From Eledone cirrhosa (Eukaryota), in assembly GCA_964016885.1 (NCBI GenBank), contig OZ024743.1:196354001-196418000 (forward strand): a stretch of DNA of 64,000 nucleotides, written 5' to 3'. Shown piece after piece: positions 1 to 64,000 of the stretch (positions are counted from its first letter, which is position 1; each line of letters begins with the position of its first letter). The notes beneath the pieces were generated by a model. The model was given only the letters and a program-made list of their open reading frames with translations. It ran no database searches and was not told where the DNA came from. Position numbers and translations under genes: made by a program.

Positions 1-321
1 AAAGTTAAACTCGGCGGGATTAACCCCAGATCATAAAGGGGCGTAACTCTATGCTGCAAAGCATGGCCTCCGGACCTCTACCGATACTGCTAATCCACCG
101 CCCTATTAATAATGGTTTCTTATATAGGCACAAGGACAGCAATTGAGGGGGTCGATTAAATCGACCCCAGTGCGTGACTGGTACTTTATTTTATCGACCC
201 CGTAAGGATAAAAGGCAAAGTTAACATCAGTGGGATTTGAACTCAGATCATAAAGGGCCGTAACTCTATGCTGCAATGCATGGCGTTCGACCATCTACCG
301 ATACTACCAATCCACCGCCCT
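1..321 (-). mobile_element. Two tandem copies of tRNA-headed SINE (family A)
   Basis: Reverse complement reads GGCGGTGGATTGGYAGTATCGGTAGA (A-box-like)...GAGTTCAAATCCC (B box)...CTTTGCCTTTYATCCTTACGGGGTCGATAAAATAAAGTACCAG...AGAAAC(C/A)ATT. The same consensus recurs about 25 times in the window. Confidence 0.9.
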
Positions 322-701
322 AATAATAATAATAACAATAATAATAAAAGGACGATTGGTTATGTCTTCATTACAGACTGGAAACTACGTATCGAGTGCT
401 CACTCGAGTGAACCTACAGAAACTTGCACGTTATACTCCTTAGATATATATATATATACATACATATTCTCAACGCTTCAAAAGCCGTCAGAAGTTACAC
501 TTTTGTTTTTCATTGGCTTAATCAAATCCATGTTAAGATTATTTATACCTACAAGAAACCAATATGTGGTGCTTCCCACTCTGTTACTGTTATAGTGATC
601 CTTCAGAAAACGTAGTTTCTTAAGACTGACTAAATATGCTTGTGTTATTTGTTGATATAATGTTTTCTTTGGAAGTTTCCTTTTCTTTGTTAACTTATAC
701 T

Positions 702-733
<32 letters not shown>

Positions 734-1104
734 CATATCATTCACACTTTCTCTCTCCCGCTCTCGCTTGCTATATTATTATTTCTTCTTATGTCTCCTT
801 ATTTTCTTATTGTTTTGATGATTCTTCAAAGCACTGGGACATATTGGAAATACCAAAGAAGCAGGCTCTTCTGTTTTAAGCTCAAACAAATTGGTAATAT
901 TACTTCCTGGCAGGGAAAACAATAAACATGGGAATTATAAACGCGTTCGAATAATTACGTTATATGTTGTATAATGTTATTTGATAATAGTTTTATTTGC
1001 CTTAGAATATTTCAGCCCCTGAATCAACAAACGGGCAGCTTTTTTTCAGAAATTTCCTTTCAACTGACACTGAGTATTTGTGTCTGTTTATATATATATA
1101 TATA

Positions 1105-1446
1105 CAAAGGTTCTATTTAAATTGTTGGGATACAACAAGCAAATATTTTTATAACTGATATAAAGCACTCGACAAGTATTTGGAGTAAATATACGATATT
1201 AACAAATGGAAACTATATTTATAAAACCATATTTATTTCATTATACATATTTCAATGTCTATCGTGGTGTCTTCCAAAAGTAACGGTTGCATTTTGAAAG
1301 GGTACGTCAATGTTTATTTATAAAACTGGTGTATATTGTATTTTGTCTGATGAAGGCATACCATAATTTAACTTGGTATCCTTGAAATATGTATTATGAA
1401 ATAAATATGGTTTTATAAATATAGTTTCCATTTGTTAATATCGTAT
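1105..1446. mobile_element. Foldback Penelope-like terminal remnant (about 60-bp inverted arms) in (TA)n
   Basis: 1191-1255 ATACGATATTAACAAATGGAAAC...TTTCAA is inverted at 1382-1446. Homologous to 6718-7147. Contains a hammerhead motif. Confidence 0.6.
1333..1408 (+). ncRNA. Minimal type I hammerhead ribozyme motif
   Basis: CTGATGA 1347-1353; stem II AGG-ATACC/GGTAT-CCT; GAAA 1384-1387; TATG-TA; imperfect stem I ATATTGTATTT/AAATAAATAT. Confidence 0.55.
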
Positions 1447-1561
1447 ATATATATATATTTATATATATATATTTATATCGTATATATATATATATATATA
1501 TCGTATATATATATATAAAGCAGCGATTCTTTGCTTAAACTTTAATCTGTTATTTTAATAA

Positions 1562-1979
<418 letters not shown>

Positions 1980-2258
1980 GTAAAAGGTAAACAGAATTTA
2001 CAAAACAAACGGCGCAGTACACGGAAGAAATATATTAGTTTAAAGTTTGAAATAACAGGAAGAGAGTCATAACGTTTCAGACGCTAGTCCTTTATCAGAA
2101 GATAGAGTTAGAAATAGAAGGGAAATAACAAGTAGATAGTGATAAGAGGAAGGAACGGGGGAAATCAGATAACACACGTGCGTATTGAGTTGGCTAAATA
2201 TACACACATACTCTATACCTATACACCCACCTATATATATATATATATATATATATAA

Positions 2259-2305
<47 letters not shown>

Positions 2306-2405
2306 CCCATATATATATATATATATATATATATATGGGATAACATTATACTTTCACTCGTGTAGGACACCTCGGTTAATTTTCATTTTGTAAAAAAAAA
2401 ATCAC

Positions 2406-2511
<106 letters not shown>

Positions 2512-3619
2512 CGTCTCTGGCGGTGTTTAATCGATTTTCTGAATTATTATTTGAAAGTGGCCTACACTTTAAATCATCTATCTATTTATGTGCCCCAATG
2601 TTTGGACAATGTACCTGTTTGTTGGTGTACGATCTTACATCAAGTTATGTTGAGGGTCCCATGCGAAAAACATTCGACATTAAAGGTTTCTCTGTCTCTG
2701 TAGTTCTTTTTCTGAAGTTTTACTAACAACGACATTGTCTGTACACTGAATGAAGTTCAGTTACAGATGTAGTTGTTTGTGGTCTTTGTTCGGATTGAAT
2801 AGCTTGTAATCTGTGAGTTGGGAGCGTGCCTATAATAAGCTAAAGCAAAGCAAAAGAATCCAGGGTTAATTCTGCATCTTTTTGTTATTCCAGTTTTAAC
2901 TTCAAACTGATCTACTATAAGAAATTGCCGCTGCAATTGTATTTCATTTCATCGTACAGAAACTATGTGATTGATATGAATTTTTATAGACTGCCAAGTT
3001 TCATGCTTTATAGAATATATTAACACATCACAAACATCGCAAATCAACATAAAATGCATTACACTAAACCATAATCATATATTAATTATAGACTATAAGA
3101 ATACTAAGATTAAAAACTTCATCAATAACAAACAAAAATCATGTAAAGCTGAGAAAAAGATACTAAAGTCCAATGTGGTTTGTAAATTTGATTGTAAATA
3201 TAAAAGCTGTAAATTTCATATTTTTGACTGCTCTACTGGTCGTGCAAGTACGACACTTCTCACATCGTCTCAATATACACATAAAACAAGGAAGATTTGC
3301 AAATCACTTCATCACATACCACAACTAAACTAGATACGAACATAATAGTAAACAATGTATGTAGACTGTACGGAATTCCTCGGAAAATAGAAGATTAATA
3401 ATGATTTCTCATTTACACACAATGCCAGCAATTTGAGGGTTGGGAAACTTGAGTATATCAGCCTCAGAGTAGATCCATACATTCGTATATGTATGTTTGT
3501 GTGAGAGACTGTGAGAGAGATAGAGAGATTATGTGTGGGGGGAGGGTGTATGCCTGCATTCAAGTGGGTTTGTATATACGTATACATACGAACTTACATA
3601 CAGTTAAAACGTCTGTCCA

Positions 3620-4245
3620 ATACGAGGAGGCTCATCAGGCTGGTGTATATGCCAATAAAATTGGCGTTAAAATTCTCTCCTGGACAGGGTGCAAGTTCAT
3701 CAAAGGTTTAATCCTTTGTTGCTGCTGAAGTTCATTTTTACCCAAGTGGATTGAAGAACACAACGCACCACCCAGTCCTATCTGATGAGAGGCCTAAGAA
3801 GTTGACAAGTTATCACGAAAACTTCAGGTTTCACTTCATTGTTTCCCTCTCAGAAAAATGTCGTACCAACAGCACGAGGTCCTTCACTCATAGTGAGCTT
3901 ACTGCGCACCCTGACACCAATCAGGACAATTTCTTAGTTCTGGTGCCCAGATGGGTAATCATAACTATGACCAAGGAATCCCACCGACCTCGGTTTTGAT
4001 ATTCGAGTGACACTACTCCTAGACAGGAAACCACCCAAGACTGACGAGTTCTGTTTACCCGGAACAGCTGTTTTTAAGACACCAGTAACTCGACTTGGTC
4101 CTCATTCATTGCCAGTTCAAAACATCTCCTCTACCAGGAGGTTGGACTTCAGTTGTCAGAGGCTATATGAGACACAAACTGATTGCGTCATTTTATTAGT
4201 GAGTAGATTCTCAGGCATACTCCCATCCCGGCAATGACAACCTTA
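3620..4245 (-). mobile_element. Highly decayed LINE 5' fragment, possibly RTE clade
   Basis: GC-richer island between microsatellites. The minus strand resembles an RTE 5'UTR followed by eroded endonuclease-like codons. No intact ORF. Confidence 0.3.
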
Positions 4246-4667
4246 GGAGATACATAAATACATATACACATACATACATATTATATATATACGTATATAC
4301 ATAAATATTGTTGTGCCTGTGTTATTTTTTAATGAATGCCGTGAAATAGCGTATGCTATTTACTGACAGGATATTTGGACAGTCAACTCGTGAATTACTT
4401 TCCGATATATAATGCCAACTTATTTCATAGATTAAACAGGGACTGGGCTAAGAAAAATAAAAGAGAGAAATAATTTACTCTGTGACAGTAAATTTCTCTT
4501 TGTAAAAATAATCCTTATTGACATAAATGTCTTGTTGTTAATGTTGTTTTCAACTTTTGTATAGTGTTTAAAGATTGATTAGTTTCTAATGATTTCTTAA
4601 CTGATAAATATTTCTACTGAATCATAGTGTAAGTTTCCTTTTATATATATGTGTGTGTATGTGTGTG

Positions 4668-4700
<33 letters not shown>

Positions 4701-6211
4701 ATGTATGCATAAATATATATATGTGTGTGTATGATGTACTTGCATATATATATGTATGAATTTATATATATATATGTATATATATATAATCTGGCTATGT
4801 TTCCTTGGTGAAAAGAATTCCAAGTCTGGTATACTTTTTTCACTACTGTCTGTAGCTTTAAAGTCACACACATTCTAGCACGTGTTTGTCTTCAATTTCC
4901 TTAGAGTTATTCCGGTTGAGTCATTGCTATCTAAAGATGACAAACAACGCCATCTTACACGTCAGAACAGAGTTATTTTTTACGCATCTTTACTGGCAAA
5001 GAAAATGTTAAATATTAATTAATTAGTAATACACTGAAATATCGGTAAATGAATCGACGTTTCTTGTAAAAATGTTTCTTTTCCTAGCTGTAAGTTCTTT
5101 TTTTTCTATCTTTCTGTTATCTTTTTGGACGTGGATGGATCTATTTTGGAAGACGTGAATCGGAGTGCTATTACAGACTTTCCTGTGATAGCAACAACAA
5201 AATCCAACACAAGAAAATATGCCAAAGAAAGTAATGAAAGAAGTCATAAAGAATGGAAGGAAGAAAACATTTGAAAGATAGAAAGAAAAAAGATTGGAAG
5301 AATAAATTAATAAATAAATAATATAAGCACAATTGAACCATTTCTTTATTCTGTCTGATAAAAATGTTCCTCGCTGAGGTCTAAAAATGTTACTTTGCTC
5401 ATGTAATATTATATAAATCCGTTAACTAACTTTGTTCGGAAATATCTGAGCATTTTCTCATTTAATTTGGATGCCAGCTTCACGGGAACCAACATGAATT
5501 TAGAAGGTTCCTTTATGTACATACTAACAATATACTCACAGTGGAAAATCAAAACCCCTTCACCATATTTTATTTAGCCTCACCAATGAATAGGAATCTA
5601 TCGAATACTTTTTTTTTCTTTTGAATATTCTACACGAAGCCCAAACAGAAATCACATTGGATGTTATTGTCCTTGGAATGACACCGTTTCAAAGAAAAAC
5701 AGAGTAAAAATAACCAAAATAAAAGAAAAAAAAGATAGCAATTCAGTTACGATTCATATTTTTTATATTATTATTATTATTATTACAGTTGCATTTATCT
5801 TGCTTTATGTTCATACGAGTTATCACCAAGTCACAACCTTATTATTATTAGTATTATTATTATTAGTATTGTTGTTGTTGTTGTTGTTATTATGGTGGTG
5901 GTGGTGTTTCTTTCACCATATATTTTGCAAATGAGTATGTTTCGGTTTGGTTTGTTTGTGATCTACTATCTCACCTTTAAACACAATTCATAGAATTTGA
6001 AAGTCTTCTATTCAGTATACTTTCGTCAAGTCAAATAGTTGGGACATTTAAAATATGCTACTTCATTAAAATTGCATCATGACCTTTTCTTAGTGTTAGA
6101 AGGTGACCTTTTGTGTGAATTTGACCTTTCGCTAATATACTGAACTAAATAATCAAGAAAAACTAGTGCTTTTTATCCATAGATGTAATGAAGCCACCTC
6201 TTAGAATTACC

Positions 6212-6213
<2 letters not shown>

Positions 6214-6302
<89 letters not shown>

Positions 6303-6380
6303 GCTCCCTCTCTCTATATATTTTTATTTCTCTCTCTTTCTCCCTTATTTATCTATCTATCTTTCTCTCCATTTCATTCT
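6214..6380. repeat. (CT)n microsatellite
   Basis: Direct reading. Confidence 0.95.
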
Positions 6381-6657
6381 AGTATTTATCATTACTTACA
6401 ACAAATAGATACGAAACTATTAGTTACGAAGAAAAATATCAAACTTCTATGTGTGTGTGTGTTTATCTATACATTCATACAAACATATATACACACAAAC
6501 ATAGACATACACATATATTTATATATATATATACATATATGCATACATATATATATACACACACATACATATATACACATATATATACACACACACACAA
6601 ACACACACAACAAACACATATACACACATATATATATATACATGCGTACATATATAT

Positions 6658-6717
<60 letters not shown>

Positions 6718-6718
<1 letters not shown>

Positions 6719-7147
6719 CAAATGGATATTTAATTTGTTGGTAATTCAACAAATATATTTATAACAGATTCGAACAGATTCGAACAGATTCGAAGCACTC
6801 GACAGATTTTCTGGAGTATAATATCAATGATATTAATACATGGAAACTATATTTATAAAAACATATTTATTCCATTATAAATATTTCAAGGGTACCAAAA
6901 CATTGGTATGATCTCATCAGATAAAATACAAAGTTTGTTTTATAAATAGTGACATACCCTGGAATCAGACCTTAACGGTTCAAGTTTGGATAGACTATGT
7001 ATAGACTGGATATGTCACTATTTATAAAACAAACTTTGTATTTTATCTGATGAGAGCATACCAAAGTTTTGGTACCCTTGAAATATATATATTAGAACAA
7101 ATATGTTTTTATAAATATAGTTTCCATTTATTAATATCATTGATATA
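6718..7147. mobile_element. Foldback Penelope-like remnant with about 135-bp inverted arms, one hammerhead per arm
   Basis: About 6822-6956 is inverted at 7011-7146. CTGATGA...GAAA on + (7047-7083) and on - (6884-6920). Same family as 1105-1446. Confidence 0.65.
7034..7105 (+). ncRNA. Minimal hammerhead ribozyme motif
   Basis: CTGATGA 7047-7053; stem II TACCAAA/TTTGGTA; GAAA 7080-7083; TATA-TA. Stem I is weak. Confidence 0.5.
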
Positions 7148-7148
7148 A

Positions 7149-7286
<138 letters not shown>

Positions 7287-7305
7287 GTGTGTGTGTGTGT
7301 GTGTA

Positions 7306-7393
7306 TTAAAATAACAGATTAAAGTTTAAGCAAAGAATCGCTGCTTTCACCCTTAACAGGATCTTTGTTTAAACTTTAATCTGTTATTTTAAT
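7306..7393. repeat. Hairpin repeat, partial copy at 1517-1562
   Basis: TTAAAATAACAGATTAAAGTTTAAGCAAAGA...TCTTTGTTTAAACTTTAATCTGTTATTTTAA, next to a (TG)n tract. Confidence 0.75.
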
Positions 7394-8092
7394 AAATATT
7401 TGCTCTAGGGTTCTTATATATTTGATATATATTTATCCTTATCGAGCCCACTTTGGATTTTAGTCTTCACATTTATTATTATTACTATATATATATATAT
7501 ATATATATATTATTGACTGGTTTTGGTCTATTCTATTGACTGCCGAATAGCTTTGTTATATTTAACCACTCTGTCGAGAGCTTCATTCGATTTGTGTTAT
7601 TTTGCATTTTCGCAATATTATACACAGATGAATTCATTCGCCTAATTTAGGTGTTGCCTCCCTTGCTGAACCCCACGTGGGGTCAGTTACAGACACATCT
7701 ATGTGGTCTTTAGAACTGAATCCCGTTGATAACGCGCACTCCTAGTTCAGTCAGGATACGAGAAACTTAACATCCTTTATGTAAGTGGACAGTAAATGAC
7801 TTATGGGGCCGCAGAAACCCCAACACTGGACTTTACCATCATTCCAGGGGTCCGGGTGAGTATAAAACATTTATGCTTTCATATATTATTATATCTGTAT
7901 ATCTGTTTGACCCGAAATAGGAGATCGAATCTTCCCTGTGTGGATAATTAGTTTAACCGCCATCTCATTGTGTTTGGCCTTTAACGTAAGTTGTAATCTC
8001 TAATTCTTTTGAATTATTGAGCGCTTGCCTCACAATTCGAGAGTGTTTTTTCGTTATTTCATAGGCTGAAATTCGATTCTCGCTAATTTTTA

Positions 8093-8139
<47 letters not shown>

Positions 8140-8144
<5 letters not shown>

Positions 8145-8344
8145 AAAATGTTCAAGACCCCGACGGCAGAGCTCAAGCCGTTTCGACGGCTATTTCTGGA
8201 TGCTGGGCCCAAAAATAGCCGTCGAAACGGCTTGAGCTCTGCCGTCTGGGTCTTGAATATTTTCCTATTACCCACTCTACTACCCTAAGTATTGAGTACT
8301 CTGGTGCGTTATGGTCCACCTGGTTCCTTACCACACTTCCTTCG

Positions 8345-8347
<3 letters not shown>
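8140..8347. mobile_element. Foldback element carrying a duplicated hammerhead 3' half (family of 55730 and 57550)
   Basis: About 52-bp near-perfect inverted arms (AGGAAAATGTTCAAGACCCCGACGGC...GCTATTT), followed by about 80 bp shared in inverted orientation with 57550-57630. Flanked by (TA)n on both sides. Confidence 0.75.
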
Positions 8348-8384
<37 letters not shown>

Positions 8385-8667
8385 CAACCACTGTATCATA
8401 GACACCCTATATATTTCCAGGGGTACCCAGTACCTGTGAGGATATTAACCTCTTTTAATATTCTCCGTTATGTAGAGAACAAATCTGTTGTTTTATTTAG
8501 CTGCTATTTTTAGTGGCGAGATAGACAATACGTCTATGTTTACTTCCGCTTCTACTAAGGGCTGGTTCATGCAGAGGTCAAGTTTAAGGCCCCATTCGAT
8601 CCTGTGCTAGTTGGCAGATGGCAATATATTTTGCCGTTCCCGGGACTTTTATCCTAGGTAAGGAAAA

Positions 8668-8749
8668 TGCTCTCTGATGATCCGAATATTTCCATTGGAA
8701 ATCCCTAGGATCTCCAATTTTTTGTGAGGTGAAACCGTCGGTAAAAGCA
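8668..8749 (+). ncRNA. Type I hammerhead motif with extended stem II
   Basis: TGCTCT-CTGATGA(8674-8680)...GAAA(8731)-CCGTCGG-TA-AAAGCA. Stem I has 5 of 6 pairs; stem III ACCG/CGGT. Confidence 0.5.
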
Positions 8750-8817
8750 AATGGAATAGGTAAATATAATTTATTTTAAAAATTTGTTTGAATCTTGCTT
8801 GCTCCGCTTATCTCAAT

Positions 8818-8922
<105 letters not shown>

Positions 8923-9172
8923 GTATATATATTTATATATGTGTCGGAGAGAGTGTGTGAGATGGAGAATGTATATTTCATTTTTTTTTTTAATTCTGTA
9001 TTATAATTTCATGAAATACAGAAAGGAACAAAATCGACTGGCAACTTTGCCCGACCAGAACTAGATAATTATTTTTAGAAAGGATGTTTTGTCGAATAAG
9101 ACCCCTGTACTTAAAGATCTTCACCGTAAGAATATCTCCGACATCAGATACATACACAGACAAATATTATAG

Positions 9173-9333
9173 AATTGTTTCTATTTTTGGCACAAGGCCA
9201 GCAATACCCCCAATACATTACTGGTACTTTATTTTATCGACCCCCGTAAGGATGAAAGGCAAAGTTAACCTCGGCGGGATTTGAACTCAGATCATAAAGA
9301 GACGTAACTCTATGCTTCAAAGTATGGCGTCCG
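9173..9333 (-). mobile_element. SINE family A
   Basis: Consensus body and B box on the minus strand. Confidence 0.88.
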
Positions 9334-10184
9334 AATCGTTTTATAGAATTGGCAGAGTTGTTTGAACAATTGGATAGAATGCGTCGAGATCAACTATGAC
9401 TTTCATCCATTCATGATCGATAACAACAATACGAGTCCAGTACTAGGGTCAATTCTCTCTCTCTCTCTCTCTCTCTTCTTCTTCTTCTTCTTCTTCTTCT
9501 TTCAATGGAATAAATCGGGTGTGTTCAGGTTTGGAGAGGAAATAGACTCCACCAGTTTCTAAAAATGCTCAAGAAACGCCGTGTATCAACATGGTACCAC
9601 TAGGACCAGGACCATAATTATATATATATATATACCCAGGGAGTGTAAAGTGAAGTTACTGTAGGTTCACCCAGGTGAGCACTCGATGTTTAGATTCTCG
9701 TCAGTGGCGAGGTGTAGAGCTGGACAGAGTGTAATATAATAATACAAGGACGATTTGTTAAGCCTTCATTACGTTTATTGATTAGTGTCGCGCGTTTCGC
9801 AATTGATCAGCTCATGGTTCGATCTGTATCGTTCTGGCCCGACTCTGGAATCAAAAGCTCGTCGGACCTCTGTTATAGTAATGACAGAATGAATATACAT
9901 GGCTGATAAATATCTAACGTTCATATGTTGGTCAGTTTATGTTGTTTTGATTGGTGGGTTAATTATGAGGAATGTTTTGACATTTATGATAGGTGGGGGT
10001 GAGTGTAGTGACGAGATAGTTGTGGGGCGCAATGGTTGATGCGAGTTGCTGGGTGTGGTGTTTTGGCTTGCCCTAGACAAGTCAAGTACTTATTCTATCG
10101 ACCTTTCTTTTTTGCAGAATATAATGAAACAGCAAATGTAAACAAAGACACACACAGACATATGCATATACATGCACACAAACA

Positions 10185-10677
10185 ATGCAGAAGAAATGGG
10201 TTTGGATGAATATGCAGTTCACAGAATCTTAACTGACCATTTGCACATACGAAAATTTTGTGCAAGGAAGACTCGAAATTCAGCCAAATCTCTTTGATAA
10301 AGTAATAACAGAAGATAAATCAAGGATGTTCGAGCTCAAAGTGAGAATTGGCACACGAAAAATTCCCCTCATCCGAAGAAAGCACGCATGAGCAGATCCC
10401 GGATAAAAAAAACGATTACCATTTTTTTTTTTCGACAGCCATGGTATTGTTCACAAAGAATGTTTACCCCCAGAACAGACAGTTAATCTCACCTTCTACA
10501 GAGATGTCTTGGAACGATTTTGAAAACGGATCCAGCGAGTCCGAAAGTCCACTGCAGGAAATTGAGCACTGTATCACGATAAGGTGCCTACTCACACAGC
10601 AGTTTCAATTACAGATTTTCTGGTGAAGAAAAGCATCCCCACTCTTCCACATGAAACCTACAGCCCAGTTCTTCCCA
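10185..10677 (+). pseudogene. Decayed mariner (DD34D-type) transposase fragment
   Basis: Frameshifted peptides AEEMGLDEYAVHRILTDHLHIRKFCAR, WHTKNSPHPKKARMSRS, FFDSHGIVHKECLPPEQTVN and HTAVSITDFLVKKSIPTLPHETYSPVL, the last matching the mariner HPPYSPDLAP motif. Ends at a (TACA)n tract. Confidence 0.88.
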
Positions 10678-10845
10678 TACATACATACATACATACATAC
10701 ATACATACATACATACATACGTACGTACGTACGTACGTACGTACGTACGTACATACATACATACATACATACATACATACATACATACATACATACATAC
10801 ATACATACATACATACATACATACATACATACATACATACATACA

Positions 10846-12392
10846 TTTAGATGAGAACATATCCTATAATGGTATCTGTAATAAGGAACGCGATTAAGAA
10901 AGATTTGGTCATCGGAACTCTCTGCGCAAAACAAAACAGTAGCTCACAATGTGTTTGCTATGCCTGTCCTAACACCAACATTTGGAATACTCAATTGGAC
11001 GATAGACGAAATCCGAGCAGTTGATGTTGGAACTCGAAAAATACTAAACAACACCGGAAACTTCCACATCAACAGTGACATAGGCCGCCTTTACTTGAAA
11101 CGTAAGCAGGAAGGCAGAGGCCTAACATCAGTCCAGACAGCATTTGAATATCCCATCATATCTCTCCGACAACATCTACGAACCTCGAGGCGTAGGAGCC
11201 CGTCTCTCGAGCAAGTCTATCTGCATGATACAGATAAGATCATGCGACTTGGGAAGGAACTCCTCGAGAGACATTCCCTGCGTGATAATCAAAAACTCAC
11301 ACCCAGGGAAGTCGCTCAGCAGTATCGCAGTGAATCCATGGATGAAAAATTGCATGCTTGTCAGCAAAAAATCATGCATGGATATGTTGCCAGGAAGTTC
11401 CAGAGTGAGAGTAATATAGATAAGGAAAGTAGTCTATCTTGGACCAACAACCGCTATATTGGCTCCCACTTTGACGGATACGCTTTTGCAATCCAAGAAC
11501 AGGAGATTATCATGAAATACTTGATTCACAGAAGAGATAGGGATGCAGGCAAAACATCTAGATGTGATAACAAGTGCAGACTCTGCAGAACTAACATCGA
11601 GGATATCACCCATGTCATCAGCAGCTGTCCAAAGATATCATCGCGGTACTATCTACCTATGAGACATGATGTAGTGGCCAAAACACTGTACAATGCGGTA
11701 AAAAAAATAACCCCGATAATAAACACATTAAAAGCTACAGAAATGTGGAAGATATCCACGTACATAATATGAAAGAGTACTGGTGGAACGCTCTAGTAAA
11801 AACCCCAATAAAATGCAGGCATAACAAACCAGATATTATGATATGGGACAAGGAGAAGAAAGCATCCACAGTAGTGGAAATTAGCTGCCCAGCAGATACC
11901 AATATAATATCAAAGATTAGCGAAAAGGAGAATATTTATGCAGAACTGATGAGAAATCTGCAGATACTCCACCCTCATTACACCTTCAGATTTATGCCTG
12001 TGATTATTGGGGCACTGGGGTATGTTAGTAACTGCCTCAACACAAATCTTGAGAAGCTAGGCTTCACGGGAACAGAAAGAACACAACTAGTTAGGAAATT
12101 ACAAGTACAATCCATTAATGGAACGATAAAAATATGTAAAACATTCCAAAAATGTTGCATCTAATAACTGCATATACACATGTAGAGATGCAAAGCATAT
12201 ACACATGCACACATACAACTCAAAACATCCACATCCACACATACAATAACATCCATATCTACACATGCATGCATACATACATATCTACCTAGTTGATGTT
12301 GTGTAAATTCCAATGAGAGAGTCTTGTGTCTATGTTAAAAACCGACTCTCTTTCTATTGGTAAAACTTTGTGAAATTATAAAACCAGAAGAA
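10846..12392 (+). mobile_element. 5'-truncated R4/Dong-type LINE (restriction-like endonuclease) 3' region with 3'UTR
   Basis: ORFs 10951-11772 and 11745-12164 (one frameshift) contain RLYLKRKQEGRGL, the CCHC motif CRLC...EDITHVISSC, RHD, and the PD..E endonuclease motif KPDIMIWD...VVEISCP...K..Y. Flanked by (TACA)n on both sides. Confidence 0.9.
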
Positions 12393-13791
12393 CATACATA
12401 CATACATACATACATACATACATACATACATACATACATACATACATACATACATTAGACGCACACACATTACTTATATATAAAATGTATTTTCTGACTG
12501 GTTTCCATCTAAGATGTAACCAGTAATATTGGTTTTCATGCTGGCTATTTAGAATTTCACAGATTTCTTAATGCTATCTGGTTAATTTGTTTATGTTTGC
12601 TTCGGTTGTTGCTATGTCCACAGCCAGTGTCGTGTCGTTAAGTGCAGGCTTTTCTTTTTCTCTGTTATGCGATGAAGTAAAAAAAATAACATTTCCCTCT
12701 CAACAATTTTTGCTTGCTAAGATTATTAACGAAACCTTATCTGAATAGATTTACAAAAATATTACAAATATACACCGAACTACTGAGAAAGCTCAGCGAA
12801 CCATAATGTTGAATCAAGCTACAGTCTTCGAGCATAGTTAAAATGATACATAATAACCAGATGTCTTTCTCGTTTTTTTTTTTTTAAGATATTGTTGTCT
12901 TATGCCAGAAAAGAAAATTAAAAATCATACGCTTTTATTAATGTTTAGGTGACTTATTAATAATAGTCGAATTATTAGAAGAAAAAAAAGAAGGAATTTA
13001 CTCTCTTAAATCTATCTAAAGTTGTTTGTCTTAAGAGTGGATGGATTACTTGTTTATTTCTGTCCTCAAAGTTCTCTAATATGAATAAAATTGTTAATTT
13101 CACGTCTGGCTGAAAATATCTCTTGCATTGTAAATTATTTTTTATCGTCCGTTTTTCCCTTCTTATTCTCATTTTCTCGGCGTCCATTGAACGAGAGTAA
13201 AGTTTAGGGGAAAGAAAAGGGGTGTTATAATAAAGTTAGAACATTCTTTCGAGAAGGTCTCTTTTCAGGTTTAACTCCCTCTCGTACGTGGCTACAATGT
13301 TGTCAAACACGAACCCCATCATTTATGTTCAATATCCTTTACATCAATGGACGACAGATGTTTGGCTCGCTTCCCAAAACTTAAAAAACTTTGATTTGAT
13401 ATCTAATATAGCATAAAATGCCATTAAATAGAAAGCGAAGGAATTTCTTCTTTGCTTTCTGTAACTTTCTGCTATAAACGTTAGCTACACGGATATTAGC
13501 CTGCCATAGCTTAATAAGTGTCGCGACAATGATTCTGAACTGCAAGAATAACGGATGTAAGGATTAAATAGAACCATTTCTTTATAACTGGCGGCGATTA
13601 AGCTGCTGATCTCACATTGAAGAACTAGAAGCAGTTTCAATCCTAACATTAATAATCAAAGAACTGAAAAACTAATTTCAACACCATCTCTCCCATTGAA
13701 GATCATGAGTTCGTCTTTTCACATGCAATAAAGTTTTACACACAGATATATATATATATATATATATATAAGCACTTATATATAAGTGTGA

Positions 13792-13851
<60 letters not shown>

Positions 13852-13891
13852 GTATATAATATATATGAGTGAGAATATACATATATACATA

Positions 13892-14002
<111 letters not shown>

Positions 14003-14489
14003 GTTTCTTAGAAAGGACAGATTTTCTTATTTTATTCTGTTGAATATCGAGGATACAGATAACTGCAATGGTTTTTGTTTTTTTTAGGTTTATTCTTTTT
14101 TTTTTCCTTTTTTATGTAGCTTCACTTACTTTTATTGATCTTTCTCACTTTTCTAATAAAGTTTTTCTCGCCATAAGCTTGTCATCTTTTAACCTCTGGC
14201 AGCCAATTCTTTCTTTCCTGAATGTTTTTATACCTCTTTATTTTTATTCTCTTCCTTCAAATTTCTTTCATATATTACGATCACTCGTATGTCCAGTTTT
14301 AGACACAGTTTTACACTGATGTCGAAAATCTAACTTCTATATTTATATACAATGCAATACTGATGAATAGGCACAGCCGCATGTGACTGTCTCTCATCAT
14401 GGGCTTTGCATTTCTATCCAAACCAGAATAATTTACTAAATTTTCCTCTTCTTTGTCCACTTATTCCTGGAATGGTCGTGGGGCAGAGT

Positions 14490-15060
14490 CCTCAAGCACA
14501 CCTTCAAGCGGATCATGTCAGAAGCAACCGTCTCCAAATGATCCGGTTAGATCCCCAAGCGAGACCAGCCCAGCTCATGGATGTTATCCAACTATCTTAC
14601 TCGAGGTTTACTCTTGGGTCTCCTGCCGGTTGGTATTGCCCATAAAATCTGTCCAGCGATTCTGAGACATTCTGACAACATGCCCATAGTATTGGAGCTT
14701 TTCTGTCTCAATTCGGAGAAGTAGCGGCACTACCGGGAGCGACTCTCTTATCTCCGATCTACGCACACTATCGAGTAACGTTATTCCAAAGATCTTTCGG
14801 AGGAACCTTATTTCGGCCGCTGGTATTTGCGATCGTATTCTTTGAGTCATTACCCAAGGTTCATGACAATCGGTCACGGTTGATACAAATACCGAATTGA
14901 GGATAATGAATAAGGCATTTACACCTAACCCCCTTCTGATCACCAAATACTGAAGCTGGTGCATTACTGAACCGGCTTCTGCAATTCTTGTACTTAATTC
15001 AGCCTCCTAACTTCCATCTATATCTTGGAGAGAATGTAAGGCTATGTTATTCAATGCGTC
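14490..15060 (-). mobile_element. RTE-clade LINE 3' fragment (RT C-terminal region)
   Basis: ORF 14608-14964: EPWVMTQRIRSQIPAAEIRFLRKIFGITLLDSVRRSEIRESL...LQYYGHVVRM, typical of the RTE post-RT region. Confidence 0.85.
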
Positions 15061-16158
15061 ACCATCTTTCCCAAATACGGTAGACTATAATTTGAAGGAG
15101 ATTTAAACTATTATTTCTAGCTGTTCGAGAAACCATGTAGAGACTCCCTCATTAGTTAACCATATTATGATGTAGGTGACACTGGTTTAGTAGGTATTTT
15201 GTATTATTAATCATCTGAAATAAATGAGGTTGAAGGATTGAGCAAGTTATCGTGAGACAATGAATTAATGGGTGACAATGTTGAATACAGAAATGGATCT
15301 TTAGTAAAAACTGAAGACAACCTAGTATCTGGCCTTCATCTACAATCGAAAATCCATTAGAATAAAAACCTCTAAGATGTTTCTGTCGTATATAAAGACT
15401 TAGGTAAACTACTTTAGATCGCAATGGATCTGGAATAAACTTCTTTCGTTCCGTGACAGTTATATAAATTCTTTCGAATTGAACTAACCTCATCTTCCTT
15501 GATACCTAATCATGAACACACTATGTCGTCTAAATGTGTGATAATGAAGCAACAACACCTTAATTAAGTGTCAGGGGAGGTTTATTTCCATGTGTTCGCT
15601 CTGATCAAAGATAGTAACAAAAAACATAATAATTTCAAACTATCATACTTCCATTCCTAATTTATTTTCTTTCCCATACAGATCTAAATCCCTTGCTTAT
15701 TTCACGTGAACGTGTCAAACCCACTGATATTAGATTCTGTAAAAATACAATATAAAAAGCTTTCGTAAGGCTGGTGAATGCAATAAACGTCAAGTTCATA
15801 TCACTTGACAAATTTATAGTTGTAATTAGATAGCATTGATTAATTTTACAGCTGTGTCAATCAACAATTGCACTTCTAATTGATACTTCGATTCCAATTT
15901 CAAAAAAATAATATAGCAAAATCGCAAAAGAAAAAATCACTGTTCCATTTTCAGCTTCTAAGAATAACCTTGTTGAGATAGCATTGCACAGAGTCGAGTG
16001 ATAAGACATTCCTTTCCATTTTCTTTTTTCATTTTTTTTTTAAACTAGATTGTCATTAGATTTTTTGTCAATAATAAATTTTAAAAATTCCAAATAATAA
16101 ATTGTAACTATAGCTGCATGCATAATATGAAGTTATGTACGCTAGGCTACGCATATAC

Positions 16159-16222
<64 letters not shown>

Positions 16223-16285
16223 ATACATACAATATATAGATATATGTATTATATATATATGTGTGTGTATATATACATACATGTG

Positions 16286-16410
<125 letters not shown>

Positions 16411-16424
16411 GTGTGTGTGTGTGC

Positions 16425-16479
<55 letters not shown>

Positions 16480-16504
16480 ACATTCTCCTCCCTGCACCCT
16501 TTAC

Positions 16505-16683
16505 ATCATCGTAATCATCATCATCGCAATCCTCACCGTTGAGATCACTATCATTATTATTGTTGATTTTCTTGCTATTATTACTGTCTTTTTTTACTAC
16601 CACCACCACCACTACTGCTGCTGTGCTACTAATATTACCAATACCGCCATCGTTATCATTAGTAGTAGTAGTAGTAGTAGTAA

Positions 16684-16748
<65 letters not shown>

Positions 16749-17300
16749 ACAATGTTATTTTTTTCCTTTTCAATAACAAAATCAAAAGCAACTAGAAATG
16801 CACCAACAACTATAACATCACCATCACCATCACCACCACCAACAAAAACAGCAACAACAACAACAATTACCACCCCTACTACTATTACTTCGACTACCAC
16901 CACAACAACCACAACCACTACTACTACTACTACTACTACTACAAAAGCAGTAACAACCTCACCAACAATAACACCATTCACATTGGATAATTTCCCATTA
17001 CTCTTCTTACTCTAGTGAAAATAACTGTAATGTTGTTTTTATCAAATATCAATTATACTCTGCATCTTTAGCCTCGTAATCTCTCAGCTGTAAATAATGA
17101 GTCGCCGAAATGAAAGGACAACAACAACTAATACTAATACTACTACAAAAACAACTACTAACGGCAACAACAAATATAACACTAACACGGCTATCAACGA
17201 CACTAACACCACTACCAAGAGCAACAACGGCGATAACAGTAACGACAACACGAGCACCACTGACGACGGCAACAATAATAACTGTAATAACAATAATAGA
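16505..17300. repeat. Compound trinucleotide tracts (TAG/CAC/AAC/TAC)n
   Basis: Direct reading; gives poly-S/T/V pseudo-ORFs. Confidence 0.9.
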
Positions 17301-18299
17301 GTTTATCAGAAGCTGGTTACTGGTGGGGTATCGTACGTATGATGGCGCTGTTTTAATGTTCTTTAGAGTTCAGAAGGAAACCAAAGCTGTTTCGTTGTCG
17401 CTTGGCGGCATCGTTTTTGTAAAGAAATGCTAGATAAGACACGGCTATAAGACACAAATGTAGCGTACTGGGGTATGATTGTTAAATATGTGTTTACGAG
17501 GAGAGAGTTACATGAAGAAATAATAGATAACTCTAGATATGTTATGTTTATAGAAAAGTAAATATTCATTTCGCTGTCTCTCCCACACAGTTCATTATTT
17601 AATGCATTAATTAAACCTTTTACGGTTTTTATGTACCTATTTTCTATATCATTACCGATCTTATTTGATAGTGAAGTTAAGTACCCAAAACGAGAAATAG
17701 GTGCAGACAAATTGTCTGTCGATTAGATAAAGATAAACTGTTGGAATGTATTTCACCGACGATGTCTCAAAATTGTTCTTATTAGCAGCCCGCAAATAGA
17801 TACTGGTTGTTGGACGTAAATGAAAAAAGAAAGTATTCTGTTATGGAGCAAAATATTATTTAAGGGAAAATGAAAGACATAAGAGAAGGTAAAATATACT
17901 GTACATTAGTTATCTATATAGCCGTGTTTGCGTACAAAACTAGTAACACGTATATCATTTATACTTATATTTCGTACGCACCCAATTGTGCGTGTCAGCA
18001 GCGACAAAGTATGAGTGTATCTGTGTGGGAGGGAAGGGGTTGAGTGTATCTGTGAAGTAGGGAGGGGTTTCAGTGTGCGTGTGATTCTATGACTGTATAT
18101 GTGTTTGTTTGTTTAATTGTATATATATACTTACGCTATAGAAATACTCAATATTGAATAGAGGTAAAACTAAATATACCTAAACATTTACATAAAAAGA
18201 CGTTTATTACCAAAAGTATTACTACGCACTTACACACAATCATGCGTACGTACACACAGTCAAAGCTATATACATACAAGATGATGGTTGTAGACTCTG

Positions 18300-19160
18300 C
18301 TAAGAGTATTGCAATCGCTTGTAACAGATCCTAAACAAGCAATGCCTGTGCTTTGAAGGTTTTTTAAGTGGGGGAAAGGCCTTGCACTCGACCAATCCCA
18401 CTCTCTGAGCATCGAAAACACTGCCCGAAAGGGAGAACTTGTCAACATCCTCGGATGCTTCCGAAGTCGCAGGTTTTTTTTTTTCAGAGTTTCCCTCTCT
18501 TAGAAAGGTGTTGAGACAACAACTGGAGACCTTTCATTCCCAGGTAAAAGAAAAAAAAATACTATTTGGATGGCCGTTGACTCTGTTGAGTTCCTCCGCC
18601 CTTTGCCGGCTCTTGTATTTCATCTCGCAGGGTGTCCAAATATCACCCTTCTCGTGGTGGATTTGCCGGCTTAGTCGCCGACGACCCGATCATGAGACAG
18701 GTTGTACTGGGTTACATGTTACCAATAGCACTCAACAGCGACCTGACATACATACATACATACATACATACATACATACATACATACATACATACATACA
18801 TACATACATACATACATACATACATACTTGATGATGGCTTCAGCTCGATTTCTTGTAATGCCATCGCTTGATACTTAAGCATCACAGACGAGGCTTTTTA
18901 ATCCTGCTAGGGACTTGCCTATGGCCAGCAATACCATGCATCGCAAAAGATGTCACACATCAAGCGATGCCTGTGCTTGAAGCTTTTTTTAAGTGTGGAA
19001 AGGCTTGGCACGGAGCTAATTCCACTCACTGAACATCGAGTGCATTAGCCCTAAATGTAGAACTGGTCTACATCATTGGATGCAAACGAAGTCGCAGGTT
19101 TTATAGCAGAATGACCTCCTAAAGAGATGTCTTAATGAAGACTGAGAAACTCTCCTTCCA
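18300..19160 (-). mobile_element. Two diverged copies of RTE-derived non-autonomous element, separated by (CATA)n
   Basis: Share ATGCCTGTGC...GAAAGG...CCCACTC and GTTGTACTGGGTTACATGTTACCA with 24640-25380. Confidence 0.6.
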
Positions 19161-19549
19161 CCAAAAAATACATACGTACACACAACAAACACACACATAC
19201 ATAGATACATAAATGGCATATATACGAGCATAAATACATACAAACAATCATACGTTAATACACACGCATACATTCATGGTACAGACAGAAAGGCAAGCAA
19301 AGACCCAGGCAGACATGCAAGTAGCATCTTGTTTATGACTTTACTAACCACACCCAATATATTTGACATTTATACTGTGTCGTGTTAAGTTAATTCCAGT
19401 TACGTGATCAGCGGCAATCCGCAAAATTCAGTAATATAATATAACATGATATGATATAATATAATATAATATAGTATAACATAATATAATATAGTACAAT
19501 GTGATATAATATAATGTAACACAATATAATATAATGTAACATAATATAA

Positions 19550-20230
19550 TAATGGTTTCTGATTTAGGCACGAAGCCAATACATTTTGGGGAAGCGAAAG
19601 TCGACTAAATCAACCGCAGTGCATTACTGGTACTTTATTTTATCGACCCCGTAAGGATGAAAAGCAAAGCTACCCTCGGCATTATTTGAACGCAGATCGT
19701 AAAGGACCGTAACACTATGTAATAAAGCTGATTATCCGACACTCCACCGTCATAATAACATACACAATATAACAAAATATAATATAGTATAATATAATAT
19801 AATATAATTATTTCTACTTTTGGCACAAGGCCAGCAATTACCCAGTGCATTACTGGTACTTTATTTTATCGACCCCGTAAGGATGAAAGGCAAAGTGAAC
19901 CTCGGCGGGATTTGAACTCAGACCGTAAAGGGACGTAACTATGCTGGAAATTATGGCGTCCGGCTCTCTACCGATACTGCCAACCCAATAATATAATATA
20001 ATATAACATAATTGTTTCTACTTTTTGGCACAAGGCCAGCAAATTACCTAGTGCATTACTGGTACTTTATTTTATCGACCCCGTAAGGATGAAAGGCAAA
20101 GTTAATATAATTAGTTCTACTTTTGGCACAAGGCCAGCAATTAAACAGTGCATTACTGGTACTTTATTCTATCGACCCTGTAAGGATGAAAGGCAAAGTT
20201 AACCTCGGCGGGATTTGAACTCAGACCATC
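19550..20230 (-). mobile_element. Cluster of four SINE family A copies in (AATAT)n
   Basis: Consensus at about 19550-19750, 19806-19987, 20010-20105 and 20110-20230. Confidence 0.88.
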
Positions 20231-22059
20231 AAGGTTAAGCATAATATAATATAATATAATATAACATTGTATAATATAATATATTGGTCATTGTTAGTAA
20301 GGATTTTTTGGTATTTCCTTAGTTCTTTCCAGCTTCATCTTCAGAATTATAATAGATATATTAGTGGCGTATAGATCCTATGATTAGCAGTGGTCGTATG
20401 CTATTATCGAAATGGTAGGAAATTATGAACAGATGACTTTAAATTTTTCAGCGGTTGAAGCATAGCAAGTATGAAGATAGAGTTATCTCCTCTTGAAAAA
20501 ACACTTGCTACTTGCTTTCATAAACAACCAAAGCCTTTGGGTGTGTGTGTGTGTGTGTATTTTATACTGCATTTTTTTTTTATTAACAGAGGATAACAGG
20601 AGTTACTGGAAATCTTGTATCAACAGTGACACTTTTAGACTATGGCTTCAATCTCGTTTCAAAACAACAGAAACTTTCAACAAACTCACATAGTTTTCAA
20701 TAGTAAATATCTATCAGAAGACGCTTTTTCAGCAAGGAGAAATGAGACATAATCATTATTTTGTATCTTTACACAAATAGAACTTAGTGAGATTTGAAGA
20801 AGTTTTTCAAGAACTTGTGTCAACCAATTTAGGACACATTAAAATACATATATCTATACATTTGAGATAGCTATTAAATATTAAAAGTGACCGGAACCTC
20901 ACCAAGTAGCTGAAATGTGATTTTTAAAAATTTCGTTATTTTTTTTATGCTGTAGTTGAGTCAAAAAGTCAGCGAAATACTAAATTTCTGTGGCAGATGA
21001 TGACGTTACTAAAATAAGATAGAAATACAATGTCTAAGTATAAACTCTATGAAGGTAGATCCCATACACTAATAGATACGATAAACAACAAACTAAGAAC
21101 ATCTAATCTGAAATACTATGAAACAATTTTGTACCCAAATTAGATTTCATGTGCTGTTAATCAATAATGTACCAATCGTTGTAATGCAATCATTAAATTT
21201 TTACTTGGGCTTCCAGCGAAAATAATTGATTTCCACTTCAGAATCAATATAGAAAATAGAGAAAATATTTTGAAGAACCTGCATTTGACACTAACGTTGT
21301 GATACATGTATATAGGTGTAAACATATAACATTAATTCAGAAACCTAAAATGTCTGGTAGTGGTGGTTCGCAATAAAATGTCTTTAACGTACGCTTTGTA
21401 AAAGTTACACACTTCGTCTGAAAGGAAATAATCAAATAAACATTACTTTCTTTTTAACTAGGCCGTTTATTTTAAGGAAAAGGAAATGGAACATTGTAGC
21501 GAGATGTGATTTAACCGGGAAACGAAACTGGGTCATGGTTTCGAATTACCTGACGTTTATCTTCAGCCCAATGTCGCTCACAACAATATTGTAATAAATC
21601 TTTATTGGTTTCATTAATTTAGACAGGAAGCAGTGTATTTTTGAAAGAGAAAAATAAGCCTCGTAATATTCATGGATTTTGTAAAGTCATAAACGAGAAT
21701 TAGCTTTGAATTTGAATCGAAGCATCAAGTGCGTCCTCCTTTAGCCAGAGTATTAAATTTTGCCCTATAACACTCACTACACACATCAATAAATCTGTTG
21801 TTGATGTGAAGTTCCAGGTGAGTCCTGAAGGATCAGACCTATGATAAACAGACTTCTGTCTGTATATCAGGCAGTGTGCTTAAGCTTATGTTACTTAAAT
21901 TATCCAATTAGTTCCTCATTTTAAAAAAGAAATGATATAAATTGAATAATATTTAGTTGGATAAGTAATTACAAATATTTGACTTGACAATAAATGTGTT
22001 TTATATTGTTGGGATTTTATCTCTGAACCAATGAGATGTGTTTTTATCAAAACTTTTTA

Positions 22060-22505
22060 TCAATAAACGAAATAATCAGTTCGTGTGTTTTATATCGAAT
22101 AATGTTATTATTCGATTCGTTTGCAAACAGCCTTATACGCTATGTATTTTAGATGGCCATCGGCATCCTTTTGTTCTGGCGGTGACATTTTGTTCGTTCG
22201 ATATGCAAATTAGGCTGATCAGCCGATGTATACTTTAGAGAATATTATACATACTCAAGAGTTCTAACGAGTGACACAAGAGAGAGACACAATCTTGACA
22301 AAGGGCAATACCTCAGAAACGATATTGTAGGTTGTTTCTCTGTGTCACCACTAGAACAACAGGATGGCGTTGGTCATGTAAAATACATAGCGTATGAGGC
22401 TGTTTGCTTGCAAACGAATCGAATATTATTATTATTCAATATAAAACTCACGAATACATTTAGGTATCCGCTATGTTAGAGCGAAAAACGAAATTATCAG
22501 TGTTA
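22060..22505. mobile_element. Foldback Penelope-like remnant with central hammerhead
   Basis: About 22080-22168 is inverted at 22362-22455. Related ends occur at 33240-33290 and 62930-63185. Confidence 0.65.
22271..22348 (+). ncRNA. Type I hammerhead motif with U3-A8 variant core
   Basis: ACAATC-TTGACAA(22295-22301)-AGG gcaata CCT ca-GAAA(22316)-CGATATTG-TA-GGTTGT. Stem I extends to GTGACAC/GTGTCAC. The stem II base is imperfect. Confidence 0.55.
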
Positions 22506-23305
22506 TATAATTGAATATCAGAAATATATCGGTAAAATTGTTAAAGAAATAAATAACTTGACAACTTCAGAAGATTGACTTAAAGCTAAGTAACAGTCAA
22601 CCAACACCATGTGGCAGTTATTTGACAATCACAAACTCGCCAATTAAATGTGAAGAATAACACCAATGACACAATATTAAACAGTATACAGAAAATTCTA
22701 TTATTGTCACCAGTGGGATACGACACATATTATTGGGTCCTTAATTCTTTCAAATATCAGCTTCATTCAGTAGAAGAATCACAAACATATGTTTGAAGTG
22801 AAAACTAACATAATTCAAAGTGTAAGATATATAACAAGGAGGAAAGATTGAAAATGGTGAGACAAGTGAACTAATGAAATAGTGATATATTTCAGATTGT
22901 CAGAAATGCATTATACACCAAAAAAATAATAATTATTAAATGAGGTAGTCTGGAACACAGACATTACATATAGATCAGCTTCTGTGTAAGATAGCTTGCT
23001 TGATAAATGATGGTTAACAGTCACTAGGGTTATAGTTGTCGCTGAAGCAGACGTTAAAATAATGTTTTAATGTAAATGAAGATAAAAGTTAAGAAAACTT
23101 CTTCTTCTCAGACTTGTCTTTCTTCACAAGATGATTCTGTGATGTTTTAACAAGCTTTCACATCTGTCTTCCCCACAGACATCAATCACAATTCAACGAA
23201 GGAGATGTTGTACCAGTATATCTCGTTCTATATAAAAGGAATCCGTCACAGAGGTTACTGCAGCATCTGACTTAATCTACATTAGATATAAAATTATAAG
23301 CATCT

Positions 23306-24010
23306 ATGTATGTATGTATGTATGTATGTATGTATGTATGTATGTATGTATGTATGTATGTATGTATGTATGTATGTCGGTATGTATGTATGCACGTATG
23401 TATGTATTTCAGTATGTATGTATATATGTATGTTGGTGTATATGTATGTCGCTATGTATGCATGTATATCGCTATGTATGTTTTTCACTATATGGGTATG
23501 TATGTATATATGTATGTATTTCAGAATGTATGTATGTCTGTATGTATGCTTGTATGTCTTTCAGTATGTATGTATGTCGGTATGTATGATGGTATGTAAG
23601 TCTGTTGGCATCTATGTATGTATGCATGTATGTATATATGTATGCATGTATATTGGTATGTATGTATGTTGCTCTGTATGTATGTTTGTATTTGTGTATG
23701 TATGTATGTATTTCGGTATGTAAGTCGGTATGTATGTATGTCGGTATGTATGCATGTATGTCTGTCAGTATATATGTATGTTGGTATGTATGTATGTACG
23801 CATGCATGTATGTATCTATGTCTGCGTGTATGTTTGTCTGTTGGTATTACGTTGGTATGCTTGTATGTATTCCTGTATGTGGACACATATGCTTGTATAT
23901 GTGTATATATATATAGGTATATGTGTGTGTGTGCGTGTGCGCGCACGTGTCTGTGTGTATATACGTATGCATGTATGCGTGTATGTGCGTGTGCGTGTGT
24001 GTGTGTGCGT
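23306..24010. repeat. About 700-bp degenerate (TATG)n tract grading into (TG)n
   Basis: Direct reading. Confidence 0.92.
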
Positions 24011-24200
24011 GTCCTTATGTAAATATACCTGCATGTATGTATAGGCAGATACGGAATTAAGCATATCCATCGTGTTAAGAAAACCACTTTACAATAATGC
24101 ATAATGGAGCTTGAGCAAGGCTTTTTACTTTTGTTTCGTTTTGTAAAAACATGTGCCTGAAGAATAAAAAGACTTAATTTTTCATCTTCGGTATTTTATA

Positions 24201-24246
<46 letters not shown>

Positions 24247-24255
24247 TATATATAT

Positions 24256-24301
<46 letters not shown>

Positions 24302-24307
24302 ACACAC

Positions 24308-24412
<105 letters not shown>

Positions 24413-24564
24413 TATATATACACACACACACACATATATATATATATACACACATATATATACACACAACTATATATATATATACACATATATACACATA
24501 CATATATTTATATATACATACATACACATACCTACATACACATACCTACATACACATACATACA

Positions 24565-25380
24565 CACATGATGGCTGCCCCCTCGTTGTCGAGTATGGCC
24601 ATTGCACGATATACCATTATTAATAATTATTAATTAATTCTATCGTGCAATGCCTGTGCGTGAAGATATTTTTTTAAGTGAGGAAAGACAGTGCACTGTC
24701 CCAATCCCACTCTCTGAGCGACAGGTTTTGTTTTTTGTCCTGCATGGTTTCCAAAGTCAACCTCCTCACCAAGTAAACTTGGTGGGGTTGCCGGTTTAGC
24801 CGACGACGACCCGACCATGCGACAAGTTGTACTGGGTTACATGTTACCAGTAGCATTCAAGAGTGACCCGACATACATACATACATGGTGGCTGCCAACT
24901 CGTTTTCGAGTATGGCCACTACTTTATATCCATGTAGGAGAACCCCTACCGATGCGCTGAACAAGTGTGACTTTTTAGTCCAGCCAGCGACTTGAAAACT
25001 CTGGTACAAACACTACACTTGTGACAATTATTGACACATAGTGCTGGGCCCATGGTACCATGTGACGACAAGTGCAGAGAGATCTCCAGATATAAAGCAA
25101 TGCCTGTGCCGTGAAGCTTTTATAGTGAGCAAAGGCACTGCACAAAGCCAGTCCCACTCTCTTAACCAAGATGATATTTACCAAAAAGAAGAACAAGTCA
25201 ACATCATTGGATACCATCAGGGTTGCAGGTGTTATATCAGAGTTTTCCTTCTCCTAGAATTCTGCCTTGACAAAGGCTAAGGGGTCATCTCTCCCGGTGA
25301 TTTTGGATGGCCATTGACTCTTAAGAGCTCCTTTGCCCTTTGACAGGTTTTGTTTTTAGTCCTGCAGGATGTCCAAAGTC
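24565..25380 (-). mobile_element. Two adjacent copies of RTE-derived non-autonomous element
   Basis: 24885-25380 is a near-identical inverse of 33820-34310. The 3' end encodes [17 protein letters not shown] (RTE C-terminal Zn-finger-like). 24565-24872 is an internally deleted copy. Confidence 0.75.
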
Positions 25381-25450
25381 ATACATACATACATACATAC
25401 ATACATACATACATACATACCTACATACATACATACATACATACATATAT

Positions 25451-25947
25451 ACAGATTTAAACCGGTGATTTGGGGGGCAGTGGGGTATGTTAGTAACTGC
25501 CTCAATACAAATCTTGAGAAGCTAGGCTTCACAGGAACAGAAAGAACACAACATGTTAGGAAATTACAAGTACAATCCATTAATGGAACAGTAAAATATG
25601 TAAAACATTCCAGAAATTTTGCATCTAATAACTGCATATACACATGTACAGATGCAAAGCATATACACATGCACATATACAACTCAAAACATACACATCC
25701 ACACATACAATAACATCCATATCTACACATGCATGCATTCATACATAATCTACCTAGTTGATGTTGTGTAAATTCCAATGAGAGAGTTTTGTGTCTATGT
25801 TAGAAACCGACTCTCTCTCTATTGGTAAAACTTTGTGAAATTATAAAACCAGAAGAACATACATACATACATACATACATACATACATACATACATACCT
25901 ACATACATACATACATACATACATACATACATACATACATACATACA

Positions 25948-25981
<34 letters not shown>

Positions 25982-26387
25982 CAGATTTAAACCTGTGATT
26001 TGGGGGGCAGTGGGGTATGTTAGTAACTGCCTCAATACAAATCTTGAGAAGCTAGGCTTCACAGGAACAGAAAGAACACAACTTGTTAGGAAATTACAAG
26101 TACAATCCATTAATGGAACAGTAAAATATGTAAAACATTCCAGAAATTTTGCATCTAATCACTGCATATACACATGCACAGATGCAAAGCATATACACAT
26201 GCACATATACAACTCAAAACATACACATCCACACATACAATAACATCCATATCTACACATGCATGCATTCATACATAATCTACCTAGTTGATGTTGTGTA
26301 AATTCCAATGAGAGAGTTTTGTGTCTATGTTAGAAACCGACTCTCTCTCTATTGGTAAAACTTTGTGAAATTATAAAACCAGAAGAA
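25451..26387 (+). mobile_element. Tandem duplicate of R4/Dong LINE 3' end (25451-25857 and 25981-26387) in (TACA)n
   Basis: Both copies match 11986-12392 and share the same 5' truncation point. Confidence 0.92.
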
Positions 26388-26846
26388 CATACATACATGC
26401 ATACATACATACATACATACATACATACATACATACATACATACATACATACATACATACATACATACATACATACGTTTGGCAACTGATGAAAATCCTA
26501 GTGTTGCTTCTTTTTAGAATATTCTACTCGAAAGTCTGATAAACAAACTAGAACGAGAATTATAATTCTATGAATGATAACCTCGAACAAAGCACACAAA
26601 AACAGAAAATGCAAAAACAAAACTGATACAGCCATGTTGAGAGGTATTTATACAGAGAGTTAAATATATTGGCTACTTCTGGTGAGTTCTGATTGATCCA
26701 AGTGATGGTGAGTCACGCTCATAAAATAGTCAGTGAACTATGTTGTGGGTTTGATTCATAGACGTAGTGATATATGGGCTCGTAAAACAGCGGGAATAAT
26801 GTAGTTTGATATATTATTAAAATTATTATTACTATTATTATTTTAC

Positions 26847-26889
<43 letters not shown>

Positions 26890-27088
26890 GGCTATTGGTG
26901 TGATCGGACGTCGTTTTGCTCGCTCCCGTAAGTCTCTTTATTTGTCTGTCATAAATCATTTATTGTAAATTTTTTTTATCTTGAAAGGGACATAAGCCCT
27001 TGGACTTTGTCCTGTGAAGGGGCAACTATAACATTTGGGCATTTCAACTTTGTTTAAAACAAAATATAATTTATTTTCAAAAAAAAAC

Positions 27089-29008
27089 ATGGTGGAGCCA
27101 CGGCCCCAAACTTTGAGTCTGCTGTCGTCTGACAGCGGTTTAAAGGTTCAGAAAAATAACGCTGCCCCTCCCACAACAAATATGAACACCGACACCACAT
27201 TAAACAGTATCGCCAACAACAGCACCACCAACAACAAACTACACCCACAATAATGACAACACCAACAACAGCAACAACAACGACAACAACAGTGAAAATA
27301 CAAATGTGAAGAAAAATGACAACACCAATAACAGCATCAACAACGACAACAGCAACAATACCAACAAGAACAATGACAACAACACTAAGAACATTATCAA
27401 CAACAAGAATACTTTCACTGCGGCAGCAGCCAAAAAGAGGCCATGCTTCATCATGGACCTCAAGAATAGAGATGAAAAGTTGGCCCAGGCCTGGAAGCTC
27501 ATCAAACAGGAACAAACCTAAACCAACTTAACTGTCCCGACAGAAGCCATTGAAGTAGTGGAGCGGAGAACGGTGCATTTCAAATGCATCTCAGCAGTGA
27601 CACAGAAGGTGGCTTTTATTGCACAGGCTGGTGTTGAAGCCGCACTGAGGTGCATGAGGGATGACACCTAATACATAGCGAGGGGCAGACAATACGGCAC
27701 CATTTCGGTGCTGTTTAAGTCAGAAGTCCCACCCCCCTCCCCCCTCTATAAAACATGGAATGACATATTGCAAAACCAGCAACGTCATAATGTACCCCTC
27801 CCACATGGGAAAATGAAGAGCTCGTCTCCGCATTCCCAGGATCCCACCAGGACTTGATATGTGGTGGATCCTGGGATGTATGATTGTGGAGGGGACGGAC
27901 ACCGTCCCGATAAAAGTCACAAGGACTGCTAGGGAGGACTGGTCCGGGGTTGACCTGGAGATACTTCTCCAGAACAGGTCCGAAAATGTAAAAACAATCC
28001 CAGACCACATCCGTCTTCAGAACGGAACGGTGATACATATAATAACTGAGGGGCAAAAGGCCACATTGTTTCGTTTGCGGAGTAAAACCCATTTGCGAGC
28101 CTTCTGCCCTCAACTGCTGAAAGATGCAAGGGTCAAAGTGTTCCACTGCTGCCGACGCCGGGACGAGAACCACCACCAACACTACCACCGGCAAAACTAA
28201 CAGCAACAACACCAATGGAGACGCCACCACCAACATTGGCCACCCAGGGGGGAAACGAGGAAAGCTGTCTAATTCCCCACTTCCCCCAAAAATACACGCA
28301 TAAATAAAACATAAACACACACACCCACACACTTACAGCCACAGACCCGATCTTCTAGTAATGAAGATGAGTGAAAACCAAAATCCCCAAAAGCGCAAAA
28401 AAGAAAACACACAAAGATAAAAAAAAACTCCACAAAGTACAAAAACACCCACAATAAAAAAATGCAGACACCACCCACGCAAACATGTCCCAAAGAGCAC
28501 CAACATCAACACCACCAACACCATCACCAGAATTCCCCAAACGCAAACAACCTAAACAGGCGCAAGAACAAATACACACAGAGACATAAGAAGCCACAGA
28601 CGCCGCACTCACAACAAACACAGACAAAACCGAAACAACACCAACAAAATCATCACCACAACAGTCAAGCAAAAATAATAAATAAATAAAACCGCACCAA
28701 CAAAACATACAAAATTTCGTGCTTGTCGGAAGGGCCAGGCCAGCAAAGAATTGATGGCCCTCGTAGCACGAAGTAAAGAAATCCAAACAGAGGGGAGATT
28801 TTTAAATCGAGTACATTTTGCGTGCCAGAAGATTTGTTTCTGGTACGAATGTCACTCGATTCTTACAAAAGAATTCGAGAGAGCTTTCCTCGGGAAGTAG
28901 AAACCCCGAACGTAAAACCCACATCCAGACTTTTAAAGGGGTTCCTAAAAGAAACTTCACCAACTGGAGGTCGAACTACCCGACCTTCACACGAGCCCGG
29001 AGGTAAGT
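27089..29008 (+). pseudogene. LINE ORF1 relic with Asn/Thr-rich ends and CCHC knuckle
   Basis: Stops and frameshifts. Peptides RIPPGLDMWWILGCM and IIT-EGQK; frameshifted CFVCG...HLRAFCP at about 28067-28110. Confidence 0.7.
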
Positions 29009-29041
29009 AAATCTTTCCTCTCTCTCTTTTAGAATACCAGC

Positions 29042-31787
29042 ATGGCGATATTAAGAGTAGGAAGTTTAAATATTCGAGGCCTGGGGTCACGCTGGAAGCA
29101 GGGTCGCCTGCTCAACGACCTCAGGTCTCTAGAAATGGATGTAATTGCCGTAAGCGAGACCAGGATTTCCGACACTCGTGCACTATCCCCCATTTATCGA
29201 CGACTACCAGATCTTCGCATCTGTTAGTCGGCCGAGAATGGGAGATGGGGTGGCAGTACTATTTAGGTAAAGCCTGGATCTCGAAATAAGGTCGACCTTC
29301 CGGGATTCGGGCGGTAAGTTGGTGGTCCTGGACGGGAACAATAACGAAGGTGGTACCTTTAGACTGTTGGCCTACCGGGGCCGGCGGACGGTCGGCTTGC
29401 TTAGACATTTGGAAGTCTTTCTGGCTACGTCTGGAATGGCATATTAGACACATGCTTGGATTGTGTGGGAGTAGCCGATAGGAGCGAGGTGGGGGCGCAA
29501 AAGCCTCAAGTATCTGATCATCCAGTTCCAACTGTCTGATAGGTACCGACTAGATTTCCTTATGCGCCAGTGTGGACCTGAAACATCCGCATAGGATCAT
29601 CTAGATCGTATACCGACAGAATTTCCATTAGGAAAATAGATAGAAATAGTGTAGGCTGTCCACGTTTTAAAACGGTTACCTATTCAAATCACAAGTTTGT
29701 GATCTGTATGGTCGACTTAGATAAGACGTGTAAATTAGGACCTGGCATGTAAGGCTTACAGGGACCGGGTCAACAATTTAGTTAACAAAAGTTAACAGGG
29801 GAGGGGTCATCAACAACAGATGGTGGGGGGCTCTCAAAAGAGAGATTAGAGTAATTTCGATAGGGTTTAGCAAAGAAGTAGCGTTAGAGAAAAATAGAAA
29901 ACAGGGGGAGCTGGTAGATAAGTTAGACGAGGCTATTTGTAGTGGCATTGCAACTGACGTGTTAGCGGTGAGAATGGCATTAGACCATTTCTTCAATGCG
30001 AAACACGAAGGTTGCATTGTCAGATCTAAGGCGCGTGCTCTGAGAAACGAGGGAACCAAAGCTGTTCGATGGGCCTGCGTGGCAGAGGCACGGCATGGTA
30101 ATAAAACCACAATTCGGTCTTTGACGGATCGAGATGGACGCGAGCTGAGTGATTCCAAGGGGATGTGTGAGGCCTTTCGCTAGCACTTTGCTCGGTTGTT
30201 CGGGGGAAGTGGTGAGTCGGAGATGGTAGCGGACTTCAGTCCATACATGACAACCTGCACCTCATTGGATACATCATAGAGAGGTTAGGGTATAAACCTG
30301 GCTTCGGTGGGGCTCTGATTAATTTTAATCAATCGAAAGCATTCGATAGGGGAGACCATCGGTACCTGGAAGCTAGAGCTGTTGTAGGGCATCCCGCTCG
30401 AACCAGGACGCGGAAGGGCTATATCGGCTTATGTGGACGACATCACCGGAATGTGTCGGACACCTCGGAAATCGAGGTGATCGGCAACTTATTGGAGGGA
30501 TATGAAAGGTTGACGGGAGCGAAAATTAACCCGGAAAAGTCAGTGGGATTGTAGCTCGGCACCTGGAGAGGCAAGTCCATGCCGTCCAACGTCGTCGTTG
30601 GGCGCTGGACGATTGGACCAGTAAAGTTGCTCGGGATTTGGTTCGGGCTAGACCTCCAGGGGGATAGGAATTGGAACGAGGTGACGAACAGGATAGTCAG
30701 TCTCACCCAGGTATGGGCTGCAAGGAAGCTATCACTGAAAGGTCATGTGGAGGTGGCGAATGCATCATCTACTACCTCCTGACGGTCGTGCCTTTCCCCC
30801 GTCTGCACCTCGCCAAGCTGGAACGGGGCTCCTCTTCAAATTCTTGTGGAGGAGATGGGTTCCGTTGCTGAGGTGGTCTATCTGGTGCCAGCACACTCTA
30901 CGTGGAGGGCTGGGCATGCCGTGGCTAATGATGCTCAGATATGCGCTGAGGCTGCGGCATCTCCAAATATTCTGCCTAAATGGTGAACAGGTGAGGTCAC
31001 CATTTGTCAGACGGGCCTTTCTGCAGCTCGTGTCTTTGACTGAACTGCAGTCCTGGCTCAAGAAGAGACCGACACTGGGTGACTGGCATCTGGAATGCTT
31101 CCAGGCATTCACAGCCCTCTACCAGGCGGGTAATGTGGTCAGTGGAACTTCCACTCTCGAGTTCTATAGAAGATTAGTGGTGGGCAAGTGCGACGACGTA
31201 CCCGGAGAGGCTCTGGGCGTCGACAAAGTCGAACTAACCAGTCTGTTCTGGAGGACTTTCGAGCCGGGGACGATGGATAACTTCCAAAAATCCCTCCTTG
31301 GCACTTCCGGTTCGAGATAAACTCTACAGGCACAGAAGTCCTGCAGGCGGACCTGCTCGGGATGCGCGCAGAACGACGAAACCGTTCTGCACGCACTCAT
31401 CCAGTGTCCATGCATTACTGACTTGTAGAGTTAAGTCGACCAGCTGTTGTCGTGTGTAGAAATGATCCGGCTACCGGCCGAGTCCATAGTGAAGATAGGC
31501 CTGCTGCCTTCTTTTGGCCAGGAAGGACTGGGAATTTTCCTCTGTCTGGTGGCAGTAGCGAAACAGGTTGAATGATGGACCAGGTTGAAAGGACTGAAGA
31601 CAGACACTTTTCTCTTCGGCCAATCCCTCATCAACTTTTTCAAATTTCACTTGGAAAGTAAAATAAAAGTGGAGAGAGAAGTGCTGCCCCCCAGTACATT
31701 TGCTGAAAGGTGGGTGAATGTGGCGAGAATGACCCGTGTGAGTGGGCCTACTCTGATCATCCACCTGTATGCTGGTGAATTTGAGTA
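29042..31787 (+). pseudogene. LINE ORF2 relic (AP endonuclease - deleted RT - Zn finger)
   Basis: MAILRVGSLNIRGL...DVIAVSETR; NQSKAFDR.DHRYL (about 30326); SAYVDDIT (about 30424); KINPEKSVG; CSGCAQNDETVLHALIQCP (about 31354). Large internal deletions. Confidence 0.85.
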
Positions 31788-31960
31788 GAAGGGTACCCTT
31801 CCCAGGTGCCCTCGTCGGGTGGTTCAGGATAGGTGGGGTATTTTTCTTGTTTATTGTTATTGTTTTCCTATTTTTTACTCTATTTTTATGTAAAACCTCC
31901 ACTGTCCCAGTGTGTTGTATTGTCCCCTATATGTCGGCAGTTGTGGCCAATGAATGAAGC

Positions 31961-32142
31961 CATTGGCAGTGTCGGTAGAAGGTCGGGCGCCATGCTTTGA
32001 CGCATAGAGTTAGGGCCCTTGCCATTCTGTGTTCAAATCCCGCCGAGGTTAACTTTGCCTTTCATCCTTACGGGGTCGATAAAATAAAGTACCAGTAATG
32101 CACTGGGTAATTGTTGGCGCTGTGCCAAAAGTAGAAACAATT
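31961..32142 (+). mobile_element. SINE family A directly following the Tx1 3' end
   Basis: ATTGGCAGTGTCGGTAGA...GTTCAAATCCCGCCGAGG...AGAAACAATT. Confidence 0.88.
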
Positions 32143-32415
32143 ATTATCATTATTAATATTATTTCGATTATTATTTTTATTTCGCATCATTACTGCTTTA
32201 CCGAGCACAGCTCTGTGCGCATTGGGTATGAGCAGTGTAGTTTTTACTGATGCTGTTTCTGTTGTATTGAGTAATTTTCGTAATAGGTGTGCAGTGCCTA
32301 GTAGTGCTATCTTTTGAATTCTGTATATATATATATATGTGTACGTCCAGGGGTTTGGGCTATGTATTTGTCTGTATGTTTTTTTATCATTCCTAGAGCA
32401 CCTTATTATTATTAT
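32143..32415 (-). mobile_element. 3' tip of a second R4/Dong-like LINE with (TAA)n-rich ends
   Basis: IQKIALLGTAHLLRKLLN, the terminal motif of R4-clade RLE ORFs, bounded by TAA-rich tracts. Confidence 0.75.
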
Positions 32416-32416
32416 T

Positions 32417-32730
32417 AGGGTGCTGGATTGGCAGTATCGGTTGAGCGTCGGACCACATGCTGTATAGCATAGAGTTATGATCTTGTACGTTCTCAATTGA
32501 AATCCCGCCGAGGTTAGCTGTGCAATTCATCCTTACGGGATCGATAAATAAAGTAGTAGTTATGCACTGGGGTCGATGTTATCGATTTTCTCCTCCCCAA
32601 AAATTGCTAGACTTGTGTCTAAGTTAGAAACCATTATAACTTTTCCTTTCATCCTTACGGGGTCGATAAAATAAAGTACCAGTAATGCACTGAGGTAATT
32701 GCTGGCCTTGTGCCAAAAGTAGAAACAATT
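32417..32730 (+). mobile_element. Two SINE family A copies (long and truncated)
   Basis: Consensus match. Confidence 0.85.
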
Positions 32731-32743
32731 ATATATATATATA

Positions 32744-32794
<51 letters not shown>

Positions 32795-32797
<3 letters not shown>

Positions 32798-33109
32798 GAC
32801 TTGTTCTTCTTTTTGGTAAATATCATCTTGGTCAAGAGAGTGGGACTGGCTTTGTGCAGTGCCTTTGCTCACTATAAAAGCTTCACGGCACAGGCATTGC
32901 TTTATATCTGGAGATCTCTGCACTTGTCGTCACATGGTACCATGGGCCCAGGACTATGTGTCAATAATTGTCACAAGTGTAGTGTTTGTACCAGAGTTTT
33001 CAAGTCGCTGGCTGGACTAAAAAGTCACACTCGTCAGCGCATCGGTAGGGGTTCTCCTACATGGATATAAAGTAGTGGCCGTACTCGAAAACGAGTTGGC
33101 AGCCACCAT
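32795..33109 (+). mobile_element. RTE-derived element, 5'-truncated copy ending in (TA)n
   Basis: Near-identical to 33996-34310. Confidence 0.8.
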
Positions 33110-33128
33110 ATATATATATATGTATATA

Positions 33129-33160
<32 letters not shown>

Positions 33161-33177
33161 CATGTGTGTGTGTGTGT

Positions 33178-33219
<42 letters not shown>

Positions 33220-33460
33220 TGTAATCTGAATTTTTCGAATATTAATAATAACATTCGATTCGTTTGCAATTATGCAAACAAGCCTCAATTTTATAGCCAT
33301 GTCAGTAGAATGAACACTTCATTCTTGCTCTTGTGTTGGCATGTGAACAGAACTGCAGACATTAAGGTTTCTGGGTATCAACCTTCATCTGTACAGCTCA
33401 CTGTTCACCTGCCAAACTGTCAGAGCTAGTGAAAATATATGCTATTTTCAAAAATACAGT

Positions 33461-33565
33461 GACTGATCGGCCTGATTTGCATATTAGCAGACTGGCTGAT
33501 CAGTCAGATCTGCATATTAGCAGCTCCACTGATCAGCCAGATTTGCATATCAGCAGACTGGCCAG
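33461..33565. repeat. Three copies of an approximately 33-bp tandem repeat containing ATTTGCAT
   Basis: CTGATCRGYCWGATYTGCATATYAGCAG unit; an inverted relative lies at 22202-22224. Confidence 0.7.
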
Positions 33566-33639
33566 TCAGTTTCCTGTATACGAGCGATAACTGGCCGCGT
33601 TTGCCAAATTCAAAAGTAATGTATGTATGTATATATATA

Positions 33640-33734
<95 letters not shown>

Positions 33735-33770
33735 TGTATGTATGTATGCATGTATATATATATATATATA

Positions 33771-34310
33771 TGGCGACTAAACTGGCAACCCCACCAAGGT
33801 TTCTTGGTGAGGAGGGTGACTTTGGACATTCTGCAGGACTAAAAACAAAACCTGTCAAAGGGCAAAGAAGCTCTTAAGAGTCAATGGCCATCCAAAATCA
33901 GCGGGAAAGATGACCCCTTAGCTAGTGTCAAGGCATAATTCTAGGAAAAGGAAAACTCTGATATAACACCTGCAACCCTGATGGTATCCAATGATGTTGA
34001 CTTGCTCTTCTTTTTGTTAATATTATCTTGGTTGAGAGAGTGGGACTGGCTTTGTGCAGTGCCTTTGCTCACTATAAAAGCTTCACGGCACAGGCATTGC
34101 TTTATATCTGGAGATCTCTCTGCACTTGTCGTCACATGGTACCATGGGCCCAGGACTATGTGTCAATAATTGTCACAAGTGTAGTGTTTGTACCAGAGTT
34201 TTCAAGTCGCTGGCTGGACTAAAAATCACACTCGTTCAGCGCATCGGTAGGGGTTCTCCTACATGGATATAAAGTAGTGACCGTACTCGAAAACGAGTTG
34301 GCAGCCACCA
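33771..34310 (+). mobile_element. RTE-derived non-autonomous element
   Basis: Inverse of 24885-25380; ends GGCAGCCACCA(TA)n. Confidence 0.8.
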
Positions 34311-34320
34311 TATATATATG

Positions 34321-34455
<135 letters not shown>

Positions 34456-34526
34456 ATGTATATATATATATATGTATGTATATATATATATATGTATGTA
34501 TATACATATATATATATATATATATA

Positions 34527-35095
34527 CATAAATATAAGTATGTATACGTACATACATATATGTATACAGACGTACAGTAGTATGTATATACATACATACA
34601 TGCACACATATATATATGTACGTATGGGTTTGCCGAAAATGTATTATAATGTTCGGTTTGTTTGTAAACAAACAGCCCGAATTAAGCCGTACAGTGTTCG
34701 GCAACCATCGTTGCCCTTTTTTTCAACACTGGCAAAGGAACGATGAACTAGTTTCTAGCTTATAAGCTGTCATCAGCACCGTATACCTTCCTGTCAGTCG
34801 ATTGAACGTTTTAAAGTATATACTTTCCTTATGCATATTAACGGCTTGGCAGCCTAATTTATATATGGAGTGAGTTAGTCGGCCGGGCGTACCGGAAACG
34901 ATAAATGGAAAAAATGAAATTTCATTTCTCACTCTTAGTACGGCTGATACTTAAATATAAGTATGTATACGTGCATACATATATGTATACAGACGTACAG
35001 TAGTATGTATATATATACATACATGTACACATATATATATATGTACGTATGGGTTTACCGAACATTTATTATAATGTTCGGTTTGTTTGTAAACA
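34527..35095 (-). mobile_element. Hammerhead-bearing approximately 420-bp repeat unit plus partial tandem copy (pLTR/retrozyme-like)
   Basis: 34530-34668 is repeated at 34953-35095. Inverted homologue at 36650-37305. Confidence 0.7.
34740..34782 (-). ncRNA. Minimal type I hammerhead ribozyme
   Basis: Minus strand ACGGTG-CTGATGA-CAGCTT at AAGCTA-GAAA-CTAG-TT-CATCGT. Confidence 0.7.
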
Positions 35096-35140
35096 ATATA
35101 TATATATAACAATATATATATATATATATACAATGTATAT

Positions 35141-35172
<32 letters not shown>

Positions 35173-35227
35173 CATACATATATATATACATACATACATA
35201 TATATATACATACATATATATATATAC

Positions 35228-35375
<148 letters not shown>

Positions 35376-35577
35376 TTCGTTTCTGAATTTGTTTAGCAAG
35401 ATTCTTTATCTGAAATCGTGTGTTGAAACCGATATTGTTATACTTTGGGAGGGTCATGTTGCCAATAAGAAACACACGCACCAGTTGCTTTCACTTCAAT
35501 TTATTACGTATTTATAAATTTATAAATTTACAAATCTACAAACTTGACCAGGTACCTCCGTAAATCTACAAACTAGA

Positions 35578-35990
35578 CCAGGTACCTCCGTAAAAACACT
35601 TATTAGCAAGACATACCAGTTCTAAAGACCCTCATGTATAGATAATAAATGTATAACCTGTAAAATAAGCCCCCATATTAACTGTAAAACTAGAAATGTA
35701 GTGTATAGCATAAGATGTACTGAAGGACAATGTAGAAACAAAAATATAGTGTACATAGTTGAGACAGCTCGTAGTATAGGGGAACGAATAAATGAACACT
35801 GGCAAGACCTTCAAGATAATAGGGAATCATCTGTGCTCTACCAACATGCTAAGATAGAACACAGGGGTAAATTAGAGAACATAGAAATAAAAATAGAATC
35901 CACACACAGAAAAGATGCAATGTTTAGGCAAATTACAGAGGCAGTAAGCATAAAAGCATACAACCAAAATTAAATAGAAAATATGAGTGG
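35578..35990 (+). pseudogene. Penelope GIY-YIG endonuclease C-terminal fragment with upstream Cys-rich motif
   Basis: In frame: PSCIDNKCITC...NCKTRNVVYSIRC...YIVETARSIGERINEH...LYQH...RQITEAVSI, then frameshifted LNRKYEW. Confidence 0.85.
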
Positions 35991-36225
35991 AACAGCAACA
36001 TCACAACTTACAATTAAGGACAAAATGAAAACACACACGCACATAGAACAAACAACCAACCAACAATAAATAAATAAATAAATAAACAAATAGATAAATG
36101 AACACAAACACACACAGACACCCGGATGTGGCGCATGCGCAAACTGAGCACACAACACACACACAGAAACAAAATGGCGTATGACAGAAGAAAGGAAAGG
36201 CACAGAAACAAAGAAAGGAATCCCC

Positions 36226-36270
36226 AGTCACTGAGGAGGTCACAGAGTGTGTGACGAAAGGACTATGACT
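36226..36270 (+). ncRNA. Minimal type I hammerhead ribozyme in the Penelope pLTR
   Basis: AGTCA-CTGAGGA-g-GTCACA gagtg TGTGAC-GAAA-GGAC-TA-TGACT; stems I and II pair fully. Confidence 0.75.
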
Positions 36271-36542
36271 ATATATAAACAACTATCTGGTTGTGGAACC
36301 AACCAACCAACCAGAAATTTATAAGTTTGTAGATTTGTAAATTTATAAATTTATAAATATATAATAAATTGAAGTGAAAGCAACTGGTGCGTGTGTTTCT
36401 TATTGGCAACATGACCCTCCCAAAGTATAACAATATATATATATACATATATATATACATACATATATATATACATACATATATATATATATACATTCAT
36501 ATATATATACATACATATATATATACATATATATATACATAC

Positions 36543-37347
<805 letters not shown>

Positions 37348-37418
37348 ATTTACATATACATAAAGTCAGGAGAGGAAATGGTATATATTTTATCTAATAA
37401 TTCTAAGGACATGATTTA

Positions 37419-37474
<56 letters not shown>

Positions 37475-38617
37475 ATATATATATACATGTATATATATCA
37501 TAGAGCATTAGTATGTCGTCTTTGTGTGGATTTCGAATTATCTTATCAGTTAACTTTTATATACATATGTACAAAAGATAAGTCAAACCTAAACGAATAA
37601 CTCTAACAAATGAAATACCGCCACAATTACATTTTTAAAAACCATATTTTCTAAATACCAAATGTATTGTTTTAAAGAAATATTTCACTGAATCACCGTT
37701 GGCTATAGGGTAAAAGTTTACTGTCACTAAACATTTTATGTCTGAAAATACATTCACAATGAGCCCTGTTAAATGCATCACCGTCTTTACTTCAAGGTAT
37801 TTTAGCGATAATGCTTTTTGTACAAAAATATATTAACTATAGCCTGCTTGTCTGCAACAAAATAGAACTACACCATCAACAGATTAACAATAGAAAGATA
37901 CTAAAATAATACCAGTTTCTATTTGTGTTTACATCATATACCTATTAGATATGTCTGTGGATAGAAAAAACGAGTTAAAACTACAGCCTCTCTTTAATAA
38001 CTATAGGCGTTGTGTGGAAATGTCTACATATATATTTGCAAATAACGTTGTAGCGAAAATATTGCAAAATTCTATTTGTTTCGTACAAAAACAATTGAAT
38101 ACATCTATAAAACAATGAAACCATTTAAAGCTTCAATTATTTTCTGACATATCTGTCAATTACAAAAACCAAAACCAATGAAATATACACAAATGGAAGT
38201 TTCAATAAAAATAAAATCAATTGACAAGAATCAGAAGCCAATCAAATTGAGGGAGAGAAAAATCTTTGAAAGTAAAAGGTGTTTAAAGCTGATATGAAGT
38301 TTTCCACTAAAAATAAAGATATACGAAAATAAATTCTTATTTTCACTCTATTTTGACTATCATATTGAAATTTTGGTTTTACATTTCAGAGAAATTTGAA
38401 ATTGCTATCAAATCTATTTTAAAATATTTGAGTGTAACATTCATCCATCGAGATGTCAGATATTTAACCGCACTTACTGAGACTACGTCACCATTTGCTC
38501 TCTTAAATTTAATACTTTCCAGTCTAGTAACTCCATCTTCCAGACATCATCTAAACATATCTAACAAACACGGTCATCAAAACATTTGTCTTTTTAATTA
38601 ACACTCTCAGACCTAAA

Positions 38618-39568
38618 ATGGGTGCCTGGCACCTCGAGTCCCTTCAAATGCTCACAGCCCTCTACCAAGCGGAAACAGCAATCAGCGGAGACTCCACTTC
38701 GACATTCTATAGGGGATTAGTGGAGGATAAGTGCGACGACGTTCTCGGGGAAAATCTAGGCATCGAGGAGACCGAACTGACCAGTCTGTTCGGGAGGACT
38801 TTCCGTCCAGGGCCTATGGATAACTTCCAGAGGTCTCTGGCGTAGCAGTGCTACCGAGGAGCTCTACCAGTTCGAGACAAAATCTACAGGCACGGACGCC
38901 CTGGCAGAGATCCTGCCAAAAGGACCTGTTCAAGATGCGAGCAGGACATCGAAACCGTTCTGCACGCAATTGTTCAGTTCCCGGGGGTGACCGACCTGTG
39001 GAATTATGTCGAACAGCTATTGTCACGTGTGGGACGCATCCAGTTGTCAGCCGAGTCCATCGTGAGGATCACCCCGCCTCATTCATTTAAGAATGGAGAG
39101 GCGATTTTCCTCTGTCTGGTGGCTATGGCGAAAGAGGTAATATGGTGGACGAGGTTAAAAGGATTGAGGGCAAACACCTTTCTCTTCGGACAACAACTCA
39201 TCCTCTTCTTTAAGTACCACTTCAGAAGGAAGGTGCGAGTGGAGAGAGAGGTGCTACACCCCAGTAAATTCGCTGAAAAGTGGGTAAATGTGGCGAAAAT
39301 GGCCCGAGTGAATGGGCCTTCTCTGTATATATACCTGTAGGTTGAGGAAGATAAACAGAGGGAAGACAGGAGCACCTACAAAACGTGTTCCTGGTGTTGA
39401 GGGATGTAAAACAAACCTGCAGTAACGTTCCCCCCTATTGGGGATTTCAATTGTTATTTTATTATATATAGTTTATTGTTATTTATTAATGTTAAATCTA
39501 TATGATTTTCATGTAAAACCCCCGCCGTAATGTCCCATTTTTGTACCCCCCTGTGGCAAATAAAAAAA
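38618..39568 (+). mobile_element. Tx1/L1-clade LINE 3' fragment with poly(A)
   Basis: Paralogous to 31075-31790 (GPMDNFQRSLA, C..C...ETVLHAIVQ, FAEKWVNVAKMARV). Ends TGTGGCAAATAAAAAAA. Confidence 0.88.
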
Positions 39569-39569
39569 G

Positions 39570-40310
39570 ATATCTATTAATACTATCAACAAAACAATGG
39601 TCTATCTAGTAAAAACTATTATCTAAGCTCTGCTCTATCTAGTGAACACTACCATGTAAACACTGAACACTATCAACCACTGGTTTATCTCGTAAACAGT
39701 AGCATCTAAGTATTGAACTATAATAAATCTATTTAGTAAGTACTATCAACTGAAATTTTGTCTGTCTAGTGAATATTATCCATTAAACATTCATCTATCT
39801 ACTGAATATTATCCACTAAATTGCATTTATTTAGCTAACAATATCAACAAAACACTCGTCTATCTAGTGAACATTATCAACTAAACAGCTACTAAACACT
39901 ATTCACTAAACATTGGACTGACAAATAAATACTTTCAACAAAACATCTAGTAAACAAAGTACCAGTAATGTACTGGGTAATTACTGGCCTTGTGCCAAAA
40001 GTAGAAACAATTATTAACTAAACAAGAAATAATTGTTTCTACTTTAGGCACAAGGCCAGCAATTTCCCAGTACTTTATTTTATCGACCCCGTAAGGATGA
40101 AAGGCAAAGTCAACCTCGGTGGGATTTGAACTCATGAAAGTTGGGCTCGTCCCAATAATATCAAACATTAGTCTCTCTCTGGTCAAAACTACCAAACATT
40201 GGTCACACTAGTCAACACTATCAACTGTTGGTCACTGTAGTTAACGTTATTAACCATTGGTTTATCAAGTCAACACTCTCAACATTTGGGTTATCTACAC
40301 GAGACACTGT
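39570..40310. repeat. Degenerate 33-bp minisatellite, interrupted by SINE fragments at 39950-40135
   Basis: Unit approximately TCTATCTAGTGAACACTATCAACTAAACATTGG; TCTATCTAGT recurs at 39601 and 39634. Confidence 0.75.
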
Positions 40311-40468
40311 TAAGGGTAGGTACAAACATCGAATTGAAGGTAACGAATTTAGCTTCACAAATTTTATTTTAAATGCTTGAAGAAATTTGGCTACGAACTG
40401 TTTCAATATTTCCCTTGCAAACTTCGAACACATAAGGCTATACTCAGTAAAATATATATGTATATAAA

Positions 40469-40591
40469 CAGTGCCAGATGTGTGTCAAATGGGGCTCTGT
40501 GTAAGTTAAGTAATGCGGCCCCTTACTTGGGCCCTTAGTGAGGTAAACATTTGGGGGACAGGGCCCTGTGCTTAAGCACACCTAAGCACTG
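40469..40591. mobile_element. Possible short hAT-type MITE
   Basis: CAGTGC...GCACTG ends with GGGCCC-rich interior; TSD only partial. Confidence 0.35.
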
Positions 40592-41307
40592 TATATGGAA
40601 ATATAATTTAATATGTTTAAAATATGTTTACATATATTCTACAAAACTTAAAATTTCAAGATTCAGTTCATTGAGAAATACAGGCGAACATTTAGAAACT
40701 CACATAGGATGTAATACATCTTATACAACAGGAAAACCTTTACGTTGTGCAAGAAAATAATCCGATTGAAGTGTATGTTTCCCTTCACGCTAGACAAGGT
40801 ATCCAACGGAAATGAAATTTGTAGACAGCATTTTTTTTTATTCTTTTTTTGTGTGTGGGGAGGTGGGGGTATTGGTAAGACACGTGGAGATTATCTGCTG
40901 TTTTAATTTTGCTATTCAAGGACAGGGAACCCTCGTGAGAATATTTGTAAATATTTAAAAGACTCAGTGTAAATATATCAAAGCTCCAATATCTAGTTTC
41001 TTTATAACATAGTCACTGGTGAGTGTAATAGAGTGGAACCGAATTCCCTCAGAGACGATTATACAGACCAACCTAAATTTCTGCGGGGAGCCTTTTTCAC
41101 TTCACTTATATCGTTAACACCCTTGGAAAAACATATTAAGTCACACAATCTCCCATCTTAACTAAATAATTTAAATGCTAATGATTAAATATGTAAAATC
41201 TGAGAATATTGCATTGTACGTGTTGCATGTTTCAAATATTCCATACATTTTTTTCATTTGAATGTATATGTGACTATGTATGTCTATATATATGCGTTCG
41301 GGTACAT

Positions 41308-41338
<31 letters not shown>

Positions 41339-41364
41339 TTATACATATATATATATATTTATAC

Positions 41365-41399
<35 letters not shown>

Positions 41400-42129
41400 C
41401 ACTTCATGCATACATACACTTCATGCATACATACATTTATATGAATGTATCATTTTTGTGTAAACAAAGGCGCGAGCGCACTCATACACTCACACACATA
41501 CACACGCACACACATGCATGTTACAGTTTTTGAAGGAAAATTAAAGAGGAAGATATTCAATACTTGGTGTAGAACTTCTTCGCATATATATTTGAACCGA
41601 AACCCCAAGCAGGAAGGGAAAGATCATCTGGTTCAAATCACTTCTCAGACTAAATGTGGCGTCATATGTAGTAACATATTCCTCAGGGCTAGTCACTACA
41701 CATTTCACAATCAATCAGAAGTGCCACAAGCCCTTTGTTAGGGACATTAAAAACAAAAACAAAAATGATACAGAGCAGGTCGTCAGATCAAACCAAGGGA
41801 ACAATGTTTTCCTTGGTATTACCATTGCTGCTGCTACCTGATGGTCATAGCTCCTAGCAGAAGGAATTGCGTGATATAAAGTATTTTACTCAATAACACA
41901 ATGTGGTGCCAGACCAAGAATTGAACTCATGACCTGATGATCGTGAATCCAATACCGCAAACATTAGGTCACTCTCCCTCACATTACAAATGTTACTTGC
42001 AGCTGAACTTGCCACAAAATGCATGGTATCCAGAACGTAAAAACTATGATAGCTAACAACTCTCAGCAGATAGGTGTGTTTTCTACACTCAACAAAAATA
42101 CACATTCTGCTTATGTATTGATTTCTCTT

Positions 42130-42224
42130 CGTCAACTTTGCCTTTCATCCGTACGGGGTCGATAAAATAAAGTACCAGTAATGTACTGGGTAATTGCTGG
42201 CCTTGTGCCAAAAGTAGAAACAAT
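42130..42224 (+). mobile_element. SINE family A 3' half
   Basis: Consensus match. Confidence 0.85.
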
Positions 42225-42254
42225 ATTACATATATATCTAAGTCTAAAGTCTGT

Positions 42255-42520
42255 CTTAAGCCAGAAGGCTCATTTGACCGGTGTTTATCCCAGTTTCACG
42301 GTGTGAAGCGACTGAGAGTACATGACTCCCCCTGGACAGTATACCAGTTCATCGCAGGGTTAAACCCCCAGCTATTGCTGGTACTCATTTTCAGGTGAGT
42401 ATACTGGAGGAACGTGAAATGATGTGTTTTGCTCAAGAACACAACACGCAACTCAGGAATCGAACCTCGACATTATGATCGTAACTCCAACAACCCTTAC
42501 CACTAGGCTATGTGCCTCCA
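42255..42520 (-). mobile_element. CORE-type tRNA SINE (family B)
   Basis: Minus strand: TAGCCTAGTGGTAAGG (A box), GGTTCGATTCC (B box), TGTGTTCTTGAGCAAAACAC (CORE-like). Confidence 0.8.
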
Positions 42521-42547
42521 CATTATATATACACACGAACACGCATA

Positions 42548-42594
<47 letters not shown>

Positions 42595-43108
42595 TCGTGT
42601 GAATTTACTTATGTTTCATCGTATGCGCGTACAGACGCGATTTCAATTGATCTCATTTATTGGCAAGCATAATAATTAGTGTCCTTAAAAACGAAAGAAG
42701 AGAAAATAAATCGTGGAACTAAGCAGATCAGCTGGCAATTAAAGTATACGCTAAAGAGTCAGTTTAATGTATTCTCGGAGAATCTTGATCAGTTGAGATC
42801 TAGAAAGGAAACTAACCTGTCGTCACGTTTTCGTCATAGTTATTAGTGACACAGCACGTTATTCCTACGTAAAGTACCTAAATAACGAGAGATAAGTCTT
42901 ATCCACAATAATCTGCAACTGGTTAATATGAAAGCTCAAATATTTGAATGTGTAGGACGTTGATACAATCATTTTCCAAGTACTGAAAATGAAACTGACA
43001 GTAAAAACCATTTCTTTTTCTATCTTTCTTAAATTATAACTCTATCAAGTAATAGGAATTGGAATGGGGTTAAACTCCTGATGGAGTTGTAGAAGCGCCA
43101 TAGTTACA

Positions 43109-43282
43109 TACGAGGCACGGCTAAAAAGTCCATAGGCTGAATATAAAGGAGAGATGCTACAGCTGTGAATTCTTACATGCATTAATTTCAAATCTTCTTG
43201 TTTTTCTTCCCAGGGACTATATTGAAAAATAAACCTTGAGTGTATCTTGGTCAGCCTATAAACTTTCCAGCCGACCCTCGTA
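43109..43282. mobile_element. Mariner-type MITE
   Basis: TA-CGAGG...AAAGTCCATAGGCTGA / TCAGCCTATAAACTTT...CCTCG-TA: about 30-bp TIRs with TA TSD. Confidence 0.8.
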
Positions 43283-43301
43283 TTCCTTATTAGTGTGAAA
43301 A

Positions 43302-43470
43302 TGCATGGCTTAGAGGTTAGAGTGATAGGCTCATAATCGTGAGATTGTGAATTCGATTCTCACACTGGGCTGTGCGCTATGTCCTTGAGCACGACATTTT
43401 TATTAACGTTGCTTTAGTTTACTCAACTGGAAAACACAAATTGTGGTGTCATTGATGCCAAGTTGTATCG
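43302..43470 (+). mobile_element. CORE-type SINE (family B), diverged
   Basis: TGGCTTAGAGGTTAG...ATTCGATTC...TGTCCTTGAGCACGACA. Confidence 0.7.
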
Positions 43471-43850
43471 GTAGAGTCCATTCTTTTTCGAGTCTGTGCA
43501 AACCGAGTACTTCCAAGGAAAAAGGGGAATGAGATAGAGATATACAGGACTAGAATTTCATTAATCAATCTCGGAATGATGTAAAACAAAGTTGAATTCG
43601 ATGGAATTTTTAACTTAGATCATAGAGTTTGAACGGAAACGGTAAAGCATCATTTCCCACGTTTCTGCCAAACCACCACCGTTAATATCATCTCGTAAAA
43701 TCCCGTCGCTACGCTACCGGTAAATATATTTTTTAATCATGTACGTACATTCATAAATTGTTCAAATAATGTTTAGATTGAATTTCTTGGTGAAGATTAA
43801 TATCAGTTTGATTACTGTTGAACTATCTATCTATCCTCTATCTATCTGTC

Positions 43851-44225
43851 TTATCGGTAGAGGGTCGGACGCCATGCTTTCCAGCATAGTTACGTCCCTT
43901 TACGATCTGAGTTCAAATCCCGCCGAGGTTGACTTTGCCTTTCATCCTTACGGGGTCGATAAAATAAAGTACCAGTAATGCACTGGGTAATTGCTGGCCT
44001 TGTGCCTAAAGTAGAAACAATATTATAAAAGAGAAGGGCGGTGGATTGGCAGTATCGGTAGAGGGGTTGGACGCCATGCTTTCCAGCATAGAATTACGTT
44101 CCTGTACGGTATGAGTTCAAATCCCACAGAGGTTAACTTTACCTTTCATCGTTACGGGGTCGATAAAATAAAGTATCAGTAATGCACTGGGATAATTGCT
44201 GGCCCTGTGCCAAAAGTAGAAACAA
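43851..44225 (+). mobile_element. Two tandem SINE family A copies
   Basis: Consensus match; the second copy is flanked by TATAAAAGARAAG. Confidence 0.9.
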
Positions 44226-45881
44226 ATATAAAAGAAAAGCTGTTTCTCCCTGAAAAGTTGTAGTTGTGTTATACTAAAGGATTATTTACACAAAGAGTTT
44301 AGACGGTGACAGTATACTTCAGGAGAAGAAAAGAAATCCTTGGTTTGATTAACCCTCGTAAAGATATATCGAGGAAACAATACTGGAATTTATACCAAAA
44401 TGAATAATCAAATATGGACATATATTGGAGAGACTGAAGTCTTTGTCAAACACTGCGGGGCGGCTGGTCATGTTTCGGTCTAATTTTGATCTCGTTATTA
44501 AGAGCGAAGTTATGACCGTGCTTAAGAAAGAACAGACTCGTTCTTCCCCTGCGTTCCCAATTATAATTACCTAGTTCTTTTTTTATATTATTAAAAATTC
44601 TGGAGTTGCCTCCCTTTCCATTTCTTAGACTGAATTAATGATTATGCTAATGTTTTTTTTTATCTTTTATCCTCTCAAAAGAGATGTAATTTTAATTAAT
44701 ACAAAAAATATTTGCCTCACTAGATTCAATATGTTAGCACCGAATTAATTATTTGCTATATATAAGGCTCTGAATCTGCAATCAAAAGCGATATATATTT
44801 TTAGAAGGAACTTTTACACCTTTATAACGGTGGACTTTAAATAACCATCACCTTGGCGTGGTTATGTCTTTCTATTTGATTTTACTGCTTCAATAATAAT
44901 CAGTTACTAAATAATTCTACATAGACTCATAAAAAGATAAAACAACTACAACAACGACGACGATGTCAATAACAACAACAATAACAAAATAATGCTGCAG
45001 TAGTTATTAATATACCTTCATATTTCTTTATCGATTTCTTTGCAAGCTTCAACTGAATTTTCCTCGGCATGCAATCCGCTCCAACATGGGATTTTGAAGA
45101 AATTTTTTTGTAGATAATGTGAGTGTGTGTGTGTATATACGTATAAATGAATTCATTATGTAACGTGTGTATCAGTTTGTCTACTTTTGTGTAATTATAT
45201 GTGTGTGTATATAGACACACACAGACGCATACATACACACGTACGTACATACATACACACACATGCATACACGCATACACACAGATACATACACACACAC
45301 ACACATACATACACACATATACATACATCAGTGTGTGTAAGTGTGTCTATGTGCACGTATACAAATAGATGTTTATTTAGAGATAAATATGTGCGTAAGA
45401 ATATATGAATTTATTACATAAATCGATGTCTTTGTTGGAATGTGTGTGTGTGTATGCATGTGTGAATGATTGTAAATATGTGTGTACGTATACGCCTATG
45501 TATATGAGTACGTATGTGTGTGTGTTTTTTTGCGTACATATATGTGTATATGATGTGTTTGTGCATGTGTACATATCTATGTTCGTGTATATAATGTGTG
45601 CGGGGTAGTTGTTTGAGTATTAGCTGGGTTAATATCAATAATCTTCAAAGTAATATGAAAAGAAGATAACTTTTAAATGAAAAGTTACTAGAATTAAGTC
45701 ACAAACTTTCTATAATGTTCATCACATTAGTCCATAGCCATATAATATTATGTGGTGGCTCTAGAGACGATTCAATCTTAGTTCCAGTACATCACTGGTA
45801 TTTTATCAGACCCTGAAAGGTAAATGCGAAGGGAAGTAACCTCTCTTTATTTGACGACAGGCTGGTTTTGGTGTTAATGTT

Positions 45882-46655
45882 GGTGACTTTGTTGTTCTTC
45901 TTTTCAGATGTTTTGCTTTATATACACGACTATAAGAATATATTTAGAATAAACATATCAAAGTATCTATATATATAAAGTTTGTTTGTTTGTTTGTTCA
46001 CGAACTCCTCCTATGGTTTTGGAGATAGACCCCCATAGCCATATATATTCTGAAACTACATTGCCCAGAGTACTTGGATAAGTATATTTCATTTTAATCA
46101 AAGTGGTGACTTTGTTGTTCTTCTTTTCAGATGTTTTGCTTTATATACACCACTATAAGAATATATTTAGAATAAACATATCAAAGTATCTATATATATA
46201 AAGTTTGTTTGTTTGTTTGTTCACGAACTCCTCCTATGGTTTTGGAGATAGACCCCCATGCCTGGTGGTACAAAACCCCGCTGAAAATGTTTTCCCTTCG
46301 ATTCATATGAAATTTAAACCATAGGTAAATGACAAAATATGATGCCTATTCACAAAATTTCAGCAAATTTCAATAGTATTAAGCTACCCTAATGGGGGTT
46401 AAACCCCTATAGTGAAAATTTTGGCCAATAAATGGAACAATATTTCACGAACTCCTCCTATGGTTTTGGAGATAGACCCCCATAGCCACATATATTCTGA
46501 AACTACATTGCCCAGGGTACTTGGATAAGTATATTTCATTTTAATCAAAGGGTTCCCTGGTGGCACAAAACCCCCGCTGAAAATTTTTTCCCTTCGATTT
46601 ATATGAAATTTAAACCATAGGTAAATGACAAGATATGATGCCTATTCACAAAAGT
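45882..46655 (+). mobile_element. Helitron-like 5' end in a rearranged block duplication
   Basis: A|TCTATATATATAAAG(TTTG)n at 45966 and 46189, typical of non-autonomous Helitron 5' ends. Near-identical blocks are repeated 2-3 times. No clear CTRR 3' end. Confidence 0.55.
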
Positions 46656-47099
46656 TTTGAATTGATATTCCAAAGATAATTTTGGTTTTGCTGAAGTTAT
46701 AGATGAGGGGGCTTTATAATCTTTTAAGTGGTTAGGGCTTCAAAAGGGCTTAGATGTGATTAGATAGTATTAGCTATTTGAAATGAAAATGAAATTTATA
46801 GCTCACAACTAAGCAGACTTAGCTAGCCTTCTATAATGTTGTATCGCATAAGAGGTTTGTCGAATGATTTAAGGATAGGAGCACCAACCCGTTGAAAAAC
46901 AACAGGAAATAAAGCATCTTGCTCCTGGGCAAGAATTGAACCCATGATCTTATGGTCGTGTGTCCTATAACATAACTAAGCGACACACCTTTTAATTGGA
47001 TAATCAACAATATATGTCACTCCACTGCTCTTTTCTGACACAATAACTGAGGTAAATTACTGTACTGAACTAAATTAATTTCCGGATGAAGCATAGTGT

Positions 47100-47830
47100 T
47101 GGACCTTCATCTGTTTCGACGACGGTTGCTCCAGCTTTTCGATCAAGAGAAGAGCCTTTTCCGGATAATTACGTTCAAGTGATTGAGCATTCCACAAACA
47201 TGTGTAGCCTTAATGTAATTCTTAATGAGATTCAGCGTAACACAGTTAGTGACAAGACTGGCCCTTGAATTATATGCACAACTCATATTTTCCAGTTGAG
47301 TGGACTGGGGCAACATGAAATAAAGAATCTTGCTCAATTAAACATAGCAGCTGATTAAGCAATCACACACTTAATGCAGTGAGCGAAAAAAATTTCTAAT
47401 TAATTAAAATTATCTTCGCGGTGAGGAGAGGGAAACACAACTGTTAATTAATGAACGCTGATCAAAACAAAGGGGTGACAATCTTAATTTAAAAATGAGT
47501 AATATGAAAGAAGGAACCTCCGTCGGTTTCGACGATTAGTGTTCCAGTTATTCAGTCGACAGAACAACCCGCTCGTGAAATTAGTGTGTAATTTGTTGAG
47601 CATTCCACAGACACGGTTACCTTTAAAGTAATTGTCAGGGAGATTCAGCGTGGCACAACTTGCAACAAGACTGGCCCTTTGAATTACAGGTACAGTCCAT
47701 ATGACAAACTTCCAAACAATTTCCGTCAGTCCAGGTTCACTCTCAAGGCATGGGTCGACCCGTGGCTCTGATAAATGGCACCTACCTAACATCCCCCACA
47801 GTAGGATCGAACCCATCATATCATGATTGT
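47100..47830 (-). mobile_element. Two diverged CORE-SINE copies with long 3' body
   Basis: Shared TTGAGCATTCCACA...GAGATTCAGCGT...CAAGACTGGCCCTT at about 47110-47335 and 47518-47700. Confidence 0.7.
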
Positions 47831-50372
47831 GATGTGAAATTATTAAACTTTTTTTTTTTATCAACCTTTCTGGAAGTTTTAAACTAAGTCGCCTGCATTA
47901 ATTCCACAAAAAGGACAAGAATAACATTAAATAATGAAATAAAGAGGAGTGAGAGAGCAGACTCTATACCCTTGTTAGGTGGTTTAACTCAGCTGTGTCC
48001 CGCAGACAAGATGGTGAAAGCAATGCTTCAGAGAACAACCAACTACATCCGCTACATCAGCCCCTCCACATCACGAAGCCCCTTCCACGGGTCGGATGCA
48101 TAGCTACCGATTTTCTGATGAAAACGGCAGTTCGAGAGCCTGGGACACTGGAGGTCACATTGTTTATTAAAAAACAAATACAAATGCTTTACTAAAGAAA
48201 TTGACAATTAAATCGACTCCAATATTTGATTAATACTTATTCATATGACCCTGAAAGGATGAAAAGTAAAATTACCTCAGCGATGTTTAATATCAGAACT
48301 TATAGAACACGAAACTGAATATAGATGCTCTACCGAAAAAAAAACAAAGAGAAAAAAATAAATTGTAAGTGTAAGGGAAGGGAGATGGAGTGGCAGATTT
48401 ACACCCCAGTCTAAGAAGCATGTCTCAGTTGCACCGCGCAAACAATGATAAAGACACAGCCACGGTGAACAGCCTCCGATACCCTCTGCATCAGCCACAC
48501 ACCTCACGGGTCTCATTCCTCAAGCGGGAAAGACCTCTCCCAATTTCGCGGAGGGAAACGGCAGTTCGGGGGCTGAGAACACGGGAGGTCTCGACGGTGA
48601 AGTGGTCTGTCAAGTCCCGGTATTTAGCTATCTTCACCTCCTCCCCGTTACAAGCGGCTGAAGCTGAAATGACAAAGTATATTTGTTCTTTCATAATTAC
48701 TGTGGTCTGCAATCACGAAATAGAATAAATTTTAGGATTATAGAGATAAATTGACTCTACAAACCATCCTTTCTCTCACGTATGATTACGGATAGTTCGA
48801 GTTGGGAGTTACTTTTTATTTAAAGTATATTCAAATGTACATTTATTTTTGTCTTTTGAAGTTTCGGTACATATTTGTGTTAATCCTACACGAATAATAA
48901 CCTAACGATGTGGAAACATTATAAAGTATGGGATTAAGTAGACTAGGATAAGTTTTCAGAATATGTCTTCATAGAGAAGGAAGTGATTAATGAGAGAAGT
49001 CTGATAAATGAGCTTATTTAAATAATGTTAATTATATTAATTACATTCAGTACTGGCAGGCAAATGAGATTTATAATACATTGTTGTGTGATTTGAAACT
49101 CTCAGCGTGTTAGCTTCAAGTCGATAATGTTAGTCAATTCCTGCAGCCACGTGTTTACTCCCCTCCCTGTAGATAGCTTTCGTTTCAACATAGAAATTCA
49201 CTGGATGATTTAGTTAAGTCATTAAAATTTCGAAATAATGATGTAATTAGATAGTGTGCAAATGAGAAAACAGGTAGCAATATATTTAACAAACTGACAA
49301 TGCCCATACTATCCATGTAATGAGAGCAACAGTGTGTATTCCAGCCTTGGGTCATGTTCTGCGTAAAGCAGACTACGACTAAATAAATTATTGTCCATTA
49401 CAAGGAATAACATAGCAAATATATCCATGTAAAAGTTGCTGTGTATCAGAAAATCATTAACAAATACTAGCTTTTGTTACTTCAGCTTGCTAGCGGGAAG
49501 AAATGTTCAGCGTCGCTCGATGTATATTAATTACTATCTGCTAGCTTATGTCTCATCAGTTTTCTTCCATATATCTTGTCATGAAGTTTTAGAATTATGA
49601 ACTGTTGTGTACATTGTTGATTTAATACTGATATAATGACAGCCAGCAAGAAGCGAGTAATACAATAATATTAAAGGTATCTTTCTGAATAAGAAGTATT
49701 CGCATGGGGAATGATTGATTAGAACAGCGGTGATGCGATGTTATCAGGGGATTTCACAGCTGACACTATCTGTCCGAGTCAGTCAAGGTAGCAGATAAAC
49801 CATAGTACTGAATAAATGACAGACATATCAATGTAATGTGACTACCAACGTATTTTCAAGTGACCTGAACAGTGAGAGTGCGTGGTATAGAAAGCAAAGC
49901 AATTTATCTATTAACCAGTAAAGGGATCAGTTTCATTTAGCAAGATAGCAGTTTCGATATCCTCTTGTAGCTTTATTTACGTCACATGAAAAAAAAAAAG
50001 TCCTGGTCGGTGCAAATTCGGTTTTTGAACTCATGTAAAGAATTATCATATTAACCCCCCGCCGACAGAGATAATGAAATAAAACGATAGTAGGAGAGAT
50101 CCGAGAAAATGCTTTAAAGGGTTTAGTTTCTTACATTTACATTCTAAGTTCAAATCATGTTATTCCACTAAAGCCAACTCTTCGTAACCAACAACACACT
50201 GCAGTTAATTGAATCGTCGGTAACAAAGTCGAGCTTTGTGATTGGTTTACCAAACTATTGCCGTACTTTCGTATCACATGATCACATGCATTTAGCTACT
50301 CCCGGGAAGCCACTATAAAAAAGAAGAAACCAAAACAAAGGCGCTTGTTCTCGATACTAGCTTACACAGGAC

Positions 50373-50649
50373 CAGGAGCACCGTTTGCCTTAAAAAAAAT
50401 GTGAGGGGGACAAACCAACATTTGTTGATTTTCAAAGGAGCATAAATTGCTTATCGTGCCTTTCCCGGACCTTATCACATAAGTAAAATGTTACGCTAAT
50501 TAAATTTTATATATTCAAATGAAGTTCTGATATAAAAAAATAACTTAAAAAGAATTTATTATATCAAATAAATAAGACATAGACGTTTGAAAAAGTATGT
50601 GGGGGGGGGGTCCCCCCTGGTACCCCCCCCCCCTGAAACAAGGCCCTTG
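50373..50649. mobile_element. hAT-type MITE with 8-bp TSD
   Basis: CACAGGAC at 50365-50372 and 50650-50657; degenerate TIR CAGGAGCACCGTTT / AAACAAGGCCCTTG. Confidence 0.7.
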
Positions 50650-51099
50650 CACAGGACACCCGGCTTCAATAGGTGTAGCCTTAACCATTTTGGTCGGCTA
50701 CAAACGGTTTTGCGACACGATTATACTCTGTCTCTACAAATGTGTGATTTTATGTTAAACCATGAAATTATTATTACATCACTAGGGTTGATCTTATTAC
50801 TTGAAAAGTCTCAGGTTTCGTATTGAAAAAATGTGGATATCATTAACGTTAAATTTTTGTTTGACGTCATGTTTGAGAAAAGGAATCTTTGAAGAGAAAA
50901 ATACACTTTTGCTATTACATACTGTCTGAAGTTATCCCGGTCGTCTCTATAAGAATCAACAGAGAGATTGATTCGCTCGACCTCTTAGAAATAGCAGCTA
51001 GATCTAACTTTAATCGCAACCAACCGACTTAAAAAATAATTCCACATTGAATAATGTAGTCTAACATATACCTTCATATACACGTCCATTGTGAATACT

Positions 51100-51290
51100 G
51101 TGGTGGTTTGGCAGTATCGGTAGAGGGTCGGACGCAATGCTTTGTAACAAAGAGTTGCAGCCCTTTATGGTCTGAGTTCAAATCCCGCGGAGGTTAACTT
51201 TGCCTTTCATCCTTACTTGGTCGATAAAATAAAGTACCAGTAATACACTGGGATAATTGCTGGCCTTGTGCCAAAAGTAGAAACAATTAT
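51100..51290 (+). mobile_element. SINE family A with TSD
   Basis: Consensus match; ATTRTGAATAC at 51088 and 51286. Confidence 0.9.
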
Positions 51291-51854
51291 GAATACCGTT
51301 ATGTTAATGCTATTGTAATCCGATACGTTATGTTTCAATTGGTGAGGTGTGTATAGGTAAACATATCTCAAGTCCAGTGAAATGTCATGATGGACACAAT
51401 CAAATATCTAGCGGGACACCTGAACGACTGGCTACACCAGTTACGGGAACTTGATTGATTGATAATCACAGCTGGAATGTTTTTGATCAGAGGCCTATTC
51501 GATGGGAGGTGATCTGGAAATAAACAACAAAAATATTGAAACTAGTCTTTATATTATCGGCTTTGGAAGGATGAAAGGCAAAATTGACCTCGGCAAGATT
51601 TGAACTCAGAACGTAAAGAGCCAAAACAATTACAGCTACGCATTTTTCCAGCGCTCCATCAATTCTTGTCAATCCACTGCTCTCAAAACCATCTAGTTTA
51701 ATTAAAAGTAAACAGACAAAAATAAAACACATATAATATAACCTGCTTGCCAGATTGTTGTTGTTATAGGTTTAGGTGACCTCCTACAAAATTGCATCTC
51801 ACAGGATATTTCTTGGGTGTTGAAGGATGCCAATCCTATCATAATTAGAATTCC

Positions 51855-52072
51855 CCCGAGACCGGATGCCAGTCCGTTAAAGGGGTTAAACACCACCACC
51901 ACCACCACCCATACACACACACACACACACACACACAATGCTGCTATTGGTACTCATTCATCTTCAGCTGAGAAGACTGGGGCAATGTGAAATAAAGCGC
52001 TTTGCCTGTCCATCGAGGAATCGAACCAACGACTCTATGGTCGTGAGCCCAGCATCCTAACCATTAAACCAC
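51855..52072 (-). mobile_element. CORE-type SINE (family B) with internal (CAC)/(CA) expansion
   Basis: Homologous to 42330-42520. Confidence 0.7.
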
Positions 52073-52309
52073 GTTTTTTTAATTACGATTGCCAGAGTGC
52101 AGCATACACAATAAAGCACAGCGTGATCCTAGAACTGTTTGAAACATGACATATACTCAATGCTATATCAATACTACTCAATGTTATGCCAATGATTCAC
52201 ATCCAAATGTTCCATCTATTATTCTATACCCTAATGCTATTCCAGTGATAACTGACAGAAGATATTTAGCTACAACAGCAGCTCTCATAAAATACATAGA
52301 AAAAAAACT

Positions 52310-52345
<36 letters not shown>

Positions 52346-52587
52346 ATGTATATATATATATATTTCTCTCTCTCTGTATATATATATATATGTGCATATA
52401 TTTTTCTCTCTCTACCCTCTCTCTTTCTTTCTCTGGCTCTCTAACACTATCCAGCCTTTCTCAGATATTCTTACTCACCGCCCGGTACCCACATTTTCTC
52501 TTTCCATCACCATATCTCTCTCTATCTCCATCTCTCTATCTATCTATCTCTCTTTATCCCTATTTCTCTCTCTTTCTCTCTTTATCC

Positions 52588-52674
<87 letters not shown>

Positions 52675-53084
52675 TTCCCTCCCTCTACCATATGTTGGAT
52701 TAAAAACATATGAGTCAGCTGTAAATTGTGTCAGCTTCACAAAACAATTCTGGAAGAATTTGATCCGGCAAAACTCCAAAGAACAAACAAGCCGAAGAAC
52801 AGATGCCAGCTTTGGAAAATAATATCTACTTGTTACAGGCAAACATACAAAACAGGATACATGAATAGCAATTACTTCATGATATAAGCTGAAATTGAAA
52901 CTGGACTTCAAAATAAAATAAGAAGAAAATAATAAAACTATATCACTCACATAAAAATTTAAAAAGAACAATACATTGTTTATACGTCGTACATACTTTG
53001 GTTACCACAGCCATCACGCACATGTGGTTGTATGTATGTATGTATATATATGTGTATATATATATATATATATATACATATATA

Positions 53085-53141
<57 letters not shown>

Positions 53142-53154
53142 TGTGTGTATGTGC

Positions 53155-53199
<45 letters not shown>

Positions 53200-53205
<6 letters not shown>

Positions 53206-53259
53206 ATACTTTGGGAGAGTCATGTTGATAAAGAATCTTGCTAAACAAATTCAGAAACG

Positions 53260-53341
<82 letters not shown>

Positions 53342-53364
53342 ATACTTTGGGAGGGTCATGTTGC

Positions 53365-53368
<4 letters not shown>
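53200..53368 (-). mobile_element. Terminal slivers of the Penelope element at 35375-36435 scattered in (TA)n
   Basis: TTGTTATACTTTGGGAGRGTCATGTTG occurs twice, and GATAAAGAATCTTGCTAAACAAATTCAGAAACGAAA is the inverse of 35375-35410. Confidence 0.75.
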
Positions 53369-53422
<54 letters not shown>

Positions 53423-53429
<7 letters not shown>

Positions 53430-53600
53430 GAGTCGGGGTTCGACGGCTGAGTTCTTGCCGTTTGGACAGTTAATTCCGGAAAAGGTCTTGAATTAGCTGT
53501 TGAAATGCCAAGATGTCAGCGCCGTCGAACCCCGATTCTTTATAATATAATCATACTCTACTAACCCAAGTATCGAGTACTCTGTCGAATAATGGTCTAA
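53423..53600. mobile_element. Diverged foldback relative of the 8140/57550 family
   Basis: AAAGAGTCGGGGTTCGACGGC...GCCGTCGAACCCCGATTCTTT arms, then ACTCTACTAACCCAAGTATCGAGTACTCTG. Confidence 0.65.
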
Positions 53601-53630
53601 CTAGTTTAATAAAGGTTTAATCTTCATATC

Positions 53631-53686
<56 letters not shown>

Positions 53687-53794
53687 TCTATCTATATATA
53701 TATATATATTAAATATAGAGTTAATAACTCATATAGATACCCTGTAATTAACAAGCTCAAAGTATAAATACTGAGCATTATAATATTAATATGC

Positions 53795-53866
53795 GTAGAA
53801 GTAAACACAGTAAACCCGTGTCTACCCTCGTAATTTTAGACACGGGTTTACTGTGTTTACTTCTAC
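53795..53866. repeat. Perfect 30-bp inverted repeat, 12-nt loop
   Basis: GTAGAAGTAAACACAGTAAACCCGTGTCTA / TAGACACGGGTTTACTGTGTTTACTTCTAC. Confidence 0.9.
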
Positions 53867-53869
53867 ACA

Positions 53870-53981
<112 letters not shown>

Positions 53982-54015
53982 TATATATATATATTCATAT
54001 ATATATATATATATA

Positions 54016-54098
<83 letters not shown>

Positions 54099-54240
54099 GT
54101 GCGTATAATGGTAGCTATGGTGCTTCCATAGGCGGTATGCCAAAATTAGCACTCAATATTCATACTGAGCAGAGTGTGGATAGTATAAAAAAACGAAAAA
54201 TCACTGAGTCCAGATGCATCACTGATTTTTCGTTTTTTTA

Positions 54241-54290
<50 letters not shown>

Positions 54291-54294
<4 letters not shown>

Positions 54295-55008
54295 ATGAGA
54301 AGAAAGAAGAATACTGCGTGGTTTGCACATGGGTTACATATAATAAAAATAGTCCTTCGTCAGTTATTTTTCCAACCATCATTGGTGATTCATCGCATTG
54401 AAAATCAGATACCTCAGGTTGGTGCGAGTAATAGCTAAAAAAAGTTATTGGGATCGTAATTCGCGTAAAGCGAGGGGGACAAGTAAACAACATAGAAGGA
54501 TAAAAACAAACCGAAGATTGGAAAATGGTTGTCCGGTCAGCATAAGCTGGGTGGATTTCATTAGCGAGAGAGGTACAGACCGTGTCGATGTGTGTGAGAT
54601 GTAAGCAAGAAGAGACCCACACAAGCCAAACGGAAGGAAGTGGGAAGAGGAGAAACAGAGAGTGAGTGAGTGGAAGTGTGAGGAAGAGGTCAGTCGAGAG
54701 AAAGTGTAACTGACAGAGGGGCGAAAGAGGGTGAGAGAAACAGAGAGAGCGAGGAAGCAGTAAGAGAGAAACAGACAAACGCAGCCGAGGTAAATATATA
54801 TAAAAAACATGAGAAGAAAGAAGAATATTGCGTGGTTTGCACATGGGTTACATATGATAAAAATAGTCCTTCGTCAGTGATTTTCCAACCATCATTGGTT
54901 TTTTCATCGCATTAAAAATCAGATACCTCAGGTTGGTGCGAGCAATAACTAAAAAAAGTTATTGGGACCAGTAATTCGCGTGAAGCGAGGGGGACAAGTA
55001 AACAACAT
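54291..55008. mobile_element. Element with about 205-bp direct terminal repeats in (TA)n; inverted copy at 57770-58005
   Basis: 54291-54494 matches 54804-55008, with a GA-rich spacer and no ORF. Confidence 0.7.
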
Positions 55009-55663
55009 ATATATATATAAGACAAGAGCTGAAAAATATCTTTTAACATGTTAAAATATGCCCCACACACGTACAGACACATTCCTACCACGAATTACTC
55101 TGCTACACACACACACCCACACTCACACACATTTGTCTTAATAGGCACCTGAACTGTTGACCTGTCAACATGACTGCAATTCACACACACATCCCTACTG
55201 ACCATTATCACAACAATGAACCTCTTTACTACTACACACACACACACCCACACACATATTTGTCTTGAAAGACTTATTTTTCACTGACTTCTCAATCGGC
55301 CGAGACAAACCTACATTGGGCGCAAAATCAATTTTTAACATTCAAATGACCTCTACCGACAAATCAAAATTGTTTTGATCACAAGAATTTTTGCGACACG
55401 AATTGGCGCGAAACTTATTTTAATACATCTGGAGCCACTTTTTTCACATAAAACAGTTAGAATTTCCAAAACTAATCAGATCAGAGCAAACATCACGGGC
55501 GCTATATCTCATAATTATTTTTGTAAAGCATTAGAAATGCGCAACCGGTAAAAACTTAAAACCAAATCTGAATACTAACCAATACTTATTACTAATTTTT
55601 ACCTATTCCTAATTAAACTATTTTTCACTGAGAACAATTTGTCAGCATTTTCTTTTCCTTTTA

Positions 55664-55731
<68 letters not shown>

Positions 55732-55741
55732 AACAAGTAAG

Positions 55742-55835
55742 ACCCCGACGGCTGAGCTCAAGCCGTTTCGACGGCTAATTCTGGACTGAATGAAAATTTA
55801 TTCTGGTATTTAAATAGCCGAGCTTATCAAGGGGT
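55742..55835 (-). ncRNA. Type I hammerhead ribozyme with U3-A8 variant core
   Basis: Minus strand ACCCC-TTGATAA-G(ct)CGGCTA...TAGCCGtC-GAAA-CGGCT tgagctc AGCCG-TC-GGGGT; all three stems form. Confidence 0.72.
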
Positions 55836-56701
55836 AATTCCATATATGGTCAAAGAGATAATCACCAGGATTGGTCACATCACAAGTTAGTAGTAAATCT
55901 GTGATGGCAAATTAGTGGGGGAAGGGGTAGCTAAACCTGCCGGTAGGAGAAAAAGGAAGAGGGGGTGGAGTAGACCCATTCATGCGTTGGTAGTGCCGGC
56001 TACAGCTGGGCGTGAGGTCAAAGAGGATACTGGGGAGGGGAGGAGGAAGTCGAAACGGTAAGTAGAACAATGTAGGGTAAAACTATAAAAAGTACTGAGA
56101 ATGAAAAACAAAAAAACAAAAAAGCAGAGTCTGGTTACTAAGACTTAAGTCTCTCGCTATTGCTAGGCTAAAGAAATACATAAATAAATAAATAAACAAA
56201 TAAATGAATAAAAGAATAGATAAATAAATAAATAAATAAATATAATAAAGAATAAAAAAAAATAATAAATAATAATAATAAAAATAAATAGACTAGGTGG
56301 GACGGAAATAAAGGGACCCTAATAAGAGGTATAAGTGCGTGTATCGTACGGTGACGGGTCAACAAAAGGGGGGCCAAAATACTAAAGAGACTACCACGAA
56401 ATAATAAAGGTTTCTACCCCAATCACAGGGCCAGCAACCATCCAGTGCAAGAAAGTAAACTAGTACGAGAATATAATTCAGGGTCCCGAAAAAAATACTA
56501 ATGCTAACTCTAAGGGTACCGCCACGAAACAAAAAGTCTTATACAAGCTACATGAAAGATCGTACGAAGTAAAAGTAAAGAACGGAAAATTAATACAGAA
56601 ACCCCCTAATATATTAGTACTATATATATATACTAATATATTAGTACTATATATATATACTAATATATTAGTACTATATATATATACATATATATATTTA
56701 T

Positions 56702-56777
<76 letters not shown>

Positions 56778-56846
56778 TATGAAGAGAGAAGAAACATTTA
56801 GATATAATTAGTAATAAAATGTATCATACCTAAACTGTTCCTAAAT

Positions 56847-56934
56847 TCCTCGACTACGTAGTTTCGTGGCATAAACAAAAACAATATATCAAAGATATAG
56901 AGTTCTTGCGAGGTCTGCCGACTTATCAAGAGGA
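56847..56934 (-). ncRNA. Type I hammerhead ribozyme with U3-A8 variant core
   Basis: Minus strand TCCTC-TTGATAA-GT(c)GGCA...TGCCAC-GAAA-CTACGTAG-TC-GAGGA; palindromic stem III. Confidence 0.75.
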
Positions 56935-57106
56935 TACCTCATTTTACTAGTCTCAAGAACGCGTCTACACGACGTGAGAAAGAATCCCAAAAGGCGGAGG
57001 GGGAGATAGTCACGCGCAACATCGGTGAAGTTGGCACCTTAACTCACAGTTGGGTGCGGATGCATTCATGTATATATGTGTGTGTCCGCATGTATCTGTG
57101 TGTTTC

Positions 57107-57195
<89 letters not shown>

Positions 57196-57228
57196 GTTTG
57201 TGTGTGTGGGTGTGTGTGTGTATATGTA

Positions 57229-57450
57229 TATGGCTTAGTGGTTAGGTTGTTGCGCCTATGCTTGTAATATTTTCTTGATCAAAACATTTCATTTTATGTC
57301 GCTTCAATCTACTCAAAGGAAAATGAGTACCCACTCCAGCTGAGTTCTGGAAGGGACATACATCATGTCCAGAAGGAGGCCCGGGGTGGCAGGTCTTGTT
57401 CTCTCAGTCACTCAACCTCAAGCAAGCAGATTATCTCTGACCTGATGTTG
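57229..57450 (+). mobile_element. Diverged CORE-type SINE
   Basis: TGGCTTAGTGGTTAGG...TCTTGATCAAAACATTTCATTT...AAATGAGTACC. Confidence 0.6.
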
Positions 57451-57514
57451 GGACAGAATTTATGTGTGTCCATACATGGTGTCGAGTGTGGTATTCCTTG
57501 TCCCTGTAAAGCAT

Positions 57515-57549
<35 letters not shown>

Positions 57550-57551
<2 letters not shown>

Positions 57552-57751
57552 CGAAGGAAATGTGGTAAGAAACCAGGTGGACCATAACGCACCAAAGTAC
57601 TCAATACTTAGGGTAGTAGAGTGGGTAATAGGAGTAAGTAAGACCCCGACGGTCTGAGCTCAAGCCGTTTCGACGGCTAATTCTGTACTAAATTACAGTA
57701 CAGAATTAGCCGTCGAAACGGCTTGAGCTCAGCCGTCGGGGTCTTACTTAC
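57550..57751. mobile_element. Foldback element, inverse of 8140-8347
   Basis: About 55-bp inverted arms 57633-57689 and 57697-57751; flanked by (TA)n. Confidence 0.78.
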
Positions 57752-58012
57752 ATATATATATATATGCGCTTTTTTTTTCCTATCTTTGCGTTGCTTTCAT
57801 CCTTCTATGTTGTTTACTTGTCTCACTTGCTTTACGCGATTTACTTGTCCCAATAGCTTTATTTAGCTATTGCTCGCACCAACTGGAGGTATATGATTTT
57901 TAATGCGATGAAATACCAATGAAGGTTGGAAAATCACTGACGAAGGACTATTTTTATCATATGTAACCCATGTGCAACCACGCAGTATTCTTTCTTCTCA
58001 TGTTTTATATAT

Positions 58013-58067
<55 letters not shown>

Positions 58068-58362
58068 ATATATATATGCATACATGAGTGTGTGGGTGTT
58101 TCTGTAATGTTTGTATGCGCGCATGTGCTTGTATGTGTATATAAGGGGAGGGGGCATGTGTATTATGGTGTCTAACGTCGAAGATGACATATTCGTAGTG
58201 TTGAAAATATATTAACACTTAATATATTAACTGCCGGATTGCATGCCAGAACGTATATCATGTAGATATATTGCAGGTCACTCGTTGCTGCTGACATCTA
58301 TCTATCTTTATATCTATATATATATATATAAATACATACATACACACACACACACACACATG

Positions 58363-58400
<38 letters not shown>

Positions 58401-59142
58401 CATTTATTTATCTATCTATCTATCTATCTATTTATTTATTTATCTATTTATTTATCCATCTATCTATTTATCTATTTATCTATATATCTATTTCTCCATC
58501 TACCTAAATCAGAAATCGATATTTTCTATATGGCAGCGATGTATTAGACTTGTTATAGAGTAGGACAAAATGCCTTGTAGTACTTTTTCGAATGTCTGAG
58601 ATCTGTGTTCAAATCCTGCCGTAGTAAACTTCGCACGCCATCCTTTCCGCGGGATTGTTACAGCATCGGGCAAGAGGCTTTGCGTGTCTTTGTTCCGGTT
58701 CTTTGCATTTTGATTTCTTAAGTGGTAGACTTAATCCTTTACTTAATGTCATCCCACGATTTTATCATTGGTTCTCTTTCATGCAAGCATTCGAACTTCG
58801 TCTATGGCTGAAAAAAAAACTCGTTTCGAATGTTCTTTTAAAAAATGTAACAGGCAAAGCCCTTCAATCCCTTAATAAAACAATACAAAAAAAAAATTAC
58901 GAATATTTGAAAATATTTCAAAATTGACAACTACGCTTACAATTAAATAAGTGTCGATGACACGTGATATAATATTCAATTGTTTATTTAGTAATTACGT
59001 TAATTTCATGTTTGGTAAAATGGCTTTTTTGGAATTAACCAATATAAAAAAACTGTTGAAAATAACTGTCTAAATCTGTAGAGTGTAGTATGAAGAGATG
59101 AAATTAATCAAGAATATAATGATGAACATTTTACATTATTAT

Positions 59143-59722
59143 TGGATTGGCAGTATTGGTAGAGGCTCTGACGCCATGCTTTGCAGCAAAGAGTTACGGC
59201 CCTTTATGGTCTGAGTTCATTTGCCTTTCATCCTTACGGAGTCGATAAAATAAAGCACAGGTAATACGCTGGGATAATTGCTGGCCTTGTGCCAAATGCA
59301 GAAACAATTATTTTATAAGAAAGGCGGTGGATTGGCAGTAACCGGTAGAGCGTCAGACAACAATCTTTGTGGCATAAATTACGTCACTTTACGGTCTGAT
59401 TTTAAATCCCGCCGAGGTTAACTTTGCCTTTCCTCCTTACGGGGTCGATAAAATAAAGTACCAGTAACACACTAGGGTCCATTTAATCGACTCCCCCCCC
59501 CCCCCCAAAAAAAAATTGTAGGCCTTATGTCTGAATCAGAAACCATTTTGGCAGTATTGGTAGAGAGTCAGACGCCATGCTTTGCAGCCAAGAGTTACGT
59601 TCCTTTACGGACTGAGTTCAAATCCCGCCGAGGTTAACTTTGCCATTCATCCTTACGGGGTCGATAAAATAAAGCACCAGTAATACACTGGGATAATTGG
59701 TGGCCTTGTGCCAAATGTAGAA
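59143..59722 (+). mobile_element. Three tandem SINE family A copies
   Basis: Consensus at about 59143, 59322 and 59548. Confidence 0.88.
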
Positions 59723-59932
59723 TTATTTTGTAAGAAATATAGAGGAATATTGTCTAAGCATGGTATATACAAGGAACATTACCTATACCACTGGAGTTCA
59801 CATTTTCTGATGACAAAACAAATACTTGTCCCTAATATAAAAAAAAATCTTTAGTTAATCTAACGTTCACCAACACCAGAATTTATATCGAAGTCTGGTA
59901 CTGATTTATTGAACTCTATTTAACAAATTGTA

Positions 59933-60005
<73 letters not shown>

Positions 60006-60007
<2 letters not shown>

Positions 60008-60626
60008 TGTTTTGGATGACGGGGTGAACTGACTAAGCAAATTTCGTTGAAGTCTACGGTGGCGAATGGTTAACTTCCTTCGGACATGCGCTTGCGCAGG
60101 CCGGTGGGGGTGAATGGGTACTCACAAGGGAGCGGATGAAAAACCCCAAAACACGCAATTCATCCGTTCCCTTGTCGATCCAATTTGGATTGCCTCGGAA
60201 ACATAACCTTATTATGTAACAAGCTGTCTGATGATGACACGACACTCGCACACAGAACAGTGTGGCCAGTGTCGTCACTGAAATATATATCACAGCATTA
60301 TTATTAAAGGATTTGCGGTGGATTGGCAGTATCGGTAGAGGGTCGCGCGCCTTGCTTTGAAGCATAGAGTTACCTCCTTTTATGATCTGAGTTCAAATCC
60401 CGCCAAGGTTAACTTTGCCTTTCATCCTTACGGGGTCGATAAAATAAAGTACCAGTAATGCACTGGGATAATTGCTGGCCTGGTGCTAAAAGTAGAAACA
60501 ATTATTATTAAAGGATTTGAACATCTGAAACTACTTCGCTTTTCCTTATTCGATATTTACTCGGTCACTCCTATGTAGAAAAAGTACGTTGAGTGCTTGA
60601 ATTGAATTGCATCAATATTTACCCTA
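60006..60626 (+). mobile_element. Hammerhead-bearing long direct repeat, copy 1, with SINE A insertion at 60316-60500
   Basis: Near-identical to 61508-62176; 19-bp TSD ATTATTATTAAAGGATTTG at 60297 and 60501. Confidence 0.8.
60223..60296 (+). ncRNA. Type I hammerhead ribozyme motif
   Basis: GCTGT-CTGATGA-TGAC(ac)GACACT...AGTGTCGTCA-ct-GAAA-TATATA-TC-ACAGC. Confidence 0.68.
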
Positions 60627-61507
60627 ATAATTTAGCTCCAATTAGTTCAGCGCTTTACTATGTAACCGATATGGTGGAGAAGAGAGGAACCAACCATAAG
60701 CTTCCCCGGAAATTCCCTCTACCATGGGGATGGAAACCCCTTACACTGGACGGACATAAAAGTAACTTTCGGCAGGATAAATACGCGGAAACAAATAATA
60801 GGATACTCCTATTTTCCTGCACCAAATCGCATTTGAACAGAGGCCCCCTCAATTCAATCTATACATGGACAGATGGACAATCATATGGATCATTTTGCAT
60901 ATATGTACTCTGTGTTTTTGCATTTATTCACTATTGGTTCTGTTCTTTTCTTTTGTGTACTTTATGTCTGTTTTTCTTTGATTTTGTTCCATGTGATGGA
61001 AATTAGGACTGTGTACCAGACCCACTAGTGCCTGGAGCCCTGTAGTTATAATGTACGACACTGTCGTTCAATATGTGGATAGAGTAACTGTGACACTAGA
61101 ATCCCTCTCAGAAAATATTACTTAAACATTTCTCTCCATATTATTTACTCACCACAATCCGAATTATCACCTGAAAAGAATTTTTTTAATTCTTTTTTAA
61201 TTCCTTTTTTTAATTCTTTAATTTCTAATTGTTAATTTCTTAATTGTTTAATTTATAATTTCTGATATTTGATTTAGGATTTTAATTTTTATTTCCAACT
61301 CTCACTCTTAACTTCCAACGTAAAACCATGACACCTAGAATAAGTTTATTTTCCCTTATAAGGTGATGGTCAGTCGTGCCGTCAACGCTTAGTGAGGGGT
61401 AGTATTATGACCTGTAAAAACTAACACTCTCCCATCCCCTCTGGCTCTCGGCTGACTGCCACAGCCGTGATGGGTAGCAGTAAAATATGGTACAGGCATT
61501 GGTGGGC

Positions 61508-62176
61508 CATTGTTTTGGATGACGGGGTGAACTGACTAAGCAAATTTCGTTGAAGTCTGCGGTGGCGAATGGTCAACTTCCTTCGGACATGCGCTTGCGC
61601 ATGCCGGTGGGGGTGAATGGGTACTCACAAGGGAGCGGATGAAAAACCCCAAAACACGCAATTCATCCGTTCCCTTGTCGATCCAATTTGGATTGCCTCG
61701 GAAACATAACCTTATTATGTACCAAGCTGTCTGATGATGACACGACACTCGCACACAGAACAGTGTGGCCAGTGTCGTCACTGAAATATATATCACAGCA
61801 TTATTATTGTGGATTGGCAGTATCGGTAGAGGGTCGGACGCTATGCTTTCCAGCATAGTTACGTCCCTTTACGATCTGAGTTCAAATCCCGCCGAGGTTG
61901 ACTTTGCCTTTCATCCTTACGGGGTCGATGAAATAAAGTACCAGTAACGCACTGGATAATTGCTGGCCTTGTGCCTAAAGTAGAAACAATTATTAAAGGA
62001 TTTGAACATCTGAAACTACTTCGCTTTTCCTTATTCGATATATATATATATATATATATAAAGGACTTGAACATCTGAAACTACTCGCTTTTACTTATTC
62101 GATATTTACTCCGTCACTCCTTTGTGGAAAAAGTACGTTGAGTGCTTGAATTGAATTGCATCAATATTTACCCTAA
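61508..62176 (+). mobile_element. Hammerhead-bearing long direct repeat, copy 2, with SINE A insertion at 61809-61990
   Basis: Duplicate of 60006-60626; ends in (TA)n. Confidence 0.8.
61726..61799 (+). ncRNA. Type I hammerhead ribozyme motif (identical to 60223-60296)
   Basis: CTGATGA 61731-61737; GAAA 61783-61786; AUC site at 61792-61794. Confidence 0.68.
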
Positions 62177-62292
<116 letters not shown>

Positions 62293-62315
62293 GGTCCTAC
62301 TCGTTCCTATATATA

Positions 62316-62482
62316 GTTTTAATATAGATGAGATTATACACGACTAGAACTGTTTCATTCTTGAGAAATTTTCAGGAATCTGACTGTCGAAATAATTTCG
62401 ATTTACTTGGACAGTCAGATTCCTGATGATTTCTCAAGAATGAAACAGTTCTAGTCCTGTAGAATCACATGTATATTAAAAC
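62316..62482. mobile_element. Foldback element with hammerhead in the right arm
   Basis: 62316-62388 is inverted at 62410-62482. CTGATGA(62423)-TTTCTCAAGAAT-GAAAC-AGTTCTA-GTC. The left-arm core is mutated (CTGAAAA). Confidence 0.65.
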
Positions 62483-62552
62483 TTTTATTCTCTGCTATGT
62501 ATTGAGTACCTTACTTACTGTGGTTACCTCCGATTCAACCCGGAATAACTTA

Positions 62553-62587
<35 letters not shown>

Positions 62588-62784
62588 TTTTTTCAGTGTG
62601 GTCTACCCGTGGTGGTAGGATCCGTACCGTAGATAGAACTCAATGTCATCTGATGGCGAGTAATCCAGTGAAATCCATAGAAAGGTTCCGTGTTCTGCTG
62701 AGTTAATTCCTTAGATATAGAGTCAGATATAAGTAGGTAAATAAGTCGACATTGTTGTTATTATTTTCATTGTTAAATTAATAC

Positions 62785-62825
<41 letters not shown>

Positions 62826-62969
62826 AAATCCTCGGTACAGTTAGGTATATTATTTTTAAAAAGGGTAAAGAATGACTTCACTTCTTTTATATAGTAATAA
62901 TAAGTTTGTTCTAGCGGCGACAGAAAAACCGAGCCAAACGAATCGAATATTATTATTATTCGATACAAA

Positions 62970-63155
62970 TGGTGGATTGGCAGTATCGGTAGAGGGTCTG
63001 ACGCCATGCTTTGAAGCATAGAGTTACGGCCCTTGTCATTCTGAGTTCAAATCCTGCCGAGGTTAACTTTGCCTTTCATCCTTACGGGGTCGATAAAGTA
63101 AAGTACCAGTAATACACTGGGATAATTGTTGGCCTTGTGCCCAAAGTAGAAACAA
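62970..63155 (+). mobile_element. SINE family A with 18-bp TSD
   Basis: ATTATTATTCGATACAAA at 62952-62969 and 63155-63172. Confidence 0.92.
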
Positions 63156-63340
63156 TTATTATTCGATACAAAATTCACGAATGCAATATATATATATATA
63201 TATAGATTAATTTAATAGGTTACCGTCTGTTATACGTAGACATCTCCATGAAATGATAAGATATATTAACAAATTAATAAACCGACTTATTTTAGTGGGT
63301 CTAGCTTATATCCCCCAAATGTTGGCTTAAGTTTATATAC

Positions 63341-63432
<92 letters not shown>

Positions 63433-63864
63433 TTGTGTGTGTGTGTAAAAGGTAAACAGTAATAACAACACAATCGGTGCAGTTTATGAAAGGAATATAT
63501 TAAGTTAACGCTTGAAATAGCAGGAAGAGGGTTTTGGAGGCTAGTCCTTCATGAGAAGAAAGAATGAGAAATAAGATAGATTGAAGGGATGGCGGGGTGG
63601 TATTTGAAAGAAATCTCTTTTGATAAAATTATCAGGTTCATTCATGTTGACATCGAAAACTGTTGATAATGGCGTTTTATACATATGTATGTATAAACAT
63701 ATATATGTACATATAATATCTAGTCAAACGCTTTAAAAGTTTTGTCTACTCACTGTCCTGAATGTTTAGTAAATAAACGTAATGTCTAAAGTAAAGTTTA
63801 CCTCGGTGTTATTTGAACTCAGGATGTAATTAAACCACAAAATGTTTCGTGCGTTGCTATAATA

Positions 63865-64000
63865 CAAAGGTTCTCAAACTTTTGTGGCCACCACCCCACT
63901 TACGGCCACGTAATACTCTCCGTCCCCCCTCCCAATCCTATTTCTATGGAGACCTGCCTAAACGCAAATTGTAAATAGTATATAATAAATAAAATCGTTA
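63865..64000. mobile_element. Possible hAT/Charlie-type element end
   Basis: CAAAGGTTCTCAAACTTT resembles the CAGGGGTTCTCAAACT TIR; the partner end would lie outside the window. Confidence 0.4.

What the first reader, a model, noticed from the sequence alone, without database searches (positions are those of the whole stretch)
22261..22357. Third U3-A8 hammerhead (UUGACAA) at the tip of a long hairpin inside a foldback element
Seen: ACAATC-TTGACAA-stem II-GAAA-CGATATTG-TA-GGTTGT, with stem I extended by GTGACAC/GTGTCAC and GTTCTA/TAGAAC, centred between about 90-bp inverted arms. It shows no visible similarity to the 55.7 and 56.8 kb motifs, suggesting the variant core occurs in several families. 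Caveat: two unpaired bases (CA) precede GAAA.
Basis: partly seen in the sequence, partly recalled or inferred. Interest (0 to 1): 0.7.

Follow-up and report, generated by a model that had tools for sequence, protein, structure and literature searches.

The report
Decayed retrozyme copy with swapped hammerhead
This is one worn copy of a 343-base, protein-free jumping element scattered through a large animal genome; it carries a predicted self-cutting RNA with a rare but already published base swap, it was likely pasted in by Penelope-type enzymes, and the 'foldback' arms are an upside-down piece of the same element.

Summary
The motif is real. It is a type I hammerhead with a U3-A8 core, inside a decayed copy (22194-22495) of a 343-nt circularly permuted repeat family with about 2,250 first-look candidates. 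U3-A8 is the family state: U3 in 50 of 52 copies, A8 in 49 of 52. Two homologous families in the same window have C3-G8, so the swap is compensatory. Helix III stays self-complementary across five length or sequence variants, which points to cleavage as a dimer. The 'unpaired CA' comes from this copy's own decay: helix II has four positions and a basal A·A mismatch. The arms are an inverted 5' piece, seen in 41 of 108 loci and typical of Penelope insertions. Fixed 3' ends, wrap-around copies and a 16-bp flanking repeat fit a non-autonomous retrozyme copied by Penelope enzymes. Two unrelated, very young families in the window also have U3-A8. U3-A8 hammerheads and such retrozymes are published, and this scan has noted them before on other DNA. 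Cleavage and expression are untested. Verdict: new member of a known kind.

The parts
22065..22080 (+). Left copy of a 16-bp direct repeat flanking the whole insertion (likely target-site duplication)
   Evidence: 15 of 16 bases identical to 22486-22501 (family D7)
22080..22187 (-). Inverted piece of the same unit (unit positions 178-290) joined to the 5' end; the left 'foldback arm'
   Evidence: 88% to the family majority sequence; such pieces occur in 41 of 108 loci
22194..22495 (+). 5'-truncated copy of the 343-nt retrozyme-type unit, ending at the family's fixed 3' end
   Evidence: 91% to the family majority sequence; 3'-end survey
22203..22210 (+). Octamer ATGCAAAT in a block shared by three related families; possible internal promoter element (inferred)
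   Evidence: Alignment A2; its meaning as an snRNA-type distal element is recalled, not from a call
22261..22357 (+). Extended stem I hairpin holding the hammerhead (distal helices, a 5'-side bulge, 6-bp proximal stem)
   Evidence: Fold z -4.5; two adjacent compensatory pair swaps, G-C 53 / A-U 17 and A-U 46 / G-C 17 of 87 rows
22295..22301 (+). Core strand U3 U4 G5 A6 C7 A8 A9 (U3-A8 variant)
   Evidence: U3 in 50 of 52, A8 in 49 of 52, N7 variable in 12 of 52 (hand count)
22302..22315 (+). Helix II: basal A·A mismatch, three pairs, 6-nt loop; two substitutions in this copy, including the last loop A
   Evidence: position 10.1·11.1 unpaired in 59 of 87 rows
22316..22319 (+). Core G12 A13 A14 A15.1
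22319..22328 (+). Helix III strand, self-complementary (with G·U pairs in this copy); predicted to pair with a second hammerhead
   Evidence: No hairpin alone; self-duplex -8.2 kcal/mol; perfect palindrome in 87 of 123 parsed instances
22327..22329 (+). Predicted cleavage triplet GUA, cut after 22329 (GUC in the family majority; GUA and GUU in other subfamilies)
22486..22501 (+). Right copy of the 16-bp direct repeat, overlapping the element's 3' end (microhomology to the target)

Best explanation
The motif is a type I hammerhead sequence with a U3-A8 core in a decayed copy of a 343-nt non-coding repeat family, which is likely a non-LTR retrozyme mobilised by Penelope-like elements (PLEs). Likely cycle: a tandem source is transcribed, possibly from an internal octamer-containing promoter (inferred). 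Two hammerheads pair through their palindromic helix III and cut after GUH (predicted). The unit-length RNA closes into a structured circle, or the uncut multimer is used directly. A PLE reverse transcriptase/GIY-YIG endonuclease primes at an AT-rich target, starting at one fixed site about 180 nt downstream of the cut site. It copies back through the ribozyme, sometimes past one full turn, and often leaves an inverted 5' piece and a 12-16 bp target duplication (inferred from copy anatomy). Shown: family, unit, copy anatomy, core state, covariation. Inferred: cleavage, dimer, circle, promoter, identity of the enzyme. This particular copy keeps all core bases but has lost two likely tertiary-contact bases, and it has no tandem partner, so it is probably inert.
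For: Family: 2251 first-look candidates, 40 scored. Unit of 343 nt; longest stop-free stretch 63 aa; circular fold z -7.2, 0 of 100 shuffles as stable. Of 108 hammerhead-bearing loci, 41 have an abutting inverted piece and 29 cross the unit junction. Of 63 unit-end motifs, 42 stop within a few bases and 21 were flagged as running into the next unit, 2 of them doubtful by eye. Flanking repeats of 12 nt or more in 14 of 110 loci, against 0-4 in 8 shuffled pairings. With positions 3 and 8 left free: 62 U-A, 27 C-G, 7 U·G, 4 C·A among the 100 listed of 193 matches (hand count). C3-G8 relatives are 62% and 65% identical over 277 nt, and one forms its own clade, 100/100. Helix III stays palindromic as its inner part varies (AT, AATT, AATATT, AACGTT, a 9-nt form): 87 of 123 perfect. 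Cells with a change on both sides: 52 against 26.7±4.2 in shuffles. ORFs of 1239-1286 aa with RT and GIY-YIG motifs (motifs read by eye, recalled) lie elsewhere in the genome; two of the three fetched are flanked by a pair of minimal hammerheads. Literature.
Against: No cleavage assay and no expression data. Only 1 of 108 tracts holds two hammerheads head to tail, so the cis dimer needed for cleavage is rare among sampled copies. All copies are 74-94% to the majority sequence; no young copy or long array was found. 5' ends do not pile up at the cut site: 6 of 187 segments, about what chance gives, so nothing in the DNA shows cleavage. Core conservation over the flanks is only borderline (p=0.054). 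Pairs with a change on both sides, 13 against 10.3±2.2, were matched by 84 of 500 shuffles. The covariation reflects few events, and the 3-8 swap is a single one. The minimum-energy fold does not form the open core. No DNA similarity links the unit to the PLE examined. That protein matched only RVT_1, at E 0.007 and below the cut-off. Rfam gives no hammerhead call.
Confidence: 0.8

Rival explanations
1. The unit is the solo pseudo-LTR of an autonomous Penelope-like element; the sampled copies are just 5'-truncated tails.
For: U3-A8 hammerheads, single motifs and opposite-strand pairs were described for Schistosoma PLE pLTRs. Inverted 5' pieces are typical of PLEs.
Against: Upstream of the unit start lies the unit end (29 of 108 loci), not an ORF tail. 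No shared upstream extension was seen in 30 loci. PLE protein hits occur in only 3 of 110 loci, outside the unit. The hammerhead has canonical helix sizes, not the minimal form.
Confidence: 0.1
2. The element spreads as a retroposon, but its hammerhead is a non-cleaving or dispensable structural relic, and copying uses uncut multimeric RNA.
For: Every hammerhead-bearing copy reads through the cut site, and there is no pile-up of ends there. A Penelope protein used unprocessed RNA in vitro (PMC11167929). The most common subfamily has an A·A mismatch at the base of helix II.
Against: A compensatory 3-8 swap, a free N7, a conserved palindrome, and GUC/GUA/GUU triplets are what selection for catalysis would leave. 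Two unrelated, very young families keep intact U3-A8 cores.
Confidence: 0.07
3. It is a foldback or MITE-type DNA element whose central hairpin resembles a hammerhead by chance.
For: Arms of about 110 bp surround the motif in the window.
Against: Arms are absent from 67 of 108 loci and have different end points in nearly every locus. They are internal sequence, not termini. Core and helices covary across families.
Confidence: 0.02

Closest known systems
Metazoan non-LTR retrozymes (Cervera and de la Pena 2020, PMC7229834, parts 2-3 of 6 and passages read; Li, Clavereau and Pollet 2026, bioRxiv 10.64898/2026.07.22.740005, parts 1-2 of 5 read)
   Same: Non-coding unit of 170-400 nt (mussel 350-390), one type I hammerhead per unit, highly self-paired circle, weak palindromic helix III, a basal helix II mismatch in one axolotl family, many monomeric copies, PLEs in the same genome.
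   Different: U3-A8 core. Sampled copies are mostly 0.5-1.5 units with inverted 5' pieces rather than arrays; only 1 of 108 loci meets the two-hammerhead 'active' definition. RNA not shown.
U3-A8 minimal hammerheads of Schistosoma mansoni Cercyon PLEs (Cervera and de la Pena 2014, PMC4209133, parts 1-2 of 4 read)
   Same: U3-A8 core in about 1,300 genomic motifs, dimer architecture, opposite-strand neighbours.
   Different: Here helix I is 6 bp with an internal loop and long distal helices, helix II has four positions with a hexaloop, helix III is present, and no ORF is attached.
Natural U3-A8 hammerheads (Perreault et al. 2011, PMC3088659, passages read)
   Same: States that C3-G8 covaries to U3-A8 in several natural ribozymes, that the swap was proven active in vitro, and that palindromic stem III allows dimers.
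   Different: Does not trace the swap between sister families of one genome in the passages seen.
EN+ Penelope-like element insertions (Craig et al. 2021, PMC8557442; Frangieh et al. 2024, PMC11167929; passages read)
   Same: 5' truncation, partial tandems, inverted 5'-truncated copy at the 5' end, internal fixed start of reverse transcription, AT-rich targets.
   Different: The element encodes no protein and shows no sequence link to the one PLE family tested.

Membership tests
Type I hammerhead ribozyme | Core YUGANRA, GAAA and UH with a 3-8 Watson-Crick pair | tested here: met
   U-A in 79 of 87 aligned rows; C-G in related families
Type I hammerhead ribozyme | Three helices around the core, open at helix I | tested here: met
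   Helix I 92.9%, helix III 94.8%, helix II 78.6% of cells paired
Type I hammerhead ribozyme | Purine-pyrimidine pair at 10.1-11.1 (usually G-C) | tested here: inconclusive
   A·A in the main subfamilies (59 of 87 unpaired); A-U and G-C/G·U in others; U·U in a young relative
Type I hammerhead ribozyme | Loop 1-loop 2 tertiary contact (unpaired U1.7 with the terminal loop II A) | tested here: inconclusive
   Both bases are present in the family majority; contact described in PMC11875169 passages; the window copy lacks the loop A; no 3D test
Type I hammerhead ribozyme | Site-specific self-cleavage | not testable with these tools
   Needs an assay
Type I hammerhead ribozyme | Match to an Rfam hammerhead model | tested here: not met
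   a library limit for this variant rather than a defining feature
Non-LTR retrozyme | Non-coding unit of about 170-400 nt with one type I hammerhead | tested here: met
   343 nt; longest stop-free stretch 63 aa
Non-LTR retrozyme | Head-to-tail repetition or circular permutation | tested here: met
   29 of 108 loci cross the junction; only 1 holds two hammerheads in one tract; a related family forms dimers and trimers
Non-LTR retrozyme | Highly self-paired unit RNA | tested here: met
   Circular fold z -7.2
Non-LTR retrozyme | Long target-site duplications when present | tested here: met
   16 bp in the window; 14 of 110 loci against 0-4 in controls
Non-LTR retrozyme | Expressed as linear and circular unit-length RNA | not testable with these tools
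   Needs RNA from this organism
Autonomous Penelope-like element pLTR | Flanks an RT + GIY-YIG ORF | tested here: not met
   (110 loci of 3-9 kb examined; not a full census)
Foldback / MITE DNA transposon | Fixed terminal inverted repeats | tested here: not met
   Inverted pieces are internal, variable, and absent from 67 of 108 loci

The most novel reading that the evidence does not exclude
One genome holds a graded natural series of homologous retrozyme hammerheads: C3-G8 or U3-A8; A·A, U·U, A-U or G-C at the base of helix II; palindromic helix III of five kinds. The well-amplified lineages carry a mismatched helix II base and an obligate-dimer helix III. This would mean these ribozymes are selected to be slow, cutting only in tandem transcripts so that the circle survives to be reverse transcribed. 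The series makes it directly testable whether retrozyme success depends on damped cleavage.
Probability: 0.3. Interest if true: 0.5.

Novelty: new member of a known kind. Interest (0 to 1): 0.28.

Why it matters
Modest. U3-A8 hammerheads, dimer-type helix III, non-LTR retrozymes and Penelope-type inverted 5' pieces are all in print. What this locus adds is a clean within-genome comparison: sister families that differ by the 3-8 swap, subfamilies that keep helix III palindromic through indels and a TA-to-CG change, and three unrelated U3-A8 families in 64 kb, two of them very young. Rfam misses all of them, so descriptor searches limited to CUGANGA would undercount these elements.

Tried and rejected
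1) Site-specific parasite of the retrozyme (lead from earlier scan notes). A tRNA-type SINE interrupts the unit's (ATT)n tract in 22 of 96 classifiable copies (135 anchors: 72 intact, 24 interrupted, 39 without a downstream match). The control does not support specificity: 114 of 142 SINE ends lie elsewhere, and 23 of 161 other (ATT)3+ tracts carry a SINE tail against 19 of 80 unit tracts. Read as a general (ATT)n preference. 2) U3-A8 as CpG decay of C7-G8: rejected, A8 is in 49 of 52 copies and 23 of 23 in the G10.1 subfamily. 3) A U3·G8 intermediate subfamily: those copies scatter over the tree (bootstrap not settled, 92 of 155 rows kept). 4) Genomic 'cleavage scars': none, 6 of 187. 6) Exact-pattern scan of metagenome contigs: 0 matches. 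7) Rfam: only low-complexity miRNA matches among the 150 of 227 window rows shown. 8) Pfam on 23 window ORFs gave nothing relevant. The PLE-like protein was blank in Pfam, PDB and NCBIfam apart from weak RVT_1; no Atlas result was obtained. 9) The RNA model could be run on the window only, so there is no genome-wide model count. 10) Lunse et al. 2017, Przybilski and Hammann 2007, and the newt satellite-2 snRNA-type promoter are recalled; not held or not found. Paper searches did not turn up this family; no supplements were read, and they may list related families.

Full report
Observation. The 97-nt hairpin folds at z -4.5, although the minimum-energy fold does not leave the core open; forcing it open costs 2.7 kcal/mol. 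The arms are about 110 bp and the motif is not at their centre. Rfam does not call a hammerhead.

The element. The window lies in a 3.0-Gb, microsatellite-rich animal genome. A DNA search gave 2251 first-look candidates, 40 scored. I examined 110 loci: 30 top DNA hits, which are biased to long uninterrupted copies, and 80 taken from pattern hits, which are biased to intact helix II. They define a 343-nt unit, with copies 74-94% to the majority sequence, no ORF (63 aa at most) and a strongly self-paired circular fold, z -7.2. Of 108 loci with a hammerhead-bearing tract, 29 cross the unit junction, 41 have an inverted piece of the unit joined to the 5' end, and 1 holds two hammerheads in one tract. 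The 3' ends are fixed: of 63 unit-end motifs, 42 stop within a few bases in AT-rich DNA and 21 were flagged as running on. The 5' ends are scattered, with no excess at the cut site (6 of 187). Flanking direct repeats of 12 nt or more occur in 14 of 110 loci, against 0-4 in shuffled pairings. In the window the insertion reads: 16-bp repeat, inverted piece 22080-22187, truncated copy 22194-22495, 16-bp repeat. The 'foldback' is therefore the inverted 5'-truncated copy that Craig et al. describe for PLE insertions (PMC8557442, passages). A fixed internal start of reverse transcription at AT-rich targets is shown for a Penelope protein by Frangieh et al. (PMC11167929, passages).

The ribozyme in the family. 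With the core left unspecified, 52 exact matches gave U3 in 50, A8 in 49 and a changed N7 in 12 (hand count), so U3-A8 is the family state and N7 is the free position. Helix II is A·A + GGG/CCC with a 6-nt loop in the main subfamilies, A-U in some copies and G-C or G·U in another subfamily. Helix III cannot fold alone but self-pairs at -6 to -9 kcal/mol where the palindrome is intact. Its inner part varies between subfamilies (AT, AATT, AATATT, AACGTT and a 9-nt form) yet is a perfect palindrome in 87 of 123 parsed instances; 6 more could not be parsed. The distal helix shows two adjacent compensatory swaps. Cells with two-sided changes exceed all 500 shuffles, but the number of such pairs does not (84 of 500), and related copies inflate these counts.

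The 3-8 swap. A covariance model run on the window found related hammerheads at 36969, 34719 and 33325. These belong to two homologous families, 62% and 65% identical over 277 nt, both C3-G8. One has U·U and the other A·A at the base of helix II, and both have self-complementary helix III. With positions 3 and 8 free, the 100 listed of 193 matches were 62 U-A, 27 C-G, 7 U·G and 4 C·A (hand count). This is one event, not 89. In a tree of 92 of 155 rows, which held only the A·A relative, the C3-G8 rows form a clade (100/100, branch 0.44), the U·G copies scatter, and the G10.1 copies nest inside the U3-A8 family next to A-U copies. Bootstrap had not settled and no clade test was run, so the order A·A to A-U to G-C is an inference. 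An octamer block is shared by the three families; reading it as an snRNA-type promoter element is recalled knowledge and a lead from an earlier scan note, untested.

Other U3-A8 families. The 55.8 kb motif has 33 genome hits identical over 171 nt among 41 listed. The 56.9 kb motif lies in a 591-bp tandem unit, with 22 hits identical over 211 nt among 42 listed. Both have intact UUGAUAA cores and no real similarity to this family.

Mechanism. Most likely a non-autonomous retrozyme: tandem transcript, dimer cleavage, circle or uncut multimer, then copying by a PLE enzyme from one fixed site. Long open frames related to a window fragment at 35626-35964 are abundant. Three fetched ones are 1239-1286 aa with RT and GIY-YIG motifs read by eye, two of them between paired minimal hammerheads. 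Library support is only RVT_1 at E 0.007, and no sequence links them to this unit, so the driver is not identified. Cleavage, circles and transcription are not shown. The scarcity of tandem copies and the absence of young ones suggest an extinct family and an inert copy.

Known or new. U3-A8 was reported as natural covariation, active in vitro (PMC3088659, passages), and in about 1,300 Schistosoma PLE motifs (PMC4209133, parts 1-2). Non-LTR retrozymes of this size, with dimer cleavage and a basal helix II mismatch in axolotl, are in PMC7229834 (parts 2-3), and their PLE origin is argued in a 2026 preprint (parts 1-2). Earlier notes of this scan describe similar U3-A8 retrozymes in this and other genomes. 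One lead from those notes, a site-specific parasite, looked promising (22 SINE insertions at one tract) but failed its control. Verdict: a real U3-A8 hammerhead, new member of a known kind, interest 0.28.

Noticed in passing
window 36969-37059 (+) and 34719-34809 (-): Hammerheads of a young homologous family (C3-G8, U·U at the base of helix II, helix III ACUAGU, GUA site). Unit about 430 nt with an internal TA-rich microsatellite; top hits 95-98% identical, tandem dimers and trimers.
   Followed up: partly
window 33230-33600 (-): Third homologous family (C3-G8, A·A at the base of helix II) with the octamer block repeated several times; top hits 95-97% identical; an older subfamily with a 6-nt loop II also exists.
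   Followed up: partly
window 55730-55840 (-), with a self-inverted piece at about 57630-57765: U3-A8 hammerhead with a long helix III in a very young family; homology extends about 900 bp upstream; many identical copies, often in opposite-strand pairs. Link to an ORF not checked.
   Followed up: partly
window 56790-57000 (-): U3-A8 hammerhead with palindromic helix III in a very young 591-bp tandem unit; arrays of several units with a central strand switch. Best candidate for an active U3-A8 retrozyme.
   Followed up: partly
window 35563-36300 (+): 3' end of a Penelope-like ORF (GIY-YIG-type motifs by eye) followed by a minimal hammerhead near 36230; 28,742 first-look candidates, some with open frames over 1,100 aa.
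   Followed up: partly
window 1347, 60228, 61731, 62423 (+): Four further C3-G8 hammerhead-like descriptor hits; the two at 60228 and 61731 are near-identical repeats.
   Followed up: no
L029, L032, L045, L052, L060 and 17 other copies; also many window sites: Abundant tRNA-type SINE with an (ATT)n tail, variably 5'-truncated, inserted in (ATT)n tracts including the one in this unit.
   Followed up: yes
L091, L093, L191, L204: Copies with a minimal ACAUGU helix III and a GUU site occur with U3-A8, C3·A8 and C3-G8 cores; possibly the lineage in which the swap happened. Too few copies to tell.
   Followed up: no
L055, L057, L058 (C6, 96.7-97.9 Mb): Cluster of copies sharing nearly the same inversion junction; likely local duplication of one insertion, so not independent.
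   Followed up: no
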